Positions 1-64,000 of a stretch of 64,000 nucleotides of DNA are shown here, piece by piece. The translations under genes were made by a program, and so were the position numbers. Position 1 is the stretch's first letter; each line of letters starts with the position of its first letter. Source of the DNA: Caldisericota bacterium (lineage in GTDB: Bacteria; Caldisericota; Caldisericia; B22-G15); NCBI GenBank assembly GCA_039793425.1, contig JBAMLT010000192.1:24030-88029 (forward strand), written 5' to 3'. The notes under the pieces are model-generated. The model was not told where the DNA came from. It ran no database searches and saw nothing but the letters and a program-made list of their open reading frames with translations.

Positions 1-20
1 AAAGGCAAAAGATTTTTTAA

Positions 21-50
21 AGGTCTGATTTTTATCAGACCTTTTTTATT
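21..50 (+). terminator. Rho-independent terminator-like hairpin (AGGTCTGAT-TTTT-ATCAGACCT) followed by a T-run; it probably ends a gene lying upstream of the window
   Basis: Perfect 9-bp inverted repeat with a 4-nt loop at 21-42, followed by TTTTTTATTTT. A TATAAT-like element (54-59) and an AGGGAGG RBS precede the ATG at 82. Confidence 0.5.
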
Positions 51-81
51 TTGTTATAATTTAGTAAAAAGGGAGGTTCTT

Positions 82-1734
82 ATGAAAAAAGAGTTTAAAT
101 TTTTTATTTTAATTTTTTTAACCCTCTTTTTATTATTTCATATAAGTTTTTATGAAAGAAATGTTAAAGCAAATGAAAAAGGTTGGATAAAAATTACATA
201 TGAATTATATGGTGGTTATATAAATTTTTTCACACCTGACCCAAATGATTCAAAAGTTCTCTATGTTTCAACAAATAATGGAATTTTCAAAAGCGAAGAT
301 CAAGGTAAAATATGGAAAAATTTAGGATTAACTGAATATAATATTAATTCTATTGAGATTGATTCAAAAAACACAAAAATAATCTATGTATCAACTGAAG
401 GAGATGGAATTTTAAAAAGCATTGATGGAGGATTAAGTTGGAAAAAAATAAATGATGGAATTGAAGATTTAAATGTAAAATTTGTAAGAATTGATAAAAA
501 TAATAATTCAATAATTTATTCTATTACTTGGAGTGGAATTTATAAATCAACAAATCAAGGCTTAACTTGGTTTAAAATAAATAATGGAATTACAAATTTT
601 AGAATAAATTCATTTTTAATTAACCCAAAAAACTCAAATATTTTATATATAGCAACATGGAGTGGAATTTTTAAATCAATTGATGGGGGTGAAAACTGGT
701 TTTCAATAAATAATGGATTAACTGATCTTATAGTTTACTCACTTACAATTGATTACAATAATACAGATATTTTATATTGTGGTACCGATAGTGGTTTATT
801 TAAATCAATTGATGGTGGAGAGAGTTGGATTCAAAAAAGTGAGAGTTTGAAACTTTTATATGAAGTTAATATTATAAATGATTATTCAATTTATAACATT
901 TTAATTGACCCAAATAATTCAAATGTTTTATATTTAGCAACATCTTTTAGTGGGGTTTTAAAATCAACTGATTCAGGAGAAAATTTTTTTGCTATAAATA
1001 AAGACCTTGATGATTTAAGAGTAAGACTTATCTATTTTGATCCAATAAACTCAAAAGTGCTTTATGCATTTTCATTAGGTGGAGGAATTTATAAATATTT
1101 TAATCCATGTATTATAAAAATTGAATCAAATGATGGCGGGAAAGTAAATCCATCTCAAGATATTGAAGTTGAATATGGTGGAAGTATTCTTCTTTCTTTT
1201 ATACCAGATGAAGGATATTTTGTTAAAGAGGTTATTATTGATGGAAAATCATTCGGTTTTATTAAAACTTATAAATTTGAAGATTTAGAAAATGATCACA
1301 AAATTAAAGTTATTTTTGAAAAGATAAAAGAAAAAGAGAAAATTATTTTAAAACTTCAAATAGGAAATTTAATTATGCTTGTAAATGGAATAGAGAAAGA
1401 AATAGATGTTCCACCACAGATAGTTGAAGGAAGAACACTTTTACCAATTAGATGGGTTGCAGAAACTTTAGGAGCAAATGTTGGTTGGGATGGAGTAGAA
1501 AAGAAAGTTACTGTTTCTTTAAAAGAAAATTTAATTGAACTATGGATAGGTAAGAATATTGCAAGAGTAAATGGAATTGATACACCAATAGATCCTAATA
1601 ATCCAAAGGTTGTTCCTATGATTATTTCTGGTAGAACAATGCTTCCTGTTAGATTTGTTGCAGAAAATTTAGGATGTAAAGTAGATTGGGATGGAATAAC
1701 AAAAACAGTAATAATTACTTATGAAATAAATTAG
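82..1734 (+). CDS. Secreted BNR/Asp-box repeat beta-propeller protein with a central Ig-like domain and two C-terminal copper-amine-oxidase-N-terminal-like (stalk) domains
   Basis: N-terminal signal peptide. Six S-x-D-x-G-x-x-W type repeats (FKSEDQGKIW, LKSIDGGLSW, YKSTNQGLTW, FKSIDGGENW, FKSIDGGESW, LKSTDSGENF). The C-terminus carries two copies of a GRTLLPIRWVAE..GWDG / GRTMLPVRFVAENLGCKVDWDG module. Confidence 0.6.
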   Translation: MKKEFKFFILIFLTLFLLFHISFYERNVKANEKGWIKITYELYGGYINFFTPDPNDSKVLYVSTNNGIFKSEDQGKIWKNLGLTEYNINSIEIDSKNTKIIYVSTEGDGILKSIDGGLSWKKINDGIEDLNVKFVRIDKNNNSIIYSITWSGIYKSTNQGLTWFKINNGITNFRINSFLINPKNSNILYIATWSGIFKSIDGGENWFSINNGLTDLIVYSLTIDYNNTDILYCGTDSGLFKSIDGGESWIQKSESLKLLYEVNIINDYSIYNILIDPNNSNVLYLATSFSGVLKSTDSGENFFAINKDLDDLRVRLIYFDPINSKVLYAFSLGGGIYKYFNPCIIKIESNDGGKVNPSQDIEVEYGGSILLSFIPDEGYFVKEVIIDGKSFGFIKTYKFEDLENDHKIKVIFEKIKEKEKIILKLQIGNLIMLVNGIEKEIDVPPQIVEGRTLLPIRWVAETLGANVGWDGVEKKVTVSLKENLIELWIGKNIARVNGIDTPIDPNNPKVVPMIISGRTMLPVRFVAENLGCKVDWDGITKTVIITYEIN

Positions 1735-2276
1735 TGTGAAATTATACCAAAACCACCTGAAATTGGGTCTTTAAATAATAAGTTTTTTGGTGGAAAGTAA
1801 GTTAATAAAGAAAAAGAGATAAAGATTGTCAAAAATAAAATTATTGATAATATTTGGTAATTTTTCCCTAAACTCTCTTTTTTAGTTAAAAATTTATATG
1901 TAACATACTCACCAAGAAATGTAGCAAGAATAAAAATAAAAATATCCCAAAATAGTGAATCACTTTTAAATATAAATTTGTATCCATAAAATAAAACAAT
2001 TATTGTTATTGGCATTATGTAAAAACCTATGACCTTTCCTAAAAAATAATTCTTAACATATTTTTTAACAAATGGATATTCAATTAATGAAAATAAAAGT
2101 GCTGGGAAAAATGCAAGTTTAAGGTGTTCCCATGTACTCTCATTAACTGCAGCAAAATAAGCAAAAATTTTTGAATTTCCAGACCACTCAAAAACAAAGT
2201 GAAGCATTGAACCAATAAATATAATAAATAAAAATGCAAAAATTTGCCACTTAAAGATTACTTTTCTCTCTTTCAT
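1731..2276 (-). CDS. Hypothetical integral membrane protein (about 5 TM)
   Basis: Hydrophobic segments throughout and no recognisable catalytic motif. Its 3' end overlaps the convergent upstream gene by 4 nt. Confidence 0.35.
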   Translation of the reverse strand: MKERKVIFKWQIFAFLFIIFIGSMLHFVFEWSGNSKIFAYFAAVNESTWEHLKLAFFPALLFSLIEYPFVKKYVKNYFLGKVIGFYIMPITIIVLFYGYKFIFKSDSLFWDIFIFILATFLGEYVTYKFLTKKESLGKNYQILSIILFLTIFISFSLLTYFPPKNLLFKDPISGGFGIISH

Positions 2277-2336
2277 AATTCACCTCTCTTATAAATTCTA
2301 CCATTATTGTGCTAATATAAATAATAAAATGAAAAA

Positions 2337-2552
2337 ATGAAAAATCTTGGAATTACTATTTTTATATTGGGCGTCGCGATTTTCGTTGGTTATGTTATTT
2401 ATCAGATTATAACTATTCTTTTCAAATTTACTCTACCAATAGTTTTAGAAATAGCAATAATTTTAATATTTTCAGGTTTTATAATAATTCTTCTTTCTCT
2501 TATTTTCGAAAAAATAAAAAAAGGAAAGGAAGAGGGAATAGATAAATTTTAA
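2337..2552 (+). CDS. Small two-TM membrane protein, apparently co-transcribed with the downstream ybjQ-like gene
   Basis: 71 aa with two hydrophobic helices and a KKGKEEG tail. Its stop lies 12 nt before the AGGAGGTGA RBS of the next gene. Confidence 0.35.
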   Translation: MKNLGITIFILGVAIFVGYVIYQIITILFKFTLPIVLEIAIILIFSGFIIILLSLIFEKIKKGKEEGIDKF

Positions 2553-2563
2553 GGAGGTGAGTT

Positions 2564-2881
2564 ATGATTTTAACAACATGTGATTTTGTACCAAACAAAA
2601 AAATTAAAGAAGTTTTAGGTATTGCTCTTGGAATTACAGTAAGAGCTAAAAGTTTTGCAAAAGATTTTACAGCAGCACTAAAAAACCTTGTTGGAGGAGA
2701 GATATCAGAATATACTGAACTTCTAAGAGAAGCAAGAAGTCAAGCACTTTATAGAATGGAAGAAGAAGCAAGAAAACTTGGTGCAGATGCTGTAATTAAT
2801 ATTAGATTTGTAACTGCAAGTGTTATGCAAGGTGCAGCAGAACTACTTGCATATGGTACTGCAGTAAAATTTGAAGATTAA
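2564..2881 (+). CDS. ybjQ: YbjQ/UPF0145 family protein (putative heavy-metal-binding domain)
   Basis: 105 aa with the characteristic family pattern (GIALGITVRAKSF..GGEI..Y..LL..AR..A..RM..EA..LGADAVINIRF). Confidence 0.8.
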   Translation: MILTTCDFVPNKKIKEVLGIALGITVRAKSFAKDFTAALKNLVGGEISEYTELLREARSQALYRMEEEARKLGADAVINIRFVTASVMQGAAELLAYGTAVKFED

Positions 2882-3609
2882 AAATTAATTAAAGCAGTTA
2901 AGGGAACTTCAAGATTATTTTCTTCAAGCAAAATTTTATCTTTTAATATATCATCTTTTAAACCAATTTTTATAATTTTCCCTTTATTCAATAAAATCAC
3001 TCTATCGCATAGTTTATAAATAATATCAAGATCATGAGATGCTATAATTTTTGTTCCTTCTAATGTGTTAATAATATTAACAATATTTTTTCTTGAATAT
3101 GGATCAAGACCAATTGTTGGTTCATCAAAAATAATAATTTCCGGTTTCATTGATAAAATCGTCGCTATTGATATTTTTTTCTTTTCTCCAAAACTTAAAT
3201 GATCAGGAAAATAATATTTATATTCAGTCATGTCCACTTTTTCTAATGCCTCTTCAACTCTTTTTAAAACATCATCTTTATATAATCCTAAATTTAGTGG
3301 ACCGAAAGAAACATCCTCAAAAACAGTAGGAGAGAAAAGTTGATCATCTGGATTTTGAAAAACAATCTGAAGTTTTTTTCTAATTTTTCTAATGTTTTCA
3401 TTATTTAATTCCATATCAAAAATTTTTATTAAACCATTTCCCTTTAAAATTCCATTTAAATTTAAAATTAAAGTAGTTTTACCTGCACCATTTGCTCCTA
3501 TTATTCCGATTGTTTCATTTTCATAAATTTCAAAATTGATATCATTTAGTTTAAATAAACCATTCGAGTAAGTATAAAATAAATTTTTTACTTCAATAAC
3601 CTTTTTCAT
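2878..3609 (-). CDS. cbiO: ECF/cobalt-nickel transporter ATP-binding protein (CbiO/EcfA-like)
   Basis: Walker A GANGAGKTT, an LSFGEKKK signature motif and Walker B IIIFDEPT. It is the last gene of the nikR-cbiM-PDGLE-cbiQ-cbiO operon. Confidence 0.85.
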   Translation of the reverse strand: MKKVIEVKNLFYTYSNGLFKLNDINFEIYENETIGIIGANGAGKTTLILNLNGILKGNGLIKIFDMELNNENIRKIRKKLQIVFQNPDDQLFSPTVFEDVSFGPLNLGLYKDDVLKRVEEALEKVDMTEYKYYFPDHLSFGEKKKISIATILSMKPEIIIFDEPTIGLDPYSRKNIVNIINTLEGTKIIASHDLDIIYKLCDRVILLNKGKIIKIGLKDDILKDKILLEENNLEVPLTALINF

Positions 3610-4373
3610 AATAGAAATTTTATGAATAATAAAATAGAAGAAAATAAAAATAAAAATAAAAAGTCAAATTTATTAAAATTACCAAAATCCAAATTTTTCA
3701 TTTCCCCATCGTAACCTCTACTTACCATTGCAAAATAAATTCTTTCACTCCGATTTATCGATCTAATCAATAAAACAGAAATTATATTTGCATAAACTAC
3801 AATTTGATTAATTATAAAACCTCCAAAATATCTCGAATTTCTTGCTAACTCCATTCTTTTAATCTCGTCAACTAAAACAAAAATGTATCTATAAACAAAT
3901 AGAATTGTTGATGTGATAATTTTTGGAACTAAAATAAGATCTAAACTTTTAATTAATAAATTAAAATCAGTCGTCTGTATTAAAAAAATTACAAGAATAA
4001 GAGAATTAATCGATTTACATAAAATTAATATAAAATTAAGATAGTTTGATTGGATTTTAAAGAAAAAGATTTTGAATAAACTAATTTCCAAAATTGTACC
4101 TTTTTTAAAAAATAAAAATGATATTGAAATCAAAATAAAAAAGGGTAATATTCCTAAAACTTTTTTTAAAATTTTAATTATTGAAACTTTACCTAAAATA
4201 ATTAAGAAAAATGTAAAAATAAGATAAAAAAATATCTTTTGAAATTCTAAATAATTTGTTGTTAGGATTAATATTAAAAAAATTATTATATATATAAATT
4301 TTATCAAGGGATGAATTTTATAAATCCAACCTCTTCTATTATAAAGTTTGTCTATTATACCAGAATAAATCAA
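3606..4373 (-). CDS. cbiQ: ECF transporter transmembrane (T) component, CbiQ-like
   Basis: Polytopic membrane protein sitting between the cbiM/PDGLE genes and the cbiO ATPase, with overlapping start and stop codons. Confidence 0.6.
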   Translation of the reverse strand: MIYSGIIDKLYNRRGWIYKIHPLIKFIYIIIFLILILTTNYLEFQKIFFYLIFTFFLIILGKVSIIKILKKVLGILPFFILISISFLFFKKGTILEISLFKIFFFKIQSNYLNFILILCKSINSLILVIFLIQTTDFNLLIKSLDLILVPKIITSTILFVYRYIFVLVDEIKRMELARNSRYFGGFIINQIVVYANIISVLLIRSINRSERIYFAMVSRGYDGEMKNLDFGNFNKFDFLFLFLFSSILLFIKFLL

Positions 4374-4678
4374 ATTTTTACTCTTTTAATAACATATCCA
4401 ACGACAAAAGATAAAAAGAATACTGTTAAAACTCCTATAAAACCAGCCAATATAGTAGATAATGAATCATTTTTTATTGATCTTAAAGAGTAATCAGCGA
4501 TTGGAGAATTTATTAAATTAATTCCTTTTTCAGAAAAATTAAATATTTCCGATACCTTTTCAAGACCATCTGGGAAAGAAGAAGCAATTGGCGATAAAAC
4601 TACTAAAACTATTGTTATTATAAAACCATATAAAATAATTTTTTTCATAAAATTCCTCCTAAACTTTTTGATACACAA
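4370..4678 (-). CDS. PDGLE-domain small membrane protein (CbiN-like accessory component of Ni/Co uptake)
   Basis: 102 aa with an N-terminal TM helix, a conserved SFPDGLE motif and a C-terminal TM helix. It overlaps cbiM and cbiQ. Confidence 0.55.
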   Translation of the reverse strand: MCIKKFRRNFMKKIILYGFIITIVLVVLSPIASSFPDGLEKVSEIFNFSEKGINLINSPIADYSLRSIKNDSLSTILAGFIGVLTVFFLSFVVGYVIKRVKI

Positions 4679-5285
4679 GATCTTTTTTAATCTTAAATAT
4701 AAAACTTAGAATTAATGAAGTAATTAAACCTTCTCCTATACCTATAAGTGCATGAATTCCAACCATACTTGGTAATCCAAGAGATAATGGAACTGTTCCT
4801 GATATTGAAAGTTGAAGGGAACAAAAAAATGCTCCAATAACTACTGATAACCATCCTGCTATAAAAGATGCGATAAAGAAATTTCCTTTTAAAATCTTCT
4901 TAAAGAAATTATAGATATAATAACCAAAAATTGTACCAATCAATCCCATATTAAAAATATTTGCACCTAAAGTAAGAATTCCTCCATCAGCAAATAGAAG
5001 TGATTGAAGTAGAAGAATAACAGACATAACAATAAGACCTAGATATGGACCAAGGATAATACCAATTAAAACACCTCCTACAAAATGACCCGATGTGCCA
5101 TTTAAAACAGGGAAATTAAGCATTTGTGCAGCAAAAACAAATGCTCCAAGTACTCCCATCAAAGGAATAGTTTTTTCTTCTAATTGATTTTTAACTTTTT
5201 TAACTGCAATACTTAATGAACCAAATGAAATAGCCCAAAAACTTATCCATGTTTTTGTGTCTAAAAATCCATCAGGTATATGCAT
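4659..5285 (-). CDS. cbiM: Cobalt/nickel ECF transporter substrate-capture component CbiM/NikM
   Basis: Starts MHIPDGFLD, the hallmark CbiM N-terminus, and is a polytopic membrane protein. Confidence 0.85.
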   Translation of the reverse strand: MHIPDGFLDTKTWISFWAISFGSLSIAVKKVKNQLEEKTIPLMGVLGAFVFAAQMLNFPVLNGTSGHFVGGVLIGIILGPYLGLIVMSVILLLQSLLFADGGILTLGANIFNMGLIGTIFGYYIYNFFKKILKGNFFIASFIAGWLSVVIGAFFCSLQLSISGTVPLSLGLPSMVGIHALIGIGEGLITSLILSFIFKIKKDLVYQKV

Positions 5286-5286
5286 T

Positions 5287-5700
5287 TTAAACCTCCTTTC
5301 CTGTTGTTGTTACAATCATAGAACTATGTTTTATACCTTTTGTACTTTTCAATAAATTACTTAATTTAACAATATCCTTTGCATTTCCTTTAACAGCGAC
5401 TATTTCAAGACAATTATCATAGTCAAGATGAATGTGAAGGGTTGAGATAACTATATTATGATAATCATGTTGAATATCTGTTAATTTATCAACAAGTTCT
5501 CTTCTATGATGATTATAAACAAGAGTAATTGCTCCAGCAACTTCTCCACCTCTTAACCATTCTCTTTTTATTAAACTCTCTCTTATTAAATCACCAATTG
5601 CTTTTGACCTTGTAGGGTAGTTCTCTTTTTTAATCATTTCATCAAATTTATTAAGAACATTTTTTTCAATTGAAACACCAAATCTAATTATTTCTTCCAT
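5287..5700 (-). CDS. nikR: Nickel-responsive transcriptional regulator NikR (ribbon-helix-helix plus C-terminal metal-binding domain)
   Basis: 137 aa. N-terminal RHH (RFGVSIEKNVLNKFDEMI..YPTRSKAIGDLIRE) and a His/Cys-containing C-domain (HHRR..H..H..C). It sits directly upstream of cbiM. Confidence 0.8.
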   Translation of the reverse strand: MEEIIRFGVSIEKNVLNKFDEMIKKENYPTRSKAIGDLIRESLIKREWLRGGEVAGAITLVYNHHRRELVDKLTDIQHDYHNIVISTLHIHLDYDNCLEIVAVKGNAKDIVKLSNLLKSTKGIKHSSMIVTTTGKEV

Positions 5701-5741
5701 TTTTTTATCTCCTGTAGCACAAAAATAAAAATCATAACACT

Positions 5742-5769
5742 ATTATAATGAAACTATCTATTATGTCAA
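5742..5769 (-). promoter_or_regulatory. Consensus sigma-70 promoter for the nikR-cbiMQO operon
   Basis: Reading the minus strand: TTGACA, a 16-nt spacer, then TATAAT, about 45 nt upstream of the nikR ATG. Confidence 0.45.
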
Positions 5770-5778
5770 GGGGGAAAA

Positions 5779-6552
5779 TTATGAAAATATTTTCTGGAAT
5801 TGTTTTAATTTTTTTTCTAAATTATTTTTAGATAAAAAAAGTTCTTTTATTAGAAAATTTTTATAACCTTCTGTGAATTTATATTTAGGAAAAATAATGG
5901 TTATTGAATATAAATTTTTATTTTTTTTATCAAAAATAGGAATAGAGATATCACAATAGCCAAGTTTATACTCTTCAATTGATATGGAAAATCCATCTTT
6001 TCTTATTTTATCAATCTCTCTTATCAAAGCATCCTTTTTTGTAATTGTGTTATCTGTATATTTTTTAAAATTAATACTATTAATTAAATTCTCTCTTTCT
6101 CTTTTTTTTAGAAAACTAACTAAAATTTTACCAGATGATAATGTATAAAAAGGAATTTCATCTTTTTCAAAATAGGTGTTATTAAATGTTGAATAAACCT
6201 TTAAAATTTTAATATTACTATCTTCCAACCTTGCAATAAATATATCCTCATTTATTCTATTTTTTAAATTTAATATTATTTTCTCTAAAATAAAATTTAT
6301 AGGATTTTTTACTATATTTTTAAAAAATATATTTATAAATTTTTGACTTAAAATATAACTTTTTTTATTTTCTGAATATTCAATAAAACCTTTCTTTTTT
6401 AAAATGTTTAGAATTCTTAAACTTCCTGATTTACTTAATTTAAAAAGATTAGAAATTTCTTCAATAGTTATATTTTCATTTCTTATAATAAAATATTCAA
6501 AAATATCTAAGACCTTTCCCTGAGAACCAAGAAATTCTTCTGATTTAGTCAT
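5779..6552 (-). CDS. IclR-family transcriptional regulator (HTH plus effector domain)
   Basis: The N-terminal wHTH matches the IclR pattern (ITIEEISNLFKLSKSGSLRILNILKKKGFI); about 250 aa. Confidence 0.55.
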   Translation of the reverse strand: MTKSEEFLGSQGKVLDIFEYFIIRNENITIEEISNLFKLSKSGSLRILNILKKKGFIEYSENKKSYILSQKFINIFFKNIVKNPINFILEKIILNLKNRINEDIFIARLEDSNIKILKVYSTFNNTYFEKDEIPFYTLSSGKILVSFLKKRERENLINSINFKKYTDNTITKKDALIREIDKIRKDGFSISIEEYKLGYCDISIPIFDKKNKNLYSITIIFPKYKFTEGYKNFLIKELFLSKNNLEKKLKQFQKIFS

Positions 6553-6558
6553 TATTTA

Positions 6559-7776
6559 TTATTGAATCTGACCGACCATATAGAATATTGGAAGATAAAG
6601 TGAAATAACTATAAAACCTATTATTCCTCCGACAAAAATAATTAATAATGGTTCTATTAATGAAGTTAATTGTCCAACTGCCCTATCAACTTCTTCTTCA
6701 TAAAAGGCAGATACTTTATGTAACATATCCTCAAGTTCTCCTGTTTCTTCTCCAACTGCCGTCATTTGAATTACCATTGGAGTGAAAAGACCAGAATCTT
6801 CCATTGGTTTTGATAAAGTTTCTCCTCTTCTAACTCTATCTTCAATTTTCATTATCTCTTTTTCAATTATTACATTATCAACTGTCGTTGAAACAGTATC
6901 TAATGCCTGAAGAAGTGGAACTCCAGCAGCGAGTAAAGATGATAAGGTACCTGAAAATCTTGCCATAATAGTTAAGTGATTCACTCTTCCTAAAACTGGC
7001 ATCTTTAACTTACCTTTATCAACTCTTTCTTTTCCCTGTGGTGTAGATTTATATACATTATATAAAGCATAAACACCAATAGCTGCAATTAATATAGCCC
7101 ACCAGTATTTTGTAAGCATTCTTGAGAGATTTAATGTAAAAGCGGTCATTGCTGGAAGAGGGACATTCAAATCTGCAAAAAATCCAGCAAATCTTGGAAC
7201 AAAAACTAACAGCATGAAAAAACCAAGTGAAAAGGCAAAAATTAAAACAAAAAGAGGATAACTCATAGCACTTTTTATTTTTTGCCTGATTCTATAATCA
7301 TTTTCAAGAAATTCAGTTATTCTTTCAAGAGATCTATCAAGTGTACCTCCTACTTCTCCTGCTCTAACCATACTTATATAAAGATTTGAAAAAACAGAAG
7401 GGAAATTTAACATGCTTGTTGATAATGGTATACCTGATTCAACATTCTTTTTTATCTCTTTTGATATCTCTCTTAATTTTTTTGTTGGTGATTGGAAGGA
7501 TAATATATCGAGAATTCTTGTAAGAGGTAAACCCGCTTTTAACATTGTTGTGAATTGCCTTGTAAAGAAAAGTAGAGATTGAATATTAACTCCTCTTTTA
7601 CCAAAAAATCTAAATAGCAAACCTTCAAGACCACTTTCTTCTGTCTTTTCAATTTTTAAAGGTATTAGTCCCCTCTTTTTTAATGATGTTTCAAGTTCTT
7701 CAGCAGAAGTTGCTTCTAATTTGCCCTCAATTACTTTTCCATATGAATCTCTTCCTCTATATTTGAACTTTGCCAT
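6559..7776 (-). CDS. pilC: Type IV pilus inner-membrane platform protein PilC (GspF family)
   Basis: 405 aa with the two-fold GspF repeat architecture and conserved motifs (GLPL.R.L, RMLTKYWW, the EETG.L region). Confidence 0.9.
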   Translation of the reverse strand: MAKFKYRGRDSYGKVIEGKLEATSAEELETSLKKRGLIPLKIEKTEESGLEGLLFRFFGKRGVNIQSLLFFTRQFTTMLKAGLPLTRILDILSFQSPTKKLREISKEIKKNVESGIPLSTSMLNFPSVFSNLYISMVRAGEVGGTLDRSLERITEFLENDYRIRQKIKSAMSYPLFVLIFAFSLGFFMLLVFVPRFAGFFADLNVPLPAMTAFTLNLSRMLTKYWWAILIAAIGVYALYNVYKSTPQGKERVDKGKLKMPVLGRVNHLTIMARFSGTLSSLLAAGVPLLQALDTVSTTVDNVIIEKEIMKIEDRVRRGETLSKPMEDSGLFTPMVIQMTAVGEETGELEDMLHKVSAFYEEEVDRAVGQLTSLIEPLLIIFVGGIIGFIVISLYLPIFYMVGQIQ

Positions 7777-8842
7777 AATCTACCCTCCCCAGCATTTTAA
7801 TGATTTCTTCTTTATCATATGAGTATCTTAAAGCACTATCATATGTAATCAATCCATTGTCATATAAATCTTTTAATGATTGATTCATAGTTTGCATTCC
7901 AAGATCTCTTGAAGTTTGTATTATTGTATTAATCTGATAGGATTTATTTTCTCTAATTAAATTTCTTACTGCTGGTGTTACAATTAATACTTCTGATGCA
8001 AGAATAAGGCCACTCTCATCTTTTTTGTTAAGTAATTGTTGGGAAAATATTGCTGATAAATTATTTGAAAGTTGTACTCTAATTTGCTGTTGTTGATGAG
8101 GAGGAAAAACATCTATTATTCTATCAATTGATTGTGCAGCAGTGTTTGTGTGAAGTGTTGCAAAAACAAGGTGTCCTGTTTCTGCTGCTGTTATAGCAGC
8201 AGAAATTGTTTCAAGGTCTCTCATCTCACCAACAAGAATAACATCTGGATCTTCTCTTAAAACGCTTCTTAAAGCATTTGGAAAAGACTTTGTATCTGAA
8301 CCAAGTTCTCTTTGAACAACAACACTTTTTCTGTGTCTATGTAAATATTCTATCGGATCTTCAATTGTTATTATATGTAAACTCCTTGTTTCATTAATTT
8401 TATCTATAACAGATGCAAGTGTTGTTGATTTTCCAGTTCCTGTTGCACCAGTTACAAGAACAAAACCTTTTTCAAGTTCTACAATTTTATTCATAACTTT
8501 TGGTAAACCAAGTTGTTCAAAAGTAGGTATATCCCAGGGAATTACTCTGAAAGCAGCTGCAACTGTTTGTCTCTGTCTGAATACATTCACTCTAAATCTT
8601 CCAACATGAGGAATTCCAAAAGAAAAATCTATTTCCCAGTTTATTTTAAAATTATTTTTTTGTTCATCATTCATTATTGGATACACAAGATCTTCAATTT
8701 CCTCAGGAGTTAAGATATCTCCTTTTAAAGATATTAAATTCTTTTTAACTCTGAAAATAGGAGGAAGACCTGCAGTTAAGTGTAAATCTGAAGCATTTTT
8801 TTCTTTACATAGTTTTAGTAAATCATCGAGTTTATAAATCAT
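7757..8842 (-). CDS. pilT: Type IV pilus retraction ATPase PilT
   Basis: Walker A GATGTGKST, DPIEY, a His box and the characteristic PilT N-terminus (ASDLHLTAGLPP). Confidence 0.9.
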   Translation of the reverse strand: MIYKLDDLLKLCKEKNASDLHLTAGLPPIFRVKKNLISLKGDILTPEEIEDLVYPIMNDEQKNNFKINWEIDFSFGIPHVGRFRVNVFRQRQTVAAAFRVIPWDIPTFEQLGLPKVMNKIVELEKGFVLVTGATGTGKSTTLASVIDKINETRSLHIITIEDPIEYLHRHRKSVVVQRELGSDTKSFPNALRSVLREDPDVILVGEMRDLETISAAITAAETGHLVFATLHTNTAAQSIDRIIDVFPPHQQQQIRVQLSNNLSAIFSQQLLNKKDESGLILASEVLIVTPAVRNLIRENKSYQINTIIQTSRDLGMQTMNQSLKDLYDNGLITYDSALRYSYDKEEIIKMLGRVDYGKVQI

Positions 8843-10554
8843 CCTTCAAGGACCTCCACAGTAGAAATAACTCTTATTACTTCATCGATAGTTGTTATTC
8901 CCTTTTTTGCCTTATCAATTGCATCTTGAAGTAATGATATGTTTCCATTTTTAATTGCATAATCTTTAATATCTGTTGATGGGCTTCTATTTAAAATCAT
9001 CTCTCTTATTCTATCATCAATTTTCAAAACTTCTTGTACTGCAATTCTGCCTTTATATCCACTATTATTACAGGCTATACAACCTTTTCCTCTATAAAAA
9101 ACTCCATCGTAATTGTCAATACCAACCTGTTTTAATAAAAATTCGCTTGGTTTATATTCTTCCTTACAATCATTACAGATTTTTCTTACTAATCTTTGTG
9201 CTGTCACCCCTATAAGTGATGATGCTATTAGATATGGCTCGATACCCATATCGATTAATCTTGTTGGAGCGGAAAAAGAATCATTAGTATGGAGAGTAGA
9301 AAAAACAAGGTGACCTGTTAATGCTGCTTCCATTGCAATTTGTGCTGTTTCTTTATCTCTTATCTCTCCAACAAGAATAATATCAGGATCTTGCCTTAGA
9401 AATGACCTTAATGCATTTGCAAATGTTAAATTTATTTTTGGGTTCACCTGAACTTGTGTAATTCCATCAAGTTGATACTCAACAGGATCTTCAACAGTTA
9501 ATACATTAACTTCTGGTGAATTTAAAATTCTTAATATTGCATAAAGTGTTGTAGATTTTCCTGAACCCGTTGGACCTGTTATAAGTATCATACCATATGG
9601 TTGTTTTATCAAACCTCTAAATATTTCTAAACTTTCCTCTGAAAAACCAAGTTGTTCAAGTGGAATTAAAGATCTCTCCTTATCAAGAATTCTTAATACA
9701 ACCTTCTCTCCAAAAATTCCAGGTAAAACTGAAACTCTTAAATCAACTTCTCTTCCTCTAAACTTTAAGTTAATTCTTCCATCTTGCGGTCTTCTTCTTT
9801 CAGCGATATCAAGATTAGCCATTATTTTTGCTCTTGATATAATTCCTGGTTGAATATTTTTGGGAAGATTCATTGTATCTCTTAAAACTCCGTCAATTCT
9901 GTATCTGATTCTTAAATATCTTTTTTGTGGTTCCATATGAATATCTGAAGCATTTGATGTTATTGCTTCAGTAATAATTTGATTCATTAATCTTATAATT
10001 GGCGCGGCTTCAGCCAAACTTTTTGCTTCATCTATTGAAAGTTCAATTTCTTTTGTTTCTTCTCTTTCAACTTCTATAGATGTTCCACCTGTCATCTCTT
10101 TAACAGCCTCTTTTACAGTTGTCTCCATAGAATAATATTTTTCTATATTTCTAAAAATTGCTTCATAAGATGAGACATAAAGTTTAGAATTAGAAATTAA
10201 ATTTCTTAAATAATCTATTGCAACTATATCAGTTGGGTCAGCAATAGCAACCATAATCTTATCATCCCTTGTTCTTCCAAATGGTATTGCTTGATATCTT
10301 CTTGCTATTTCTTCAGAAATTATATGAACAATATCTTTATCTATTTCAACTGTTGATAAATCTATATAAGGAAAACCCCATTGCCTTGCAAGAAGATTTG
10401 CGAATGTTTCTTCGTTTATGAATTTCAATTTTTTTAATGTTTCAAGTAGTGTTGAACCACTCTTTTTTTGTTCTTCAAGAGCAATCTTTAGTTGTTCTTC
10501 AGTTATTATTCCATCAGTTATTAAAGTATTACCGAGTTGTTTATATTTATCCAT
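8839..10554 (-). CDS. pilB: Type IV pilus assembly ATPase PilB (GspE family)
   Basis: N-terminal GSPII_E_N domain, Walker A GPTGSGKSTT and a tetracysteine motif (CNDCK..C..C). Confidence 0.9.
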   Translation of the reverse strand: MDKYKQLGNTLITDGIITEEQLKIALEEQKKSGSTLLETLKKLKFINEETFANLLARQWGFPYIDLSTVEIDKDIVHIISEEIARRYQAIPFGRTRDDKIMVAIADPTDIVAIDYLRNLISNSKLYVSSYEAIFRNIEKYYSMETTVKEAVKEMTGGTSIEVEREETKEIELSIDEAKSLAEAAPIIRLMNQIITEAITSNASDIHMEPQKRYLRIRYRIDGVLRDTMNLPKNIQPGIISRAKIMANLDIAERRRPQDGRINLKFRGREVDLRVSVLPGIFGEKVVLRILDKERSLIPLEQLGFSEESLEIFRGLIKQPYGMILITGPTGSGKSTTLYAILRILNSPEVNVLTVEDPVEYQLDGITQVQVNPKINLTFANALRSFLRQDPDIILVGEIRDKETAQIAMEAALTGHLVFSTLHTNDSFSAPTRLIDMGIEPYLIASSLIGVTAQRLVRKICNDCKEEYKPSEFLLKQVGIDNYDGVFYRGKGCIACNNSGYKGRIAVQEVLKIDDRIREMILNRSPSTDIKDYAIKNGNISLLQDAIDKAKKGITTIDEVIRVISTVEVLEG

Positions 10555-10561
10555 AGGTTAA

Positions 10562-11071
10562 TTATAGCATAATTAAGTTCTTGATTCTTTTTAAAAAAAA
10601 TGATTCAAAAAATCTCTGAATCTTAGTCAAAATAAAATCTTTACTTCTATCTCTTGGTTCAACAAGAATTGTATATAAATTTAAGATATTACCACCTAAA
10701 ATATCAGTAAATATTTGATCTCCAATAAGAATAACTTCATCCTTTTTAACATTTAAAATTTTCATCATTTTTTTAAAAGAATGTGGAAAAGGTTTTAAAG
10801 CATTTTCAATAACTGGAATTTTGTAGTTATTTTCAATAAAATTTAATTTATTTTTTTTATTGTTACTTATAACACCAATTTTAAAATTCTTATATGCTTC
10901 TTTTAACCAATCAGAAACACTTTTTTCTAAAATCTTTTCTCCTCTTTTAATAAGAGTATTATCATGATCAATTATTAATGCTTTGAATTTATTTCTATAT
11001 TTATTTAAATCAATATCTTCAATTTTTTCATAATATTCATCTGGATAAAAAATTTTCTTATGCATTTCCAA
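10562..11071 (-). CDS. yqeG: YqeG-family HAD-IIIA phosphatase
   Basis: DHDNTL aspartate motif and a C-terminal GDQIFTDILGGN motif; about 170 aa. Confidence 0.7.
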   Translation of the reverse strand: MEMHKKIFYPDEYYEKIEDIDLNKYRNKFKALIIDHDNTLIKRGEKILEKSVSDWLKEAYKNFKIGVISNNKKNKLNFIENNYKIPVIENALKPFPHSFKKMMKILNVKKDEVILIGDQIFTDILGGNILNLYTILVEPRDRSKDFILTKIQRFFESFFLKRIKNLIML

Positions 11072-11294
11072 AATTCACTGGTTCATAAATTAACGGAAAA
11101 TATTCAGAAACTTCTTTTAAAAATTTATTAATATCTTTTGAAAATTTATTATCAAAAGAAAGATCCATAATACCAACATTTTCTTCAACAAATGTATAAA
11201 GAATCATTGCTTTCCCTTCAAGGGCTTCTATTAGAGTTTGTAAAAAAACAATCTCTTCTTTTGGAAAATATATCCTCAATACAGATTCACTCAT
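11058..11294 (-). CDS. Small hypothetical protein (78 aa)
   Basis: ORF only, tightly packed between udk and yqeG; no recognisable motif. Confidence 0.3.
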   Translation of the reverse strand: MSESVLRIYFPKEEIVFLQTLIEALEGKAMILYTFVEENVGIMDLSFDNKFSKDINKFLKEVSEYFPLIYEPVNFGNA

Positions 11295-11297
11295 AAA

Positions 11298-11912
11298 TCA
11301 CTCCTTAAATAACTCTCTAACTTTACTAACAACAATATCAACTGCAACAATATTGAATCCTCCTTCAGGAATAATTATATCAGCAAATCTCTTTGTTGGT
11401 TCCACAAATTGAATATGCATTGGTCTTACTACTTCTGTATATTGCTTAATAACAGAATCAAGGGTTCTACCTCTTTCTTTTGTATCTCTTAATATTCTTC
11501 TTATAAGTCTTATATCAGGATCTGTATCAACATAAATCTTTATATCCATTAGATTTCTCAATTCTTCATAAAAAAGAGCAAAAATTCCTTCCAATATTAT
11601 GATTCTTTGAGGTTTAATAATCTCATATTCTTTTAATCTAACATATTCAACAAAAGAATAAATCGGCTTTTTAATTTCCTTTCCATCAATCAAATTTTGG
11701 ATATGTTCTTTTAGTAAAGGTATATCAAAAGCATCTGGATGATCATAGTTTATTTTTAATCTTTCATCAAAAGTTATATTTGAATGATCTTTATAATATG
11801 AATCCATATCAAGAATAAGAATTTCTTCGCCAATTTTTTCTTTTATATTAAGTGCAACTGTTGTCTTTCCAGAACCTGTTCCTCCTGAAATTCCAATTAA
11901 AAATCTTTTCAT
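11298..11912 (-). CDS. udk: Uridine kinase
   Basis: P-loop [12 protein letters not shown], about 204 aa, and the uridine/cytidine kinase family pattern. Confidence 0.85.
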
Positions 11913-12895
11913 GGCATCACCTTTGAAATGTTTCTTAAATGTTCTTCAAATGTTTTTGCAAAAAGATGAGTGCCATCACCTTTTGCAACAAAATATAAAT
12001 ATTCTGTTTTTTCAGGATTAATTGTTGCTTTAATTGATTCTATCCCTGGATTACATATTGGTGTTGGTGGAAGTCCTGGATATTTATAACTATTATAAGG
12101 AGAATCTATTTCAAGTTCTTTAGATGTTAATGTATATCCAGCATCAGGTAATATATATTTTAATGTAGGATCAGCTTGAAGTAACATATTAAGATTTAAT
12201 CTATTTATAAAAACTCCAGCAATTATAGGTCTTTCATTTTTATCTTGTGCTTCTTTTTCAACAATTGAAGCAAGTTTTAGAATATCATATTTATTAAGAT
12301 CTCCACTATAACATTTATATACTTCATTAAATTTTTGAATGAAATTATTTAACATCATTTCAATATTTTTTGTTAAATTTTCCTTTTCAAAAAAATAAGT
12401 GTCGGGATATAAAAATCCCTCAAGAGTATTTGCATCTTCAAAAATATATTTTTTGTATTTATCTATATCTTTAACTTCATCTAAAAATTCCTCTTTTGTA
12501 CATAAATTATTTTTTTCAAAAATTTCAGCAATTTCAGTAAGTTTGAGACCTTCTGGAATTGTAACTTTTATATATGGTGATAAACCTCCTTCAGTAAGTT
12601 TTATAAGAACATCTCTTACATTCATTTTTTCCTCAAATTCATATATTCCAGATTTTAATTTATCTTCAATATCTAAATATTTAGCAAGTAATGAAAAAAT
12701 AATTTTATTTTTTATAATATTTTCATTTTTTAATTTTTCTGCTATCTCTTCTGTTGTCAAATTATCTTTTATATAAACTTCTTTACTTACAAAATCTGAA
12801 GGTGGCTGTGACTCATAGTAAGCATAAAATCCAATTGAAAGAAATAATATAATTAAAATTACAAAAAAAATTAAAAAGATTTTTAAATATTTCAT
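11909..12895 (-). CDS. mltG: Endolytic murein transglycosylase MltG (YceG family)
   Basis: N-terminal TM helix, the conserved ASIVEKEA motif, and the conserved alaS-ruvX-mltG gene order. Confidence 0.85.
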
Positions 12896-13311
12896 TTTGA
12901 CCTCGAAAGATATGAATTTAGTATCAAAATTGCACTTGAAAGATCGTCTTCGACTCTTTTTTCTTTAATTTTTAACCTCTTTTTCTTCTCGTAAGAAAAA
13001 ATATTTTTTGAAATTTTTGATGTAAATCTCTCATCAATTAGTTCAATTTTTATTTTAAATCTATCTTCCATTTCTTTTTTTATTTCAATGATTTTTTTTC
13101 CTTGATTTTCAACTTCCCCTGATAATGAAATTGGAAAACCAAGAATAACTTCATCTACATCATATTTCTTTATCAATTCTTCAATTTTACTGAATTTTTC
13201 TTCCTTATCTCCATAAAAAACTCCAACACCTGATGCTGTAATATGTAGTAAATCAGAAACACTTACTCCCATTTTTTTATCTCCCCAATCAATTCCAAGA
13301 ACTCTTTTCAT
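12892..13311 (-). CDS. ruvX: Holliday-junction resolvase-like RuvX/YqgF
   Basis: Begins with the family pattern (LGIDWGDKKMGVSVSD); 139 aa; lies directly downstream of alaS. Confidence 0.85.
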   Translation of the reverse strand: MKRVLGIDWGDKKMGVSVSDLLHITASGVGVFYGDKEEKFSKIEELIKKYDVDEVILGFPISLSGEVENQGKKIIEIKKEMEDRFKIKIELIDERFTSKISKNIFSYEKKKRLKIKEKRVEDDLSSAILILNSYLSRSK

Positions 13312-15875
13312 TTTGATTTTCCTTTTTTAATTATATCAATAACAATTTCTTCCAAACCCTCGATTTTTTCTACTCTCCCAGAGGATAAAGTTTCTTTACC
13401 TCCTCCTTTTCCATAATTTCTTTTATTTAATTCTTTATAAATATCATTAGCAGAAATTTTATTAGTAAGATCTTGTGAAACAAAAATGGTTAAATTTTTT
13501 AAATCCTTATTAAAGAAAAATAAAAATATAAAAGAATTTTCCTTTTCTTTAATTCTATCAAATAAGTAATACCCATCTTGAGAGTTTAAGTTTCTTTCTT
13601 TTAGAATGATCAATTTTATATCATCGATTAATTTATAATTTTGAAGGCTTTTTTCTATAAGAGTGTCAAAATATTTTCTTTTTAAAACATCGATTTCATC
13701 CTCTTTATCTTTTATCTCTTTTTTTAATTCCAAGATTCTATTTAATAAATTTTCGCCCTTGGATGAAAGTACAGATTCTAATTTATTGAAAATTTTCTCA
13801 TAATTTTTCAAATTTTCTATCACTTTTAAACCAGTAAATGCTTCAATTCTTCTTAAATTAGTACCTATTCCTTTTTCTGAAATTATTTTAAAACAGCCAA
13901 TCTCTATAGAGTTAGAAACATGTGTTCCACCACATAACTCTTTCGTTAATTCATCTACTTTTACTATTCTTACAATATTTCCGTATTTTTCACCAAAAAG
14001 GGCTATAGCACCCTCTTTTTTAGCATCCTCAATATTTTTATAAGAAGTTGTTACATCGAATGCCTTATATATCCAGAGATTTACCATTTTTTCAATTTTA
14101 TCTATCTCTTCTTCTGTTAGAGGTGAGAAATGAGAAAAATCAAATCTTAAGAAATCTTCTGAAACATAAGAACCTTTCTGTGTTGAGTGTTCACCAAGAA
14201 CAGTAAGAAGAGCTTTGTGCAGTAAATGTGTAGCAGTATGAGCTCTTTTTATACTTTCTCTTCTTTCTTTATCAACAATTGCAATAATTTCAGTATTTAA
14301 ATTTACCTCACCTTTAATTACTTTCCCTAAATGTATAATCAAATTTTCAACAGGCGATTTTGTATCATAAATCTCAATTTCAAAATTACCACCTTTTATT
14401 ATACCTTTATCCCCAACCTGACCACCCTTTTCACCATAAAATGGTGTTTTATCAAGAATTATTATCCCTTCTTCCTTTTCTTTTAAACTATCTACTTTTT
14501 CTCCATTTTTTAAAATCATTAATATTTTAGATTCTGACATTAGGCTATCATATCCTACAAACTCAGTTTCTTTTATCTCTTCTTTTATTTTTATATAATC
14601 AAGACTTTCTTCATATAATTTTGATTCTTTTGTAACAACTCTACTTTTTTTTCTTGATTCCTCGAGTATTGTTTTGAATTCATCTTTATTATAATTTAAA
14701 CCTTTTGTCAATAATATATCTTCAGAAAGTTCAACGGGAAAACCATAAGTATCATAAAGGAAAAAAATATCTTTGCCAGAAATTTCATTTAAATTAGATT
14801 TTTTTGTGTTTTCTATTAAATTATAAAGGAAATCAAGTCCTCGACTTAAAGTTTCCATAAAATTTTTTTCTTCGCTAAGCAATATTTTTTCAATTTTTTC
14901 ATTTTGTCTTAAATCATATACTCCTTTAAAGGTTTCTATAACAGATGGATATAATTTATATAAAAATGGACCTCTTGCACCTAGAGACCAACCAGAAGAA
15001 AAACTTCTTCTTATTAATCTTCTTAAAACATAACCTCTTCCTTCGTTTGAAGGAAAAAGATTCTCATTTATCAAAAAAGTAATTGCTCTTAGATGGTCTG
15101 CAATAATCCTAATATTGATTTTAGTTTCATCATAATAATCAACATTCAAATGATTCTTTATTGATTCAATTATTTTAGAAAAAAGATCAGTTTCAAAATT
15201 ACTTTTTTTATTTTGAAGTATCATTGTAATTCTTTCTAAACCCATTCCAGTATCAATGTTTTTTCTTGGTAGAGGTTCAAGAGTTCCATCCTTTTTTCTA
15301 TCAAATTGAGTAAAAACAAGATTCCAAACTTCTATAAATCTATCTCCTTCATTTAAAGGACCAAGTGATGGTTCTTTACATGGAAAATCTTCGCCTAAAT
15401 CGTAGTATAATTCAGAATCTGGACCACAGGGACCTTCCTCCCCCATTTTCCAGAAATTATCTTCCAGTTTAACTATTTTTTGTTCTGGAATTCCAATCTT
15501 TTTCCAGATTTCTAATGCTTCATCATCATCAGGATATATCGAAACCCATATTTTTTCTTTTTCTAATCCAAAATTTTTTGTTAAAAGTTCATATGCCCAA
15601 CTAATTGCTTCATCTTTAAAATAATCTCCAATTGAAAAATTTCCAAGCATTTCAAAAAAAGTATGATGTCTTATTGTCTTACCCACCTGTTCAATATCAT
15701 TTGTTCTTAAACATTTTTGACAGGTTGTAATTCTTTTTTTTGGTGGTTCTTCCTCTCCTAAAAAATATGATTTAAGAGGCACCATTCCTGCTGCTGTAAA
15801 AAGAAGAGTAGGGTCTTTTGGTATTAAAGAGAATGAAGGAAGAACTAAATGTTCTTTTGATTCAAAAAATTTCAA
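13308..15875 (-). CDS. alaS: Alanine--tRNA ligase. The true N-terminus probably extends about 11 codons upstream of the annotated TTG, to a non-canonical ATT start (see findings)
   Basis: 855 aa. Class II aaRS motifs, the HSTQKG..H..H editing domain and a C-terminal DHHA1-type domain. The conserved N-terminal SSKEIRKEFLKFFESKEH continues in frame upstream of 15875. Confidence 0.95.
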   Translation of the reverse strand: MKFFESKEHLVLPSFSLIPKDPTLLFTAAGMVPLKSYFLGEEEPPKKRITTCQKCLRTNDIEQVGKTIRHHTFFEMLGNFSIGDYFKDEAISWAYELLTKNFGLEKEKIWVSIYPDDDEALEIWKKIGIPEQKIVKLEDNFWKMGEEGPCGPDSELYYDLGEDFPCKEPSLGPLNEGDRFIEVWNLVFTQFDRKKDGTLEPLPRKNIDTGMGLERITMILQNKKSNFETDLFSKIIESIKNHLNVDYYDETKINIRIIADHLRAITFLINENLFPSNEGRGYVLRRLIRRSFSSGWSLGARGPFLYKLYPSVIETFKGVYDLRQNEKIEKILLSEEKNFMETLSRGLDFLYNLIENTKKSNLNEISGKDIFFLYDTYGFPVELSEDILLTKGLNYNKDEFKTILEESRKKSRVVTKESKLYEESLDYIKIKEEIKETEFVGYDSLMSESKILMILKNGEKVDSLKEKEEGIIILDKTPFYGEKGGQVGDKGIIKGGNFEIEIYDTKSPVENLIIHLGKVIKGEVNLNTEIIAIVDKERRESIKRAHTATHLLHKALLTVLGEHSTQKGSYVSEDFLRFDFSHFSPLTEEEIDKIEKMVNLWIYKAFDVTTSYKNIEDAKKEGAIALFGEKYGNIVRIVKVDELTKELCGGTHVSNSIEIGCFKIISEKGIGTNLRRIEAFTGLKVIENLKNYEKIFNKLESVLSSKGENLLNRILELKKEIKDKEDEIDVLKRKYFDTLIEKSLQNYKLIDDIKLIILKERNLNSQDGYYLFDRIKEKENSFIFLFFFNKDLKNLTIFVSQDLTNKISANDIYKELNKRNYGKGGGKETLSSGRVEKIEGLEEIVIDIIKKGKSK

Positions 15876-15995
15876 AAACTCTTTTCTTATTTCTTTTGAA
15901 CTGAAAATAATAAACCTCCTATCATAAATTAAAACTTTCTAATTATTATAACATTTTTTATTTTATATTATAATTGTAATTTAGGGAGGTGTAGA

Positions 15996-16658
15996 GTGCT
16001 TGAAAAAATTAAAAATCCCTTAGAAGCATTAAAACTATCTTATTTAAAAGATGGTTCATCATTATTAATTGCTGGATTCCTTGCAAATGGAACAAGTGAG
16101 ATATTGATTGATGCAATTCTTGAATCAGGTGCTAAAAATTTAATGGTGATATGTAACGATACATCCTTTCCAGATAAAGGAATAGGCAAACTAATTAAAA
16201 ATAGGAGAGTTAATAGGATAATAACAACACATATCGGTACCAATATAGAAACTCAAAAACAATATTTGAATAAAGAAATTGAAGTAGAATTTGTACCTCA
16301 GGGAACTTTAATTGAGAGATTGAGGGCTTATGGTGCTGGTCTTGGAGGAATATTAACACCAGTTGGTATTGGTACAGTAGTCGAAGAAGGAAAACAAAAA
16401 ATGGTTATTGATGACAAAGAATATATTCTTGAAGAACCTCTTGGAGGAGATATATCTATAATTAAAGCAAAATGGGGGGATGAATTTGGTAATTTAAAAT
16501 ATTATGGAACTGCAAGAAATTTTAATCCAGTTATGGCTCTTGCAGGTAAAAAGGTTATTGCAGAGGTTGAAAATTTAATGAAAATTGGAGAAATGGATCC
16601 TAATGAGATAGAAACAGCCGGAATTTTTGTTGATTATATTGTCAAGGGAGGAAATTAA
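15996..16658 (+). CDS. atoD: 3-oxoacid/acetoacetate CoA-transferase subunit A
   Basis: AtoD/ScoA family pattern with a GTG start after an AGGGAGG RBS. It lies divergent from the kam operon. Confidence 0.85.
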   Translation: MLEKIKNPLEALKLSYLKDGSSLLIAGFLANGTSEILIDAILESGAKNLMVICNDTSFPDKGIGKLIKNRRVNRIITTHIGTNIETQKQYLNKEIEVEFVPQGTLIERLRAYGAGLGGILTPVGIGTVVEEGKQKMVIDDKEYILEEPLGGDISIIKAKWGDEFGNLKYYGTARNFNPVMALAGKKVIAEVENLMKIGEMDPNEIETAGIFVDYIVKGGN

Positions 16659-16661
16659 AAA

Positions 16662-17309
16662 ATGGAACCAAAAGAAATAATTGCAAAAAGAGTAGCACAA
16701 GAACTTAAAGATGGTGATATCGTAAATCTTGGTTTTGGAATCCCAACTCTTGTTTCAAATTATATTCCTCCAAATATAAATGTCATTTTTCAAGGCGAAA
16801 ATGGAATTTTAGGAATTGGAGAAGTTAATAAAGAAAAGCCAGACTATGAAATAACTAACGCAGGAAATACACCAGTTAAAACTCTTCCTTACTCTTCATT
16901 TTTTGATACATTTTTATCTTTTACAATGATAAGAGGAGGACATTTAGATGTTACTGTTCTTGGTGGAATTCAGGTTGATGAGGAAGGAAATTTGGCTAAT
17001 TGGATTATTCCCGGAAAAATGATAGCAGGAATAGGTGGTGCAATGGATTTAGCAACTGGCTCAAAAAAACTTATTGTTGCAATGGAGCATACTGCAAAAG
17101 GAGAACCTAAAATTGTAAAAAAATGTAGATATCCATTAACTGCGAAAAGAAAAGTAAATTTAATAGTAACTGAACTTGCAGTAATTGAGGTAAATAGTGA
17201 TGGTTTAATGCTAAAAGAAATTAATCCTCAAACTTCTATTGATGAAGTTATTAAAAATACAGAAGCAAAATTAATTATATCTAAAGATTTAAAACTGATG
17301 AATTTATAG
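16662..17309 (+). CDS. atoA: 3-oxoacid/acetoacetate CoA-transferase subunit B
   Basis: AtoA/ScoB family pattern (the catalytic Glu region [12 protein letters not shown]) and pairing with subunit A. Confidence 0.85.
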
Positions 17310-17331
17310 TTATAAAAAAATTTTTATTTTT

Positions 17332-18150
17332 TTATTTAGTAATATTTAAAATTTTTCTTACCTCATTTGGTTTTGCTATCTCTCTTCCAAATTCTAAACT
17401 AAATTTCACAATTCTTTCAACAAATTCAGCATTTGATTTTGCGAGAACTCCTTTTTTAATATATATATTATCTTCAAAACCAACCCTTACATTTCCACCT
17501 AATGTAATTGCAATTATACTTAAAGGATATTCATATTTTCCAATTCCAGCAACCATCCATGTTGAATTTGGAGGAATCGAATCAATAAGAAAAATTAAAT
17601 TTTTTGGATCTCCACTCATACCACCTGGAACACCTAATACAAAATCAAAATGAAGTGGCTCTTCTAAAAGACCCTCTTTTAAGAGTTTAAGTGCATTTTC
17701 AATCATTCCTTTTTCAAAAATTTCAATTTCAGGTTTTATTTTTCTTTCTTTCATAATCAATGCGAATTTTTTAATCCAATCAGGAGGATTATAAAAAACT
17801 CCCTCTCCAAAATTTACTGTTCCGAGTGTTAAGGACGCAAACTCTGGATTAAGTTCAAGTGGTTCAGCCCTTTCTTCAAAACTCATTCCAATTGCACCCC
17901 CTGTTGAAATCTGTAATATAATATCTGGAACTTTTTCTCTTATTTTTTCAATAATTTCTTTATATCTTTCCTTTTTTTGAGTTGGATTACCCGCTTCATC
18001 TCTTGCATGAAGATGTATAACTGATGCACCAGAATTGTAACATCTTAAAACTTCTTCAGCAATTTCATTAGGTGTAATTGGAAGATAGGGATTTTCTTTT
18101 TTCGTTACTTCTGCTCCAACTGGAGCAACTGTAATGATTAATTTTTCCAT
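17332..18150 (-). CDS. kce: 3-keto-5-aminohexanoate cleavage enzyme (Kce, BKACE/DUF849 family)
   Basis: BKACE N-terminus (MEKLIITVAPVGAEV..ITP.EIA), about 272 aa, last gene of the kam operon. Confidence 0.85.
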   Translation of the reverse strand: MEKLIITVAPVGAEVTKKENPYLPITPNEIAEEVLRCYNSGASVIHLHARDEAGNPTQKKERYKEIIEKIREKVPDIILQISTGGAIGMSFEERAEPLELNPEFASLTLGTVNFGEGVFYNPPDWIKKFALIMKERKIKPEIEIFEKGMIENALKLLKEGLLEEPLHFDFVLGVPGGMSGDPKNLIFLIDSIPPNSTWMVAGIGKYEYPLSIIAITLGGNVRVGFEDNIYIKKGVLAKSNAEFVERIVKFSLEFGREIAKPNEVRKILNITK

Positions 18151-18153
18151 AAC

Positions 18154-18909
18154 TTAACTCCATTTATCTAATAAATTTCTTTTTATTAATTCATTTACTA
18201 TATAATATGCAACCTGAGATGGATAAGTGTTTGCTCCAAAACCCATATCATATCCAAGTTCATGGGCAAGTTCAGGAGTTATCTTATAACCACCACAAAT
18301 TAAAAGTATCTTGTCTCTTAAATTTTCTGCTTCAAGAAGTTCTGAAAGTAAAGTTAAATTTTTAAGATGAATATTTTTCTGTGTCACTGTTTGTGATATT
18401 AAAACTACATTTGGTTTGTACTCTTGTATCTTTTTTATAAGCAGTTCATGTTGAATTTGTGAGCCTAAATTTAAGATTTCAAAACCCTTATATCTTTCAA
18501 GACCATTATCTCCATTATATCCCTTAGCATTTATAATTGCATCGAGCCCAACAGTATGAGCATCTGATCCTAAAGTGCAAGCAATAATTTTTATTTTTTT
18601 GCCAATTTTCTCTTCCATAATTTTTTCTATTTCAAAAAAATCTGGAATAGTTAATTCATTATTTTTAACTTTTATTTTTGAAATATCAATGTATTTATTA
18701 AATTTTCCATAAATTATGAAAAAAGAAAATCCAGAATAGATATCTTTTTCAAAGACAATATTTTCATCAGAAAGACCCATTTCTTTTACAATTCTTTTGG
18801 CAACCTCTCTTGAAAAAGGTAAAGGAAGTGGAATTGTAAAACTTATTTGTATTATTCCATCATCTGGTGTATCACCATAAGGTCTTATAAATTTTTCTTT
18901 ATCTTTCAT
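18154..18909 (-). CDS. kamE: Lysine 5,6-aminomutase beta subunit (B12-binding)
   Basis: B12-binding DxHxxG motif (GSDAHTVGLDAI); about 250 aa; directly downstream of kamD. Confidence 0.85.
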   Translation of the reverse strand: MKDKEKFIRPYGDTPDDGIIQISFTIPLPLPFSREVAKRIVKEMGLSDENIVFEKDIYSGFSFFIIYGKFNKYIDISKIKVKNNELTIPDFFEIEKIMEEKIGKKIKIIACTLGSDAHTVGLDAIINAKGYNGDNGLERYKGFEILNLGSQIQHELLIKKIQEYKPNVVLISQTVTQKNIHLKNLTLLSELLEAENLRDKILLICGGYKITPELAHELGYDMGFGANTYPSQVAYYIVNELIKRNLLDKWS

Positions 18910-18921
18910 AATGACTCCTTT

Positions 18922-20496
18922 TCATAATAAGTCATATATTTCTAAATAATCATCATCTTTTTTTATTACACCTTCATATCCTCTTCCTTCTTCTTTAAGC
19001 CTTTTAGTATCTGAAAAGTACCCCTTTTCTAATGCTTTAAAAAGTCCCATAGAGGATATTTCCTCGAGTTTTTCAACCGCTTTATCAAAAACCTCAACTG
19101 CTCTTTTCTTTATAATTCCATCGTCTTTGATGATAAATTCATTAGAAATTGATTTTAAATTATTTCTAATATATTTTGCATTTTCAATTGAAAGATATCT
19201 ATCATGAACTAAAGGAGTATGAAGAGCTTCAGTTAACATTCCTAAAAGTTGAATTTCCTGATCTGTAAGATTTGCAACTATATTGAAAAGTGTATCCATA
19301 ACATGGGATAAGAAAATATTTCCAGTTTTATATCTTGTTGGAGGCATAAATTTTATTGGTGAATTTGGAAAAAGTTCTCTTACAAGTTGTGCTTGCGCTA
19401 TTTCATATAAAAATCCATTCTCTAAGTTTGGATCAAGTTCAAATGCATGACCAAGACCTATTTCATTCTCATCCATTCCACAATTTTTTGCAAGTTGTTC
19501 ATTAATTATTTGAGAAACTATTACAGTATAATAGAATTCTTTTGAGTCAATAGTTTTTATTAAATTATCTTCACCTGTTACTATAGGAATACCTCCAATA
19601 TGTAGAATAAACCTTGAAAATCTCTGATCAATCATAGTTCTTAATGGATTTAGGTTTCGGAATAAAATTCCATAAAGTGCATCATTAACCATCAAATCTA
19701 ACCTTTCTAAAGTAGCAAGTGTTGATATTTCAGGCATACATAAACCTGATGAATAATTAACAAGTTTCACATATTTTTTTATATCTTTACTTACTTCATC
19801 AAGTATTTCTCTTATGAATCTAAAATTTTCTTGAGTTGCATAAGTACCACCATAACCCTCTGTTGTTAAACCATAAGGTACATAGTCAAGAAGTGATTGG
19901 GCTGTACTTCTAATAATAGCAATAAAATCAGCACCAAGATATGCAGCAGATTTAACTTGCTTTGCATCTTCATAAATATTTCCAGTTGCAACTATAACAT
20001 ATAAATGTGGTTTTTCTTTAAGAGGGTATTTTAATATCATATTTTCTCTTTCTTTTTTCTTTTTTACTATTTTTGAAACTCCATCTTTAATTAAATCTTT
20101 AGCTAAAATTTTAATTTTTTCTTTATCACCATATTCTAATTTTGTTATATTTATTTTATCTTCATCAATTTCTTCAATTAATCTTTGAATTGAATTAGTA
20201 TTAAATTTTATTAAAGCATTTGAAATTAAAAAAAGAATACCTTTTGAAATTAAATTTTTTTCTTGAAACTTATCTATAATTGAATTTACATATGGTATTC
20301 CTTTTGAATTAACTCCATTTACTCCAAAAATTCTTAAAATTGCCCTCTCAATTGATTTTGTTGTATAAGGCTTTATCTCCTCTAAAACATCATCAGCAAT
20401 TTTTTTCCCCAAACTTTTTGCATAAATAATTTTTCTTTCATCAAGTGATAAGGTTCCTATTTTCATATTACTCTCCACTTTTTTCCATAACATCAA
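18922..20496 (-). CDS. kamD: Lysine 5,6-aminomutase alpha subunit (PLP-binding TIM barrel)
   Basis: About 520 aa, the expected size, and adjacent to kamE. Confidence 0.8.
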   Translation of the reverse strand: MMLWKKVESNMKIGTLSLDERKIIYAKSLGKKIADDVLEEIKPYTTKSIERAILRIFGVNGVNSKGIPYVNSIIDKFQEKNLISKGILFLISNALIKFNTNSIQRLIEEIDEDKINITKLEYGDKEKIKILAKDLIKDGVSKIVKKKKERENMILKYPLKEKPHLYVIVATGNIYEDAKQVKSAAYLGADFIAIIRSTAQSLLDYVPYGLTTEGYGGTYATQENFRFIREILDEVSKDIKKYVKLVNYSSGLCMPEISTLATLERLDLMVNDALYGILFRNLNPLRTMIDQRFSRFILHIGGIPIVTGEDNLIKTIDSKEFYYTVIVSQIINEQLAKNCGMDENEIGLGHAFELDPNLENGFLYEIAQAQLVRELFPNSPIKFMPPTRYKTGNIFLSHVMDTLFNIVANLTDQEIQLLGMLTEALHTPLVHDRYLSIENAKYIRNNLKSISNEFIIKDDGIIKKRAVEVFDKAVEKLEEISSMGLFKALEKGYFSDTKRLKEEGRGYEGVIKKDDDYLEIYDLL

Positions 20497-21490
20497 AAAT
20501 AATTATAGGTTTTATAAGTTCTTTTAACTTATTAAATAAAATTTTCCCATCATCTTTATTAAAATAATTATCTTGGTTAAAGGTTGAAAATGAAACACCT
20601 ATCAATTTTACTTCTTTTAATGTAAAAAATTTAATACCTGAGTTTATCATTTCTCTATAAATTTCTCTATTTAAAAAAACTTTTGTTGGATGTTCTACTA
20701 TTATATTTATATTTTTTTTGTCTTTTAAATAACCAAAAAATTCAGAAGTAAATGCACCTTTGACAAATATATTATTATAATCTTTATTTAAAATTTGATC
20801 GCTTTCTTCTAGATAGTTATTTTTTATGAATAAATATTTTTTTTCAGGATAATTTTTTAAAATTTTTTCCTTTAAATCTCCCTCAATCTTTTTAATTGTA
20901 AACACATCTTTATAATAAATTGTTTCTTCAATAATTTCATTAATATTTTCGCCAATATTCAAACCAGTTTGTAAAATTACACCATCTGAAAAAAATGTTC
21001 CAATTTTTCTATCAACTGCTCCATCTATTAAAATTAAATCTATATTATAATTTCTTGCATCATCTAAAATTTTTTTTAAATCTTTCAAAATCATGGGTCC
21101 AGAAATTTCTATATAACCATCTTCCATTAATTTGATTAAATATAGTTCACCAAGTGGTGTAAAAATATCAAATTTTCTTATTATTTCAAATTTTATATTA
21201 ATTTTATCTAAAGAACTCTTTGATGTAACAATTAAATTTCCTTTATAGCCTTTTATTAATGGTTTTTCAAAATAATAAAGTGAATCAAATTTTTCTCCAT
21301 CAAGCCCTATTGATGTAACAAAAATATTGAGATTATTTTTCTTTGCTTCCTCAATCAATTCAATTAAGGTAGTTGTTTTCCCGCAATTTTTACTTAAGCC
21401 AAAAATTGAAAGAATTTTTATATTATTATTAATGATTAGAGGAATTATTTCCATTTCTTCTTTTAATTCTCTGAGATTCAACAGGTTCAA
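20468..21490 (-). CDS. P-loop NTPase of unknown function embedded between kamA and kamD (candidate aminomutase accessory/reactivation factor)
   Basis: Walker A-like GLSKNCGKTTTL near the N-terminus and a Walker B-like LILIDGAVD. No further family recognisable by eye. It overlaps both neighbours, which suggests translational coupling. Confidence 0.4.
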   Translation of the reverse strand: MNLLNLRELKEEMEIIPLIINNNIKILSIFGLSKNCGKTTTLIELIEEAKKNNLNIFVTSIGLDGEKFDSLYYFEKPLIKGYKGNLIVTSKSSLDKINIKFEIIRKFDIFTPLGELYLIKLMEDGYIEISGPMILKDLKKILDDARNYNIDLILIDGAVDRKIGTFFSDGVILQTGLNIGENINEIIEETIYYKDVFTIKKIEGDLKEKILKNYPEKKYLFIKNNYLEESDQILNKDYNNIFVKGAFTSEFFGYLKDKKNINIIVEHPTKVFLNREIYREMINSGIKFFTLKEVKLIGVSFSTFNQDNYFNKDDGKILFNKLKELIKPIIIFDVMEKSGE

Positions 21491-22703
21491 TTAATAATCT
21501 TTTTCCAGAAAGCATTGAGGCAGGACCGTCTTTACTTTCAAGGAATGGTTCTTTTTCACATAAATCGCAATTTTTTGGACAATTTGATATTTTATCAATT
21601 GGTTCTGTATATGAAAAAATACCACCTTCATAATTTCTTAATATAACTTTTCTATCAGACATTGAAATTAAATAATTTGGAAAAACAGGAATTTTTCCAC
21701 CTCCAAGAGTATCAATTATATATGTTGGCACTTTGAAACCTGATATATGTCCTCTAAGATTTTCAATTATTTCTATCCCTTTTGCAACAGATGTCCTGAA
21801 ATGTGAAATACCTTGAGATAGATCACATTGATATATATAATATGGTCTTACTCTTATTTTTACAAGTTCATTTACAAGTTTTTTCTGAATAATTGGACAA
21901 TCATTTATTCCTTTTAATAAAACAGTTTGATTACCAACAGGAATACCAGCATCAACAAGTTTTAAAATGGCTTTTTTACTTTCCTCAGTTATTTCTTTAT
22001 AATGATTAAATTGAGTATTTAACCAAATTGGATGATATTTTTTTAACATCTCAACAAGGTTATCAGTTATTCTCATTGGCAAAGTGCATGGTGCTCTTGT
22101 GCCTATTCTTATAACATCAATATGAGGAATTTTTCGAAGTTCTCTAATAATGAATTCAAGTTTATCGTCACCAACAAGTAGGGCATCTCCTCCTGAAAGC
22201 AAAACATCATTAATCTCGGGATGTTCTTTTATATATTCTATACCTGAAATTAGTTCTTCTTTTGTCCTTGACATATCTCTCTCACCTGCTAATCTTCTTC
22301 TTGTACAATGTCTACAATACATACCACATTGATCTGTTATTAAAAAAAGAACCCTATCTGGATATCTATGTGTAAGGCCTTTAACTGGGGAGTCGACCTC
22401 TTCATACAATGGGTCATAGATATCTTCTTCTTTTATTTCAAGTTCTTTAATGGTTGGTATTGCCTGTTTCCTTATTGGATCATCTGGATCATCTTTATCC
22501 ATTAGTGTTATCCAGTATGGTGTGATTGCCATTCTCAATTTTCTTAAAGAACTCTTTACACCTTCTTCTTCAACTTGACTAAGATTGATAACTTTTTTAA
22601 GAGTTTCGAGGTCCATTATTCTGTTTCTTAATTGCCATTTCCAGTCATTCCAATCTTTTTCTTCGACATCTTTCCAAATTTCTATCTCTCTATAATCCCT
22701 CAT
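21429..22703 (-). CDS. kamA: L-lysine 2,3-aminomutase (radical SAM)
   Basis: CxxxCxxC motif (CGMYCRHCTRRR); PLP-lysine and zinc-Cys regions; about 420 aa. Confidence 0.9.
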   Translation of the reverse strand: MRDYREIEIWKDVEEKDWNDWKWQLRNRIMDLETLKKVINLSQVEEEGVKSSLRKLRMAITPYWITLMDKDDPDDPIRKQAIPTIKELEIKEEDIYDPLYEEVDSPVKGLTHRYPDRVLFLITDQCGMYCRHCTRRRLAGERDMSRTKEELISGIEYIKEHPEINDVLLSGGDALLVGDDKLEFIIRELRKIPHIDVIRIGTRAPCTLPMRITDNLVEMLKKYHPIWLNTQFNHYKEITEESKKAILKLVDAGIPVGNQTVLLKGINDCPIIQKKLVNELVKIRVRPYYIYQCDLSQGISHFRTSVAKGIEIIENLRGHISGFKVPTYIIDTLGGGKIPVFPNYLISMSDRKVILRNYEGGIFSYTEPIDKISNCPKNCDLCEKEPFLESKDGPASMLSGKRLLIEPVESQRIKRRNGNNSSNH

Positions 22704-23746
22704 TTATCACCTCCAAAATATTCTTCAAAAAACTCTCTTAACTTATCTGATTCCCTCAATAAATTTAAGGTATATTCTGCATGATTTTTTGCATAACCAT
22801 TTCCAATTAGCATATCAACATCTTTGCCAATTCCTTCTGCCCCAAGAGCTGCTTTTGTAAAAGAAGTTGCCATACTGAAAAAATATACAACACCTCTATC
22901 CTTACATGTCAAAATAGATGTCAATTCTGTATCAGGAACATTAACACAGTTAACAACAACATCAGCCAGTTTTCCTTCTGTTATTCTCTCAATCTCATCT
23001 AAAACTGAAGTTGGATTTTGGGCATCTCCCATAAAAAGATGATCATAAAATTCGAGTCTTTTTAATCTTTCATAGGATTTTTTTGAATGAGCCATTGCAA
23101 TAACTTTTCCTTTTGGACCTACTCTTTTCTTGCTTTCATAGCAAGATAAAATCCCTGATTTACCGCCTGCTCCTATAACGAAAACATAATCATTGGGTTT
23201 AACAATTCTTGCTACCTGTATTGGTGCTCCTGCAACATCAAGAACTGATAATGAAGTTTTTAAATTTATATCTTCAGGTAATTTGACAAAAATCCCACTT
23301 TCAAAAAGAATCGCTTTTCCTTCTATCTCAACCTGATCTTTATCCAAATAAATCTCTTTAATTTTATTTATTTTTAAAGGTGTTAAAGAAAGAGAAACAA
23401 GAGAAGCAATTTTATCTTTCTCTTTTAGATCTATTTTATCTTTCAAATCATCTCCAATTTTTTCAACAACACCAACAAGCATTCCACCTGAACCAGTTAC
23501 AGGATTATGCATTTTCCCTCTATTGTTCACAATTTTTAATATTATTTCTTCTATCTTCTTTTTATCTTTATTTGCTTCATTTTTTATTTGAGTGAATGAT
23601 GAAGAATCAATATTTAAGAACAATACATCAATAAGGATTTCATTTGAATATAATTTTGAGAAATCATTATCAAGTTTAAAAGCAGGTTGAGGTAAGTAGC
23701 CTTTTGGTTCGATTACTCTGTGAATACCATATTTATCTCCCTTCAT
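22700..23746 (-). CDS. kdd: L-erythro-3,5-diaminohexanoate dehydrogenase
   Basis: About 348 aa, Rossmann motif VFVIGAGGKSG, and a position immediately upstream of kamA with an ATGA start/stop overlap. Confidence 0.7.
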   Translation of the reverse strand: MKGDKYGIHRVIEPKGYLPQPAFKLDNDFSKLYSNEILIDVLFLNIDSSSFTQIKNEANKDKKKIEEIILKIVNNRGKMHNPVTGSGGMLVGVVEKIGDDLKDKIDLKEKDKIASLVSLSLTPLKINKIKEIYLDKDQVEIEGKAILFESGIFVKLPEDINLKTSLSVLDVAGAPIQVARIVKPNDYVFVIGAGGKSGILSCYESKKRVGPKGKVIAMAHSKKSYERLKRLEFYDHLFMGDAQNPTSVLDEIERITEGKLADVVVNCVNVPDTELTSILTCKDRGVVYFFSMATSFTKAALGAEGIGKDVDMLIGNGYAKNHAEYTLNLLRESDKLREFFEEYFGGDK

Positions 23747-23763
23747 TTCTTCATTCTCCTTCC

Positions 23764-25038
23764 TTAGATTTTATATTTTTTAATTTTATATTGAAGAGTC
23801 TGTCTTGGAATTTTTAAAAGTTTTCCTGCTTTTGAGATATTAAAATTGGTAAGATATAAAACTTTTTTTATTATTTTCTTTTCAAATTCCAATGTCTCTT
23901 TTGAAAGATCAAATTCTTTAAAATATATTGAACTTGGAAGATCTGATTTTGTTATCTTTGAATTTTTGCTATTTAAATATGAATATTCAAGAATATAAAA
24001 TAGTTCTCTAACATTTCCAGGAAAGGAATAAGATAGAAGAAATTCTTTAAAACTATCATCATAAATTTTATTTAAACCATATTTCTTTTCAAGTTCATCA
24101 AAATAATAATTTAATAATAAAATGATATCTTCTTTTCTTTCTCTTAATGGATTTATAATAAACTCAATTTTTGAGATTAAAAAGAAAAGTTCTTTCTTTA
24201 ATTTTCCACTATTTATTGCAAAAATTGGCAAATTTTCGATTGATGTTATTAGTTTAAAGTTAAGTTCTTTTGATTCAAGAAAATAAAGAAACTTGTCCTG
24301 TAATCTTAATGGCATTTTATCTATATTCGCAATATAAAGAGTAGAACCTTCTGAAATTTTAAGTAATCCGAAAATTGTGTCCTCAAGGATCGATTCTTCT
24401 GTATTATCACAATCTTGGTAAAGGAAATCTTTTTCTTTTCTATCAGAGGTAAAATGTATAATTTCTGCTAATAATCTTTTTCCAACCCCGCTTTCGCCAA
24501 TTAATAAAACTGGAGTGTTAAGATTTTTAAAATTTTCTATCTCTTTTAATTGCTTCTTTAAATTCTCATCATTGGTTTTAAAATCAGATATATCTCTTTT
24601 TAATATTTGAGTTTCCTTTTGTTTTTTATTTTTACTTTGTAATTCTATAATGGTTTCTGATAATTTCTTGATTTCTGTAATATCTCTTGATAACTCAATT
24701 GCACCAATTAATTCTCCTCTATAAAAAAGAGGGAAAGTGTTATTTAATGTCGTTACTTCTTTACCTTTATATGTTAAAAAAACTTGAAGTTTATTTAATA
24801 TTGGTTCCTTCGTTTTTAGAACCTTAAGTAAAGTTGATGTTTCATACGTAAGAGATGGAAAAATTTCAAGAATGCTTTTTCCAATAACTTCATCCTCATT
24901 TAAACCTTCAAGTTTTGAATTGGCTTTATTATAGAAAAGAGTTACACCATCTTTATCAATTATATGAATACCAATATCCACATAATTTAATAAAATATCA
25001 ATTAATGACTCCCATGGAAAATATTTTATTTTCTCCAT
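23764..25038 (-). CDS. PAS-domain transcriptional regulator with a sigma-54-activator-like AAA core (degenerate, no GAFTGA) and a C-terminal Fis-type HTH
   Basis: N-terminal PAS domain. Walker A GESGVGKRLLAEIIH, but Walker B and GAFTGA are missing. C-terminal HTH KAGKLLKIPRQTLQYKIKKY. It sits 17 nt upstream of kdd. Confidence 0.7.
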   Translation of the reverse strand: MEKIKYFPWESLIDILLNYVDIGIHIIDKDGVTLFYNKANSKLEGLNEDEVIGKSILEIFPSLTYETSTLLKVLKTKEPILNKLQVFLTYKGKEVTTLNNTFPLFYRGELIGAIELSRDITEIKKLSETIIELQSKNKKQKETQILKRDISDFKTNDENLKKQLKEIENFKNLNTPVLLIGESGVGKRLLAEIIHFTSDRKEKDFLYQDCDNTEESILEDTIFGLLKISEGSTLYIANIDKMPLRLQDKFLYFLESKELNFKLITSIENLPIFAINSGKLKKELFFLISKIEFIINPLRERKEDIILLLNYYFDELEKKYGLNKIYDDSFKEFLLSYSFPGNVRELFYILEYSYLNSKNSKITKSDLPSSIYFKEFDLSKETLEFEKKIIKKVLYLTNFNISKAGKLLKIPRQTLQYKIKKYKI

Positions 25039-25103
25039 GGCAAAATTATAACATAATTTTAAAATAATAAAATTGCCTAAAAATTAGCAAAGTTTAAAAA
25101 AAA

Positions 25104-26459
25104 TTAAATTTCTATGCTTCTTGAAGCCTCATCTATCGATTCATCAAGTATCTCAACAATTCTTTTTATATCTTCATCTTCAATAACAAGTGGGGGTGCT
25201 ATATAAGTTTTATCAACAGATGCTCTACAAAGATATAAACCTCTTCTATAGGCTGCCTCTTCTACTCTCATAGCAAATCTGATATTTGATGGTATCCTCT
25301 CTTTGGTTTCTTTATTTTTCACATATTCAATTGCCCAATGAAGTCCAATACCTCTAATATCTCCGACTCTCTTATGCTTATATAATTCTTTCAATAATTT
25401 TGCTAATATTTCTCCTTTTTCTTTTGCTTTTAAATATAATTTTTCATCTTCAATCAATTCAATATTTTTTAAAGCAGCAACGGTTGATAAACAATGTCCT
25501 CCAAATGTATGACCATGAACAAACATATTTTCTATAAAAACATTAGAAAGTTCTTCTTTAACAATCATAGCTCCAAGAGGAGCATATCCAGAAGTTATAC
25601 CCTTTCCAAAAATCATAATATCAGGGTCGAGATTGAAAATGTTTGAAGCAAATAAATCCCCACATCTACCCCAGGCATTTATTACCTCATCAGCAATTAT
25701 CAGTATTTGATTTTCTTTTGCGATTTCTTGAATTACTTCAAAATATTTTTTTGGGGGCACAAGAGCACCAGCGGCACTCATAACTGGTTCCATTATTATT
25801 GCTGCGATTGTTCTTGCACCTTCATAGTGAATTAAATCTTTAATCTGTTTGGCGCATTCAGCATTACATGTTGATGGATCTTTCCCAAAATCACATCTAT
25901 AGCAATAAGGAGGTGAAACATGAAGAAAGAAAGGTAATAGTGGTTCAAAAGGTTGTCTATAGATTCTTAAACCTGTTGCTGAAAGTGCGCCGTATGTAAC
26001 TCCATGATAGGATTCTCTTCTTGAAATTATTTTCTTTTTTTCTGGTATTCCTTTAATTGCCCAATATTGTCTTACAAATTTTATTGCTGATTCAACTGCT
26101 TCAGAACCTCCTGAAATGAAAAAGGAAGTTTTGAAACTTGACGGAGTTATTTTTGCGAGTTTATCAGCAAGTTTTATAGCAGGTTCATTGAAATAGCCTC
26201 CAAATAGACTTGCATAATTAATTTTATCGAGTTGTTCTTTCAATGCGTCTATTATTTCTTTTCTACCATGACCAATATTAACTGTCCAAAGAATTGATAA
26301 ACCATCAATATATTCTTTCCCGTCTATATCAAATATTTTTGCTCCTTTACCTTCAACAATAATCTTTGGACTCTTCTCTCTTATTTCTTTAATAAATGCA
26401 TAATGAGGAAGTACATTGCTTTCTGCAATTTTAATTAACTCATCTTTATTCATAATCAC
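25104..26459 (-). CDS. Class-III (fold-type I) PLP aminotransferase; candidate 3-aminobutyryl-CoA aminotransferase (Kat) of the lysine pathway
   Basis: About 451 aa with class-III aminotransferase patterning (GSEAVE, the HGHTF..G region, PLP-Lys region FGKGITSGYAPLGA). It lies immediately upstream of the lysine-fermentation regulator and operon. Confidence 0.8.
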   Translation of the reverse strand: MIMNKDELIKIAESNVLPHYAFIKEIREKSPKIIVEGKGAKIFDIDGKEYIDGLSILWTVNIGHGRKEIIDALKEQLDKINYASLFGGYFNEPAIKLADKLAKITPSSFKTSFFISGGSEAVESAIKFVRQYWAIKGIPEKKKIISRRESYHGVTYGALSATGLRIYRQPFEPLLPFFLHVSPPYCYRCDFGKDPSTCNAECAKQIKDLIHYEGARTIAAIIMEPVMSAAGALVPPKKYFEVIQEIAKENQILIIADEVINAWGRCGDLFASNIFNLDPDIMIFGKGITSGYAPLGAMIVKEELSNVFIENMFVHGHTFGGHCLSTVAALKNIELIEDEKLYLKAKEKGEILAKLLKELYKHKRVGDIRGIGLHWAIEYVKNKETKERIPSNIRFAMRVEEAAYRRGLYLCRASVDKTYIAPPLVIEDEDIKRIVEILDESIDEASRSIEI

Positions 26460-26462
26460 CTC

Positions 26463-27473
26463 CTAATTTTTTTTGAATATAAAAGGATTCTTGTTTATTT
26501 CAAGAGAACTTACTGCATCTATTTCAAAAATGTTTGACTCATAACCTCTTTTAAAATATTCTTCACCAACAAGAGCAATCATCCCACCATTATCAGTTGA
26601 AAAATCAAAAGATGGAAAGTAAAATTCAAAATCCTTTTCATTTAAAAAAGTTTTTCTTAAAAATTTACTTGCAGAAACACCCCCAACAACTGATACCTTA
26701 TTTATTCCTGTTTTTTCATAAACTTTCTTTATATTTTTAATCAAAGATTCATATATTGAAAAAAACAAAGAAGCTATTAAATTTTCGAGATTAAAATCAC
26801 CTTTTTTAATAATATTTAATACTTCTGTTTTGATACCAGAAAATGAAAAATTATACTCCTTTTCTTTCTCCTTAAATCTTGGAGTCGGAAATTTATAATA
26901 TGAAGGATCTCCTTCAATAGCAAGTTTATCAAGTTCAGATCCAGCAGGATATTGAAAACCTAATTTTCTGCCTATTTTATCTATTATCTCACCACATGCA
27001 TCATCAACTGTCTCACCTAAAATTTTATATTTAAGGTGATCTTCAAAAATTATTAGAATCGTATGACCTCCTGAAATAATTAGGGTTTGAAAAGGAAATT
27101 CTATTTTATTATCAAAAAAAATAGAATAAATATGCCCTTCAAGATGATTTATTCCTACCAATGGCTTTTTTAAAGAATATGCAAGTGTTCTTGCTACTTC
27201 AACTCCAACAAGAAGTGATCCAACAAGACCTGGACCAATGGTTACTGAAAACCCATCTAAATCTTTTAAATTAATATTAAGTTTATCAATTAGATCCTCT
27301 AAAATAAAAGTAAATATTTCGAGTTGTTTTCTTGCAGCAATTTCAGGAACAATACCACCAAATTTTTTATGAAATTCTTCAGATGTAGTTCTAACCATAG
27401 ATAAACATTTCCCATTTTCAACAATACCCATTGAAGTATCATCACAAGAAGTTTCAATTCCTAATATTTTCAT
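26463..27473 (-). CDS. tsaD: tRNA N6-adenosine threonylcarbamoyltransferase TsaD
   Basis: N-terminus MKILGIETSCDDTS and the HxxGH metal motif (NHLEGHIY); about 336 aa. Confidence 0.9.
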   Translation of the reverse strand: MKILGIETSCDDTSMGIVENGKCLSMVRTTSEEFHKKFGGIVPEIAARKQLEIFTFILEDLIDKLNINLKDLDGFSVTIGPGLVGSLLVGVEVARTLAYSLKKPLVGINHLEGHIYSIFFDNKIEFPFQTLIISGGHTILIIFEDHLKYKILGETVDDACGEIIDKIGRKLGFQYPAGSELDKLAIEGDPSYYKFPTPRFKEKEKEYNFSFSGIKTEVLNIIKKGDFNLENLIASLFFSIYESLIKNIKKVYEKTGINKVSVVGGVSASKFLRKTFLNEKDFEFYFPSFDFSTDNGGMIALVGEEYFKRGYESNIFEIDAVSSLEINKNPFIFKKN

Positions 27474-27489
27474 TCCAAAATCAATTTTA

Positions 27490-28416
27490 TCACATATTCA
27501 CATAATCAAGCCAATTAAATTTATCTTCTTCGATTCCTTCAACAATTTTTGAATATTTTTCTTGAAGCATTCTTGAAATTTTGCCAACCTTTCCATCACC
27601 AATTTGTATTTTATCGACACTTATTACTGGTGTAACTTCTGCTGCAGTTCCAACAAGAAAAATTTCATCTGCTACATAAAGAGCCTCTCTTGGAATAAAT
27701 TCAACCTTTACCTCAAAACCTGAATTTTTTGCAATTTTTATAATTGAATCTCTTGTTATACCTTCAAGAATTGAAGAAGAGGTTGGAGGTGTATATAAAA
27801 TATCATTTTTAATTAAAAAGATATTTTCACCACTACCTTCACTAACATATCCAAAATAGTCAAGAAGAATTGATTCACTGAATCCATATTTATGTGCCTC
27901 CATAAGGGCAAGTTGAGAATTTAAATAATTACCATCTGCTTTTGCAAGTGAAGGTATTGTATCTGGAGCAAATTTTCTCCAAGAAGTTACCATAACCTCA
28001 ATTCCTTTATTAAATTTCTCTTCTCCCATAAACTTTCCCAAATCAAAAGCAATGATAGATATTTCAACTGGAACTTCGGAAGGATCTGGGTGAATCGTTC
28101 CATATCCACGATAAACAATTGGTCTTATATATGCAGATTCAAGTTTATTTTTTCTTATCAACTCTTTTGTAATTTTTCTTAAATCCTCAACACCATATGG
28201 AATTTCCATCCTATAGATTTTTGCAGAATTTTTTAATCTTAACAGATGATCTTTTAGTCTGAAAATTTCTGGGCCTTTATTCGTTGAATAACATCTTATT
28301 CCTTCAAAAACACCTGAACCATAATGAATAACATGAGATAAAATATGAATCTTTGCATCCCACCATTTAACAAATTCTCCATTCATCCAAATAAATTCTG
28401 ATTCTTTAATTGACAT
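27490..28416 (-). CDS. ilvE: Branched-chain amino acid aminotransferase (class IV)
   Basis: EGIRCY..KGPEIFRLKDHLLRLKNSAKIY matches the IlvE core closely; 308 aa. Confidence 0.85.
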   Translation of the reverse strand: MSIKESEFIWMNGEFVKWWDAKIHILSHVIHYGSGVFEGIRCYSTNKGPEIFRLKDHLLRLKNSAKIYRMEIPYGVEDLRKITKELIRKNKLESAYIRPIVYRGYGTIHPDPSEVPVEISIIAFDLGKFMGEEKFNKGIEVMVTSWRKFAPDTIPSLAKADGNYLNSQLALMEAHKYGFSESILLDYFGYVSEGSGENIFLIKNDILYTPPTSSSILEGITRDSIIKIAKNSGFEVKVEFIPREALYVADEIFLVGTAAEVTPVISVDKIQIGDGKVGKISRMLQEKYSKIVEGIEEDKFNWLDYVNM

Positions 28417-28576
28417 GTTGCCTCCTTATAAAATTAATTATTTAATATTTTAAAGTAATTTATTTAAATATCAATTAAGAAAATTATAATTTCTAAAATA
28501 AGAAAATAAATTTCTGGATTTATTTTAATAAAAAAATAAAATTAAAGACATTAATAAAATTTTATTAAAATAATGT

Positions 28577-29002
28577 TTAAGATTTGAATATCTTTTTAGT
28601 TAATGAAATAGATAGAATTCCTAAAATAATTGATGCAACAATATAAATAATAATGAAAGTTATCATAATTAACCACATCAAGGTTGTCATCTCAGTTCTT
28701 CCTGATGCAATACCAGTTATATTAGCTATAAGTTGGGTTATAAAAAACATACCAGCAATAACTCCAAAACAAATTCCAATAATTTTCCAACTGATTTTTG
28801 CCATAATCGAGGTAATTACTAATAATATAACTCCTATTACTATAAGAATAGCAAGTTCCATTGGCATTAAAAAATCAAAACGAAAAATTCCTCTACTAAA
28901 AAATAGAATTATTGAGAAAAAAACTGGTGCAATTATTGGTATCCATACAAGAATTGTTCCAATAATTACAATAATTTTATTTATTAATTTTTTATTATCC
29001 AT
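28577..29002 (-). CDS. Hypothetical small membrane protein (about 4 TM)
   Basis: ORF with four hydrophobic helices. It is preferred over the antisense 28653..29033 ORF on start context, but that choice is uncertain. Confidence 0.3.
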   Translation of the reverse strand: MDNKKLINKIIVIIGTILVWIPIIAPVFFSIILFFSRGIFRFDFLMPMELAILIVIGVILLVITSIMAKISWKIIGICFGVIAGMFFITQLIANITGIASGRTEMTTLMWLIMITFIIIYIVASIILGILSISLTKKIFKS

Positions 29003-29083
29003 ATTAACCTCTTTTTTGAAATTATATCATTAAATTATAATAATTTGAAAGGAATTTTTTATTGAGTTATAATTTTTTAAGTT

Positions 29084-30139
29084 ATGTATCCAAAATTATT
29101 TGTTAATTTAAAGGCAATTGGTGAAAATTATTTAAAGATTAAAAAAGAATGCGAAGCAAATAGGGTTGAATTAATTCCTGTTGTTAAAGTAGTAAGAGGT
29201 GATGAAAATATTGTAAGAACATTAATCTCTCTTGGAGCAAATATTATCGCTGATTCAAGAATAAAAAATGTCATCAATTATAAAGATATGAAAGTTAAAA
29301 AATTATTGTTAAGATCCCCTTCATTTTCTGAAATTGATGAAGCAGTTGAATTAACTGATTTTTCCCTTGAAAGTGAAATTGAAACTATTGAAAAAATTAA
29401 TTTATCATGCAGAAAAAAAGGTAAAAAACATGGAGTAATAGTTATGGTTGAAGTTGGAGAATTAAGAGAAGGATTAATGCCTGAAGACATACTACCTTTT
29501 GTAAAAAAAATTATAACTTTTTCTAATATCGAATTTATAGGACTTGGCACTAATACAACATGTTTTTCAGGCATTATTCCAGATTATAAAAATTTAAAAA
29601 TTTTATATGATTTGAAAGTTTCTCTTGAAAATGAGGGCATAAAAGTAAAAACATTATCTGGTGGGGGAACAAATCTTCTTAAAATGATCTGGGAAAGAAA
29701 AATTCCTGATTTTATAAATCAAATAAGAGTTGGTGAAGGAATTTTCCTTGGAGTTGATGCTATAAAAAGAGAACCTCTTCCAGGTTTAAGACAGGATACC
29801 TTTAGACTTGATGTTGAATTGATTGAGGTTAAAAAAAAGCCATCAATGCCATGGGGAGAAAAAACAAAAGATGCATTTGAAGAAGAAGTTGAATTTAAAG
29901 ATGAAGGATTGATGATCAGAGGAATAGCATCAATTGGAAGACAAGATGTTATCTTATCTGGAATAAAAAGCGATAATTATCTGAAAATAATTGGAGCATC
30001 AAGTGATCATATGGTTATAAATTTAAATAAAATTCCTTCTGTTAAAGTTGGAGATATTATCTCATTTAGATTAAATTATGCAGGAGTTTTATCAACATTC
30101 ACTTCTCCTTATATAGAAAAAATTTATATTGAAGAATGA
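29084..30139 (+). CDS. Alanine-racemase-fold PLP enzyme, YhfX/ornithine-racemase-like putative amino acid racemase
   Basis: The N-terminal TIM-barrel PLP-Lys motif (IPVVKVV..G) lies in a 351-aa protein. Characterised ornithine racemase is of similar size. Confidence 0.55.
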   Translation: MYPKLFVNLKAIGENYLKIKKECEANRVELIPVVKVVRGDENIVRTLISLGANIIADSRIKNVINYKDMKVKKLLLRSPSFSEIDEAVELTDFSLESEIETIEKINLSCRKKGKKHGVIVMVEVGELREGLMPEDILPFVKKIITFSNIEFIGLGTNTTCFSGIIPDYKNLKILYDLKVSLENEGIKVKTLSGGGTNLLKMIWERKIPDFINQIRVGEGIFLGVDAIKREPLPGLRQDTFRLDVELIEVKKKPSMPWGEKTKDAFEEEVEFKDEGLMIRGIASIGRQDVILSGIKSDNYLKIIGASSDHMVINLNKIPSVKVGDIISFRLNYAGVLSTFTSPYIEKIYIEE

Positions 30140-30666
30140 ATAAATATAAATTATTTTTTACTTTTCTTAAGATAAGTGCTTTAACGCTTGGTGGGGGATA
30201 TGCAATGGTTCCAATAATTGAAAGAGAGATTATTAAAAAAAATATTATCGAAAAAGATGACTTTGTAATCCTTTTTTCAAAAGCACAAAGTGCTCCAGGT
30301 CCAATTGCAATAAATACTGCATTTATGGTTGGAATGAAAATTGGAGGTATTTTCTTAGGCCTATATTATGTTTTAGCAGTTTTTATTCCTCCTTTTTTAA
30401 TAATATCGTTTATAGCAACTTTAATAAAAAGATATTCTGATTTAATTTATATTCAATATTTTTTGGAAGGTATTAGGGTTGGGCTTTCAGTTATTTTAAT
30501 AAATTTTTTATTTGGTTTAATTAAAAACTTTAAATATATTGAATTTATATTCCTTTTGATAGGCTTTATACTAATATATTTTTTTAAATTCTATTCGATT
30601 TATACATTAATAATAATAACCTTTTCATATCTTATTGTAACTATAAAAGGGAAAGATGATAATTAA
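30136..30666 (+). CDS. chrA: Short-chain chromate transporter (CHR family), first half of a pair
   Basis: Conserved LGGGYAMVPIIE motif; 176 aa; overlaps its partner. Confidence 0.75.
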   Translation: MNKYKLFFTFLKISALTLGGGYAMVPIIEREIIKKNIIEKDDFVILFSKAQSAPGPIAINTAFMVGMKIGGIFLGLYYVLAVFIPPFLIISFIATLIKRYSDLIYIQYFLEGIRVGLSVILINFLFGLIKNFKYIEFIFLLIGFILIYFFKFYSIYTLIIITFSYLIVTIKGKDDN

Positions 30667-31180
30667 ACTTTTTTTAATATTTTTTAAAATTGGCTTTTTC
30701 TCTTATGGAGGCGGATGGAGCGCCCTTACCATAATAAAAGATGAACTTGTAAATGTTTATAAATTGATATCTGTAAAAGAATTTCTTGATATGGTATCTA
30801 TTGCTGAGATAACTCCTGGACCAATAGCGATAAATATGGCAACATATACTGGTATTAAATTTGCTTCTTTTTTAGGTGGTTTTTTTGCAACTTTTGGATT
30901 GATTTTACCAGGAATATTAATTTTGATTGCACTTGAAACTCTATTAAATTTTCTAAGTAAAAAATATAATTTAATGAAATTTTACAAAAGTTTAAGAGTA
31001 GGAGTTTCTGTATTAGTCCTTTTTGCTACATATTTGATATTTTCTTCTTCAGTTGTTGATCTAAAATCAATAATTATCTTTATATTACTATTACTATTAA
31101 TATTGTTCAAAAAAGAAATACATCCATTAATTATAGTTTTTTCTGGTGGTTTAGGTTTATTATTAATTAAAATGATATAA
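30656..31180 (+). CDS. chrA: Short-chain chromate transporter (CHR family), second half of a pair
   Basis: FSYGGGWSALTII motif; 174 aa; the paired SCHR arrangement. Confidence 0.75.
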   Translation: MIIKLFLIFFKIGFFSYGGGWSALTIIKDELVNVYKLISVKEFLDMVSIAEITPGPIAINMATYTGIKFASFLGGFFATFGLILPGILILIALETLLNFLSKKYNLMKFYKSLRVGVSVLVLFATYLIFSSSVVDLKSIIIFILLLLLILFKKEIHPLIIVFSGGLGLLLIKMI

Positions 31181-31214
31181 TTTCATAAAAGAAAAAGTAG
31201 AAAAAGGAGGAGAA

Positions 31215-32792
31215 ATGGAACTTAAAGAGTTTTTAGATAAAACAAATAAAGAAATAAAAGAACTCATAAAAGATGTTAGTTTAAACTACTGGAACCTTGC
31301 AACAACAGGTGAAAAAGAGTGGGAAGAAAAATATAAAGAAAGTGATTTAAGATTGAGAAAATATCTTTCTGATAAAGATAGATTTAAAATTGTAGAAAAA
31401 TTTCTAAAAGATCCTTCTCTTTCAAAAAATGAACATAGACAATTGGTTTTATTAAGGAATGATATGATTCCAAATCAAATAGAAGAAGAAAAATTGAAAG
31501 AATTATCAACAAGAGAAGTTGAAATTGAATCGATTTTTATAAATTACAGGGGAAAAATTGATGGTAAAGAAGTTAGCGATAATGAAATTATAGAAATTTT
31601 AAGGAAAGAAAAAGATTCAAATTTAAGAAAAAAGGCATGGGAAGTAAGCAAAGATATAGGAGAAATTGTTGGTCCAAAAATTTATGAACTTATTAAATTA
31701 AGAAATAAAATTGCAAAAGGATTTGGCTATTCTAATTATTATGAAATGATGTTTGACCTACAGGAATTAAATGTAAATGAGGTTCATAAAAATTTTAAAG
31801 ATTTCAAATCTAAAACAGATACTCCTTTTATGATTATCAAGGATGAAATAGATGAAAAAATTTCAGATAAATTTGGTATTTTAAAAGAAACAATTATGCC
31901 TTGGCATTATAGTGATAGATTTTTCCAAGAAGCACCTCAGGTTTATGAAATTCCTTTTGAAGAGATATTTAAAGATAAAAATGTGGAGGATATGGTTAAA
32001 AAAACTTACTCAGAAATAGGAATGGATACTGAAGATATATTAAAAAGAAGCGATCTTTATGAAAGAAAAGGTAAAAATCAGCATGCTTTTTGCATATATA
32101 TTGATAGAGAAGAGGATGTAAGAATCCTTGCAAATTTAAGACCAAATGAGAAATGGACTGAAACTATGCTTCATGAAATGGGACATGCAGTATATGATAA
32201 ATATATCGACAAATCTCTTCCAGTAATATTAAGAACACCTTCACATATATTCACAACTGAAGCAGTAGCTATGTTTTTTGGAAGAATGGTTAGAAAACCT
32301 GTTTGGTATCAAAAAATTTTGAAATATGATTCAAGATTTATAGATAAATACGGAAATGAATTGAATAAATCTTTAAGAGACCAGTTAATGATTGAGGGAA
32401 GATGGATGATAACTTTTGTCTTTTTTGAAAAAATGCTATATGAATCAGAAGAAAACATCAATAATTTATGGTATGATTTTGTTTCTCAAAATCAATTCTT
32501 AAATATACCAGAAGAAAGAAGAAATAAATATGACTGGGCTGCAAAAATTCATTTTGGAACAAATCCAGTTTACTATCAAAACTATCTTCTTGGTGAAATG
32601 ATGGCGTCTCAATTATATTTCTATCTAAAAGAAAATATATCTGAAGATCTTTTTAATAAAAAAATTGGTGCTTTTTTCATTAATAAAATATTTAAACCAG
32701 GAGCAAGTCTCAGATGGGATGAACTACTTATAACTTCAACTGGTGAAACATTAAATCCAGAATATCTTGTAAAAGATATTTCTTTTATTTAA
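31215..32792 (+). CDS. M3-family (oligoendopeptidase F-like) zinc metallopeptidase
   Basis: HEMGHAVY zinc motif with a downstream Glu (FTTEAVAMFFG) as third ligand; 525 aa; strong AAGGAGG RBS. Confidence 0.55.
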   Translation: MELKEFLDKTNKEIKELIKDVSLNYWNLATTGEKEWEEKYKESDLRLRKYLSDKDRFKIVEKFLKDPSLSKNEHRQLVLLRNDMIPNQIEEEKLKELSTREVEIESIFINYRGKIDGKEVSDNEIIEILRKEKDSNLRKKAWEVSKDIGEIVGPKIYELIKLRNKIAKGFGYSNYYEMMFDLQELNVNEVHKNFKDFKSKTDTPFMIIKDEIDEKISDKFGILKETIMPWHYSDRFFQEAPQVYEIPFEEIFKDKNVEDMVKKTYSEIGMDTEDILKRSDLYERKGKNQHAFCIYIDREEDVRILANLRPNEKWTETMLHEMGHAVYDKYIDKSLPVILRTPSHIFTTEAVAMFFGRMVRKPVWYQKILKYDSRFIDKYGNELNKSLRDQLMIEGRWMITFVFFEKMLYESEENINNLWYDFVSQNQFLNIPEERRNKYDWAAKIHFGTNPVYYQNYLLGEMMASQLYFYLKENISEDLFNKKIGAFFINKIFKPGASLRWDELLITSTGETLNPEYLVKDISFI

Positions 32793-32802
32793 AGAGGAGG
32801 GT

Positions 32803-33729
32803 TTGATGAGTTTAAAAGGAAGAGACCTTTTATCACTTTATGATTTTACAAAAGAAGAGATTGAAGAATTTTTAAAAACAGGTGAAACTTTAAAGATTAA
32901 ATCAAAAATTGGTGAAAATTCACCTGTTCTTGCTGGAAAAAAATTAGGATTAATATTTGAAAAACCTTCAACAAGAACAAGAGTTTCTTTTGAAGTTGCA
33001 ATGTATGAACTTGGTGGTCATGCTATATATCTATCATCAAATGAACTACAACTGAAAAGAGGAGAAACAATAGCAGATACTGCAAGAGTTCTATCAAGAT
33101 ACCTTGATGGCATTATGGCAAGAGTATTTTTTCATAAAGATATTGTAGAACTTGCAAAATTTGCTGATATTCCAGTAATAAATGGCTTATCAGATATGTT
33201 TCATCCATGTCAGGTTCTTGGAGATTTGCTAACAATCAAAGAAAAAAAGGGGAGACTTGATGGAATAAAATTAACTTATCTTGGAGATGGAAACAACGTC
33301 TGTCATTCTTTGATGCTTGGAGGAGTGAAAATGGGAATGCAGATTGTTGTTTCTACTCCAAAAGAATATTCTCCAGATAAAGAAGTTTTAAATTGGGTAA
33401 AAGAGGATGAAAAAAAATATAAAGGCGAAGTTCTTTTAATAGAAGATCCAGTTGAAGCAGTAAAAGGAAGTGATGTAGTTTATACTGATGTCTGGGTTTC
33501 AATGGGTCAAGAAGATAGTGAAACAAAAAAGAAAAAACTTTTACCATACCAGATAAATGAAAAACTTGTTAAAAATGCTAAAAAGGATTTCATTTTTATG
33601 CATTGTTTACCTGCTCATAGAGGAGAAGAGGTAGTTGATGAAGTTATAGATGGTGAAAATTCGGTTGTTTTTGATCAAGCAGAAAATAGATTGCATATTC
33701 AAAAGGGAATTTTATCACTTTTATTATAA
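32803..33729 (+). CDS. argF: Ornithine carbamoyltransferase
   Basis: STRTR carbamoyl-phosphate motif, DVWVSMGQE, and HCLPAHRGEEV, which is the ornithine-specific HCLP motif; 308 aa. Confidence 0.85.
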   Translation: MMSLKGRDLLSLYDFTKEEIEEFLKTGETLKIKSKIGENSPVLAGKKLGLIFEKPSTRTRVSFEVAMYELGGHAIYLSSNELQLKRGETIADTARVLSRYLDGIMARVFFHKDIVELAKFADIPVINGLSDMFHPCQVLGDLLTIKEKKGRLDGIKLTYLGDGNNVCHSLMLGGVKMGMQIVVSTPKEYSPDKEVLNWVKEDEKKYKGEVLLIEDPVEAVKGSDVVYTDVWVSMGQEDSETKKKKLLPYQINEKLVKNAKKDFIFMHCLPAHRGEEVVDEVIDGENSVVFDQAENRLHIQKGILSLLL

Positions 33730-33744
33730 ATTCTTGGGGGGTCT

Positions 33745-34332
33745 ATGGTTTTAGAAAAAAGAGAATGGATTATTATTACAATAATCAGTTTTATCATCGG
33801 TTTATTGATAGGTAATTATGCATTTAGAACAAATAATAATTCAATAAATATTGAAAATCAGAGCACCAAAATTTATATACATATTGCTGGTGAGATAAAA
33901 TATCCTGGTGTTTATGAAATGGAAAATGGAGATAGAGTTTTTCAACTTATAGAAAAAGCAGGTGGGGTTACAGAAAATGCTGATATATCATCAATTAATC
34001 TTTCTAAGAAATTGATTGATGGAGAAAAAGTTATAATTTTTGCCAAAAAAGGATCAGTAAATTCAGAAACAGCATCAAATTCGGTAACCCAATCTAATAC
34101 TACATCTTCAAATAGTAGTTCGACAAACAATTCAAATCTTATTAATATTAATACAGCATCTCAAAAAGAACTTGAAGAACTTCCAGGAATAGGACCAACT
34201 CTTGCTCAAAGGATAATTGATTATAGAGATAAAAATGGATATTTTCAAACTATTGAAGATATAAAAAAGGTATCAGGGATAGGAGATAAGAAATTTGAAG
34301 CAATTAAGGACTTAATAACAGTTGGTCCTTGA
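33745..34332 (+). CDS. comEA: Competence protein ComEA (membrane-anchored SLBB plus tandem helix-hairpin-helix DNA-binding domain)
   Basis: N-terminal TM helix, a Ser/Asn-rich linker, and C-terminal HhH motifs (LPGIGPTLAQRII, VSGIGDKKFEAI). Confidence 0.85.
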   Translation: MVLEKREWIIITIISFIIGLLIGNYAFRTNNNSINIENQSTKIYIHIAGEIKYPGVYEMENGDRVFQLIEKAGGVTENADISSINLSKKLIDGEKVIIFAKKGSVNSETASNSVTQSNTTSSNSSSTNNSNLININTASQKELEELPGIGPTLAQRIIDYRDKNGYFQTIEDIKKVSGIGDKKFEAIKDLITVGP

Positions 34333-36539
34333 GAAAATTATTTAGATTAATCTTTATATTTTTTCTCCTATCCCTTTTCAGTTTTAAATATCCTTTTTTT
34401 CTAATATTTTTGCCACTCCCTCTTATTTTTATAAAAAGAAAGGACTTCCTTATTTATTATTTGATCTTCATTATTTCAGGTTTAATTAGAGTTTATTTTT
34501 ATAAACCAGTAATTGATAAAAATTTTAACAATGAATATTTAATAGGTTCTGTTATCTCTTTTGAAAATGATAATTCATTTATTTTAAAAAATAATGATGG
34601 AAAATTTTTGATTTATAAAAAGGGTGAATTCAATTTAAATCCATATGATAAAGTAAAAGTTGAAGGTTATTTTTTTAATGATAAAAGTGGAAATCCTGGA
34701 GAAGAAAGTTTTTATTTATATAAACAAAGTGAAGGAATAATTGGGACTTTTTTTTGTAAAAATATAGAAATTATTCAAAAAGATGTTACAATATTATCAA
34801 ATATTAGAAATACTTTTTATTCAAATATTAAAAACCTTGGGATAACAGGTGAACTAATCGAAGGATTTATATTTGGTGGAAAAGGGGTTGATAGCAATAT
34901 AAAAGATGAGTTTAAGTATAGTGGTGTTTTACATCTTTTTGCTGTTTCTGGCTTACATATATTAATTATTGCATCATTTCTTTCATTTTCTTTACATCCC
35001 TTTTTTGTTATTTTTTTACTTTTTATTTATTTAACATTGATACTTTTCCCATTATCAGCCATGAGAGCATTTATAATGTTTTCTTTTTATCTAATTGGAA
35101 AAAGATTTTATAGGGAAGCAGATTCATTAAATCTTCTTTTATTTTCTGCAATTATAATTTTATTAATTAATCCTATAAATATAATTTCAACTTCTTTTCT
35201 TTTGACTTTTTTCTCTTCTCTTTCAATAATAACTATAATTGAAAAATTTAAAAATAATTTTTTAAGATTCATCCTTTTTCCAATTTTTATAAATTTTGGT
35301 AATTTTCCCATTCTTATATATTTTTTTCCATTTTTCTCTTTTATATCCTTTATCTCTAATTTAATAATAATTCCAATAATTTCTTTACTTCTTCCAGTTT
35401 TATTTTTCTTCATGATATTATCAATATTAATAAATAATATTCTATTTATTTTAAAACCTATATTTTTGATTTTATATAAAATTATTTTATTTTTCTCAAA
35501 CCTTCCCTTTTCAGATTTTGGATTAAAGAAACCTTCAACTATCTTTTTAATTCTTTTTTTCTTACTTTATTTTCTCTTTATTATTTACTTAAATTCAAAT
35601 ATTAATTTTAAAAAATTTAGGTTTTTATTTATTATCCTTTTCATTTCTACTATTATTTCTTTTTTATATCCATATATCTCTGATTTTGGAAAAATGAGAA
35701 TAACCTTTTTTGATGTTGGCGAAGGAGATTCTATTTTGATTAAAACACCACTCAATAAATATATTTTAATTGATGGTGGCGGAACTTCATATAAAGAAAA
35801 AAGTAGCCCAGGAATAAGGGTATTAAACTCATTAAAAAGATTAGGAATAAATAAATTAGATTTAATGATTTTTACTCATGAAGATGCTGATCATATAGAA
35901 GGTTTATTTCACATAATTGAAAGAGAAAAAATTATAAATATAGGTTATCCAGATATAAATTTAAGTCATTATGGAAAAGACTTAATAAATAAATTGGAAA
36001 AACAAAATGTGATTAAACTAAATTTAAAGAGAGAAGATATATATGAAATTGATGATCTAAAATTTATTATTTTAAATCCAATTAAAAATGGCAAGGATTA
36101 TTTAAGAGCAAATGATAATAATAATTCTTTATGTATTTTATTAAAATACGAAAATCTCTCTTGCTTATTAACTGGTGATATTGAAGTTGAAGCAATAAAC
36201 GAGATGTATAAAATTTATCCAGATTTAATAAATAATATAACTATATTTAAAGTACCCCATCATGGAAGTAAAAATTCTTATAATATTGATTTCTTTAATT
36301 TAATTAGACCAGAATATTCTATAATTTCTGTTGGCCCAAATAGTTTTGGACATCCATCAGATGATATTTTGAAAATTCTTTCGGATGTTAATTCAAAAAT
36401 ATTTAGAACTGATTCTGATGGAGCAATTGAGGTTGAAATTAAAAACAATAAAATTAAAATTTTAACTCATAATTTTTCAGATATCATAATTAATCTTTTT
36501 GAAAATAAATTAAGTTCCTCTTTTTCATACCCACCATAA
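34329..36539 (+). CDS. comEC: DNA internalisation competence protein ComEC/Rec2 with a C-terminal metallo-beta-lactamase domain
   Basis: Polytopic competence domain (GVLHLFAVSGLH) plus a C-terminal MBL domain (FFDVGEGDS, HEDADH, HHGS). Confidence 0.9.
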   Translation: MRKLFRLIFIFFLLSLFSFKYPFFLIFLPLPLIFIKRKDFLIYYLIFIISGLIRVYFYKPVIDKNFNNEYLIGSVISFENDNSFILKNNDGKFLIYKKGEFNLNPYDKVKVEGYFFNDKSGNPGEESFYLYKQSEGIIGTFFCKNIEIIQKDVTILSNIRNTFYSNIKNLGITGELIEGFIFGGKGVDSNIKDEFKYSGVLHLFAVSGLHILIIASFLSFSLHPFFVIFLLFIYLTLILFPLSAMRAFIMFSFYLIGKRFYREADSLNLLLFSAIIILLINPINIISTSFLLTFFSSLSIITIIEKFKNNFLRFILFPIFINFGNFPILIYFFPFFSFISFISNLIIIPIISLLLPVLFFFMILSILINNILFILKPIFLILYKIILFFSNLPFSDFGLKKPSTIFLILFFLLYFLFIIYLNSNINFKKFRFLFIILFISTIISFLYPYISDFGKMRITFFDVGEGDSILIKTPLNKYILIDGGGTSYKEKSSPGIRVLNSLKRLGINKLDLMIFTHEDADHIEGLFHIIEREKIINIGYPDINLSHYGKDLINKLEKQNVIKLNLKREDIYEIDDLKFIILNPIKNGKDYLRANDNNNSLCILLKYENLSCLLTGDIEVEAINEMYKIYPDLINNITIFKVPHHGSKNSYNIDFFNLIRPEYSIISVGPNSFGHPSDDILKILSDVNSKIFRTDSDGAIEVEIKNNKIKILTHNFSDIIINLFENKLSSSFSYPP

Positions 36540-37201
36540 AAAGTGGTCAATTTAAAACCACTATTTTCTAAATAATTTTTTATCTCAACCAAAGTGTATA
36601 TTCTATAATCTCTAATATATTCATATTTTTTATTATTTTTAATAAGTATTCTTATAGTTTTTACTCTACTTGATTTTATATTTAACTTGTTCCTTTCTAA
36701 AATATAAACACCCATATTATTTTCCCATCTTTCTTTTGGCAAATTATTTATTAAATAATTGATATTTTCAATATCAATTAATAATTTACCACCTTTTTTC
36801 AAAGATCTATTTATCTTTTTTAATAAATCTATATTTTCTTCATCCTTAAAATATCCAAAACTTGTCCAGATTGATATAGCAGCATCAAATTCATCTACAA
36901 AATTGATTTTTCTTATATCCATATTAATAAATTTTATATATTTATTCTTCTGTTTATTTTTTTTAGCAATATTTATGAACTTTTTATTAAAATCTATTCC
37001 AACACCTTTTATGCCTTTTTTACCAAATTCTATAAGGTGTCTTCCAATGCCACATCCAAGATCAAGAATTCTATCTTTTTCTTTTAAAGATAAAACATCA
37101 ATTATAAAATCAACCTGTTTTTTTGTTAAATCTTTGCTTTGAGTAATTAAATTGTATTTTAAATAATTTTCATCAAACCAATTCAAAAACCAATCTTTCA
37201 T
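36467..37201 (-). CDS. Class I SAM-dependent methyltransferase
   Basis: Motif I ILDLGCGIGRH. Its 3' end overlaps the convergent comEC 3' end by 73 nt. Confidence 0.75.
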   Translation of the reverse strand: MKDWFLNWFDENYLKYNLITQSKDLTKKQVDFIIDVLSLKEKDRILDLGCGIGRHLIEFGKKGIKGVGIDFNKKFINIAKKNKQKNKYIKFINMDIRKINFVDEFDAAISIWTSFGYFKDEENIDLLKKINRSLKKGGKLLIDIENINYLINNLPKERWENNMGVYILERNKLNIKSSRVKTIRILIKNNKKYEYIRDYRIYTLVEIKNYLENSGFKLTTFYGGYEKEELNLFSKRLIMISEKL

Positions 37202-37254
37202 TGAAATAATTATAATATAACTATTAGATAGTTTTTAATAAAAAAAAATTAAAT

Positions 37255-37283
37255 TTGAAATCTGAAGTTTTATATGATATAAT
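37255..37283 (+). promoter_or_regulatory. Consensus sigma-70 promoter for rpsO-pnp
   Basis: TTGAAA, a 17-nt spacer, then TATAAT. The -10 ends about 82 nt upstream of the rpsO ATG. Confidence 0.5.
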
Positions 37284-37289
37284 TTAAAA

Positions 37290-37365
37290 AAATTAAGATT
37301 AAAGCCAATGATCCTTAACCTGGATAAAAGTTAAGTCTGGGTTATGGGTAGGTTAGGAGGTAAGA
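37290..37365 (+). promoter_or_regulatory. rpsO 5' leader with a potential SD-sequestering structure (candidate S15 autoregulatory element)
   Basis: Local hairpin CTTAAC(37314-19)/GTTAAG(37330-35). CCTTAACC(37313-20) can also pair with GGTTAGG(37351-57), which overlaps the AGGAGG SD. Confidence 0.3.
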
Positions 37366-37632
37366 ATGTTAGATAAGAAAGAGAAACAAGAAATTATCGA
37401 AAAGTACAAACTCCACGAGAATGATACTGGTTCTCCTGAAGTTCAGATAGCAATTTTAACTGAAAAGATTAAAAAACTATCTGACCATCTTAAAGAACAT
37501 AAAAAAGATCATTCTTCAAGAAGAGGTTTACTCAAGATGGTTGGAAGAAGAAGAAAACTTTTAAATTATATTAAAGAAAAGGATTACGATAAATATCTAC
37601 AATTACTGGAGAATCTTAATTTAAGAAAATAA
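37366..37632 (+). CDS. rpsO: 30S ribosomal protein S15
   Basis: 88 aa with the S15 signature ([47 protein letters not shown]). Confidence 0.95.
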
Positions 37633-37648
37633 TATAATAAGGAGAAAA

Positions 37649-39811
37649 ATGATAGAAGGATTTAACAAAAAAAGTTTAGAAATAAACATTTCTAATAAAA
37701 ATTATTTATTTGAGATTGGTGAACTTGCAAAACAAGCGGATGGTTCGGTTTTAGTAAAATGTGGTGAAACTGTTGTTTTGGTTACTTGTACGGTGAGTAA
37801 AGAACCTAAAGAAGATGTTGATTTTTTGCCTCTTGTGGTTGATTATGAAGAAAAGTTATACGCTGTTGGAAAAATACCAGGTGGTTTCTATAAAAGAGAA
37901 GGGAAACCAACTGATGAGGAAATACTCAAAGCAAGATTAATAGACAGATCTTTAAGACCACTATTTCCAGAATTTTTTTATAATGATGTTCAAATAATTG
38001 CAACAGTTTTATCACAGGACAAAGAAAATTCCGCAGATATAATTGCATTGAATGGAGCATCACTTGCTCTGTCTCTTTCAAAGGCCCCATTTTTAGGACC
38101 AATTGGGGCTGTTAGAATTGGCAAAGTTGATGATAAATTCATAATAAATCCTACTTTTGACGAAATTGAGAAAGGATTGATGGATATAGTTGTTGCAGGT
38201 ACAAAAGATAATATAGTTATGGTTGAAGCTGGATGCAAAGAAATACCTGAAGATATAGTTTTAGAGGCACTTGATATTGCAAGAGAAGAAATAAAAAAGA
38301 TATCTTTAGAAATTGAAAAATTTGCAAAAGAAAATAGTAAAGAAAAAATTGAGGTAACTCCACTTTTAGTTGAAGATGATATTATTCAAAAATCAAAAAA
38401 TTTTCTTGAACCCAAGATAGAAGATATACTCGAAAATTTTAAAGAAAAATCAAAAAGAGAAGAAGAACTTGATAAACTCGAAGAGCAATTGATTTTATAC
38501 TTTATGCCTGACTTTGAAATAAAAGAAGAATTTTCAAAAGAGGAAAAAGAATTAATTAAAAAATTAAAATATATTTTTAAAAAAATCTTAAAAAATTATG
38601 TAAGAAATAGAATAATAAATAAAAAAATAAGAGTTGATGGTAGAAAAACTGATGAAATTAGGCCTTTATATATAAAAGCAGGATTATTACCAAGAACTCA
38701 TGGTTCAGGATTATTTACAAGAGGTCAAACTCAAGTTTTATCAGTTGTTACCCTTGGAGGAATAAAAGAGGGACAATTAATTGAAGGACTTGAAGAAGAG
38801 TTCACAAAAAGATATATGCATTACTATAATTTTCCTCCTTTTTCAACAGGAGAGGTGAAACCTTTAAGAGGTCCATCAAGAAGAGAAATAGGGCATGGAG
38901 CACTTGCAGAGAGAGCGCTACTTTCTGTAATTCCAGATGAAATTGAATTTCCATATTCAATAAGAGTTGTTTCAGAAGTTCTTGAATCTAATGGATCAAC
39001 ATCAATGGCTTCAGTTTGTGGTTCAACTCTTGCTTTGATGGATGCTGGTGTTCCAATTAAAAATCCTGTATCAGGTATCGCAATGGGTCTTATTAAAGAA
39101 GAAGATGATTTTGTTGTACTATCAGATATACAAGGAATGGAAGATGCTTTAGGTGATATGGATTTTAAAGTAGCAGGTACTATAGAAGGTATTACTGCCC
39201 TTCAGATGGATATAAAAATTAAAGGAATTGATTTAAATATCATAGAAAAAGCGCTTGAACAGGCAAAAAATGGAAGACTCTTTATTTTAAGTGAAATGTT
39301 AAAGGTGATTGATAAACCAAGAGAAAATATTTCTCCACTCGCTCCAAGGGTAATAGTTATGGATATAGAACCTGATAAAATTAAAGATGTTATTGGACCT
39401 CAAGGAAAATTCATCAAAAAAATTATCGATGATACTGGATCCAAAATTGATATTGAACCTACTGGTAGAATATTTGTTACTGCACCTGATCTTGAATCAG
39501 GAGAAAAGGCAAGAGATATGATAAAAGAATTAACAAAGGATGTAGAAATCGGAAGAATTTATCTTGGTAAGGTCTTGCAAGTTAGAGATTTTGGATTGAT
39601 AGTTGAAATAACTCCAAATAAAGATGGTTTATTGCATATCTCTCAGATGAAAACTTCAATTGCAAAAAATAATAAACTATGGCCTAAAGTTGGAGAAGAA
39701 ATAATAGTAAAAGTTCAAAATATTGATGATTCAGGTAGAGTTAACCTAACTCAAAAAGGTATTGTTTTTGAGGACGAAGATAAGGAAAAAGGTAGACCCA
39801 TTAGAGAATAA
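37649..39811 (+). CDS. pnp: Polynucleotide phosphorylase
   Basis: 720 aa with two RNase PH domains, KH (GPQGKFIKKIIDDTGSKID) and S1 domains. Confidence 0.95.
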   Translation: MIEGFNKKSLEINISNKNYLFEIGELAKQADGSVLVKCGETVVLVTCTVSKEPKEDVDFLPLVVDYEEKLYAVGKIPGGFYKREGKPTDEEILKARLIDRSLRPLFPEFFYNDVQIIATVLSQDKENSADIIALNGASLALSLSKAPFLGPIGAVRIGKVDDKFIINPTFDEIEKGLMDIVVAGTKDNIVMVEAGCKEIPEDIVLEALDIAREEIKKISLEIEKFAKENSKEKIEVTPLLVEDDIIQKSKNFLEPKIEDILENFKEKSKREEELDKLEEQLILYFMPDFEIKEEFSKEEKELIKKLKYIFKKILKNYVRNRIINKKIRVDGRKTDEIRPLYIKAGLLPRTHGSGLFTRGQTQVLSVVTLGGIKEGQLIEGLEEEFTKRYMHYYNFPPFSTGEVKPLRGPSRREIGHGALAERALLSVIPDEIEFPYSIRVVSEVLESNGSTSMASVCGSTLALMDAGVPIKNPVSGIAMGLIKEEDDFVVLSDIQGMEDALGDMDFKVAGTIEGITALQMDIKIKGIDLNIIEKALEQAKNGRLFILSEMLKVIDKPRENISPLAPRVIVMDIEPDKIKDVIGPQGKFIKKIIDDTGSKIDIEPTGRIFVTAPDLESGEKARDMIKELTKDVEIGRIYLGKVLQVRDFGLIVEITPNKDGLLHISQMKTSIAKNNKLWPKVGEEIIVKVQNIDDSGRVNLTQKGIVFEDEDKEKGRPIRE

Positions 39812-41071
39812 ATGTCAAAAAGAGAAATAAAATTTGAAATCCATAGGTATGGATCAAAAATAATATTTGAGAGAAATTCTAACTATCCTTCTTTTTCAAC
39901 TTTTGTTTTAGTAAGGGCTGGATCAAATTATGAAAATAAGAATAATAATGGCTATTCACACTTTATTGAACATCTCGTTTTTAAAGGTACCAATAAGAGA
40001 AATTATTATGATATACCTAAAGAAGTTGAAGGAATAGGTTGTGATATAAATGCATATACTGGAAGTGAATATACAGGGTATTATATTAGAGGAAGAGATA
40101 TAAAATTTTATAATGCTTCTGATGTTTTGTTTGATTTAATTCAAAATGCAACTTTTCCAGAAAATGAAATAGAGAAAGAAAAACAGGTTGTAATTCAAGA
40201 ATATTATTCGATAGAAGACTCTCCAGAAGAACTTTCACTTATAGAACTTAAAAAGGCTATATGGAACGATACACCATTTGCTTATGACACAATTGGAAAA
40301 ATAGAAAATATTGTTAACTCAAATAGAGAGAAACTTTATGATTTTTACAATTCATACTATGATTTAAAAAATTTAATTATTTCTATATATGGTAATCTTG
40401 AATATGAAAATGTTATAAATGTTCTTAATGAGAAACTGAATAAAAATAATTCAAACAAAACTATTAATATTAAATTAGAGGAACCGGTTTTTCAAAAAGA
40501 TATAAAGATAAAAAATAAAGAAACAAAACAGATGCATGTATCAATTGGCTTTCAAGCACCATCTGTAGTTTCAGATAGATATCATAGAAATCTTGTTCTA
40601 TTGAATATCATTGGTGGCGGAATGTCATCAAGATTATTTCAAAAAATTAGAGAAAATCTTGGATTAGTTTATGCTATATATTCATTTAATCTATCCAATA
40701 ATATAACAGGAGCTAATGTTATTTATTTTGCTTCATCAAAAGAAAATTTACCTAAAGTATTAGAGGAGATAAAAAAGGAAATTAACAATATGAAAAAAAA
40801 TGGAATAAAAAATGATGAAATTGAAAGAAGTAAAGAATTTCTGATAGGAAATTACTTATTAAGACTTGAAAATTCTCTTGCAAGAAGTGAGAGAAATGCG
40901 GTAAGTTTTTTTAGAAAAGGATACATAGAAGACATAGAAGAAACAATCAAAAAAATACAATCTGTAAGACAAAAAGATATTTATGAAGAACTCGAACAAA
41001 TTAATTACAATGAATTTGGATATGGAGTTACAGGAGAGATAAACGAAGATGAATTTAAAAGATTCTTATGA
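39812..41071 (+). CDS. M16-family zinc peptidase (insulinase-like; YmxG/MlpA-type, downstream of pnp)
   Basis: Inverted zinc motif HFIEH..KGT, about 419 aa, and the conserved rpsO-pnp-M16 gene order. Confidence 0.8.
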   Translation: MSKREIKFEIHRYGSKIIFERNSNYPSFSTFVLVRAGSNYENKNNNGYSHFIEHLVFKGTNKRNYYDIPKEVEGIGCDINAYTGSEYTGYYIRGRDIKFYNASDVLFDLIQNATFPENEIEKEKQVVIQEYYSIEDSPEELSLIELKKAIWNDTPFAYDTIGKIENIVNSNREKLYDFYNSYYDLKNLIISIYGNLEYENVINVLNEKLNKNNSNKTINIKLEEPVFQKDIKIKNKETKQMHVSIGFQAPSVVSDRYHRNLVLLNIIGGGMSSRLFQKIRENLGLVYAIYSFNLSNNITGANVIYFASSKENLPKVLEEIKKEINNMKKNGIKNDEIERSKEFLIGNYLLRLENSLARSERNAVSFFRKGYIEDIEETIKKIQSVRQKDIYEELEQINYNEFGYGVTGEINEDEFKRFL

Positions 41072-42713
41072 TGAAAAATATGTAAAAATAACATTTCTTG
41101 GTGGTTTAAATGAAATTGGAAAAAATATGATGATTTTTGAAGATGAATCATCAGCATTTATACTCGATTCAGGATTCAAGTTTCCTGAAGGAGATATGTT
41201 TGGTGTTGAATATGTAATTCCAAATTTATCTTATATAGAAAAAATAAAAGAAAAACTTTTAGGCATAGTTATATCCCATGGACATCTTGATCACATTGGA
41301 TCTTTAAAATATGTCTTTGAAAAAAAAAGATTACCAATATATGGTACAAAATTAACCCTTGGCTTATGTACAACAGTAATTCCAGGGAAATTTAAACCAT
41401 ATGAAGAAATAGAAATAGTACCAAATAAAAAATTTAAAATTGGGAACTTTACTCTTGAAGGAATATATGTTAATCACTCTATTCCTGATGGTCTTGGCTT
41501 TGTAATTGAAAATCCGAATTCAGGAAAAATATTTCATACTGGTGATTTCAAAATTGATACTACACCAATAGATGGAAAGAGTATTGATTTACAAAAAATT
41601 GCTTCAAAAGGAAATGAAGGCATTTTATTAATACTTTCAGATTCAACAAATGCAACAAAAGATGGATTTGCTGGATCCGAAAAAATAGTGGGAGAAAATT
41701 TAATAAATCTTTTTAAAAGAATAAAAGGTAGAGCAATAATAACTACATTCTCAACAAACATTCATAGGATTCAACAGATTTTTGATATTTCTTCAAAACT
41801 CGGAAGAAAAGTTTATGTTGATGGCAAAAGTTTTGTTAATATAATTTCTATTGCTAAAAAATTAGGATATATAAATATTCCTGATGAATTAATGATTGAT
41901 ATAAACAATATTCCATTAATTCCTGAAGACAAACTTGTCATATTAACAACTGGAAGTCAGGGTGAACCCCTTTCTGGTTTAACAAGACTTGCTTATTCAA
42001 ATCATGACAAATTAAGAATATTACCAGGGGATACTATCATAATATCTGCTCACCCAATTCCAGGTAATGAAGAATATGTTAATAGGATAATAAATAATCT
42101 TTTTTCTCTTAATGCCGATGTTATTTATAGAGAAGAAGATGGTGTTCATGTATCTGGTCATGCAGCAAAAGAAGAATTAAAAATTATGTTACAACTTGTA
42201 AAACCACAATACTTTATACCAATTCATGGTGAAACAAGACATCTTTATGGTCATAAAAAACTTGCCAATGAAATTGGAATTCCCGAAAATAAAACTATAA
42301 TTGTTGAAAATGGAGATAGTATATTTGTTTATAAAGATTTTGTCAAAAGAGCTAAAAAGGAATCCTATGGGGATTTATTTATTGATGGACTTGGTCTTGA
42401 ATCAGAAGAAAGTGAAGTTATAAAAGATAGAAGAATTTTAGCAAAAGAAGGTATAGTTAGTATAGGTATTTTAATAAAAAATGGGAAGATAAATAAAATT
42501 AAAATACTTTCAAGGGGATTCTTCAATGAAAATGATTTAAATGGATTAATTTCTAAAGCAAAAGAAAGAATAGAAGAAGTTTATTCATCAAATCATAGAT
42601 ACAGTAAGGATATTCTTGAAAGAGATATTTCTGGTGCGCTATCATCTTTTTTTTATGAAAAAACAAGAAGAAAACCTATAATTATTCCTTTAATTTTTGA
42701 AGAGAATGAATAA
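41049..42713 (+). CDS. rnj: Ribonuclease J (metallo-beta-lactamase / beta-CASP)
   Basis: HGHLDHIG motif, beta-CASP motifs and a C-terminal domain; 554 aa. Confidence 0.9.
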   Translation: MNLKDSYDEKYVKITFLGGLNEIGKNMMIFEDESSAFILDSGFKFPEGDMFGVEYVIPNLSYIEKIKEKLLGIVISHGHLDHIGSLKYVFEKKRLPIYGTKLTLGLCTTVIPGKFKPYEEIEIVPNKKFKIGNFTLEGIYVNHSIPDGLGFVIENPNSGKIFHTGDFKIDTTPIDGKSIDLQKIASKGNEGILLILSDSTNATKDGFAGSEKIVGENLINLFKRIKGRAIITTFSTNIHRIQQIFDISSKLGRKVYVDGKSFVNIISIAKKLGYINIPDELMIDINNIPLIPEDKLVILTTGSQGEPLSGLTRLAYSNHDKLRILPGDTIIISAHPIPGNEEYVNRIINNLFSLNADVIYREEDGVHVSGHAAKEELKIMLQLVKPQYFIPIHGETRHLYGHKKLANEIGIPENKTIIVENGDSIFVYKDFVKRAKKESYGDLFIDGLGLESEESEVIKDRRILAKEGIVSIGILIKNGKINKIKILSRGFFNENDLNGLISKAKERIEEVYSSNHRYSKDILERDISGALSSFFYEKTRRKPIIIPLIFEENE

Positions 42714-43635
42714 AAAATTTTTTCTAATTTTATTTCTTTCTCTTTTTTTAATGGGCAATGCTGTTGCTCCATTTACTTTAAATAGTTATCAATCAAATAT
42801 TATTCCTCTTGAATCAATAAATCTTCAAATTCAAAAAGAAGAAATTGTTTTTAATATATATGACAATGAAATTGAGGGTAATATTAAATATGAGATATTA
42901 AATGAAGATTATGATGAGAAAATAGGTTTAATTTTCCCTATATATTCACTAAGAGAGAATAGTTTTGAAATATTTTTTAATAATGAGAAAGTAAATTTTG
43001 AAAAGGTTGATCTTAACTATTTAAAAGAAAATTTAAAAGATAAATATTTTAAATTAAAAGAAATCGTTTCACCTAAAAATTTACTATTTGTTGACCCTAT
43101 CACAGGAAATAATTATTTACCTAACTATTTTGATTATATAATAACAAGTTCTAATATAGATAATTACTATCCAACATTTTTAAAATTTGTTTTAGATTTT
43201 AAAAAAAATACAGAAAATATTCTATTTATTAAATTTAAAACATATCCAAATATAGATAGAAAACTTTATCCAAAGAATGTTTACTCTTATTATTATATAT
43301 TAAATACAAAAGATTATTTTAAGGATTTTAAAAATATAAACATTAAAATTTTTTATCCATCAAATTTCTCATTCACCTCTAATTTAAAAGGAAATATAAA
43401 TAAAGAAGAGAATAAAATTTTATATGAAATTAATCTGGATAAACCAAATGAAAATCTTACCTTCTCATATCTAAATGGAAAAATTAGTAAACTTTCAATT
43501 TATCTTTATAAAAAATTTCCAATAATGTATGATACATATTTTATTTTTATTGTTATTATTTTTATATCATTAATAATATTTGTTGGTTTAATAATTTTTT
43601 TAATCATAAAATTATTGAAGAGGAAAAAGAAATGA
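42697..43635 (+). CDS. Hypothetical secreted protein with a C-terminal TM anchor and basic tail (N/Y/K-rich)
   Basis: Signal peptide (LILFLSLFLMGNAVA), a C-terminal hydrophobic helix followed by KLLKRKKK, and no known motifs. It is translationally coupled to both neighbours. Confidence 0.35.
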   Translation: MKRMNKKFFLILFLSLFLMGNAVAPFTLNSYQSNIIPLESINLQIQKEEIVFNIYDNEIEGNIKYEILNEDYDEKIGLIFPIYSLRENSFEIFFNNEKVNFEKVDLNYLKENLKDKYFKLKEIVSPKNLLFVDPITGNNYLPNYFDYIITSSNIDNYYPTFLKFVLDFKKNTENILFIKFKTYPNIDRKLYPKNVYSYYYILNTKDYFKDFKNINIKIFYPSNFSFTSNLKGNINKEENKILYEINLDKPNENLTFSYLNGKISKLSIYLYKKFPIMYDTYFIFIVIIFISLIIFVGLIIFLIIKLLKRKKK

Positions 43636-44729
43636 GCGAGGTTTTATTTGCTTCACTAAGGGCTGAAAGTGAAGAAAAATCCTTTTTAAAAAAAATTAAA
43701 ATTCTTTCATCTAAACTGATTAAAGAGGTTAAAAATGGAGACCTTGTTGCAATTAAAGTTCATTTTGGTGAGTTGGGAAATCATGGATTTTTAAGACCTA
43801 TCTTTGTAAGACAAGTTGTTGATCTTATAAAGGATCTTGGAGGAAAACCATTTTTAACTGACTCAAACACTCTTTATAGAGGTTCAAGATCAAATGCAGT
43901 AGATCATTTAAACACAGCAATTTATAATGGATTTTCTTATGCATCTATGGGCTGTCCAATTATAATTGCTGATGGAATAAGAGGTCAATATTTTTATGAA
44001 ATTGAAGTAAATTTAAAGCATTTTAAGAAAGTCAAAATTGCTGGAGCAATTTATGATTCAGATTATCTTGTTGTTTTAACCCATTTTAAAGGACATATGT
44101 CAGCAGGTTTTGGTGGAAGCATTAAAAATGTTGCAATGGGATGTGCTTCAAGAGCAGGAAAACAGATGCAACATGCAGATTTTAAACCACCATTTGTTTT
44201 TGAAAAGTGCATTGGTTGTGGTAAATGTGCAACTCATTGTCCTGAAAATGCAATTGAAATAGTTAATAAAAAAGCAAGTTTTGATTATTCAAAATGTATT
44301 GGATGTGGTGAATGTGTAACTGTTTGTCCAACTGGTGCAATTAAGACATCTTGGGGAAGTTCAAGTGAAATTCTTGAAGAGAAGATGGCTGAGTTTGCAT
44401 ATGGGGTTAAAAAGTTTTTTGAAGAGAAGATTGCTTTTTTAAATTTTGTTATGGATGTTTCTCCAGATTGTGATTGTGTTCCTTGGCATGATATAAACCT
44501 TGTTCCTGATATTGGACTTTTTGGTTCAAAAGATATTGTTTCAGTTGATCAAGCATCTTTTGATGCAGTTAAAAGTTCTGAATCTCTTAAAGTTCCATCA
44601 CTTGATTATAAAAATTTAAAAGATGAGGACAAATTTTTTCATGTTCATAAAATTTCTGGGGAAATACAACTTGAATATGGAGAAGAGATTGGCCTTGGTG
44701 AAAGAGTTTATAATATAAAAGAGATATGA
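43632..44729 (+). CDS. DUF362-domain protein with a 2x[4Fe-4S] ferredoxin insert
   Basis: Two CxxCxxCxxxCP motifs (CIGCGKCATHCP, CIGCGECVTVCP) embedded in a DUF362-like scaffold; 365 aa. Confidence 0.6.
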   Translation: MSEVLFASLRAESEEKSFLKKIKILSSKLIKEVKNGDLVAIKVHFGELGNHGFLRPIFVRQVVDLIKDLGGKPFLTDSNTLYRGSRSNAVDHLNTAIYNGFSYASMGCPIIIADGIRGQYFYEIEVNLKHFKKVKIAGAIYDSDYLVVLTHFKGHMSAGFGGSIKNVAMGCASRAGKQMQHADFKPPFVFEKCIGCGKCATHCPENAIEIVNKKASFDYSKCIGCGECVTVCPTGAIKTSWGSSSEILEEKMAEFAYGVKKFFEEKIAFLNFVMDVSPDCDCVPWHDINLVPDIGLFGSKDIVSVDQASFDAVKSSESLKVPSLDYKNLKDEDKFFHVHKISGEIQLEYGEEIGLGERVYNIKEI

Positions 44730-45181
44730 ACTTTTGTCCATTTTGCGAGAAAGATAGAGAAAGAATAATTTTTGAGAGTAAACTTTCTTTTGCTCTTCTT
44801 GACATATATCCTATAACTTACGGTCACACTCTAATAATTCCAAAAAGGCACATTTTAAAAATTGAAGATTTAACAAAAGATGAAGTTCTTGATATTTTTG
44901 AAGTTTTTAATAAAGTTAAAAATGCACTTGAGAAATTTTTAAAACCTGATGGATTTAATTTTGGAATAAATATTGGTGAGGCAAGTGGTCAATCAATTGA
45001 GCACATTCATTTTCATCTAATTCCAAGATACAAAGGAGATACACAATTTCCAGATGGTGGAATAAGAAAAGTTATTATGAATTTTATTGATTTTGAAAAA
45101 GAAGATTTTAAGTCAAAATGGATAAAAAATAGATTAAATAAAGAAGAGATAGAAAAAATAAGAGAGTTCTTAAAAAAATAA
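44726..45181 (+). CDS. HIT-family (histidine triad) nucleotide hydrolase/transferase
   Basis: HIHFHLIPR histidine-triad motif and an N-terminal CPFC; 151 aa. Confidence 0.85.
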   Translation: MNFCPFCEKDRERIIFESKLSFALLDIYPITYGHTLIIPKRHILKIEDLTKDEVLDIFEVFNKVKNALEKFLKPDGFNFGINIGEASGQSIEHIHFHLIPRYKGDTQFPDGGIRKVIMNFIDFEKEDFKSKWIKNRLNKEEIEKIREFLKK

Positions 45182-45207
45182 GATTTTGTTATTATATAAT
45201 TTAAGGA

Positions 45208-45993
45208 ATGAAAAATAAAAAACTTTTCAAACAGGTCATTTTATTTTCTTTACCTTTTATTTTAATCTACTCTATTCTTTTTGTAAGAGCAACTCAAGTT
45301 TTACCACAAGGAGCAATAAATATATTGCCAGAAATTGAGAATCCAAAAGAAAATGAAAGGATAGTTATTTTCTCTCCTCATCCAGATGATGAAACAATTT
45401 CATGTGGTGGTTATATACAAAGAGCAATTGAAAATAAATCTATTGTTTTTATTATTTTAATAACAGATGGAAATAGAAGAAACAAGAAATCTATAAGATA
45501 TAAAGAATTTAGAAAAGCAACATCCTTACTTGGAGTAAAAGAAGAAAATTTAATTTTTTTAAATTATCCAGATGGAAAGTTATTTAAATATAAAAATGAA
45601 CTTACTGAAGATTTTTTTGAAATAATTAAAAATTTAAAGCCTGATAAAGTTTTTATACCAGTATCATATGATAATCATAGAGATCATAAAATTAGTGGAG
45701 ATATCTTAAGAGAAGTTTTATCTAATTTTGAGAATATTAAAATATATCAATATCTTGTTCATCACGATTATTTTCCGCAACCAATGAAATATGATCCAAA
45801 TTTATATATTTTGCCTCCTTTAAGAACATTAAACTTTTATTCAAAATGGTATAAATTCGATTTAATTGAAAAAGAGATAGAAATAAAAAAGGAATCAATT
45901 TTTACATATAAATCTCAAATTTCGAAGATGCCTCTTAAAGAAATGTTGCAAAGTTTTATAAGAAAAAATGAGATTTTTTATGTTGATAATTAA
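45208..45993 (+). CDS. PIG-L/LmbE-family N-acetylglucosaminyl deacetylase with an N-terminal membrane anchor
   Basis: N-terminal TM helix, then IVIFSPHPDDETISCGG, the PIG-L zinc-binding motif. Confidence 0.75.
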   Translation: MKNKKLFKQVILFSLPFILIYSILFVRATQVLPQGAINILPEIENPKENERIVIFSPHPDDETISCGGYIQRAIENKSIVFIILITDGNRRNKKSIRYKEFRKATSLLGVKEENLIFLNYPDGKLFKYKNELTEDFFEIIKNLKPDKVFIPVSYDNHRDHKISGDILREVLSNFENIKIYQYLVHHDYFPQPMKYDPNLYILPPLRTLNFYSKWYKFDLIEKEIEIKKESIFTYKSQISKMPLKEMLQSFIRKNEIFYVDN

Positions 45994-46017
45994 AAAAGAT
46001 TGATATAATAATTTTAG

Positions 46018-46092
46018 GCGGGAATAGCTCAGGGGTAGAGCACCGGCTTCCCAAGCCGGGTGTCGCGGGTTCGAATCCCGTTTCCCGCTCCA
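46018..46092 (+). tRNA. tRNA-Gly (anticodon CCC)
   Basis: Cloverleaf folded by hand: acceptor GCGGGAA/TTCCCGC, D arm GCTC..GAGC, anticodon stem CCGGC/GCCGG with loop TTCCCAA, T arm GCGGG-TTCGAAT-CCCGT, discriminator T and an encoded CCA. TATAAT lies 11 nt upstream. Confidence 0.9.
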
Positions 46093-46188
46093 GTTATAAT
46101 TAAAATTTAAAATCTTACTTAATAAAATGATTTATATTTTTTGATATAATTCAATAAGAATTGATTTTTTGATTAAAGGAGGTTGTTA

Positions 46189-46587
46189 ATGCCATTTGGA
46201 AAAGGAGCAAAAGAGGAATTTATTAAAGATTCTGGTCAATCATATATTGGTGAAGGAACAATTGTAGAAGGTAAAATAATTTGCGAAGGTAGTTTAAGAG
46301 TTGATGGTAAAGTTAAAGGTGAAATAGAAATAAAAGGAGTTCTTACTATTGGAGAAAAAGGAATAATTGATTCAAATGTAAAAGCGGGTGAAGTAGTAAT
46401 AATGGGAACTGTTAACGGAAATGTAATTTCAGATAAGAAAGTTGAAATATTTAATTCTGGAAAAGTAAATGGAGATGTACAAACTCCTCGAATTGCAATA
46501 GAAGAAGGGGGAATTTTAGATGGAAAATGTACAATGAACTTAATTAAAGAGGTCAAAGAAAAGTCTAAAGGTGAGATTCAGAAATAG
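46189..46587 (+). CDS. Bactofilin-family cytoskeletal protein (CcmA-like)
   Basis: Beta-helical repeat pattern (G.I.G.v.v.G.v.G.i). The start is chosen at the ATG 6 nt after the AAAGGAGG RBS; the track's TTG at 46183 is less likely. Confidence 0.75.
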   Translation: MPFGKGAKEEFIKDSGQSYIGEGTIVEGKIICEGSLRVDGKVKGEIEIKGVLTIGEKGIIDSNVKAGEVVIMGTVNGNVISDKKVEIFNSGKVNGDVQTPRIAIEEGGILDGKCTMNLIKEVKEKSKGEIQK

Positions 46588-47191
46588 AGAAGAAGCAGGT
46601 AAACTTTTAGGAGAAAAACTTCTCTCCTTTAATTTTAAAAATCCAATAATTTTTGGCATTCCAAGAGGTGGAGTAGTTGTTGCTAATGAAATTTCAAAAA
46701 TTTTAAATGCTCCACTTTCTATAGTTATAGTTTCGAAAATTCCTGCATATTTTGATAGTGAATATGGAATAGGCGCTTTAACTGAAGATGGAGAGATTAT
46801 TTTAAGAGAAAATGTAGATAGAAATTATTTGGATAAAGTTGTTGAATTATTAAAAAATAAAATTAAAAAAAGAGTTAATTTATATAGAAATGGAAAAGAA
46901 ATAGAAGAACTGAATGATAGAACAGCGATAATAGTTGATGATGGAATAGCAACAGGAGAAACGATAATTGCAGCAATAAAGTCATTAAAAAATAAAAATC
47001 CTGAAAAAATAGTTGTTGCTGTTCCTGTATCAAGTATTGATGCAAAATATAAAATTGAAAGTGAAGTTGATAATTTTATCTCTCTTTATACTCCTGAAAT
47101 TTTTTATGCTGTAAGCATGTTTTATGAGGATTTTGAACAGGTTGAGGATGATTATGTTATAAATATATTGAAGAAAGGAGAAAAAGAATGA
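46571..47191 (+). CDS. Phosphoribosyltransferase-family protein
   Basis: PRPP-binding motif [13 protein letters not shown]; N-terminus [16 protein letters not shown] typical of the predicted-PRTase family; GTG start. Confidence 0.7.
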
Positions 47192-47784
47192 AAGAATATA
47201 ATTCAATCATACCATGGGTCATTGAAAAAACTCCTTATGGTGAAAGACAATATGATATATTTTCGAGATTACTTAAAGATAGAATAATTTTTCTTGGAAC
47301 TGAAATTAATGATCAAGTAGCCAATGCAATAATTGCTGAACTTCTATTTCTTGAAGCAGAAGACCCAGAAAGAGATATCAATTTATATATCAATAGCCCT
47401 GGCGGAGAAGTAACTGCTGGACTTGCAATTTATGACACAATTCAATTTATAAAAGCACCTGTCTCTACAATTTGTGTTGGACAAGCAGCGAGTATGGCAG
47501 CAGTATTACTTGCTTCTGGTTCAACAAAAAAAAGATTCACACTTCCCAATACAAGAATATTAATTCATCAACCATGGGGAGGTGTTCAAGGTCAAGCAAA
47601 AGATATTGAGATAGTTGCAAAAGAAATCATAAGAATAAAAAATAAAATAACAGAAATTTTATCAAAACATACAGGTCAACCTTATGATAAAATAGAAAAG
47701 GATACTGATAGAGATTATTATATGACTGCATATGAAGCTAAAGAATATGGAATAATTGATGAAGTACTTGAGAATAGGAAATAA
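47188..47784 (+). CDS. clpP: ATP-dependent Clp protease proteolytic subunit
   Basis: Catalytic Ser region GQAASMAA and the His/Asp context; 198 aa. Confidence 0.95.
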
Positions 47785-47786
47785 AT

Positions 47787-50105
47787 ATGGAAAATAAAAG
47801 AATTTACCCTGTTTTACCGTTAAGAAACGTTGTTGTATTTCCAAATACTGTACTTCCTATTTTTGTAGGAAGAAGAAAATCTCTTTCTTCTTTGGAAGAA
47901 TCTTTAAAAAAAGATAAACTAATAATTTTAGTTACTCAGAGAATTGAAGAAGAGGAAGAGCCAGATGTTGAAGGTCTTTTTACCATTGGGACACTTGCTC
48001 AAATACTTCAGAGTGTTAAATTACCAGATGGTACAGAGAGAGTGATTGTTGAAGCAATTAAAAGAGTGAAAATATTATCTTATACTAAAAAAGAGCCGTT
48101 CTTAGAAGCAGAAGTTCTCGAAATTGATGAAAAATTTGAAAATACTCCCAAACTTGAGGCCTTAACGAGAGTAACTCTTGATCTTTATTCTGAATATGTG
48201 AAGTTGTCAAAAAAAATACCAATTGATACTCTTACAACAATTCAAGATATAGATAACCCTTCAAGATTTGCAGATATTGTTGCTTCAAATATAATTGTTC
48301 CTTTAAGTGATAAACAAAAAATTCTTGAACTTCTTAATATTGAAGAAAGAATTGAATATTTAATAAAAATTCTCTCAAAAGAAGTAGAACTTTTAAGAAT
48401 TAGTAGTGAAATTGAAGAAAAAGTGAAATCTCAAGTTGATAAAACACAAAAAGAATATTTTTTAAGAGAACAATTAAAGGCAATTAAAAAAGAACTTGGT
48501 GAGTCTGAAGAATATGGGGAAGAAGTCGAAGAATATAAAGAAAAGATTAAAAAAAGAAATCTTCCTCAATATGTACTTGATAAATTTAATGAAGAACTGA
48601 AAAGACTTGCTAAAATGCCACCAATGGCAATGGAAGCAAGTGTTATAAGAACATATCTTGACTGGATACTTGACCTACCCTGGGATAAAGAAACAAAAGA
48701 TGAAATTGATATAAAGAAAGCAAAAAAAATACTTGATGAAGATCATTATGGATTAACTGATATAAAAGAAAGAATACTTGAATATCTTGCTGTAAGAAGG
48801 TTAACAAAAAAACCAAAATCACCGATTTTATGTTTCATTGGACCACCTGGTGTTGGTAAAACATCTCTTGGAAAATCTATAGCACGAGCATTGGGAAGAA
48901 AATTTGTTCATGTTTCACTTGGAGGAATTAGAGATGAAGCCGAAATAAGAGGTCATAGAAGAACATATGTAGGAGCACTCCCAGGAAGGATAATTCAGGG
49001 AGTTAAAGAGGCAAATTCTAAAAATCCTGTTTTTTTACTGGATGAGATAGATAAGGTTGGTATAGATTTCAGAGGAGACCCTTCTTCAGCTCTTCTTGAA
49101 GCGCTTGATCCAGATCAAAATTCGCATTTTTCAGATCATTTTATTGAAATTCCATTTGATCTATCTGATGTTCTTTTCATAACAACTGGAAATGTAACTC
49201 ATACAATACCACCTGCTTTGCTTGATAGAATGGAAATAATTTATCTTCCTGGGTATACTGAAGATGAAAAACTTGAAATCGCAAAAAAATATCTTTTCAA
49301 AAAACAACTTGACTATAATGGTTTGACAGAAAAAGATGTAAATATTACAGATGATGCTTATCTTAAAATTATAAGAGAATATACAAGAGAATCTGGTTTA
49401 AGAGAACTTGAAAGGCAAATTTCAAAAATTTTAAGAAAAATAGCAAAAGAGAAACTCGAGAAAGGAAATAAATTTAAAAAAGTTAATATAAATTTAAAAA
49501 ATATCGTTACATATATTGAATATCCACTTTATAGATTTGGTATAAAAGAGGAGAGTGACGAAATTGGTGTAGCGACTGGACTTTCCTGGACTCCTTTTGG
49601 AGGAGACATCACAAAAATTGAAGTAGTTAAAATGAAAGGAAATGGTAAACTTATTCTCACCGGTCAACTTGGTGATGTTATGAAAGAATCAGCACAAGCA
49701 GCATTTTCTTATATCAGAGCCAGAATGGATCATCTAAAAATTAAGGATAAAGAATTTTATAAAAAATATGATTTTCATGTTCATGTACCTGAAGGTGCAG
49801 TGCCAAAAGATGGTCCTTCCGCAGGAATTGCAATGATTGTTGCTATGGTTTCATCCATTACTGAAATTCCAATAAAAAAAGAAGTGGCAATGACTGGTGA
49901 AATTACTCTATCTGGAAAAGTTCTTCCAATTGGTGGATTAAAAATTAAAGTTCTTGCGGCTCATCGTGCTGGGATTAAGGAAATAGTTATTCCAAAAGAT
50001 AATGAAAATGACCTCCATAAAATTCCTGACACCATAAAAAAAGCACTTAAATTTCACTTAATTGAAAGAGTGGAAGAGGGTATTAAATATTCTTTAAGGA
50101 GTTAA
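47787..50105 (+). CDS. lon: ATP-dependent protease Lon
   Basis: LON N-domain, AAA+ Walker A GPPGVGKTS and the proteolytic Ser-Lys dyad region (PKDGPSAGIAM); 772 aa. Confidence 0.95.
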   Translation: MENKRIYPVLPLRNVVVFPNTVLPIFVGRRKSLSSLEESLKKDKLIILVTQRIEEEEEPDVEGLFTIGTLAQILQSVKLPDGTERVIVEAIKRVKILSYTKKEPFLEAEVLEIDEKFENTPKLEALTRVTLDLYSEYVKLSKKIPIDTLTTIQDIDNPSRFADIVASNIIVPLSDKQKILELLNIEERIEYLIKILSKEVELLRISSEIEEKVKSQVDKTQKEYFLREQLKAIKKELGESEEYGEEVEEYKEKIKKRNLPQYVLDKFNEELKRLAKMPPMAMEASVIRTYLDWILDLPWDKETKDEIDIKKAKKILDEDHYGLTDIKERILEYLAVRRLTKKPKSPILCFIGPPGVGKTSLGKSIARALGRKFVHVSLGGIRDEAEIRGHRRTYVGALPGRIIQGVKEANSKNPVFLLDEIDKVGIDFRGDPSSALLEALDPDQNSHFSDHFIEIPFDLSDVLFITTGNVTHTIPPALLDRMEIIYLPGYTEDEKLEIAKKYLFKKQLDYNGLTEKDVNITDDAYLKIIREYTRESGLRELERQISKILRKIAKEKLEKGNKFKKVNINLKNIVTYIEYPLYRFGIKEESDEIGVATGLSWTPFGGDITKIEVVKMKGNGKLILTGQLGDVMKESAQAAFSYIRARMDHLKIKDKEFYKKYDFHVHVPEGAVPKDGPSAGIAMIVAMVSSITEIPIKKEVAMTGEITLSGKVLPIGGLKIKVLAAHRAGIKEIVIPKDNENDLHKIPDTIKKALKFHLIERVEEGIKYSLRS

Positions 50106-50108
50106 AAT

Positions 50109-51722
50109 TTGTTTTTAAAGGTTTTTTTGCCTTTAATTGGTGGTATAGCATTATTCATTTATGGTATCCACATAACAAGTGAAGGAATTCAAAAGGCATT
50201 AGCCCAAAAATTAAAAAATATCCTCGAGAAAACCACATCAAATCCGGTTATGGGTGTTTTACTTGGTTTCATTGTTACTGCTATAATTCAATCAAGTTCA
50301 GCAACAACAGTTATAGTTGTTAGTTTGGTAAATAGTGGTTTAATGAATCCTTTCCAAGCAGTCGGAGTTATTTTTGGAGCAAATATTGGAACAACGATAA
50401 CTGCTCAGATAATTGCTTTAAAAATTACAAAGTATGGTTTTTTGATATTTACTATTGGTTTTTTAATGCAATTTCTTCCTTTTAAGAAAAGAATTAAATA
50501 TTTCGGTCAGTTTATAATGGGATTTGGTTTAATATTTATTGCTATAGAAATTATGGCATCTTCTGTTTCTCCTTTGAAAAATGATCCAAAAATTAAAGAG
50601 ATATTCCTAAGTCTTGGAAAGATTCCTATTCTTGGACTTTTAGCAGGACTAATTTTTACGATGATCCAGCAAAGTAGTAGTGTTACTGTAGGAATAGTTG
50701 AGGCATTGGGTATGGAAGGATTACTTAACATAAATTCGGCATTTCCAATAATATTAGGAGCCAATATTGGCACAACAATAACAGCAGTAATAGCAAGTGT
50801 TGGAACAAATATTGCCGCAAAAAGAAGCGCTCTTGCTCATGTTCTATTTAATGTAATTGGTGCGATGTTATTTCTATTAATTTTAAATCCATACATAAAT
50901 TTTATTAAGATGATAACACCAAATACAGTTAATCAAATTGCAAACTCTCATACACTTTTTAATGTCATAAATACACTAATTTTTCTACCTTTTACATATC
51001 AGTTTGTAAAATTACTTCAAAAAATAATACCAGGGGAAGATATCATTATTGAAACAGGAGTCAAATATCTAAATAAATCTATTCTAAAATCACCAATTGT
51101 TGCTTATGATGCTCTTATAAAAGAGGTAGTAAGATTATCATCAATAGTTGAAAATAATTTTTTATGTCTGAAGGAATTAATATTTAAAAGTAATAAAAGC
51201 ATAACAAGAGAGATAACTCAAAGAGAAGAAACTATTAATTTTGTAAATAAAGAAATCTCAAGATATGTACCTTTAATAACATCGTTAAATCTTCCTGAGA
51301 AAGAAATAAAAATGGTTCCTCAAATTTTAACAATTTCATCACAATTAGAAAGAATAGGTGATTTAATTGATAATACTTCTCAATTAGAATTACAAAGACT
51401 TGAGGAAAGAATACCATATTCTCAGTATGCTATGAAAGAACTGCTTGATATGTTTGATTATGTCCATAAAAATTATTCTATTGTAAAAGATAATTTATTT
51501 ACATTAAATTCGGGGGATTTTGAAGAGATAAGAAAGAATGAAAAAATAATAGATGAATATGAAGATGAAATGAGAGAGCATCACATAGAAAGATTAAAAG
51601 AAGGTATATGCTCTAATGAAGCAGGTGTTATTTATCTTGATGTTATTTCAAATCTTGAAAGAATGGGTGACCATATAATAAAAATTGCAAATATTGTTTA
51701 TCAAACAAAAAATATGATATAA
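50109..51722 (+). CDS. Na+/phosphate cotransporter (NptA-type, with a C-terminal PhoU-like domain)
   Basis: Duplicated QSSSATT/QSSSVTV transporter repeats and a C-terminal PhoU-like helical domain; TTG start. Confidence 0.8.
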   Translation: MFLKVFLPLIGGIALFIYGIHITSEGIQKALAQKLKNILEKTTSNPVMGVLLGFIVTAIIQSSSATTVIVVSLVNSGLMNPFQAVGVIFGANIGTTITAQIIALKITKYGFLIFTIGFLMQFLPFKKRIKYFGQFIMGFGLIFIAIEIMASSVSPLKNDPKIKEIFLSLGKIPILGLLAGLIFTMIQQSSSVTVGIVEALGMEGLLNINSAFPIILGANIGTTITAVIASVGTNIAAKRSALAHVLFNVIGAMLFLLILNPYINFIKMITPNTVNQIANSHTLFNVINTLIFLPFTYQFVKLLQKIIPGEDIIIETGVKYLNKSILKSPIVAYDALIKEVVRLSSIVENNFLCLKELIFKSNKSITREITQREETINFVNKEISRYVPLITSLNLPEKEIKMVPQILTISSQLERIGDLIDNTSQLELQRLEERIPYSQYAMKELLDMFDYVHKNYSIVKDNLFTLNSGDFEEIRKNEKIIDEYEDEMREHHIERLKEGICSNEAGVIYLDVISNLERMGDHIIKIANIVYQTKNMI

Positions 51723-51794
51723 TAATTTACGCGAAAGGAGGTGAGATTAAATAGAAAATTTTTTAGTAAAATCAAACCTAAAAGGAGGGTATAA

Positions 51795-53153
51795 ATGAAG
51801 AAAACTTTAACAATTTTCTTAGTATTAATTTTAATTGCTGTAGTTTTTGCTGGATGTGCAAAAACTACAGGTACAGTTACAGGGACTGTAACAGACAAAG
51901 CAACTGGTAAGGCGGTTCCTGGAGCAGCAGTTTCAATTGGTGGAAAAACAGCAACAACTGGAAATGATGGAAAATATGAAGTTAAAGATGTACCAAAAGG
52001 TGAACAAACACTTAAAATATCTTTAAAGGGTTATAAAGATTTCACAGATAAATTAACCGTGGAAGGTGGAAAAACATTAACAAAGGATGTCGTTTTATCT
52101 CCTGTAATAAAGATAGGATTAGTTACTGATGTTGGTGGTAGAGGTGATAAATCATTCAATGATTCAGCACTTCGTGGTCTTGAAGCTTGGGCTGCAGGTC
52201 TTAAGATGGTAGCGGGTGTTGGATATCAACCATTAACTGATGATGAATATAATAAATCAATAACCGATGAGGCACCAGATCTTGTTGGTCGTGGAATTAA
52301 AAAATTCGATGTTGAACCACTTGTTCTCGAATCTAAAGCAAATGAAGATTATGTTCCAAACTTAAAGAAATTAGCAGATGAAGGAGCAAAACTTGTTATT
52401 GGTGTTGGATTTATGTTAACTGATGCTATTAAAGAAGTTGCTCCTCAATATCCAAATACATACTTTATGTTAATTGATGGTGTAATTGATCCAGCACCAG
52501 CAAATGTTGTATGTTATACATTCAAAGAGCAAGAAGGCTCATTCCTTGTTGGTGCATTAGTTGGACAAATGACAAAGAAAAATATAGTTGGATTTGTTGG
52601 TGGTATGGATCTATACATTATTCATAAATTTGAATATGGTTATAGAGCAGGTGTTAAGACAGTTAATCCTAAAGCAAAGGTTTTAAGTGGCTATACTGGT
52701 AACTTCACAAGTGCAGATGATGGACAAAAAATTGCAAAACAGCAATTTGATGCTGGTGCAGATATTGTCTATCATGCTTCAGGTGCTTGCGGAATTGGTG
52801 TTATTAAAGAAGCACAAGCAAGAGGTGAAGGTTACTTTGCAGTTGGAGTTGACTCTGACCAAGATTATATGGCACCAGGAAGAGTTTTAACATCAATGAT
52901 TAAGCATGTCGATTATGCAGTATGGCTTTCAATACAATCAGTAATTGAAGGTACATTCAAACCAGGTATAGTTTCACTTGGTGTTAAAGAAGGTGGAGTT
53001 GGAATTTCTCCTCTTAAATATACAAAAGATATAATACCAGCAACAGTTCTCGCCAAAGTTGAAACACTTAAGAATATGATCGCTAATGGTCAAATTGTAG
53101 TACCAGATGAAAAAGATCCATTTGATAAATTTGTTCCTCCTACAGTTCCATAA
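51795..53153 (+). CDS. BMP-family (PnrA/Med-like) ABC substrate-binding lipoprotein with an extra N-terminal carboxypeptidase-regulatory-like beta-sandwich domain
   Basis: Lipobox VFAGC; a CarbopepD_reg-like segment (GTVTDKATGKAVPGAAVSIGGKTATTGNDGKYEV..GEQTLKISLKGYKD); then the BMP core (IGLVTDVGGRGDKSFND). Confidence 0.8.
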   Translation: MKKTLTIFLVLILIAVVFAGCAKTTGTVTGTVTDKATGKAVPGAAVSIGGKTATTGNDGKYEVKDVPKGEQTLKISLKGYKDFTDKLTVEGGKTLTKDVVLSPVIKIGLVTDVGGRGDKSFNDSALRGLEAWAAGLKMVAGVGYQPLTDDEYNKSITDEAPDLVGRGIKKFDVEPLVLESKANEDYVPNLKKLADEGAKLVIGVGFMLTDAIKEVAPQYPNTYFMLIDGVIDPAPANVVCYTFKEQEGSFLVGALVGQMTKKNIVGFVGGMDLYIIHKFEYGYRAGVKTVNPKAKVLSGYTGNFTSADDGQKIAKQQFDAGADIVYHASGACGIGVIKEAQARGEGYFAVGVDSDQDYMAPGRVLTSMIKHVDYAVWLSIQSVIEGTFKPGIVSLGVKEGGVGISPLKYTKDIIPATVLAKVETLKNMIANGQIVVPDEKDPFDKFVPPTVP

Positions 53154-53173
53154 TATTAGTTAAAGAAATTTAT

Positions 53174-53205
53174 GGGTGGGGAACCACTCCCCACCCTTTT
53201 TTTTT
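53174..53205 (+). terminator. Strong rho-independent terminator/attenuator between the BMP binding-protein gene and the ABC ATPase
   Basis: GGGTGGGG-aaccact-CCCCACCC, an 8-bp GC stem, followed by T9. Confidence 0.8.
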
Positions 53206-53220
53206 AAACAGGAGGAAAAT

Positions 53221-54753
53221 TTGGAATATGCCATTGAGTTAAAAAATATTACAAAAATTTTCCCTGGGGTTCTTGCAAATGATAATATCTCCTTACAAAT
53301 AAAAAAAGGAGAGGTTTTTGCAATTGTTGGTGAAAATGGCGCAGGTAAAACAACTCTTATGAATATAATTTATGGTTTATATACTGCAAATAGTGGTGAA
53401 ATTTATATTAATGGTAAGAGAATTTTGCATAACACACCAAAAAAAGCAATTGAACTTGGCATAGGAATGGTTCATCAACATTTTATGCTTGTTCCAATAT
53501 TTTCAGTTTATGAAAATATAATTTTGGGAAAAGAATATATAAAAAATGGAATGATTCTTGACAAAAAAAAGGGCATTGAAGAAGTAAAAAAAATCTCAGA
53601 ACAATATGGACTTAAGGTTGATCCAAAAGAAATAGTTGGTAATCTTCCAGTAGGAATACAACAAAGAGTTGAAATATTAAAAGTTTTATTTAGGGGTGCA
53701 GAAATTTTGATTCTTGATGAGCCAACAGCAGTTTTAACTCCTCAAGAAACAAAAGAACTTTTTGAAACAATAAAAGCGTTAAAAAAGAATAATAAAACAA
53801 TTTTATTTATTTCACATAAATTGAAAGAAGTTCTCGAAATTGCTGATAGAATTTGTGTATTAAAAAATGGAAAGGTAATGGGAATTAAAAATAAAGAGGA
53901 AACAAACGAAAGAGAACTTGCAAGACTTATGGTTGGAAGAGATGTTGTTCTTGAGATTCCGAAAAAAGAGAAAGAGCCAGGAGAACCAATTCTTGAAGTA
54001 AAAGACCTTTTCATCATGAGCGATAAAGGTATTCCTGCTATTAAAGGAATAAATTTCAAATTAAGGAAATATGAAATACTTGGAATTGCTGGAGTTGAAG
54101 GAAATGGTCAAAAGGAACTTGTTGAAGCATTGAATGGATTAAGACCAATATATAGTGGAAAAATTTTAATAAATGGTAAAGAAATAAGCAATTTTGATCC
54201 TTGGTTTTTTAGAAAAAATGGCTTTGCATATATACCTGAAGATAGAAGAGTAAGGGGATTGGTTTTACCTTTCAGTGTTTCATATAACCTTTTTTTGGGA
54301 AGACAAAGAGAAAAAAATTTTAAAAAGGGAAACTTTTTAAATAGTAACTATATAAAAGTTTTCAGCTCAAATAAGGTTGAAGAATATGATATTAGACCGA
54401 GAAATCCAAATCTAAAAGTTGATGATTTATCTGGTGGAAATCAACAAAAGGTTATTGTTGCAAGAGAAGTATCTTATGACCCAGATGTTCTTGTTGCCTC
54501 ACAACCAACAAGAGGACTTGATGTTGGAGCAACAGAATTTGTCCATAAAAAACTTGTTGAGCAAAGAGATTCTGGGAAAGCAGTTCTATTAATTTCACTT
54601 GAACTTGAAGAAATAATGATGTTGTCAGATAGAATTGCTGTTTTATTCAATGGCGAAATAGTTGGCGAACTATCACAAGAGGAAGCAACAGAGGAAGAAC
54701 TTGGTCTTCTTATGCTTGGTCTAAAAAGATATGATAAAAAAGGGGTGAGTTAA
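53221..54753 (+). CDS. ABC transporter ATP-binding protein with duplicated ATPase domains (nucleoside/sugar type)
   Basis: Two NBDs (GENGAGKTT plus signature and Walker B). A TTG start at 53221, 6 nt after GGAGG, is more plausible than the track's GTG at 53176, which lies inside the terminator stem. Confidence 0.85.
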   Translation: MEYAIELKNITKIFPGVLANDNISLQIKKGEVFAIVGENGAGKTTLMNIIYGLYTANSGEIYINGKRILHNTPKKAIELGIGMVHQHFMLVPIFSVYENIILGKEYIKNGMILDKKKGIEEVKKISEQYGLKVDPKEIVGNLPVGIQQRVEILKVLFRGAEILILDEPTAVLTPQETKELFETIKALKKNNKTILFISHKLKEVLEIADRICVLKNGKVMGIKNKEETNERELARLMVGRDVVLEIPKKEKEPGEPILEVKDLFIMSDKGIPAIKGINFKLRKYEILGIAGVEGNGQKELVEALNGLRPIYSGKILINGKEISNFDPWFFRKNGFAYIPEDRRVRGLVLPFSVSYNLFLGRQREKNFKKGNFLNSNYIKVFSSNKVEEYDIRPRNPNLKVDDLSGGNQQKVIVAREVSYDPDVLVASQPTRGLDVGATEFVHKKLVEQRDSGKAVLLISLELEEIMMLSDRIAVLFNGEIVGELSQEEATEEELGLLMLGLKRYDKKGVS

Positions 54754-55907
54754 TGAAAAACTTAGCCTTTGATAATATCAATAAAATTTTAAATTGGTGG
54801 AATGCAAAAAAGGAAGATATCTCAACATTTCTTGTGCCAATAATATCCATTATTATCGCTTTTTTTGTTGCAGCAATTATGATAAAAATGACAGGTAAAA
54901 GCCCTATTGCAGCATATAAACTCCTTTTTCAGGGTGCACTTGGCCGTTCCTTAAAAGAATTCTTATCTTTAAAGCAGGCAGGCGAAGGAATACTTAAAGG
55001 AGCAATATTAACATTAACAGGACTCTCAGTTACTGTTGCATTTAAGGCTGGACTATTTAATATTGGAGCAGAAGGACAATTTATAGTTGGAGCAATAGTT
55101 GCTGCATATTTTGGTTTTAAATTTAATTTACCTCCAATAATAGGTATCCCATTAATTCTTATAATAGTCGGCGTTACCTCTGGTTTATATGGTGCATTTG
55201 CTGCATGGCTAAAAATAAAAAGAGGAGTACATGAAGTTATCACAACAATAATGTTAAACTGGATTGCTATACATCTTGTAGAAAACTGGATTGTAGTTGG
55301 ACCTTTCAATATTTTAAGATATAACCCTCAGGCTGTTCTTGCAGGAACTCCATATATTTCTGATTCCTCAAGGTTAAAGCCCTTATTTGCTGGAACAAGA
55401 CTTAACTCTTCAATTTTTATTGCAATTATTGCAGTAATAGTAATTTATATAATAATAAATAAAACAGTTCTCGGATATGAAATTAAGGCTACTGGACTAA
55501 ATATAGATGCAGCAAAATATGCAGGTATTAATACTTCAAAAACAATGATAGTGTCGATGTTTATAGCAGGTGCACTTTCTGGAATAAGTGGAGCATGTAT
55601 GATTTTAGGAACTGAAGGTAGATACCCCGGCGTTTTTAGACCTGGTTATGGATTTGATGGTATAACCATGTCTTTAATAGGTAATACAACTCCTGTTGGT
55701 ACATTTATTGCTGCAATATTTTTTGGTCTTCTAAGAGCAGGTGCAACTGGAATGCAATTAATAGGAATTCATAAAACTTTTGCTGATATAATTCAAGGTG
55801 TTGCAACAATTTTTGTTGCAGGACAGACAGGAATAAAATATCTTCTTTTCTTGATTGGAGAAAAAAGGGTAGTGAAGCCCAGGGAGGCACATGATGGAAG
55901 TTATTAA
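54753..55907 (+). CDS. ABC transporter permease (BMP/nucleoside system, first permease)
   Basis: Polytopic membrane protein of the BPD family, following the tandem ATPase. Confidence 0.85.
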   Translation: MKNLAFDNINKILNWWNAKKEDISTFLVPIISIIIAFFVAAIMIKMTGKSPIAAYKLLFQGALGRSLKEFLSLKQAGEGILKGAILTLTGLSVTVAFKAGLFNIGAEGQFIVGAIVAAYFGFKFNLPPIIGIPLILIIVGVTSGLYGAFAAWLKIKRGVHEVITTIMLNWIAIHLVENWIVVGPFNILRYNPQAVLAGTPYISDSSRLKPLFAGTRLNSSIFIAIIAVIVIYIIINKTVLGYEIKATGLNIDAAKYAGINTSKTMIVSMFIAGALSGISGACMILGTEGRYPGVFRPGYGFDGITMSLIGNTTPVGTFIAAIFFGLLRAGATGMQLIGIHKTFADIIQGVATIFVAGQTGIKYLLFLIGEKRVVKPREAHDGSY

Positions 55908-56889
55908 AATAATAATATCTTTTCTTTCATCAATGCTTCAATTCGCAACACCAATTATAATTGCTGGATTGGGTGGAGTTATCAGTGAAAATGCTGGAGT
56001 GACTAATATTGCTCTTGAAGGTATGATGAGAATGGGTGGATTTTTTGCAGTTTTTGGTGCTTATATTTCCTCAAATAAAATTGATCCAATTCTTGGTGGT
56101 AGAGACCCACTTGCTGGAAATCCCTGGGTTGGAATATTACTTGCAATTATTATTGGAATATTAGCAGGATTACTCCATGGATATATATCTATATCATTAA
56201 AAGGAAATCAAATTGTATCGGCTGTTGCCATAAATGTTTTTGCTCTTGGCGGTATGACTTTCTTTCTCGAAAGATATTTCAATACAACAGGTCATTCACC
56301 TTCAGTTAACTCTTTTATGGGAAAACCATTTATACCTATACTTGCTAAAATTCCGATAGTAGGAGAATTGTTTAGGGTTATGAATGTTTTTGTATGGCTT
56401 GCTCTAATTCTCCCATTTGTGGTACATTTTTATCTATATCATACCCATTGGGGATTAAGACATAGAGCAGTTGGAGAACATCCAAAAGCAGCAGATACCC
56501 TTGGTGTTGATGTTTACAAGGTAAGATATTTCGCAGTAATAATGTCTGGGGTATTCGCAGCACTTGCAGGTGCATCAATGTCAATTGGACAACTTGATCT
56601 ATTTGATAACCATATGCCTGCAGGTTTAGGATTTATTGCTCTTGCTGCTATGATATTTGGAAAATGGAAGCCTCTTGGTACACTTTTAGCAGCCCTATTT
56701 TTCACTCTTGCTAATGTTGTTCAAATATTTATTCAAACTTATGCTCCTCAAGTTTTAAAAATAATTCCGAGAGGATTTTTCCTTGCTCTCCCATATTTTC
56801 TAACAATATTGATTCTTGCAGGATTTGTTGGAAAAGCAACTCCTCCTGCTGCTGATGGTGTTCCATATGAAAAGGGCGAAAAATTATAA
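55891..56889 (+). CDS. ABC transporter permease (BMP/nucleoside system, second permease)
   Basis: Polytopic membrane protein, paired with the upstream permease. Confidence 0.85.
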   Translation: MMEVIKIIISFLSSMLQFATPIIIAGLGGVISENAGVTNIALEGMMRMGGFFAVFGAYISSNKIDPILGGRDPLAGNPWVGILLAIIIGILAGLLHGYISISLKGNQIVSAVAINVFALGGMTFFLERYFNTTGHSPSVNSFMGKPFIPILAKIPIVGELFRVMNVFVWLALILPFVVHFYLYHTHWGLRHRAVGEHPKAADTLGVDVYKVRYFAVIMSGVFAALAGASMSIGQLDLFDNHMPAGLGFIALAAMIFGKWKPLGTLLAALFFTLANVVQIFIQTYAPQVLKIIPRGFFLALPYFLTILILAGFVGKATPPAADGVPYEKGEKL

Positions 56890-57787
56890 TAAAGAAACTT
56901 TTATCTTTTCAGATGAGTTCAAGGGTTCTTGTTATCCTCATTTGTGTTTTGAAACTACACTAATTTCTTTTGGGTTACCTTATCCTGAAAATTTAAAAAT
57001 TGCAAAAATGGCAGAAGATATAACAAGAAAAAATAATATTGTACCTCTAACTATAGGCATTAAAAATGGAAAGATTCTAATTGGTATTAAAGATGATGAT
57101 TTTGATTTTTTTGCTAAAAGTAAGGAAATTATTAAGGTTAATATGAGAGATATTCCTTATGTTTTATCTACTGGAAAAAGTGGTGCTTTAACCATTTCTG
57201 GAATGCTTTTTGTAATGAATCATCTCGGATTAAAATTTCTTGCATCAGGAGGTCTTGGTGGAATTCATAGAGATTTTGAGACTACATTTGATATTTCATC
57301 TGATTTAACTGCACTTTCAAAATATAAAACAGTAGTTATAACTTCAGGATTCAAATCGATACTTGATATTAAAAAAACTTGGGAACTTTTAGAAACTCTC
57401 GGGGTTATTGTTATTGGATATAATACAGATAAACTACCAGGTTTTTATTTTAGAGAAACAGATATCAATTTAAATTATTACTTTTATGATTTAAATAAAC
57501 TTGTCGATTTTCTTCATCACTGGGAATATTTCAGCGATTCCTCTGTATTAATTGTGAACCCGATACCAAAAGAAGATGAGATAGACAAATATGAGTTTGA
57601 AAAAATTATGGAAGAGGTTGAAAAAGAATTGAAAAAGAAAAAAATAATAGGTAAAGATGTAACTCCTTTTCTTTTAAATAACATTCATAAAAAATCAAAG
57701 GGAAAAACAATAAAAGCAAATAAATCTTTGATTTTAAGTAATGCAAAACTTGGTAGTGAAATCTCAAAAGGTTTCTTTGAGTTATAA
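56867..57787 (+). CDS. psuG: Pseudouridine-5'-phosphate glycosidase
   Basis: IndA/PsuG pattern (the LASGGLGGIHRDFE region). The start is taken at the ATG at 56867 (MKRAKNY) rather than the track's 56816. Confidence 0.8.
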   Translation: MKRAKNYNKETFIFSDEFKGSCYPHLCFETTLISFGLPYPENLKIAKMAEDITRKNNIVPLTIGIKNGKILIGIKDDDFDFFAKSKEIIKVNMRDIPYVLSTGKSGALTISGMLFVMNHLGLKFLASGGLGGIHRDFETTFDISSDLTALSKYKTVVITSGFKSILDIKKTWELLETLGVIVIGYNTDKLPGFYFRETDINLNYYFYDLNKLVDFLHHWEYFSDSSVLIVNPIPKEDEIDKYEFEKIMEEVEKELKKKKIIGKDVTPFLLNNIHKKSKGKTIKANKSLILSNAKLGSEISKGFFEL

Positions 57788-58277
57788 GATTCTAATAAAA
57801 AATTTAATTGATATTAAAAAGTTATTGATAAAAAATAAAAAGACTGTAAGTATTGCCGAATCCTGTTCAGGTGGTTATCTTTCATATTTTTTTACCTTTT
57901 TACCTGGTTCATCAAATTTTTTTAAAGGTTCAATAGTTACTTATACTGATGAAATTAAAGAAGAAATTTTGAATGTTAATGAGAATAATATTAAAAATTA
58001 TGGTGCTGTTAGCAAAGAAGTCTCAATTGATATGGCAAAAAATGTAAAGAATAAATTTTCAACTGATTATGGAATATCAATTACTGGAAATTTAGGTCCT
58101 GTTCCTTCTGAAAATAAAGAAATTGGTTTGATTTTTCTCACAATTTTATCTAAAAACACAAATCTAACAAAAATTTTTAATATTAAAGGAAATAGAGAAG
58201 AAATCAGAAAAAAATTGGTGTACAATACAATTTATTTATTTAATAAGTTTTTAAAGGAGGATTTAAAAATTAATTGA
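57741..58277 (+). CDS. CinA C-terminal domain protein (PncC-type nicotinamide-nucleotide amidohydrolase family)
   Basis: AESCSGG motif and CinA_C topology. The true start is probably downstream of the track's ATG, which overlaps psuG. Confidence 0.8.
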   Translation: MQNLVVKSQKVSLSYKILIKNLIDIKKLLIKNKKTVSIAESCSGGYLSYFFTFLPGSSNFFKGSIVTYTDEIKEEILNVNENNIKNYGAVSKEVSIDMAKNVKNKFSTDYGISITGNLGPVPSENKEIGLIFLTILSKNTNLTKIFNIKGNREEIRKKLVYNTIYLFNKFLKEDLKIN

Positions 58278-58684
58278 TAGAAAAAATTCTTTATGATTCA
58301 GGTCTAAGAAGAACTAAAGGAAGAAAAGAAGTATTTGATTTTCTTCTAAAAAATAAGGGTAAACATTTCTCTGCTCAGGATATTTATGATAAATTGAAAA
58401 CAAAGGGGGTCAGTTTAACAACAATCTATAGAACTTTATCGGTTCTTGAAAAAATGGGGGTCGTAAAAAGAACATCTTTTTCAAAAAGGCATATGAGTTA
58501 TGAAATTTTTAAAGAACCACATGTTCATCTTATATGTACTCAATGTGGAAAGATAAAAGAGATTAAAGCACCTGAAATACATAAATTATTTGAAATGCTT
58601 GATATTAAAGAGAGTTTAAAATTAATAGATCCCCTTTTTTATATTATTGAAATTTATGGTATTTGTGAAAATTGTAAAAAATAA
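58274..58684 (+). CDS. Fur-family metal-responsive transcriptional regulator
   Basis: N-terminal wHTH (RRTKGRKEVFDFL) and paired CxxC motifs (CTQCGK, CENCKK); 136 aa. Confidence 0.8.
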   Translation: MIEKILYDSGLRRTKGRKEVFDFLLKNKGKHFSAQDIYDKLKTKGVSLTTIYRTLSVLEKMGVVKRTSFSKRHMSYEIFKEPHVHLICTQCGKIKEIKAPEIHKLFEMLDIKESLKLIDPLFYIIEIYGICENCKK

Positions 58685-58686
58685 AT

Positions 58687-59079
58687 TTAAATATTAAATT
58701 TAAAATAAACTAGATCTCCATCTTTAATTTCATATTCTCTTCCCTCAATTTTTATTAACCCTTTTTCTTTTAATTCATGAATAGATTGAACTCTTAAAAG
58801 ATCTTGAAAATTAAAAACTTCTGCTTTTATAAATCCTTTTTCAAAATCTGTATGAATTTTTCCTGCTGCTTGTGGTGCTAATGTACCTCTTTTTATTGGA
58901 TGTGCTTCAAGAATATCATTAGCATAAGTAAAGAAGGTTATCAAATCAAGAGTGTTATATGACTCTCTTATAATCTTATTCAAAATTGTTTCTTTTAAAT
59001 TTATTTCTTTTAAAAAATTTTCTCTTTCAGAATCAGTTAAATTTTTAATTTCAAGTTCTAATTTTAAAGAAGCAATCAT
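58687..59079 (-). CDS. ychF: YchF C-terminal fragment (TGS domain), in the same frame as the N-terminal fragment and separated from it by a 54-nt stop-rich spacer
   Basis: APQAAGKIHTDFEKGFIKAEV and KDGDLVYFKFNI are hallmark YchF TGS residues. No RBS lies upstream of its ATG. Confidence 0.7.
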   Translation of the reverse strand: MIASLKLELEIKNLTDSERENFLKEINLKETILNKIIRESYNTLDLITFFTYANDILEAHPIKRGTLAPQAAGKIHTDFEKGFIKAEVFNFQDLLRVQSIHELKEKGLIKIEGREYEIKDGDLVYFKFNI

Positions 59080-59133
59080 AAATTTATAATTTTTATTATT
59101 ACAATATTCAATAAATTTTTTTAAATATTCTTA

Positions 59134-59778
59134 CTATTCACCAATAAAATATTCTTCATTTACATTAGCAATTATAAATAGAGGTTTTATTGTTAAAAGA
59201 TTATATTTTTTATATATTTCTGAAAACTCTTTTGGGTATTTAACTTCATTTAACCAAATTCCCTTACTTAAATTTTCCTTTGCAAATGTTAATGCTTCAA
59301 ATTCATTTTTAAGTTCTTTTATTCCTGATTTATAAGAATGCTCAACTTTTTCTAAATTTTTTTGAACTATTTCAAAATCTGAAATTGTAATTTCAAGATG
59401 TATTATTTCTATATCATTAATTGGATCCAACTTTCCTTCTATATGAGGAACTCTATCATCTTCAAAGCATCTTACCACTTCAAGAAGACCATCTCCCCTT
59501 CTTGTTTCAGAGAGGAACTTGTTTCCAAGTCCCTCTCCTTTACTTGCTCCTTTTACAAGACCTGCAAGATCTATAAATTTTATTGTTGCATAAATAATCT
59601 CTTTAGGTTTAATATATTCACTAATTTTTTTTATCCTTTCATCTGGTACTTCAACAACACCTATATTTGGATTAACAGTAGAAAAAGGAAAAAGATCAAT
59701 AAGAATATCATTACCTGTTAATGCTTTAAAAAGAGTTGATTTTCCTGAATTTGGAAGCCCAATTATTCCTATTTCCAT
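59134..59778 (-). CDS. ychF: Ribosome-binding ATPase YchF, N-terminal fragment (G domain through the G4 NVNE motif), ending at tandem stops
   Basis: G1 GLPNSGKST, G3 FIDLAGLV, the coiled-coil insert and G4 IANVNEE. The frame then meets TAG TAA. Confidence 0.75.
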   Translation of the reverse strand: MEIGIIGLPNSGKSTLFKALTGNDILIDLFPFSTVNPNIGVVEVPDERIKKISEYIKPKEIIYATIKFIDLAGLVKGASKGEGLGNKFLSETRRGDGLLEVVRCFEDDRVPHIEGKLDPINDIEIIHLEITISDFEIVQKNLEKVEHSYKSGIKELKNEFEALTFAKENLSKGIWLNEVKYPKEFSEIYKKYNLLTIKPLFIIANVNEEYFIGE

Positions 59779-61142
59779 TATTTAAATCTCTCCAAAAAAA
59801 TCTTATATGCATGATAAGTTGAATAAAGGTCTCCTTTTGAAATTATCTCAAATGGAGCATGCATAGAAAGAACTGCTGGTCCCATATCTACTACATCCAT
59901 ACCTTTTCTTGCGAAAAAGAGGGCAACTGTTCCTCCTCCACCTTCATCAACTCTCCCAAGTTCTGCTGTCTGCCAAACTACATTATTTTCATTAAAAAGA
60001 TTCCTAACTTTTCCTACAAATTCTGCTGATGCATCATTTGATTCGTATTTACCACCTCTTCCTGTAAATTTTGTCATGACTACACCATTATTTATATATG
60101 CTGCATTTTTTGGTTCAAAAACCTCCTTATAATTTGGGTCAAAACCTGCATTTACATCTCCTGATAATACTGATGATTTTGTATATACACTTATCAATTC
60201 TTTATAATCATTTACAAAATTTAACAGTACTTCATCAAATATAATTGATTGTGCAGATGTATTTCCTTCAGAACCAATCTCTTCTTTATCAATTAAATAA
60301 ACCAAACTCCATCTTTCAGAAGGTTCTGAATCTAAAATTGCATAAAAAGCTGTTAAAGCACATGATCTATCGTCATGTCCATAACCTAAAATCATACTTT
60401 TATCAAAACCAGCATCTAAAGCCCTCCCATAAGGAACAAGAGTTAATTCACTTGATATGAAATCCTCTTCAATAATTCCATATTTTTCATTTAAATATTT
60501 CAAGATGAAATTTTTTACTTTTTCTTCTTTTGCATCTTTTTCAGGTTTTGAGCCAATTAAAACATTAAGGTTTTCGCCTTCAATTGCTTCAGATAATTTT
60601 TTTTCATATTGCTTTCTTGCAAGGTGTGGAAGAAGATCGGTTATTGAAAAAATAATATTATCCTTTTCAGAATCTACGTTTATTGCCTTTCCATTTTTAT
60701 CTATTATCACACCTCTTAAAGATAGTGGAATTGAAACCCATTGATATTTTTTGATTCCTCCATAATAATGTGTATCCAAAAAAACTAAACCTGTATCTTC
60801 ATACAAAGGATTCTGTTTTATATCTATTCTTGGCGAATCTACATGTGCAGTAATAAGATTAAAACCATCATTTATAGTTTTTTTACCCTTTTTTATAATT
60901 AGAAGAGATTTGTTTTTTATTTTTTTATATAATTTATCTTGCTTAACTCCTTCATCAACATTAATAAATCCTTTTTCTTTAAGAATCTCTTCTCCTTTTA
61001 ACACAATTTCTCTTTCTGTTTTTGCTTCTGATAAAAAATTAGAGTAAATCTTTGAAAACTTTTCAATCTCTTCTTCTGAGTAAACTTCCCAAACATTTTT
61101 TTTCTTCCACTTAAGTTCTTCTAATTCCATATTTTCCTCCAA
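59778..61142 (-). CDS. M18-family aminopeptidase (aspartyl aminopeptidase/ApeA-like)
   Basis: ITAHVDSPRIDIKQ and the C-terminal SMHAPFE motifs; about 454 aa. Confidence 0.75.
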   Translation of the reverse strand: MEENMELEELKWKKKNVWEVYSEEEIEKFSKIYSNFLSEAKTEREIVLKGEEILKEKGFINVDEGVKQDKLYKKIKNKSLLIIKKGKKTINDGFNLITAHVDSPRIDIKQNPLYEDTGLVFLDTHYYGGIKKYQWVSIPLSLRGVIIDKNGKAINVDSEKDNIIFSITDLLPHLARKQYEKKLSEAIEGENLNVLIGSKPEKDAKEEKVKNFILKYLNEKYGIIEEDFISSELTLVPYGRALDAGFDKSMILGYGHDDRSCALTAFYAILDSEPSERWSLVYLIDKEEIGSEGNTSAQSIIFDEVLLNFVNDYKELISVYTKSSVLSGDVNAGFDPNYKEVFEPKNAAYINNGVVMTKFTGRGGKYESNDASAEFVGKVRNLFNENNVVWQTAELGRVDEGGGGTVALFFARKGMDVVDMGPAVLSMHAPFEIISKGDLYSTYHAYKIFLERFK

Positions 61143-61145
61143 AAT

Positions 61146-62237
61146 TTATAAATTTTTGTAAAGTGATAAATTATCTCTATGTATAACTTCTTTTAACTTT
61201 GTATTTTTTTGTTTATTGGTTATTAAATTTCTTAATGTTATTGAAGAAAAATTTGTTAAACCCTGGCCAATTTTTTTGTTTTTTACATTTAAAATTATAA
61301 CTGGCTCTTTTTCATTAAAATCTCCTTTTATATCAATAACACCTGGAATCAATAAACTTTTCCCTTTAAAAACTATAGCATCTTCTGCACCTTTATCTAT
61401 CTTTATCTCTCCTTTTGGCTTTAAAGCATATAATATCCATCTTTTTCTTGAATCAAGATGTTTTTCTGAAGGTAAAAAGGTTGTCCCTACATCTTTTCCT
61501 TCAAAAATATTTTTAATTGTTTGAAATGGATTTAAACCACTTCCAATTATTGTTTTCACGCCAACATCTGTTGCAATTTTTGCTGCATTGATTTTTGTTT
61601 CCATTCCTCCAGTTCCAAGTGAAGTTTTCGAATTTTCAATAAATTTATAAAATTCATCATTTATTTTTTCAACAATTTTTATTCTCTTTGCATTTTTATG
61701 TATTAGAGGATCTCTATCATAAACACCATCTGTAGTTGTTAATATAATTAAAATATCTGCGTCAATTATTGTTGAAACAATTGCAGAAAGAGTGTCATTA
61801 TCTCCAAACTTTATTTCATCAACCGAAACTACATCATTTTCATTAACAATTGGAACAATATTTTTAGTAAGAAGTGTCTCAAATGTATTTCTAATATTAA
61901 GATATCTTTCTCTATCATTTATATCCTCTCTTGTTAAAAGTATTTGAGCAATATTAATATGAAAAAGAGAAAAAAATTGGTTATAAATATTCATTAAAAT
62001 GCTTTGACCAATTGAGGCTGATGCTTGTTTTAGAATTATAGATTTAGGTCTTTTATTTAGACCTAACGCTTTTAATCCAAGACCAATTGCGCCAGATGTA
62101 ACTATTACTGGCTTATAACCTTTATTTATAAGATAATAGATTCCCTTTGTTAGACTACCAAGAACTTCAGGTTCAGGTATGCCTGTTTCAGAATGAGTAA
62201 GACAGTTTGTCCCTATTTTTATTACAACTTTACTCAT
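61146..62237 (-). CDS. proB: Glutamate 5-kinase with a C-terminal PUA domain
   Basis: N-terminus VVIKIGTN, VIVTSGAIGLG and a C-terminal PUA domain; 363 aa. Confidence 0.9.
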   Translation of the reverse strand: MSKVVIKIGTNCLTHSETGIPEPEVLGSLTKGIYYLINKGYKPVIVTSGAIGLGLKALGLNKRPKSIILKQASASIGQSILMNIYNQFFSLFHINIAQILLTREDINDRERYLNIRNTFETLLTKNIVPIVNENDVVSVDEIKFGDNDTLSAIVSTIIDADILIILTTTDGVYDRDPLIHKNAKRIKIVEKINDEFYKFIENSKTSLGTGGMETKINAAKIATDVGVKTIIGSGLNPFQTIKNIFEGKDVGTTFLPSEKHLDSRKRWILYALKPKGEIKIDKGAEDAIVFKGKSLLIPGVIDIKGDFNEKEPVIILNVKNKKIGQGLTNFSSITLRNLITNKQKNTKLKEVIHRDNLSLYKNL

Positions 62238-62302
62238 ATTTAAAATTTTATCATAATAGATTATAATGATATAAAAATTTATGAAAAATTTAGGAGGTGA
62301 AA

Positions 62303-63880
62303 ATGAGGAAGATTATTTTTTTTGATGATTCTACTATCAGTAATTTTCTATTTTAATTCGACTATTTTTAGTGTAAGTTCAAAAGATTAGGCAGAATCTC
62401 CATGGCCAATGTTTATGCATGATATTTATCACAATGGAAGAACAAATCTTTTGGGTCCTGAAAATCCAAAAGAGAAATTTAGATTTTCAACAGGAAATGC
62501 AATTTATACTTCTCCAGTAATTGGATCTGATGGAACAATTTATATTGTATCTTCTGATTCGAAACTCTATGCAATAAATCCAAATGGAACAAAAAAGTGG
62601 TTCTTTAAAAGACCAGGCGATACACCATCTGTATCTTCTCCAGCAGTTGATATAGATGGAACAATTTATTTTGGAAGAGGAGAAACAATTTATGCAATTA
62701 ATCCTAATGGGACTTTAAAATGGACATTTAAAACAGGTGGGATGGCAGAATCTTCTACAACAATTTCTTTTGATGGAACTATTTATGTTGTTGGAGGAAA
62801 ATATCTATATGCACTTGATAAAAATGGAAATAAAAAGTGGGAATATTAGTTAGGATATTCTACTTTTAGGTCTTCTCCTGCTGTATCACCTGATGGAACA
62901 ATCTATATATTGGATCAAAAGATAGAAAACTTCATGCAGTAAACCCAAATGGAACCAAAAGGTGGGTTTTCCCAACAGGGAATTATATAAATGCATCACC
63001 AACCATTGGAGAGGATGGAACAATTTATATTGGTTCAACGGATCAAAAATTTTATGCTTTAAATAGAGATGGAACAAAAAAATGGGAAATTGATTTTGGA
63101 AGTAATTCACCAATAAGTTCAACTGCAGCAATTGGATTTGATGGAACAATTTATGTGGGTGTTATAAATAAAGGAGTTGTTGCAATTAATCCAAATGGTA
63201 TTGTTAAATGGACATATAAAACATGATATTATGTTAGTTCATCTCCTGCAATCGATGGAAATGGAGTAATTTATATTGGAGACGAATCTGGTTATCTTTA
63301 TGCAATAAAACCAGATGGAACCCTAAAATGGGAACTTGACCTAAAAAAGAAGATTTACTACTCTTCTGTTGCAATTGGTTCAAATAGTACAATATATGTA
63401 GGTTCAGGAAGTGATCTTTATGCTTTTGAAGATAGCGAGACACCTCCACCACCCCCATCTATAGAAAAAACAATAATTTTACTTTGGATTGGAAATCCGA
63501 TGATGAGTGTAAATGGAATTTATAAAGAGATAGACGCAGGAAGAGGAACAGTCCCTGTTATTATTAGTTCTTGGGGAAGAACTCTTCTTCCAATAAGAGC
63601 AATTGTTGAAGAACTTGGTGGTAAAATAAACTGGGACGGGACTCAAAGAAAAGTTACAATTTCATTTAAGGAAGATTTAATCGAACTCTGGATAGATAAT
63701 CCAGAGGCAAAAGTAAATGGAAAAACTAAGTGGATAGATGAAAATAATCATAATGTAAAACCAATAATTATCTATGGAAGAACTATGCTTCCAATTAGAT
63801 TTGTTGCTGAAAATTTAGGATGTGAAGTTCTCTGGGATGGTAATACAGGAAAAGTAACGATAATTTATCCGAAAGATTAA
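62303..63880 (+). pseudogene. Decayed gene for a secreted PQQ-like beta-propeller surface protein carrying the same two C-terminal stalk domains as the first gene (2 frameshifts plus 3 in-frame stops)
   Basis: An AGGAGG RBS and ATG at 62303 encode a signal peptide only after a -1 shift in a T8 run. In-frame TAG at 62388, TAG at 62847 and TGA at 63224, plus a +1 frameshift near 62905. Between lesions the repeated DGTIY(I/V)GS..LYA(I/L)NPNGT.KW propeller blades and the C-terminal GRTLLPIR..NWDG modules are preserved. Confidence 0.65.
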
Positions 63881-64000
63881 AATGCTTATTTAATTATAAG
63901 ATAATTACAACAGTGGGATATGGGAATATAATAACCAATTAATCCAGTTGCTAAGATTTTAACTATTTTAAATATTTTAATTAGTATTAGTTTTGTTAGT

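Follow-up and report, generated by a model that had tools for sequence, protein, structure and literature searches.

Lysine 5,6-aminomutase (5,6-LAM, KamDE) is a textbook AdoCbl/PLP radical enzyme that inactivates itself during turnover, which hampers both mechanistic study of the enzyme and its use in the synthesis of β-amino acids. MeaB/MMAA/ArgK is a GTPase chaperone of the AdoCbl-dependent methylmalonyl-CoA mutase. Several suicide-inactivated AdoCbl enzymes undergo ATP-dependent release of the damaged cobalamin (Toraya and Mori 1999, as cited in PMC9081730). For 5,6-LAM, ATP-dependent activation and reactivation have been ascribed to an auxiliary protein, E2 (reviews PMC3958899 and PMC9081730), an activity that goes back to work from 1970–73, as cited in the same reviews. 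Recombinant KamDE requires neither E2 nor ATP for activity (PMC3958899), indicating that the factor is dispensable for basal catalysis. Genes labeled “HP” and “mutS” were already drawn in lysine-fermentation clusters in 2011 (PMC3149608); the “HP” gene of F. nucleatum is probably FN1865 or FN1864, based on locus-tag numbering. Both KamB and KamC are named as reactivase subunits by NCBIfam and RefSeq, although the NCBIfam wording refers to KamC, rather than KamB, as “the ATPase”. Given E2 and these named families, the statement in the initial annotation that no such factor had been assigned to the lysine aminomutases does not hold. The E2 activity has been known for fifty years, and the open literature contains no study of the gene product: our search of the searchable literature found no paper testing KamB, and the hits for kamB, kamC and reactivase were unrelated (the aminoglycoside-resistance KamB, the frog secretion “Kambo”, and surnames).

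The window (the whole 64-kb stretch of Caldisericota DNA analyzed here) contains a lysine-fermentation operon in the order sigma54 activator, kdd, kamA, kamB, kamD, kamE, kce (Table 1). The gene between kamA and kamD encodes a P-loop NTPase of the already-named family KamB. It matched NF052386 (“lysine 5,6-aminomutase reactivase subunit KamB”) with 239.8 bits (E = 3.7e-71), passing the equivalog cutoff of 210, and the alignment spanned residues 27–334 of the 340-aa ORF and positions 1–326 of 326, i.e., the full profile. The gene is therefore not a novel one of unassigned function, as had been proposed. The window protein is divergent, with 28–35% identity to the Bacillota orthologues, which score ≈395 bits against the same profile and are called KamB in RefSeq. 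The published “HP” gene and NF052386 KamB have the same size (≈330 aa), invariant motifs and kamDE adjacency as the window gene. The nearest relatives of the window KamB form a public cluster of Caldisericia MAG proteins, 328 aa each, labeled “hypothetical protein”; the annotation of the window gene should instead read KamB.

Table 1. Features of the kam operon and of KamB (window positions).
Feature	Position	Strand	Evidence or remark
PAS-domain sigma54-dependent activator, directly 5' of operon	23764..25038	-	Pfam Sigma54_activat, AAA_lid_14, HTH_8, PAS_4
kdd, L-erythro-3,5-diaminohexanoate dehydrogenase	22700..23746	-	NF052381, 261.3 bits (cutoff 200)
kamA, lysine 2,3-aminomutase, radical SAM	21429..22703	-	TIGR03820, 595.6 bits (cutoff 525.4); Pfam LAM_C and Radical_SAM
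kamB CDS, 328 aa, ATG start	20468..21454	-	ORF and NF052386 match; predicted accessory/reactivase NTPase subunit of 5,6-LAM
KamB Walker A/P-loop, GLSKNCGKT (G19-L-S-K22-N23-C-G25-K26-T27)	21374..21400	-	Read from sequence
KamB T47-S-I-G-L-D52-G-E54-x-x-D57 motif, just past β2	21284..21316	-	Alignment of 85; secondary structure from AlphaFold model
KamB Walker B and following motif, LILIDGAVDR (L-I-L-I-D144-G-A-V-D148-R149)	21008..21037	-	Read from sequence
KamB C-terminal α/β domain, residues ≈186–328	20471..20899	-	Without clear fold relative
kamD, proposed KamB client	18922..20466	-	NF052384, 710.9 bits (cutoff 600); Pfam Lys-AminoMut_A
kamE, proposed KamB client	18154..18909	-	NF052385, 309.9 bits (cutoff 280); Pfam B12-binding and OAM_dimer
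kce	17332..18150	-	NF052387, 414.3 bits (cutoff 382)

The longest ORF (20468..21490 on the minus strand, 340 aa) uses the farthest possible start, TTG 21490. The ATG at 21454, which yields a protein of 328 aa, is the likelier start; an identical 328-aa protein is found in a public collection on an NCBI contig of 96.8 kb. With this start, the 3' end of kamA (stop codon at 21429..21431) overlaps kamB by 26 nt. The most likely start of kamD is ATG 20466 (MKIGTLSL...), 1 nt beyond the TAA of kamB (20468..20470) and 7–8 nt downstream of a GGAG within kamB. The Pfam Lys-AminoMut_A match starts at residue 16 of the long kamD ORF, and the kamB–kamD spacing is equally tight in a Caldisericia relative. 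The 29-nt overlap between kamB and kamD probably arises only from choosing the longest-ORF start. Thus, of the overlaps with both neighbors reported previously, that with kamA stands, while that with kamD most likely does not. Since the genes are tightly packed, translational coupling of kamB with its neighbors is plausible.

The initial annotation was correct in that the 340-aa ORF is real and carries Walker A and Walker B motifs, placing a conserved P-loop NTPase inside the lysine aminomutase operon. The motifs go well beyond chance resemblance: in an alignment of 85 KamB members from at least five phyla, residues G19, K22, N23, K26, T27, D144, G145, A146 and R149 were invariant, and D148 was conserved in at least 95%. 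The invariance of the nucleotide-binding residues in all 85 sequences shows that NTP binding is under selection. The window protein carries all of the family motifs (GxxKNxGKT, TSxGxDGExxD and DGAxDR). Residues T47, S48, G50, D52, G53, E54 and D57 were invariant or nearly so in both the KamC-linked and the KamC-less groups; this motif, which opens a β-rich insert (residues ≈50–120), is a candidate for the switch-I/Mg2+ region. No cysteine is conserved in the family, and C24 in the P-loop becomes T, A or V in other members. The AlphaFold model of the window KamB had a pLDDT of 89, and its fold relatives include a hydrogenase maturation Mrp/MinD homologue (3vx3) and the Fe–S assembly factor Cfd1. 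A search for functional clues in the C-terminal domain found none. A Pfam scan yielded no family at E ≤ 0.01 and, at E ≤ 1, only sub-threshold P-loop matches (MobB, DUF1611, YqeC and CbiA), while a profile search of PDB sequences gave nothing significant, the sole listed match being SRP54 (3dm5; E = 0.73). In a search for KamB fusions among 1.84 billion representatives, the best 150 matches were all stand-alone proteins of 295–375 aa.

Species-representative genomes were scanned with a 10-sequence KamB alignment, which identified at least 527 relatives, and the best 80 loci were used as a synteny sample. (There were no Caldisericia among the 80; Caldisericia loci were reached separately, through contigs encoding KamB relatives.) Wherever the contig reached far enough in these 80 loci, kamB adjoined kamD/kamE, with a single exception (L072); adjacency was observed in 65 of the 80, and most of the others end at a contig edge. 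Conserved synteny, which had been suggested as a check on the link to the aminomutases, was thereby decisively confirmed. The gene order is retained in a Caldisericia relative (47% identical) and also in a Thorarchaeota MAG. The gene directly upstream of kamB is kamA in the window, as it is in 64 of the 80 loci. Seven Solirubrobacterales loci have the order kamD-kamE-kamB without kamA within 10 kb, and a Desulfobacterales locus on a short contig (L060) has the order kamDE-kce-kamB-kdd. Given a long enough contig, kamA-kamB without kamDE was seen in none of the 80 loci. KamB thus follows KamDE, not KamA, and its presence with kamDE in loci that lack kamA points to the B12 enzyme KamDE as the client, rather than to aminomutases generally. 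The kamE product has the DxHxxG B12-binding motif (read from the translation), so that a B12-dependent client is available for KamB in the window.

An activator gene with identical Pfam domains occupies the equivalent position in a Caldisericia locus (L081), and EBP-like genes are found upstream in many Bacillota loci as well. No sigma54 −24/−12 consensus with one mismatch or less was found in or near the operon, and the total number of matches was not above chance. Likewise, there were no terminator-like sites above chance within the operon, but the scan for sigma70 promoters and terminators is uninformative in such AT-rich DNA.

What is unusual here is not the family itself, which is already known, but the occurrence of KamB without its usual MutS-like partner. 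KamC (NF052383, a MutS-like ABC ATPase of 530–590 aa) is located between kamB and kamD in all 66 of 66 Bacillota loci. Within these data, KamC was found only in Bacillota. Compared to the two-protein KamB/KamC reactivase of Bacillota, the window has the same client operon and the same KamB part, but kamB abuts kamD with no intervening KamC. An NCBIfam scan of nine large ORFs outside the operon found no KamC, tblastn with five KamC proteins against the full 64-kb window detected no KamC-like sequence (best E = 0.011 over 50 aa), and there was none within 10 kb at the Caldisericia and Thorarchaeota loci (L081–L083). KamB also occurs without KamC in other Caldisericia, Asgard archaea, Solirubrobacterales and one Desulfobacterales locus. 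Residue 116 is Glu in the window KamB and in 18 of 19 KamC-less members, and Gln in 63 of 66 KamC-linked members, a difference that might mark a hand-over of hydrolytic competence to KamC. We tentatively suggest, as a possibility that falls short of being probable, that KamB is the universal partner of 5,6-LAM and an ancient one, that it is a self-sufficient reactivase in Caldisericia, Asgard archaea, Solirubrobacterales and Desulfobacterales, and that KamC is a later add-on.

Our main conclusion, to which we assign a probability of roughly 60%, is that the ORF encodes KamB, an accessory NTPase of the AdoCbl/PLP-dependent KamDE and the gene-level counterpart, in whole or in part, of the classical E2. 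The reactivase role itself is predicted at the level of annotation. The ATP-dependent reactivase or chaperone envisaged in the initial annotation agrees with the curated NF052386 entry, except that the client would be KamDE and not the aminomutases at large. In the proposed mechanism, KamB would be a SIMIBI-class P-loop protein, probably acting, like typical members of this class, as a nucleotide-dependent dimer. Its binding target would be KamDE inactivated by loss of the adenosyl radical, with the damaged cobalamin still tightly bound. Binding and hydrolysis of ATP (or GTP) by KamB would open the B12-binding KamE domain and allow the dead cofactor to be released, after which intact AdoCbl could rebind KamDE. 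In Bacillota, KamB would act jointly with KamC, whereas in the Caldisericia operon it appears to act without it. The packing of kamB between kamA and kamD would lead to roughly stoichiometric co-expression with the client.

We considered the possibility that KamB, instead of being a switch-type chaperone, is a cofactor-regenerating, ATP-consuming enzyme (an enzyme-bound adenosyltransferase or “AdoCbl synthetase”) that re-adenosylates reduced cobalamin on or near KamDE; this we judge to be unlikely. Less likely again is an allosteric, nucleotide-sensing regulatory subunit that ties KamDE activity to cellular ATP without cofactor exchange. ATP has been described as activating native 5,6-LAM allosterically only with E2, and recombinant KamDE alone lacks ATP regulation (PMC3958899, PMC9081730), as such a subunit would predict. 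However, reactivation is also credited to E2 in these reviews (PMC9081730), and the invariant Walker B Asp and the D–R pair suggest hydrolysis beyond binding. Service to the radical-SAM enzyme KamA, e.g., by Fe–S cluster delivery or repair as in Mrp/NBP35-type SIMIBI ATPases, is disfavored and very improbable: kamA is most often the upstream neighbor, and both 3vx3 and Cfd1 are fold relatives, but kamDE and kamB occur together in the seven Solirubrobacterales loci and in L060, and no kamA-kamB pair without kamDE was seen on contigs of sufficient length. A role as an Fe–S carrier for KamA was rejected, because there is no conserved cysteine and KamB is found with kamDE where kamA is absent. Finally, the chance presence in the operon of an unrelated housekeeping P-loop protein, such as a MobB-type molybdenum cofactor GTPase, is effectively refuted by the kamDE synteny, which holds over bacterial phyla and Asgard archaea, and is further opposed by the NF052386 match, even though one homologue is called “molybdopterin-guanine dinucleotide biosynthesis protein” by JGI and 13 of 32 KamB members give weak Pfam MobB matches. 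The window protein scored 14.8 bits against MobB (PF03205; gathering threshold 26.6), over P-loop residues 14–44 only.

KamB has been kept beside KamDE over bacteria and Asgard archaea, even without KamC. This retention recommends KamB by itself, taken from a thermophile-related lineage, as a simple choice for attempts to reconstitute reactivation in vitro, and it allows comparison with the two further types of B12 chaperone already known. KamB gave no Pfam or NCBIfam match to the G3E family of MeaB/MMAA/ArgK and has no sequence-level relationship to it; no conserved NKxD guanine-specificity motif was seen, the β-rich insert is different, and KamB has an extra C-terminal domain. The classical E2 system also uses ATP, in contrast to the GTP used by MeaB/MMAA/ArgK. 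With the reactivases of diol/glycerol dehydratase (DdrAB/GdrAB) and ethanolamine ammonia-lyase (EutA) and with the glutamate mutase MutL, KamB shares the proposed job of ATP-dependent release of damaged cobalamin, but DdrA/GdrA, EutA and MutL have the ASKHA actin/Hsp70-like ATPase fold, which KamB does not. The P-loop domains of BioD, CobQ/CobB, MobB and DUF1611 align with ≈157 of the 328 residues of KamB at 12–20% identity; all Pfam scores for this group (CbiA and relatives) were below the gathering thresholds, placing KamB outside it, and no BioD, CobQ or MobB genomic context was present. If KamB is indeed the ancient, self-sufficient partner suggested above, it would add a third structural type to the rescue factors of B12 enzymes, namely a SIMIBI NTPase that resembles BioD/MobB and has a C-terminal domain of a novel kind, distinct from both the ASKHA reactivases (DdrA/EutA) and the G3E GTPase MeaB.

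By sequence, the protein encoded between kamA and kamD is a member of the family curated in NCBIfam as the aminomutase reactivase subunit KamB. It matched the equivalog model NF052386 (“lysine 5,6-aminomutase reactivase subunit KamB”) over the whole profile with 239.8 bits (cutoff 210); orthologues from Sedimentibacter and Aminicella lysinilytica scored ≈395 bits. The name is already carried by some RefSeq and UniRef entries for Aminicella and Ihubacter orthologues. The closest relatives, where named, are listed as “hypothetical protein” of Caldisericia MAGs; the source MAGs mis-annotate kamB, an ordinary accessory gene of known type, as hypothetical. When 1.84 billion representative proteins were searched with a profile, the yield was 2,325 members at E ≤ 1e-3 and 1,285 at E ≤ 1e-30, and the best 150 of these matches were all stand-alone proteins of 295–375 aa. 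There was no Pfam model for KamB. It belongs neither to the G3E (MeaB) family nor to the ASKHA reactivases, and scored under threshold for MobB, CbiA and DUF1611. The statement in the initial annotation that no such factor is assigned to the lysine aminomutases was incorrect, since NF052386 names KamB and the activity of E2, the classical activating protein of lysine 5,6-aminomutase (5,6-LAM), has been described (PMC3958899, PMC9081730). Its suggestion of a reactivase or chaperone agrees with the NF052386 curation, being right in substance and not new.

Features of the kam operon and its surroundings
Feature	Position	Strand	Basis or remark
Class III aminotransferase, beyond sigma54 activator	25104..26459	minus	
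PAS/sigma54 activator, upstream of operon	23764..25038	minus	
kdd	22700..23746	minus	NCBIfam equivalog
kamA	21429..22703	minus	NCBIfam equivalog
kamB, longest ORF, 340 aa	20468..21490	minus	TTG start
GLSKNCGKT motif in kamB	21374..21400	minus	read from sequence
LILIDGAVDR motif in kamB	21008..21037	minus	read from sequence
kamD	18922..20466	minus	NCBIfam equivalog
kamE	18154..18909	minus	NCBIfam equivalog
kce	17332..18150	minus	NCBIfam equivalog
Two-subunit CoA-transferase, divergent from operon	15996..17309		Pfam CoA_trans, taken from syntenic pair in Caldisericia locus L081

The 340-aa ORF and both of its previously quoted motifs were recovered in place. However, its TTG start has no ribosome-binding site, and an ATG 12 codons downstream (21454) gives a product of 328 aa, whose exact sequence is present in a public protein collection and whose nearest relatives are also 328 aa. 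The gene had been described as overlapping both neighbors. This is true of kamA, the final 26 nt of which are shared from the ATG start (kamA stop, 21429..21431), but probably not of kamD, where an overlap of 29 nt arises only with the longest kamD ORF (TTG 20496). The kamD ATG at 20466 (MKIGTLSL...) has a GGAG 7–8 nt upstream, and the Pfam aminomutase domain does not start until residue 16 of the longer ORF, leaving one base between the kamB TAA (20468..20470) and the kamD ATG (TAAtATG). The spacing is equally tight (2 nt) in a Caldisericia relative. Translational coupling of the tightly packed kamA, kamB and kamD is plausible.

The genes kdd, kamA, kamD, kamE and kce each scored above the curated NCBIfam equivalog cutoff for the lysine fermentation pathway. 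KamE has the cobalamin-binding motif DxHxxG (as DAHTVG), so that a B12-dependent client is encoded directly downstream of kamB. The top NCBIfam match of the PAS-domain sigma54 enhancer-binding protein was PrdR, far under that model's cutoff. No −24/−12 promoter (TGGCAY-N5-TTGCW, one mismatch) was found in 22700–26500, and the operon promoter is either divergent in sequence or elsewhere than expected. The class III aminotransferase keeps its position in L081, and the cluster of a Thorarchaeota MAG (L083) is likewise flanked by Aminotran_3 genes. Its presence, with 3-aminobutyryl-CoA ammonia-lyase (kal) assigned to no gene of the operon, fits an alternative lysine fermentation via the β-transaminase Kat (PMC3149608); no NCBIfam model confirms the aminotransferase as Kat.

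The genetic linkage between KamB and KamDE spans domains of life. Scanning one genome per species recovered at least 527 KamB relatives; the best 80 loci were fetched, and their ORFs were called and searched with the window's own pathway proteins. The conserved synteny that the initial annotation had proposed to look for was found: kamB adjoined kamDE wherever the contig reached far enough, with one exception. In 66 of the 80 loci, each annotated either to a Bacillota lineage or as an unclassified MAG of Bacillota type, the order was kdd-kamA-kamB-X-kamD-kamE, often followed by CoA-transferase genes. Seven Solirubrobacterales loci had kamD-kamE-kamB and lacked kamA within 10 kb, and one short Desulfobacterales contig had kamD-kamE-kce-kamB-kdd. 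The kamA-less loci indicate that KamB tracks the B12 enzyme rather than the radical-SAM one. The Solirubrobacterales loci (L044, L054–L056, L068, L075 and L076), which also lack kdd and kce nearby, suggest that the 5,6-aminomutase has been put to another physiological use; in L044, the next gene (10738–12636) encodes a homologue of class II tRNA synthetases of the Asp/Lys/Asn type that is extended at its N terminus by ≈190 aa. The exception, and the sole full-context locus with kamB away from kamDE, was L072:9558–11540 (Bacteroidales RUG182), where kamB stands by itself, with a gene for a four-helix-bundle “23S rRNA intervening sequence protein” on either side. In its product, position 116 is Ile and DGAxDR is replaced by DGALSR; this copy of kamB may be decaying or repurposed.

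Protein X (530–590 aa) matched NF052383 (“lysine 5,6-aminomutase reactivase ATPase KamC”) with ≈577 bits and MutS/MutS2 more weakly. The gene order agrees with the cluster drawing in PMC3149608, where, according to the legend of Figure 2, lysine-fermentation clusters include a hypothetical protein (“HP”) and a “mutS family” gene. For F. nucleatum, the pathway genes listed there are FN1869–FN1866 and FN1863–FN1862; if the flanking tags are kamA and kamD, as we presume, the two unlisted tags between them, FN1865 and FN1864, are probably KamB and KamC.

In the window, no gene separates kamB from kamD. No KamC was found by an NCBIfam scan of nine large window ORFs outside the operon, or by tblastn searches of the whole 64 kb with five KamC proteins (best E 0.011 over 50 residues). 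The same order occurs in a Caldisericia relative of just 47% identity (L081/L082), in L083, in L038 and L065 (one labelled Promethearchaeota, one an uncultured archaeon), and in the Solirubrobacterales and Desulfobacterales loci. KamC was absent within 10 kb from 11 of the 80 fetched loci and from three loci added by exact-protein look-up, none of them Bacillota. The archaeal MAGs (L038, L065, L083) carry kdd, kamA and kamB; L083 has complete kce, kdd, kamA, kamB, kamD and kamE, while L038 extends to the kamD start. These clusters look bacterial-type. Invariance of the KamB residues that bind nucleotide is the same whether members are KamC-linked or KamC-less. In an alignment of 88 sequences, residue 116 of the 328-aa product (21107–21109, minus strand) was Glu in 18/19 KamC-less versus Gln in 63/66 KamC-linked members, a difference that could signal the passing of a function to KamC, or may simply reflect phylogeny. 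As far as we found, with KamC searched within 10 kb, the KamC-less arrangement outside Bacillota has no previous description, and nothing else here has a degree of novelty. With this arrangement, KamB would be the minimal and probably ancestral rescue factor.

The AlphaFold2 model of KamB (32-sequence alignment) was confident (pLDDT 89, pTM 0.87). Structural comparison named the CapB tyrosine kinase, a DUF1611 protein, FlhF, ParA/MinD and SRP54/FtsY and, separately, NifH, in agreement with the only Pfam signals, sub-threshold matches to MobB (13/32 members), DUF1611, YqeC and CbiA. No PDB entry was detectable by sequence. The G-x5-GKT spacing and hhhhDGA Walker B presumably resemble the BioD/CobQ branch, which we take as a lead. 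A β-rich insert (residues ≈50–120) holds many invariant residues (D52, G53, E54, D57, K64, P65, T99, G102, G113, G119 and P120). At the level of sequence, KamB is a conserved P-loop protein with evident selection for nucleotide binding.

Native 5,6-LAM has two parts: KamDE, which is the core (E1), and E2, an auxiliary sulfhydryl protein of ≈80 kDa that confers ATP-dependent activation and reactivation; this ATP regulation is missing from recombinant KamDE alone (PMC3958899, PMC9081730). We found no experimental tests of KamB or KamC in the searchable literature. We infer that KamB is E2 or part of it. By arithmetic, a homodimer would come to ≈75 kDa; this is near the size reported for E2, but only suggestive. 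KamB would bind inactivated KamDE and spend NTP binding and hydrolysis to free damaged cobalamin from KamE, after which AdoCbl would rebind. An E2 preparation showed “AdoCbl synthetase” activity (PMC3958899), as expected if KamB were an in-situ adenosylating enzyme, which we consider unlikely; a purely allosteric ATP sensor appears a little less likely still. The kamA-less loci speak against a role as a helper of KamA, and so does the fact that KamB has no conserved cysteines. Synteny with kamDE rules out a stray MobB. The reactivase role proposed for KamB would resemble that of MeaB acting on methylmalonyl-CoA mutase, and those of DdrAB and EutA acting on eliminases.
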